Source of the DNA: a virus
Taxonomy: Duplodnaviria; Heunggongvirae; Uroviricota; Caudoviricetes
DNA: 4,202 nt
Virus record (IMG/VR): IMGVR_UViG_2734482572_000006
Strand: one strand, 5' to 3'
Part shown: positions 1 to 4,202 of the stretch, in pieces
How positions within the stretch are numbered: position 1 is the first letter of the stretch
Layout of the letters: each line of letters begins with the position of its first letter
Translations under genes and position numbers: made by a program
The notes under the pieces: model-generated
The model's database searches: none
Seen by the model: the letters and a program-made list of their open reading frames with translations, nothing else
Told to the model about the DNA's origin: nothing

Positions 1-428
1 TACCGGACTCCTCCTGCGATCCCTTCTGATACTGTCATCAGCATTACGTCATCCTCCGTCATGTCCGCCACATCCGGGGAAGCGGGGATAACTTCATTCC
101 CGTCCGGGCCAAAGCGGACACCTCCGGCAAGCCCTGCCGCTTTCTGCATCAGCACATCATCTTCAGGCTCTTCGTCAGCCTCGCGCCGGTTCAGCAGACT
201 GAAATCCAGCGGATGCATCTCCGGATCGCTGAAAAACAGGCTGAGCACGGTGTACGTCAGCCCGGAAAAGTGCATATCCAGCAGAACATCATGAAAATAA
301 TGGGTACTGTAAAAGCGGTGCCAGTCGGCATACTCCGTGGATGACATCCCGGCAAGCATGGCGCGCCAGTCGGGTCGCCCCATCTCACGCGCCAGTTTCA
401 GGGCAAAACTCAGCTCACCGTCGAACAC
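1..428 (-). CDS. T: Tail assembly chaperone T-frame segment, made only as a G-T fusion by -1 frameshift; partial, its last ~7 nt and stop lie left of position 1
   Basis: My own minus-strand translation in the -1 frame relative to G, from the GTG at 428..426, reads VFDGELSFALKLAREMGRPDWRAMLAGMSSTEYADWHRF...MTVSEGIAGGVR with no stop down to position 1. This matches my recollection of lambda gpT. It has no start codon or RBS of its own, as expected for a frameshift-only product. Not in the ORF track because its stop is outside the window. Confidence 0.85.
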   Translation of the reverse strand, partial: MFDGELSFALKLAREMGRPDWRAMLAGMSSTEYADWHRFYSTHYFHDVLLDMHFSGLTYTVLSLFFSDPEMHPLDFSLLNRREADEEPEDDVLMQKAAGLAGGVRFGPDGNEVIPASPDVADMTEDDVMLMTVSEGIAGGVR

Positions 429-933
429 TTTCCCGCAGAAACAGGCTCTGCAGGCCCGGCGTCCTCTGTCTGTTCAGGAGCATCATTCACCACAAACTCA
501 NNNNNNNNNNNNNNNNNNNNNNNNNNNNNNNNNNNNNNNNNNNNNNNNNNNNNNNNNNNNNNNNNNNNNNNNNNNNNNNNNNNNNNNNNNNNNNNNNNNN
601 NNNNNNNNNNNNNNNNNNNNNNNNNNNNNNNNNNNNNNNNNNNNNNNNNNNNNNNNNNNNNNNNNNNNNNNNNNNNNNNNNNNNNNNNNNNNNNNNNNNN
701 NNNNNNNNNNNNNNNNNNNNNNNNNNNNNNNNNNNNNNNNNNNNNNNNNNNNNNNNNNNNNNNNNNNNNNNTCTGATGGCGTCTTCCACAGTAAACTTCC
801 GGTTGCTGTCTGACTCCGCCTGTTCTGCCTGCCGTTTCATCAGGGCGAGATGCTCAATACGCTGCAGGGCTGACAGTTCAGAAAGCGTGACGGTCACACC
901 GTTATGTTCAAATGATTCGGTTTTCAGGAACAT
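410..933 (-). CDS. G: Tail assembly chaperone G, interrupted by N run 501..771; N-terminal part visible at 772..933, C-terminal part at 410..500
   Basis: ATG at 933..931 lies 15 nt after the V stop, preceded by a GGAGAG Shine-Dalgarno-like motif. The N-terminus MFLKTESFEHNGVTVTLSELSALQRIEHLALMKRQAEQAESDSNRKFTVEDAIR matches lambda gpG as I recall it. Below the gap the G frame reads ...EFVVNDAPEQTEDAGPAEPVSAGKCSTVS and stops at TGA 412..410. The track ORF ending SLW* at 487 is a different frame joined through the Ns. Confidence 0.85.
428..434 (-). promoter_or_regulatory. Programmed -1 ribosomal frameshift slippery heptamer G_GGA_AAG (G to G-T fusion)
   Basis: Plus strand 428..434 is ctttccc, so the minus strand reads GGGAAAG, with GGA and AAG as zero-frame codons of G, 6 codons before the G stop. 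The -1 frame is open from here to the window edge and encodes the T sequence. Confidence 0.85.
501..771. other. N run (271 nt), sequence unknown, inside G
   Basis: Literal n characters. Flanking G segments are in different frames relative to each other, and the run is about 100 nt longer than a lambda-length G (140 aa) would need. Confidence 0.9.
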
Positions 934-948
934 CGCTGACTCTCCGGA

Positions 949-1689
949 TTAACTGGCGGTGACGTTGATTTCTGCAACCGCAGCAAACTCACCATTACCA
1001 GATACGACCGGAATGTTGACCTTGCCTGCAGCAACACCTTTCACGGTGATGGTCATACCACTGACCGACACGGTGGCTTTTGTTTTATCCGCAGACACCG
1101 CACGGAAGCTCTTGTCGGTTGCGCCATCCGGCTGGAATGCCACGGTCAGCGTGGTGCTCTGCCCTTTCACTACGGAAGCACTGGCGGGTGTCACCGTCAT
1201 GCCGGTCGTCGCCGTCACCGTGCTGCGATCTTCTGCCATCGACGGACGTCCCACATTGGTGACCTTCACCGTGCGGGTAATCACCTCCTTCGCCGTCACC
1301 GCCTTACCGATACTGCTGACCCAGCCACGGAACACATCGACCGTGCCGTTCGGGAAGCGGATTTTATAGGCACGGGTATCACCTTCATTAAACCACGCCA
1401 GCAGCGCCTGCTGCCCCTGCTCTCCGGGCATCCACGCCAGCGTGAAGCTGGTATCTCCGGCAGATTTCTGCCCCTGCCCGGTCGCAGTCCAGTCTGCATC
1501 TTCATCATCGAGATAGCTGTCGTCATAGGACTCAGCGGTCAGTTCGCCGGGCGTCAGGTCTTTAACTTTTGCCAGACGCGACCAGTCAACGTCTGAAAGC
1601 GGGTTCGCATAAGGGTCACCGCTCCCCTTATAAACCCACAGGGTGGTCCCGGCACCTTTCACCGGCATTGTAGGATTTGGTACAGGCAT
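949..1689 (-). CDS. V: Major tail tube protein V, 246 aa, with C-terminal Ig-like (Big_2-type) domain
   Basis: ATG at 1689..1687 is preceded by GAGGA. The translation [45 protein letters not shown]...[22 protein letters not shown] matches lambda gpV as I recall it. Stop TAA is at 951..949. The track ORF (949..1719) adds 10 upstream codons ([10 protein letters not shown]) that overlap the end of U and lack an RBS. Confidence 0.95.
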
Positions 1690-1696
1690 AGCGTCC

Positions 1697-2092
1697 TCAC
1701 ATTTCATAGATAATGACATAAGTCAGATCGGCTGAACTCCACAGGCCCGCATCATCGTCGCGCCGGTAGTCATAGCCGCTGGCCACCATACTGGTGATCA
1801 AATCTGACAGTGCCGGGATATCGCTCATCACAGGATAAATCCGGGACTCCATCCACGAATCCAGCTCTGAATCCGGCACCTGAGCAGGCAGGAAAACTTC
1901 AATATGCAGCTCCGCCTGCCAGGTATCGCTGTCCAGCTCTTCGCCCGTGTATTCAGCGCCGGTGAGATAAACGGCAATTGCCGGAAAATCTTCCTCATCA
2001 AAAACAGCGGGGCGACCATCAAAAAGCGTCGCCCCGGTGTCATGCTTCTCCAGTGCATCCAGTACGGCTGCACGGAGTTCAGTATGTTTCAT
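1697..2092 (-). CDS. U: Tail terminator protein U, 131 aa
   Basis: The [59 protein letters not shown]... matches lambda gpU as I recall it. Its ATG (2092..2090) overlaps the Z stop TGA (2091..2089) as ATGA. Its stop is 7 nt before the V start. Confidence 0.95.
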
Positions 2093-2550
2093 CGCTTTAT
2101 TACCATCCTCAGTTGATGCTGCAGCGCATAGCCCAGCTCTTTCGGAAGACGTTCACGCCGTATCCGTTCAATATTCTGTTTAAACGCCGTGGTCAGCGGC
2201 ACCGCCATCGGGATTTTCACCACATCAATGGGGTAACGGTTTTTCCCGGCCACACGCTGCATAACATGCCACCGGCCGTTTTTCAGTTGCTGAATAAACG
2301 CGCCGGGAATACGACGGTTACCCACCACAAGCACGCTGCCGCCACCTTTCAGGGATGAACGCTGCCCCTTTTTATGACGCCTGCGGCGGGACAGGACAAC
2401 CCGCGCATTACCCAGCTTGATTACGGGCAAATCCCCCCGGTTAACTTTGATTCTGGCCTGCGGATTTTTGACCGTGGCCCTTTTCAGCCTGGCCCTTTCC
2501 TTTACCAGTTTCCGGCGTACCTTTGTCTCACGGGCAACCTGTGACGCAGA
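2089..2550 (-). CDS. Z: Tail completion protein Z, visible C-terminal 153 codons plus stop; the N-terminal ~39 codons and start lie inside N run 2551..2814
   Basis: The visible translation [153 protein letters not shown] matches lambda gpZ from about residue 40 to the end. Stop TGA is at 2091..2089. Confidence 0.9.
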   Translation of the reverse strand, partial: SASQVARETKVRRKLVKERARLKRATVKNPQARIKVNRGDLPVIKLGNARVVLSRRRRHKKGQRSSLKGGGSVLVVGNRRIPGAFIQQLKNGRWHVMQRVAGKNRYPIDVVKIPMAVPLTTAFKQNIERIRRERLPKELGYALQHQLRMVIKR

Positions 2551-2814
2551 NNNNNNNNNNNNNNNNNNNNNNNNNNNNNNNNNNNNNNNNNNNNNNNNNN
2601 NNNNNNNNNNNNNNNNNNNNNNNNNNNNNNNNNNNNNNNNNNNNNNNNNNNNNNNNNNNNNNNNNNNNNNNNNNNNNNNNNNNNNNNNNNNNNNNNNNNN
2701 NNNNNNNNNNNNNNNNNNNNNNNNNNNNNNNNNNNNNNNNNNNNNNNNNNNNNNNNNNNNNNNNNNNNNNNNNNNNNNNNNNNNNNNNNNNNNNNNNNNN
2801 NNNNNNNNNNNNNN
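2551..2814. other. N run (264 nt), sequence unknown, spanning the FII 3' end, FII-Z spacer and Z 5' end
   Basis: Literal n characters. A lambda-like arrangement would need about 275 nt here (147 + 11 + 117). Confidence 0.9.
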
Positions 2815-3021
2815 AGTCCGGACAAACAGGGACGGGCTGGAGCCTTCAACGCGCACGCCCTGTCCGGCATAGCTGATATTTTCAGGGTCATCAAAAACAC
2901 CACGTATCACCGCACCTGACTGCTCACCGGATGTCATGGTGGCTGACGTTCCCATGTACCCGCGTATCGTTTCATCGGCGCGGGCAATGGCAGCATCGAA
3001 CAGGTTATCGAAATCAGCCAC
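2815..3021 (-). CDS. FII: Head-tail joining (head completion) protein FII, visible N-terminal 69 codons; the C-terminal ~48 codons and stop lie inside N run 2551..2814
   Basis: A GTG start at 3021..3019, translated as M by the ORF track, is preceded by GGGAGG and lies 11 nt after the FI stop. The translation MADFDNLFDAAIARADETIRGYMGTSATMTSGEQSGAVIRGVFDDPENISYAGQGVRVEGSSPSLFVRT matches the lambda gpFII N-terminus as I recall it. The 310-aa track ORF 2089..3021 is an artefactual FII+Z fusion through the Ns. Confidence 0.9.
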
Positions 3022-3032
3022 AGCGCCTCCCG

Positions 3033-3431
3033 TTATTGCATTCTGGCCAGGCCGCGCTCTGTCATTTCGGCTGCCACACCGGCAGAGACACGAAACGCCG
3101 TTCCCGGCAGCACAAATGCCACAGGTTTATCCCGCGTGGCGTGAAGTGCATCAGTATGCAGCGTCACCAGTGCCACGACCGTGACCAGTTCAGCCGTATC
3201 CTGAATCACGGTATCCGGCTGCGCTGATACCACCTCATTTTCATGCCCGGTCAGCACATTTTCCCGGCTGAGAGGGGTGTCCTGACCGGCAGTTTCATCC
3301 GTGTCATCAAGCTCTTCTTCCAGCTCTGCCACACGAAGCGCCAGTTCTTCTTTCGTTCCCGTCAAACTGACATCGCGGTTCAATTGCTCACCCAGCTCCT
3401 GAAGACGGGCAATCAGTTCATCTTTCGTCAT
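3033..3431 (-). CDS. FI: Head assembly / DNA packaging accessory protein FI, 132 aa
   Basis: ATG at 3431..3429 is preceded by GGAGGAG. The translation MTKDELIARLQELGEQLNRDVSLTGTKEELALRVAELEEELDDTDETAGQDTPLSRENVLTGHENE...AEMTERGLARMQ matches lambda gpFI with a few substitutions relative to my recollection. Stop TAA is at 3035..3033. The track ORF (3033..3470) starts at an upstream M inside the E-FI spacer and hairpin. Confidence 0.93.
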   Translation of the reverse strand: MTKDELIARLQELGEQLNRDVSLTGTKEELALRVAELEEELDDTDETAGQDTPLSRENVLTGHENEVVSAQPDTVIQDTAELVTVVALVTLHTDALHATRDKPVAFVLPGTAFRVSAGVAAEMTERGLARMQ

Positions 3432-3442
3432 GAACTCCTCCA

Positions 3443-3470
3443 CAGAGAGAAAATGGCCCCGAAGGGCCAT
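3443..3470 (-). other. Predicted RNA stem-loop (7-bp GC-rich stem, UUCG tetraloop) followed by a U/C-rich tract, in the E-FI intergenic spacer
   Basis: The minus-strand (mRNA-sense) sequence just after the E stop is AUGGCCC-UUCG-GGGCCAU followed by UUUCUCUCUG. Plus 3453..3459 (atggccc) is the exact reverse complement of plus 3464..3470 (gggccat). Function is inferred only. Confidence 0.5.
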
Positions 3471-3472
3471 GA

Positions 3473-4202
3473 TTACGCCAGTTGAACGGACACGAACTCA
3501 TCAGGATCAGCCAGCAGCATCAGCGGTGCTGACTGAATCATGGTGAACTCACGCGCCGGATCGCCGGTGGTCACCCAGTTTTTCGGGTAACGGGCAGAAG
3601 CGTTAATGCCTTCGCGCTGTGCGTCCGCATCCTGAATGCAGCCATAGGTGCGCAGACCGCGAGCCTGAGTGTTCCCCAGCACCATCGTGTTGTCCGGCAG
3701 GAAGTTCTTTTTGACGCCGTTTTCCACGTACTGTCCGGAATACACGACGATGGCCACATCGCCATACATTCCCTNNNNNNNNNNNNNNNNNNNNNNNNNN
3801 NNNNNNNNNNNNNNNNNNNNNNNNNNNNNNNNNNNNNNNNNNNNNNNNNNNNNNNNNNNNNNNNNNNNNNNNNNNNNNNNNNNNNNNNNNNNNNNNNNNN
3901 NNNNNNNNNNNNNNNNNNNNNNNNNNNNNNNNNNNNNNNNNNNNNNNNNNNNNNNNNNNNNNNNNNNNNNNNNNNNNNNNNNNNNNNNNNNNNNNNNNNN
4001 NGTTGTTCGCCGCACTGCGGCCCATATCCACCTCAACCGGATCGAAGGCTTCACCGGTCATGGTGTATTTGCCCTTGAGCACGGCAGAAACTGCCTGCAT
4101 CTCTTCGACCTGAGCAATGGCCAGCTCTTCGTCACGCATGTTCTGCATGATGATGCGACGGCGGCGGTAAGCCGGGTCCGCCAGATTCTGCGGATCTTCA
4201 TC
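3473..4202 (-). CDS. E: Major capsid protein E (HK97-fold), partial: N-terminal ~100 codons lie right of the window, with an internal N run at 3775..4001
   Basis: My translation of 4202..4002 gives DEDPQNLADPAYRRRRIIMQNMRDEELAIAQVEEMQAVSAVLKGKYTMTGEAFDPVEVDMGRSAANN. Translation of 3772..3476 gives GMYGDVAIVVYSGQYVENGVKKNFLPDNTMVLGNTQARGLRTYGCIQDADAQREGINASARYPKNWVTTGDPAREFTMIQSAPLMLLADPDEFVSVQLA. Both match lambda gpE as I recall it. Stop TAA is at 3475..3473, 41 nt before the FI start. Confidence 0.93.
3775..4001. other. N run (227 nt), sequence unknown, inside E
   Basis: Literal n characters. The E reading frame differs by one position between the two flanks (227 is not a multiple of 3), and a lambda-length E would need about 238 nt. 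Confidence 0.9.

What the first reader, a model, noticed from the sequence alone, without database searches (positions are those of the whole stretch)
410..434. Intact G-T programmed -1 frameshift site (G_GGA_AAG) six codons before the G stop
The minus strand reads ...GCG GGA AAG TGT TCG ACG GTG AGC TGA. The slippery heptamer GGGAAAG sits at plus 428..434, and the -1 frame is open from there through the whole left part of the window, encoding the gpT sequence. In lambda-like phages a minority of ribosomes slip here to make the G-T fusion, and the G to G-T ratio matters for tail assembly. The site is seen directly; the biology is established. I did not see an obvious strong hairpin or pseudoknot immediately downstream.
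Basis: partly seen in the sequence, partly recalled or inferred. Interest (0 to 1): 0.45.

Follow-up and report, generated by a model that had tools for sequence, protein, structure and literature searches.

The report
Lambda G-T tail-chaperone frameshift site
This is the well-known slippery sequence at which a few percent of ribosomes slip back one base at the end of phage lambda's tail-assembly gene G to make the G-T fusion protein; here it sits in a close lambda relative, base-for-base identical to the lambda site, so it is real but ordinary.

Summary
GGGAAAG lies on the minus strand at 434..428 as G_GGA_AAG in the G frame. The G stop TGA is at 412..410, six codons after AAG, and the -1 frame is open for all 144 codons to the window edge. 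That frame is gpT (TIGR01715, 7.9e-55) and the upstream ORF is gpG (TIGR01674, 3.4e-24). The segment is 99.0% identical to lambda 10044-10542, and the heptamer with 16 nt upstream and 64 nt downstream is identical. In 134 related loci the same position always carries an in-frame N_NNA_AAG shift site (GGGAAAG, GGAAAAG, AAAAAAG or GGUAAAG). This is the textbook lambda G/GT programmed -1 frameshift, so it is already known.

Two qualifications. About 57 middle codons of G are hidden by an N-run whose length is not faithful, so G's continuity cannot be verified here. Covariation, synonymous-site and codon-randomisation tests do not separate it from protein conservation, matching Sharma et al. 2014. 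One gap remains unexplained: the bare motif gives 0.28% frameshifting in reporters, while lambda is reported at about 3-4%.

The parts
428..434 (-). Slippery heptamer G_GGA_AAG (0 frame GGA-Gly, AAG-Lys; -1 frame GGG-Gly, AAA-Lys)
   Evidence: Read directly; the only match in the window; identical to lambda 10109-10115. In 134 homologous loci this position is always N_NNA_AAG.
410..412 (-). UGA stop codon of gene G, 6 codons after the AAG codon
   Evidence: The same spacing is seen in most relatives.
413..499 (-). Visible C-terminal 29 codons of G (EFVVNDAPEQTEDAGPAEPVSAGKCSTVS)
   Evidence: corresponds to lambda G codons 112-140.
501..771 (.). N-run hiding the middle of G (lambda codons 55-111); the run length is not faithful (271 nt against 170 nt in lambda)
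772..933 (-). Visible N-terminal 54 codons of G, with ATG at 933-931 and a GGAG Shine-Dalgarno at about 945-942
   Evidence: PF06894 1.6e-23; TIGR01674 3.4e-24; anti-SD duplex -6.6 kcal/mol with 7 nt spacing.
1..434 (-). T reading frame (-1 relative to G): 144 open codons that run off the window. In lambda 2 more codons and the stop follow. Window position 1 is the A of the H start codon.
   Evidence: PF06223 2e-14; TIGR01715 7.9e-55; alignment to lambda.
350..420 (-). Predicted branched RNA structure starting 7 nt 3' of the heptamer: outer stem 420-413 with 357-350, inner hairpin about 394-359. Functional status unproven and probably a by-product of coding.
   Evidence: Sharma et al. 2014 Table S8.
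426..428 (-). GTG that RefSeq lambda annotates as the start of a stand-alone T CDS; very unlikely to be a real initiation site
   Evidence: annotation. Anti-SD duplex is only -4.3 kcal/mol with 1 nt spacing. The codon is GCC in N15-type relatives.

Best explanation
This is the programmed -1 ribosomal frameshift site of the lambda-type tail assembly chaperone genes G and T, in a phage or prophage about 97-99% identical to lambda.

Most ribosomes translating G read ...GCG GGA AAG and terminate at UGA six codons later, giving gpG (140 aa in lambda). A minority slip. With tRNA-Gly on GGA in the P site and the single E. coli tRNA-Lys (anticodon mnm5s2UUU) on AAG in the A site, both tRNAs re-pair one base back on GGG and AAA. 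Translation then continues in the T frame and gives the gpG-T fusion (about 279 aa in lambda). Gly-Lys is encoded in both frames, so the junction reads ...PVSAGK-VFDGELSF....

gpG and the G part of gpGT coat the tape-measure protein gpH, and the T part recruits the major tail protein gpV. The roughly 30:1 G:GT ratio set by the slip frequency is needed for tail assembly.

Shown here: the site, its phase, both reading frames, their family membership, synteny, identity to lambda, and positional conservation across relatives. Inferred from the literature on lambda: that slippage occurs, its frequency, and the protein functions.
For: Heptamer and stop at the stated coordinates and in the right phase.

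The -1 frame is open for at least 144 codons, against a mean of 12 and a maximum of 72 in non-coding -1 frames of neighbouring genes.

The T frame matches PF06223 and TIGR01715 (equivalog, 183.9 bits against a cutoff of 77) and G matches PF06894 and TIGR01674.

The segment is 99.0% identical to lambda 10044-10542, and the heptamer with 16 nt upstream and 64 nt downstream is identical. Gene order V-G-T-H is the same as in lambda.

In 134 related loci, down to 37% T identity, the homologous position is always an in-frame N_NNA_AAG: GGGAAAG in 103, GGAAAAG in 26, GGTAAAG in 3 and AAAAAAG in 2. Apart from the decayed copy L130, there is a 0-frame stop 2-7 codons later and 112-154 open -1 codons. 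The sequence changes but slipperiness and phase are kept.

T-frame residues K2, E7, L8, F10, L14, A15, R16 and E17 are invariant although they lie upstream of any in-frame ATG.

The annotated GTG has no usable Shine-Dalgarno and is not a start codon in N15-type relatives.

Literature: lambda G/GT frameshifting, the 30:1 ratio and the protein roles (Atkins 2016, PMC5009743); the 0 frame is kept about 96% of the time and the shift depends on tRNA-Lys thiolation (Maynard 2012, PMC3296357); G_GGA_AAG is among the most shift-prone heptamers in E. coli (Sharma 2014, PMC4066793), and its gpG cluster is marked [true]. Phage 434 and LLS records annotate the joined G-T CDS.
Against: Nothing in the window contradicts it. 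The limits are these. The middle of G is masked by an N-run of unfaithful length, so an intact G ORF upstream of the site is assumed from relatives, not seen. The T stop lies 7 nt beyond the window. No expression data exist for this particular sequence. The bare motif gives only 0.277% in a stimulator-free reporter, so the heptamer alone may not account for lambda's reported 3-4%.
Confidence: 0.93

Rival explanations
1. The same frameshift site, but not stimulator-free. The branched RNA structure predicted from 7 nt downstream of the heptamer (window 420-350) acts as a moderate 3' stimulator that raises slippage from the bare-motif level to lambda's 3-4%, much as the IS911 three-way junction does (that junction is known to me from memory, not checked here).
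For: The structure starts at an ideal 7-nt spacer and is stable: -40.6 kcal/mol, z = -2.4 against dinucleotide shuffles, within the most stable 2% of 306 98-nt mRNA-sense windows here.

The same architecture is predicted independently in 10 relatives at 72-99% identity, and RNAalifold recovers it for the 38 lambda/N15-type sequences (-23 to -27 kcal/mol).

One pair covaries, col 16-84: A-U in 19 sequences, G-C in 18, with one G-U intermediate. The 3' member is a synonymous site.

Most lineages fold better than synonymous-codon-randomised versions (z -1 to -3).

In reporters GGGAAAG gives 0.277% alone, 3.80% with the IS911 stimulators and 43% with the IS3 pseudoknot. Lambda is reported at about 3-4%, which is about 13 times the bare value.
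Against: [quoted passage not shown]

Sharma et al. found a hairpin in only 51% of the gpG cluster, with ddG per nt of 0.020 +/- 0.095, below their 0.09 threshold, and no reduced synonymous variability.

My own tests agree. 85.6% of cells pair against 83.0% in column-preserving shuffles, so nearly all pairing reflects conservation. Pair 19-81 is broken in 16 of 43 sequences. Synonymous codon identity is 0.59 over the structure against 0.52 in the rest of T. L122, L133 and L135 keep the shift site but show no excess stability. RNAalifold on the whole family finds no consensus (-2.5 kcal/mol).

The stems encode the highly conserved peptide LAREMGRPDWRAMLAG, which by itself explains the conservation.
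Confidence: 0.15
2. T is translated on its own from the GTG at 428-426 (as the stand-alone T CDS in RefSeq lambda implies) or from an internal ATG, and the heptamer is incidental.
For: RefSeq NC_001416 annotates T as a separate CDS from that GTG. Several records start T at internal ATGs.
Against: The GTG has a weak anti-SD duplex (-4.3 kcal/mol) with 1 nt spacing, against -6.6 to -10.7 with 3-8 nt spacing for most neighbouring genes. The codon is GCC in N15-type relatives. Conserved T-frame residues lie upstream of all in-frame ATGs. The TIGR01715 match begins at T-frame residue 7. Slippery heptamers are conserved in phase in 134 of 134 loci. The literature shows that gpGT is the product.
Confidence: 0.02
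3. The -1 shift arises during transcription (RNA polymerase slippage on the G3A3 run), or from ribosome collision with a ribosome paused at the G UGA, and not from simple tandem tRNA slippage.
For: A UGA stop lies just downstream. Smith et al. 2019 showed that UGA-stalled ribosomes stimulate -1 shifting of trailing ribosomes on this very heptad.
Against: Collision stimulation peaks at an A-site-to-A-site spacing of 8-10 codons, and the 5-codon spacer served as their low baseline. Here the spacing is 6 codons, and in relatives 6, 2 or 1. Homopolymer runs of 3 nt are far shorter than those known to support transcriptional slippage (established knowledge, not tested here). Frameshift frequency responds to tRNA-Lys modification, which points to the ribosome.
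Confidence: 0.03
4. The site is a relic: the copy in this window belongs to a defective prophage in which G, or other tail genes, are broken within the masked stretches.
For: About 57 codons of G are hidden, and the N-run lengths, taken at face value, would break G, E and the FII/Z junction. Decayed copies exist, for example Shigella L130.
Against: All visible parts are 97-99% identical to lambda with no indels (gap opens = 0 in four blocks), and all visible ORFs are intact. All three N-runs deviate from lambda by amounts that are not multiples of 3, which fits arbitrary mask lengths better than three independent disruptions.
Confidence: 0.05

Closest known systems
Bacteriophage lambda G/G-T programmed -1 frameshift (Levin, Hendrix & Casjens 1993; Xu, Hendrix & Duda 2004, 2013, 2014, cited through the reviews read)
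   Same: Identical heptamer, phase, distance to the UGA stop and flanking 16 + 64 nt. Same gene order V-G-T-H. 99.0% nucleotide identity over the T region.
   Different: Five substitutions in 499 nt, none near the site. They change G N116D and T D72E relative to lambda. The window as a whole is closer to phage 434 and 2G7b (98.4%) than to lambda (97.4%). The middle of G is not visible.
N15 gene 14/15, phi80-like (mEp213, LLS) and Stx-phage G/T frameshift sites
   Same: Homologous G and T proteins, the same position of the shift site relative to the G stop, and the same A_AAG A-site tetramer.
   Different: The heptamers differ (G_GAA_AAG and A_AAA_AAG against G_GGA_AAG) and T is shorter (115-119 codons against 146).
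IS911 / IS3 / dnaX -1 frameshift signals of E. coli
   Same: The same class of V_VVA_AAG heptamer, decoded by the single E. coli tRNA-Lys. A branched structure is predicted at a comparable spacer of 6-7 nt.
   Different: Those signals have experimentally proven stimulators: an upstream SD and/or a hairpin, three-way junction or pseudoknot with stability above the local average. Here there is no SD within 6-17 nt upstream (upstream sequence; 'N' in Sharma Table S4), and the predicted structure is not distinguishable from coding conservation.

Membership tests
Lambda-type tail assembly chaperone G/GT -1 PRF | Two overlapping ORFs located between the major tail protein gene and the tape-measure gene | tested here: met
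   V (949-1689), G (933-410), T (434-off window), and the H start at position 1, all on the minus strand and collinear with lambda.
Lambda-type tail assembly chaperone G/GT -1 PRF | [quoted passage not shown] | tested here: met
   G_GGA_AAG at 434-428, with the stop 6 codons after AAG.
Lambda-type tail assembly chaperone G/GT -1 PRF | A long downstream ORF in the -1 frame, open from the heptamer, with no credible initiation site of its own | tested here: met
   At least 144 open codons. GTG at 428 has a -4.3 kcal/mol anti-SD duplex with 1 nt spacing. Conserved residues lie upstream of the first ATG.
Lambda-type tail assembly chaperone G/GT -1 PRF | The upstream product belongs to the gpG family | tested here: met
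   PF06894 1.6e-23 and TIGR01674 85.3 bits (cutoff 74.45) on the visible 54 N-terminal residues.
Lambda-type tail assembly chaperone G/GT -1 PRF | The -1 frame product belongs to the gpT family | tested here: met
   PF06223 2e-14 and TIGR01715 183.9 bits (cutoff 77.35).
Lambda-type tail assembly chaperone G/GT -1 PRF | The shift site is conserved in position and phase among homologues even though its sequence changes | tested here: met
   134 of 134 loci carry N_NNA_AAG in phase, in four heptamer variants.
Lambda-type tail assembly chaperone G/GT -1 PRF | An uninterrupted G ORF leading into the site | tested here: inconclusive
   Positions 501-771 are N, and the run length (271) differs from lambda's 170 nt and is not interpretable.
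Lambda-type tail assembly chaperone G/GT -1 PRF | A G-T fusion protein is actually produced at a few percent of G | not testable with these tools
   Known for lambda from the literature. No expression data exist for this sequence.
Stimulated bacterial -1 PRF signals (dnaX / IS911 / IS3 type) | SD-like element 6-17 nt upstream of the heptamer | tested here: not met
   The 30 nt upstream (GGACGCCGGGCCTGCAGAGCCTGTTTCTGC) contain no GGAG, GAGG or AGGA. The nearest GAGG is 28 nt upstream. Sharma Table S4 gives 'N' for the gpG cluster.
Stimulated bacterial -1 PRF signals (dnaX / IS911 / IS3 type) | A 3' structure 4-10 nt downstream that is conserved and more stable than the local background | tested here: inconclusive
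   A structure is present at a 7-nt spacer. However, covariation is minimal, synonymous constraint is weak, it is absent in divergent members, and there is no family-wide consensus. Published ddG is 0.020 +/- 0.095, below the threshold.
Collision-stimulated -1 frameshifting (Smith et al. 2019) | Slippery heptad 8-10 codons (A site to A site) upstream of a slow stop codon | tested here: not met
   The AAG-to-UGA spacing is 6 codons. The optimum is 8-10 codons.

The most novel reading that the evidence does not exclude
Lambda's G-T frameshift is not stimulator-free. The clade-conserved branched RNA structure beginning 7 nt after the heptamer (window 420-350) supplies the roughly 13-fold boost that separates the bare G_GGA_AAG reporter value (0.277%) from lambda's reported 3-4% in vivo. 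It would then be part of how the G:GT ratio is set. It has been overlooked because it is built from codons of a highly conserved peptide, which masks covariation and synonymous-site signals.
Probability: 0.15. Interest if true: 0.4.

Novelty: already known. Interest (0 to 1): 0.1.

Why it matters
The G:GT ratio fixed by this site is required for correct assembly of the lambda tail around its tape measure, and the site is the founding example of a recoding signal conserved across most long-tailed phages. Recognising it matters for annotation. Many database records, including RefSeq lambda, still list T as a separate gene or start it at an internal ATG. It adds no new biology. The only open thread is quantitative: why lambda shifts about 13 times more often than the bare heptamer does in reporters.

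Tried and rejected
- Rfam scan of 1-499 at a permissive E-value gave only a sub-threshold snoRNA hit (14.9 bits against a gathering score of 38, E = 0.26). This is chance.
- My first Pfam call was in the wrong frame and was repeated correctly.
- The primary papers could not be retrieved: Levin 1993, Xu 2004 and Xu 2013. What Levin et al. found in deletion analyses of downstream sequence therefore rests on the Atkins 2016 summary only.
- The viral-contig scan returned only lambda-identical copies among its best 80, so it added almost no diversity. The useful diversity came from genome contigs and the phage collection.
- The lambda MFE structure imposed on 43 sequences looked supported by the slid-partner control (85.6% paired against 26-42%). 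That control is biased because the structure was derived from one of the sequences. The column-shuffle control (83.0%) shows that the pairing is almost all conservation.
- A collision-with-stop mechanism was considered and rejected on spacing.
- An upstream SD stimulator was considered and rejected by reading the sequence.
- Pseudoknot prediction, protein structure prediction and the large protein searches were not run. The first has no tool here, and the others were unnecessary given equivalog-level family matches and 99% identity to lambda.

Full report
**1. What is in the sequence**

The minus strand of the window reads ...GCG GGA AAG TGT TCG ACG GTG AGC TGA. GGGAAAG occupies 434..428 and the TGA occupies 412..410, so the coordinates given in the finding are exact. 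The 0 frame translates to ...EDAGPAEPVSAGKCSTVS*. Reading from the first G of the heptamer, the -1 frame gives 144 sense codons (GKVFDGELSFALKLAREMGRPDWRAMLAG...) and reaches window position 1 without a stop.

The heptamer occurs once in the window, which by itself is not remarkable: 0.53 matches are expected, and 81 of 200 shuffles contain at least one. What cannot be chance is the combination of four things:
- the X_XXY_YYZ phase in the upstream ORF;
- the stop six codons after AAG;
- a -1 frame open for at least 144 codons, whereas stop-free -1 runs inside neighbouring lambda genes average 12 codons and never exceed 72;
- the homology described below.

**2. What it is**

The -1 frame matches Pfam Phage_tail_T (2e-14) and the NCBIfam equivalog TIGR01715 phage_lam_T (7.9e-55, 183.9 bits against a cutoff of 77). 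The ORF that starts at 933 matches Pfam Phage_TAC_2 (1.6e-23) and the equivalog TIGR01674 phage_lambda_G.

Positions 1-499 are 99.0% identical to lambda 10044-10542 and 99.2% identical to phage 434. In the alignment, the heptamer with 16 nt upstream and 64 nt downstream is identical in the window, lambda, HK630 and 434.

The whole window is collinear with lambda 6417-10542 on the minus strand, running E'-FI-FII-Z-U-V-G-T with the first base of H at position 1. It aligns in four ungapped blocks of 97.0-99.0% identity. Its closest relatives overall are phage 434 and 2G7b at 98.4%. The source is therefore a lambda-like phage or prophage, not lambda itself.

**3. A caveat on 'intact'**

The window has three N-runs: 501-771, 2551-2814 and 3775-4001. 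They are 271, 264 and 227 nt long but replace 170, 275 and 241 nt of lambda. None of the differences is a multiple of three, and all fall in essential genes, so the run lengths are evidently arbitrary. As a result, lambda G codons 55-111 are invisible here, and continuity of the G frame into the shift site cannot be demonstrated from this window. The recoding site itself is intact.

**4. Comparative evidence**

I collected diverged relatives from the phage collection and prophage homologues from bacterial genomes, down to 37% T-protein identity. In all 134 loci the position homologous to the lambda heptamer carries an in-frame N_NNA_AAG: GGGAAAG in 103, GGAAAAG in 26, GGTAAAG in 3 and AAAAAAG in 2. 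Apart from one decayed Shigella copy, each locus has a G-length ORF upstream of at least 128 codons, a 0-frame stop 2-7 codons downstream and 112-154 open -1 codons. So the sequence of the heptamer drifts while its slipperiness, phase and position are retained, which is the signature of a selected recoding site.

T-frame residues K2, E7, L8, F10, L14, A15, R16 and E17 are invariant although they precede any in-frame ATG. The GTG that RefSeq lambda uses as the 'T start' has a weak anti-Shine-Dalgarno duplex (-4.3 kcal/mol) with 1-nt spacing, and it is GCC in the N15-type relatives. Independent initiation of T is therefore not credible.

**5. Mechanism**

From the literature read here, lambda makes gpG and gpGT at about 30:1. 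The G parts bind the tape-measure protein gpH, and the T domain recruits the major tail protein gpV. Neither protein is found in virions, and the ratio is crucial (Atkins et al. 2016, PMC5009743).

The 0 frame is kept about 96% of the time. Both AAG and AAA are read by the single tRNA-Lys (mnm5s2UUU), and hypomodification of that tRNA raises frameshifting and lowers phage yield (Maynard et al. 2012, PMC3296357). G_GGA_AAG is among the three most shift-prone heptamers in E. coli (Sharma et al. 2014, PMC4066793).

The site and its flanks are identical to lambda's, so the same mechanism is inferred for this window with high confidence. Because Gly-Lys is encoded in both frames, the junction peptide is ...PVSAGK-VFDGELSF....

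**6. The downstream-structure question**

[quoted passage not shown] Locally that is right: the first 50 nt fold weakly (-7.3 kcal/mol, z = +2.0). With 98 nt, however, a branched structure is predicted that starts 7 nt after the heptamer (-40.6 kcal/mol, z = -2.4). It has an outer stem CGGUGAGC/GCUUGCCG and an inner hairpin built on UGGCGCG/CGCGCCA. A similar architecture is predicted independently in ten relatives (z -1.9 to -4.2), and the segment is in the most stable 2% of 98-nt mRNA-sense windows here. I tested it in five ways.

- **Pair counts.** On 43 non-redundant sequences, 85.6% of cells pair, against 83.0% when the 3' letters are shuffled within columns. Almost all pairing therefore reflects conservation. 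Only one pair shows substantial covariation (A-U in 19, G-C in 18), and another is broken in 16 of 43 sequences.
- **Synonymous sites.** Codon identity among diverged pairs is 0.59 over the structure, against 0.52 in the rest of T.
- **Codon randomisation.** Against synonymous-codon-randomised versions, z is -1 to -3 in most lambda/N15-type lineages but positive in L122, L133 and L135, which still keep the shift site.
- **RNAalifold.** It finds no family-wide consensus (-2.5 kcal/mol). It does recover the architecture once the five most divergent sequences are removed (-23 to -27 kcal/mol).
- **Prior published analysis.** Sharma et al. had already screened this gene cluster (G_GGA_AAG_4, gpG, '[true]'). 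They found no upstream SD, a 54-nt hairpin with a 7-nt spacer in 51% of members, ddG of 0.020 +/- 0.095 kcal/mol/nt (below their 0.09 threshold, so likely fortuitous) and no reduced synonymous variability.

My results agree with theirs. The structure is plausible and clade-conserved, but it cannot be distinguished from a by-product of the conserved peptide LAREMGRPDWRAMLAG.

**7. An unexplained number**

In Sharma's reporters GGGAAAG gives 0.277% without stimulators, 3.80% with the IS911 stimulators and 43% with the IS3 pseudoknot. Lambda's reported 3-4% is about 13 times the bare value. Context effects, reporter differences or a real but undetected stimulator could account for this. I rate the stimulator reading at about 0.15.

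A collision mechanism with a ribosome paused on the G UGA is unlikely. That effect peaks at an A-site spacing of 8-10 codons, and the spacing here is 6. No SD-like element lies 6-17 nt upstream.

**8. Verdict**

This is the canonical, experimentally characterised lambda G-T -1 frameshift site in a near-lambda genome, so it is already known and of low interest. Rfam has no family for it. I could not retrieve the primary papers by Levin 1993 and Xu 2004/2013, so statements about them rest on the reviews.

Noticed in passing
window 501-771, 2551-2814, 3775-4001: Three N-runs of 271, 264 and 227 nt replace 170, 275 and 241 nt of lambda. None preserves length or reading frame, so ORFs listed through them (for example the 148-aa 'ORF' at 487-933) are artefacts, and the middle of G, the FII/Z junction and part of E cannot be assessed.
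   Followed up: yes
L092-L106, L117, L125, L132 (genome-contig hits); H19: Lambda sequence at 99-100% identity appears in assemblies of unrelated organisms (Neobacillus, Oceanobacillus, Kitasatospora, Chromatium, Shewanella, Enterococcus, Pseudoxanthomonas, Psychrobacter and others), mostly on contigs whose titles state about 0.7-2.7x coverage. It also appears in a record named 'Campylobacter phage CJLB-4'. This looks like laboratory lambda DNA contamination or mislabelling.
   Followed up: no
L001 672-1106 (lambda T), L005 583-972, L006 549-857, L009 584-856: Database annotation of T is inconsistent. RefSeq lambda starts a stand-alone T CDS at the GTG inside the heptamer region. PhiR12_4, VT1-Sakai and mEp213 start T at internal ATGs. 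Of the ten records I inspected, only phage 434 (OL657226) and LLS annotate a joined G-T CDS.
   Followed up: partly
L133, L134, L136 position 701-707 (Pantoea and an Enterobacterales MAG prophage): The homologous shift site is G_GUA_AAG, whose P-site codon cannot re-pair canonically in the -1 frame (GUA to GGU). These may rely on A-site A_AAG slippage alone, or shift less efficiently.
   Followed up: no
L130 701-760 (Shigella flexneri chromosome): This copy has an intact GGGAAAG but an indel about 17 nt downstream, and both frames are broken. It is a decayed prophage copy.
   Followed up: no
window ~1385-1502, minus strand, inside gene V: The most stable 98-nt mRNA-sense fold in the window (-45.6 kcal/mol, GC 0.68) lies in the V coding region, and it is more stable than the segment after the frameshift site. 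I did not examine it further.
   Followed up: no
literature: PMC3296357 section 9 against its Table 1: Maynard et al. 2012 print the lambda slippery sequence as GGGTTTG (codons GGT-TTG) in the text, but as GGGAAAG in Table 1. The table is correct for the mRNA.
   Followed up: yes
window 428-434 against literature values: Bare GGGAAAG gives 0.277% -1 frameshifting in a stimulator-free E. coli reporter (Sharma 2014 supplement), but lambda G-T is cited at about 3-4%. I found no explanation for this ~13-fold gap in the papers I could read.
   Followed up: partly

Follow-up and report, generated by a model that had tools for sequence, protein, structure and literature searches.

A conserved terminator-type stem-loop between the major capsid gene E and FI of lambda-like phages, with a putative role in the late mRNA

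Stem-loops downstream of highly expressed phage genes

Stem-loops placed between cistrons are known to stabilise mRNA, as with the REP element in malE-malF and the hairpin of the puf operon. C(UUCG)G hairpins reportedly occur in the intercistronic regions of T4, where Tuerk and colleagues are said to have described them in 1988. In T7, the T-phi terminator after capsid gene 10 is a leaky terminator that sets gene dosage. Inefficient terminators balance expression in T7 and in LUZ7 (PMC9163698). The late operon of lambda is transcribed by a Q-antiterminated polymerase, and Q is needed for its 27-gene late transcript (PMC10695390). The ratio of the late proteins is usually credited to translation initiation, and the title of Sampson et al. 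1988 names translation initiation as what controls relative late-gene expression.

The closest counterparts of the element treated here are found in public phage records. Between gene 8 (major capsid) and gene 9 (FI), the N15 record (NC_001901.1) carries a stem_loop at 7053..7073 that it describes as 'putative rho-indep. transcription terminator'; such stem_loops are annotated in its D-E gap too. In HK97 (NC_002167.1) a 'terminator putative' is placed at 5192..5213, right after gp5. The P22 record (NC_002371.2) has a stem_loop at 6102..6119, past coat gene 5, which is said to be 'similar in location to stem-loops in phage HK97 and phage lambda'; this hairpin reads AGGGGC(UGCG)GCCCCU and is followed by UUCUUUAUGGAG. 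The E-FI hairpin is unannotated in the records of lambda, HK630 and 434. That the initial annotation of the present locus knew of no documented function is a fair statement, yet the stem-loops of the N15, HK97 and P22 entries had already put the feature on public record. Added here are the size and pattern of its conservation, the strand deduced from wobble pairs, the breadth of its positional recurrence and an observation on IS4 insertions. As a clear instance of a layout already known, with a putative function, the hairpin does not amount to a discovery.

The E-FI junction

The window, i.e., the whole stretch of DNA analysed, comprises 4,202 nucleotides of a Caudoviricetes virus (IMG/VR record IMGVR_UViG_2734482572_000006). 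According to the list of open reading frames, its minus strand carries a lambda-type late operon with the 3' part of E, followed by FI, FII, Z, U, V, and G. Over positions 3330-3580 it matches Escherichia phage Chlobot at 100% identity and lambda at about 93%. The junction between E and FI is composed as follows.

3473..3772, minus strand: 3' end of E (major capsid), from the ORF list; Pfam PF03864 Phage_cap_E, E = 3.6e-23; stop codon TAA at 3475-3473
3453..3470, minus strand: hairpin AUGGCCC(UUCG)GGGCCAU; 5' arm 3470-3464, loop 3463-3460, 3' arm 3459-3453; corresponds to lambda J02459 7163-7180
3443..3452, minus strand: U/C-rich tract UUUCUCUCUG (in DNA letters TTTCTCTCTG), directly 3' of the stem; the T at 3442 comes next
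3435..3441, minus strand: FI Shine-Dalgarno sequence GGAGGAG, followed by TTC and the FI ATG
3033..3431, minus strand: coding sequence of FI (DNA packaging chaperone); ATG at 3431-3429; Pfam PF14000 Packaging_FI, E = 2.6e-56

Upstream of 3772 the E coding sequence enters a masked run of N. Three such runs (501-771, 2551-2814 and 3775-4001; together 762 bases) hide portions of G, of the minus-strand ORF 2089..3021 and of E. The ORF 2089..3021, which lies downstream of FI, is apparently a merger of FII and Z. Two database proteins of 441 aa (P0004 and P0006) bear the capsid-E and FI Pfam domains together.

The hairpin lies within an intergenic gap of 41 nt and begins 2 nt past the E stop codon, with TC between them. 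The initial annotation had described a perfect 7-bp stem with five G:C pairs and a C(UUCG)G loop directly after the E stop, then a U/C-rich tract, then the FI Shine-Dalgarno sequence, and the sequence reads exactly so. The Pfam matches of the upstream gene and of FI bear out the placement between E and FI, which had likewise been proposed.

Structure and chance expectation

The folding check proposed with the initial annotation gives a stable structure: RNAfold places the hairpin in both the minimum free energy (MFE) and the centroid structures, in contexts of 61 nt as well as 151 nt. Partition-function calculations with 30-150 nt of flanking sequence give the closing A-U pair a probability of 0.71-0.87 and the remaining six pairs one of 0.92-1.0, and the isolated hairpin has a dG of -12.3 kcal/mol. 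The loop belongs to the UNCG type with C-G closing, and the motif C(UUCG)G at 3464-3459 is the sole CUUCGG in the window. A search of Rfam over 3300-3600, with E values up to 10, returned sub-threshold chance matches only; the best overlapping match, PhotoRC-I, reaches 14.2 bits compared with a gathering score of 45 (E = 0.28), and no curated family is assigned. An RNase III site was also considered and ruled out, a 7-bp stem being far too short for one.

From the window alone, the hairpin is statistically unremarkable. The fold of the 61-nt segment has a z of -0.62 relative to dinucleotide shuffles. By chance, 0.77 perfect stems of 7 bp or more that contain five or more GC pairs are expected per window, and at least one appears in 48% of Markov shuffles. 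A terminator scan found five sites in the window vs 2.4 +/- 1.3 expected, with the hairpin ranked first. Across 9 kb of a lambda-like late operon, simple hairpins of -12 kcal/mol or lower (G.U pairs allowed) are found in about eight places, mostly within genes; among these strong hairpins the intergenic ones are confined to the D-E and E-FI gaps. What goes beyond chance is the place of the hairpin in a 41-nt gap, the unique CUUCGG and, above all, the conservation in relatives.

The U/C-rich tract reads UUUCUCUCUG in the window and UGUUUCUCUG in lambda, and passes the scan criterion of at least five T in eight. It may represent a terminator-type U-tract and, being rich in pyrimidines, double as a leader of the ribosome binding site of FI. 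In the window, the FI Shine-Dalgarno sequence pairs with the tract to form a weak second hairpin in the MFE structure, with a probability of being unpaired of at most 0.26. The Shine-Dalgarno sequence of lambda is mostly open, its 3' part being unpaired with a probability of about 0.92. The second hairpin was thus rejected as a conserved feature, since it is absent in lambda and impossible in N15-type sequences.

Two further features of the FI start region can be mentioned. A 7-bp perfect inverted repeat, AGUUCAU(GACGAAAG)AUGAACU, surrounds the FI start codon (3415-3436, minus strand) and may, to judge from the predicted pairing, lower FI initiation in the phage of the window; lambda has UCC for UUC, which leaves the repeat imperfect, and it is not conserved there. 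The first three bases of the E-FI hairpin, AUG, are in frame with FI and would add a 13-codon N-terminal extension, MALRGHFLSVEEF- (3033-3470, minus strand). This AUG is probably not used as the FI start, because it has no Shine-Dalgarno sequence and is buried in the stem.

Conservation among lambda-like relatives

Loci for comparison were drawn from IMG/VR, GTDB genomes and GenBank phages. Lambda itself (J02459) contains the identical 18 nt at 7163-7180, between E, which ends at 7160, and FI, which starts at 7202. Among the 177 loci in which E ends with DEFVSVxLA, the motif GGCCC-N(3-6)-GGGCC lies just 3' of E in 173; of the other four, one is interrupted by IS4 and three are distant loci that carry a different hairpin. 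Conservation in relatives had been named as a check on the initial reading, and both this core and covariation at the outer pairs (see below) support it.

The 51 distinct intergenic variants among these loci share all ten core positions, whereas among the third positions of the final 30 E codons 27 vary across them and three are invariant. The surroundings of the core are plastic. The spacer between stop codon and hairpin, the tail, the Shine-Dalgarno sequence and the N-terminus of FI are all variable among relatives, and the Shine-Dalgarno sequence and tract differ freely even among near-identical phages. A U-rich tract follows the hairpin in nearly all relatives; the 10 nt past the stem contain on average 52% T and 73% pyrimidine over the 51 variants, while the sequence itself varies. 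In a Buttiauxella prophage the element reads ACGGCCC(UCCG)GGGCCGU and is followed by U8.

The loop is less constant than the core. UNCG loops are present in 21 of 31 distinct hairpin variants (UUCG in 14, UGCG in four, and UCCG in three), and UGUC, UUAG, AUUC, UGUU, UUUC, UUCA, UUCU, AGCA, and UGUG account for the other ten. By this comparison of sequences, therefore, the tetraloop is favoured and not obligatory.

The homologous N15 element shares with the window its location in the E-FI gap, the GGCCC....GGGCC core, the 7-bp stem, the T-rich tract and the following FI Shine-Dalgarno sequence. It differs in having a G-C closing pair (A-U in the window) and an AUUC loop (UUCG in the window), in lying about 10 nt farther from the stop codon, and in a poorer U-tract, CUUUCUGG, for which a terminator discriminant, of indicative value only, gives d = -12.5.

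Covariation and the functional strand

The pairing analysis is based on the 31 distinct hairpin variants, with one variant carrying a 3-nt loop excluded from the alignment, and 94.9% of the alignment cells are paired. The closing pair is A-U in ten variants, G.U in 11, and G-C in five; the second pair is U-A in 20, C-G in four, and U.G in one. The covariation score amounts to 0.138 vs a shuffle mean of 0.092, a value reached by none of 500 shuffles, and partners slid along the alignment score at most 0.081. Only the two outer pairs covary; the five inner ones are constant throughout and hence uninformative for or against pairing, and the support that covariation lends to the predicted stem is modest.

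Wobble pairs are informative about the strand. When the variants are read on the late-transcript strand, 12 contain G.U or U.G pairs and none contains A.C or C.A. Since the wobbles fall on this strand only, the pattern points to an RNA of the late-transcript strand rather than to a DNA palindrome. The run of T 3' of the hairpin is likewise found on the late-gene strand only. The opposite strand was considered as the hairpin strand and rejected; it gives a weaker fold (-14.8 kcal/mol) with a CGAA loop and lacks the T-run, and the wobble pattern also speaks against it.

Recurrence after unrelated capsid genes

The position of the hairpin is preserved far beyond its sequence. In 14 D/E-type head modules examined by hand, with capsid proteins down to about 26% identity, a strong GC hairpin unrelated in sequence, usually with a U-run, occupies the post-capsid gap in 12. 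The gap measures 34-82 nt in these 12 modules, and their hosts include Xylella, Burkholderia, Pseudomonas, Marinobacter, Proteus, Xanthomonas, Aeromonas, Vibrio, and E. coli. At the gene junction that follows, these modules have at most 27 nt or an overlap, and a comparable hairpin is absent from it. The exceptions, 4A7 and Serratia BZS1, have 1-3 nt past the capsid gene, i.e., no real gap. Individual post-capsid hairpins are the following.

Xylella Sano: CCCGG(UUCG)CCGGG
Burkholderia AH2: GGCCCGC(UUCG)GCGGGUC
Proteus Saba: hairpin with a UACG loop
Aeromonas PhAER-5: 12-bp stem, then UUUUGUUUU
Vibrio HY01: AAAAUGGGUCC..GGACCCAUUUUU

UNCG tetraloops return in the non-homologous hairpins of Xylella Sano, Burkholderia AH2 and Proteus Saba (UUCG, UUCG and UACG, respectively).

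The hairpins of P22 and HK97 resemble the window hairpin in lying directly 3' of the major capsid gene of a lambdoid late operon, and in combining a GC-rich stem of 6-7 bp, a tetraloop and a U-rich tract that runs into the next Shine-Dalgarno sequence. Their capsid genes (HK97-type gp5 and P22 gp5) are unrelated to lambda E, and so are the hairpin sequences. In the HK97 record, putative terminators also flank the gene for the major tail subunit (HK97 locus 2193-2220 and 2944-2963). Lambda differs in having none around V; in the window, the V-G gap is 15 nt and U overlaps V.

In many modules, that of lambda included, a terminator-like hairpin also separates the decoration gene from the capsid gene. 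In the D-E gap of lambda (6080-6134) a canonical terminator-like hairpin, AAAGGCCGC(CUGU)GCGGCUUU, is followed by UUUUACGGGAUUUUUUU, and the D-E gap hairpin is annotated as rho-independent in the records of 434, mEp237 and N15. Gene E is therefore bracketed by terminator-like hairpins, though the downstream late genes must be transcribed through both.

Likeness to intrinsic terminators and stabilising hairpins

Several features of intrinsic terminators are found at the E-FI junction, i.e., a GC-rich stem-loop on the transcribed strand, co-oriented with the genes and located just past a stop codon. The UNCG loop, the 3' U-rich tract and the position after the capsid gene add to the likeness. 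The differences are that the U-tract of the window is interrupted (UUUCUCUCU), that the operon is Q-antiterminated and that essential genes lie downstream.

Terminator quality is uneven within the family. A d'Aubenton-Carafa-type discriminant, which is only indicative, ranges from -12.5 to +52; it is borderline for the window (+7.6), lambda (-3.5) and N15 (-12.5), and clearly positive for the relatives in Buttiauxella (+52), Trabulsiella (+25), P22 (+13) and HK97 (+27). Because the polymerase is modified by Q and essential genes are located downstream, termination at the hairpin should be partial or weak at most.

Like mRNA-stabilising hairpins, the element is a stable stem-loop that follows the cistron with the higher expression, and its loop is C(UUCG)G. 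A sequence relationship with REP elements does not exist, and the stabilising role of the window hairpin is putative.

Possible functions of the hairpin

Sequence evidence leads us to favour, with a probability of roughly 0.55, an intrinsic-terminator-type stem-loop in the late mRNA that would act mainly as a barrier to decay, and less so as a weak terminator, to the benefit of the capsid message. Most of the Q-modified, terminator-resistant polymerases would read past the hairpin. In the finished RNA it would fold and halt 3'-to-5' exonucleases that enter after endonucleolytic cuts downstream, such that the D-E segment would outlast FI and the genes beyond. A minor part could be played by weak termination, and either way the capsid message would exceed the downstream message. 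The terminator-like hairpin in the D-E gap could have the same effect for D. The element would then be one case of a widespread phage layout, a hairpin 3' of the structural gene needed in the largest amount. What a decay barrier is expected to look like in sequence, a stable, structurally conserved hairpin 3' of the more abundantly required cistron, is what the E-FI gap appears to contain, and an effect on RNA 3' ends and RNA abundance is predicted.

The initial annotation had suggested a partial terminator or attenuator, or a 3' stabiliser of E-containing message. The class of element holds up through conservation, strand, the U-rich tract and the same-position hairpins of distant phages, and the borderline terminator score and the read-through expected with Q limit termination to a weak effect. 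Against a decay barrier one may set the unexceptional fold energy relative to shuffles and the presence of similar chance hairpins inside coding sequence. The literature search returned no paper on the lambda E-FI hairpin and no 3'-end maps of the lambda late operon, nor did the papers reached report RNA 3' ends, a step in coverage or differing half-lives at the hairpin, and searching by the hairpin sequence gave nothing relevant. As the title of Sampson et al. 1988 points to translation initiation, the share of the hairpin in the E:FI ratio is likely limited, and an mRNA-level contribution may be modest.

Other explanations have to be considered. The hairpin could serve to stop polymerase devoid of Q, e.g., in spurious or read-in transcription in a lysogen, and so keep the late structural genes silent, with no role once Q is present. 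The terminator anatomy on the sense strand only is compatible with such a function, as is the requirement of the late transcript for Q (PMC10695390). The canonical D-E terminator, too, lies upstream of essential genes and needs to be bypassed in lytic growth. A guard against unmodified polymerase leaves unexplained, however, why hairpins are placed after capsid, decoration and major tail genes, and the lambda and N15 versions score as weak terminators by the indicative discriminant. The layout is also present in Casjensviridae phages, e.g., Xylella Sano and Proteus Saba. Such phages are virulent, with no known prophage state that would need protection. This explanation is considered unlikely. 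Similarly doubtful is a translational element for FI, in which the hairpin would shield the ribosome binding site of FI both from the coding region of E and from the ribosomes that terminate 2 nt before it, while the tract would either enhance initiation as an S1-type pyrimidine leader or damp it by pairing with the Shine-Dalgarno sequence. In the GGCCC family the T-rich tract always leads straight to the GGAG of FI, the tract of the window pairs with GGAGGAG (at most 0.26 unpaired), the window has its own 7-bp repeat around the FI start codon, and control of late-gene ratios is assigned to translation initiation in the title of Sampson et al. 1988. Yet occlusion of the Shine-Dalgarno sequence is not conserved in lambda (3' part about 92% unpaired) and is impossible in N15-type sequences, near-identical phages already differ freely in both this sequence and the tract, and the hairpins of distant relatives lie about 25-40 nt away from the Shine-Dalgarno sequence of the next gene.

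The strict constancy of the core raises the question of whether GGCCC/GGGCC is read as a sequence, be it as a DNA site for a protein, as a recombination joint of head modules, or as an RNA operator by which a protein of the phage or the host would couple expression of the capsid gene to that of FI and the genes downstream. All ten core positions are fixed next to varying synonymous sites, the core is kept in 173 of 177 loci, swaps from G-C to C-G are absent within it, the stop-hairpin flanks and the FI N-termini differ widely around it, and IS4 targets the site. But distant relatives retain structure and position and not sequence, wobbles fall on the RNA-sense strand only, and there is no Rfam family match. 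A 5-bp all-GC stem selected for stability is moreover expected to evolve slowly, because any single change weakens it. Recognition of the sequence is regarded as very improbable. As for an inverted repeat that arose by chance and has no function, the window-level statistics would allow it, but conservation far above that of neighbouring synonymous sites, compensatory changes in the outer pairs, and same-position hairpins in unrelated phages effectively refute it.

If the hairpin does raise the capsid message, it would add an RNA-level layer to the question of how a single 26-kb late transcript yields proteins in ratios from hundreds to a few. Its recurrence after the capsid genes of unrelated phages would provide a landmark for annotation and phage engineering, and insertions into the E-FI gap, as in display or reporter phages, should then retain or substitute the hairpin.

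IS4 insertions in the hairpin

Natural interruptions of the element exist. An IS4 copy resides within the E-FI hairpin of phage PhiR70_1 (PV340577) and of five complete E. coli genomes, with a target duplication of 12 bp, GGCCCTTCGGGG, which covers the inner stem and the loop. The junctions are located as follows.

PV340577 locus 61-74 and 1500-1517: IS4 junctions, corresponding to window 3453-3470
E. coli C2 locus 1700-1720 and 3140-3165: IS4 junctions, corresponding to window 3453-3470

The PhiR70_1 record gives a complete phage genome and names E. coli C as the host, from which it follows that an intact hairpin immediately past E is probably dispensable. The test is weak, because the duplication rebuilds a 5-bp core before FI and the end of IS4 has a hairpin of its own. 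The latter is terminator-like, CCGGAAACG(CTCA)CGTTTCCGG followed by T7, and lies about 70 nt past the E stop codon.

An unrelated IS4 copy downstream of ymcF is also inserted inside a terminator hairpin (GGCTCC CTCGT GGAGCC TTTTTT), with a 13-bp duplication. IS4 seems to pick GC-rich terminator-type palindromes.

Lambda E in bacterial assemblies

Lambda E at 95-100% identity is also encountered on short contigs, many of them with a low coverage given in the contig name, in assemblies labelled as Neobacillus, Kitasatospora, Shewanella, Chromatium, Paenibacillus, Bradyrhizobium, Corynebacterium, and others. These contigs almost certainly represent contamination with lambda DNA.
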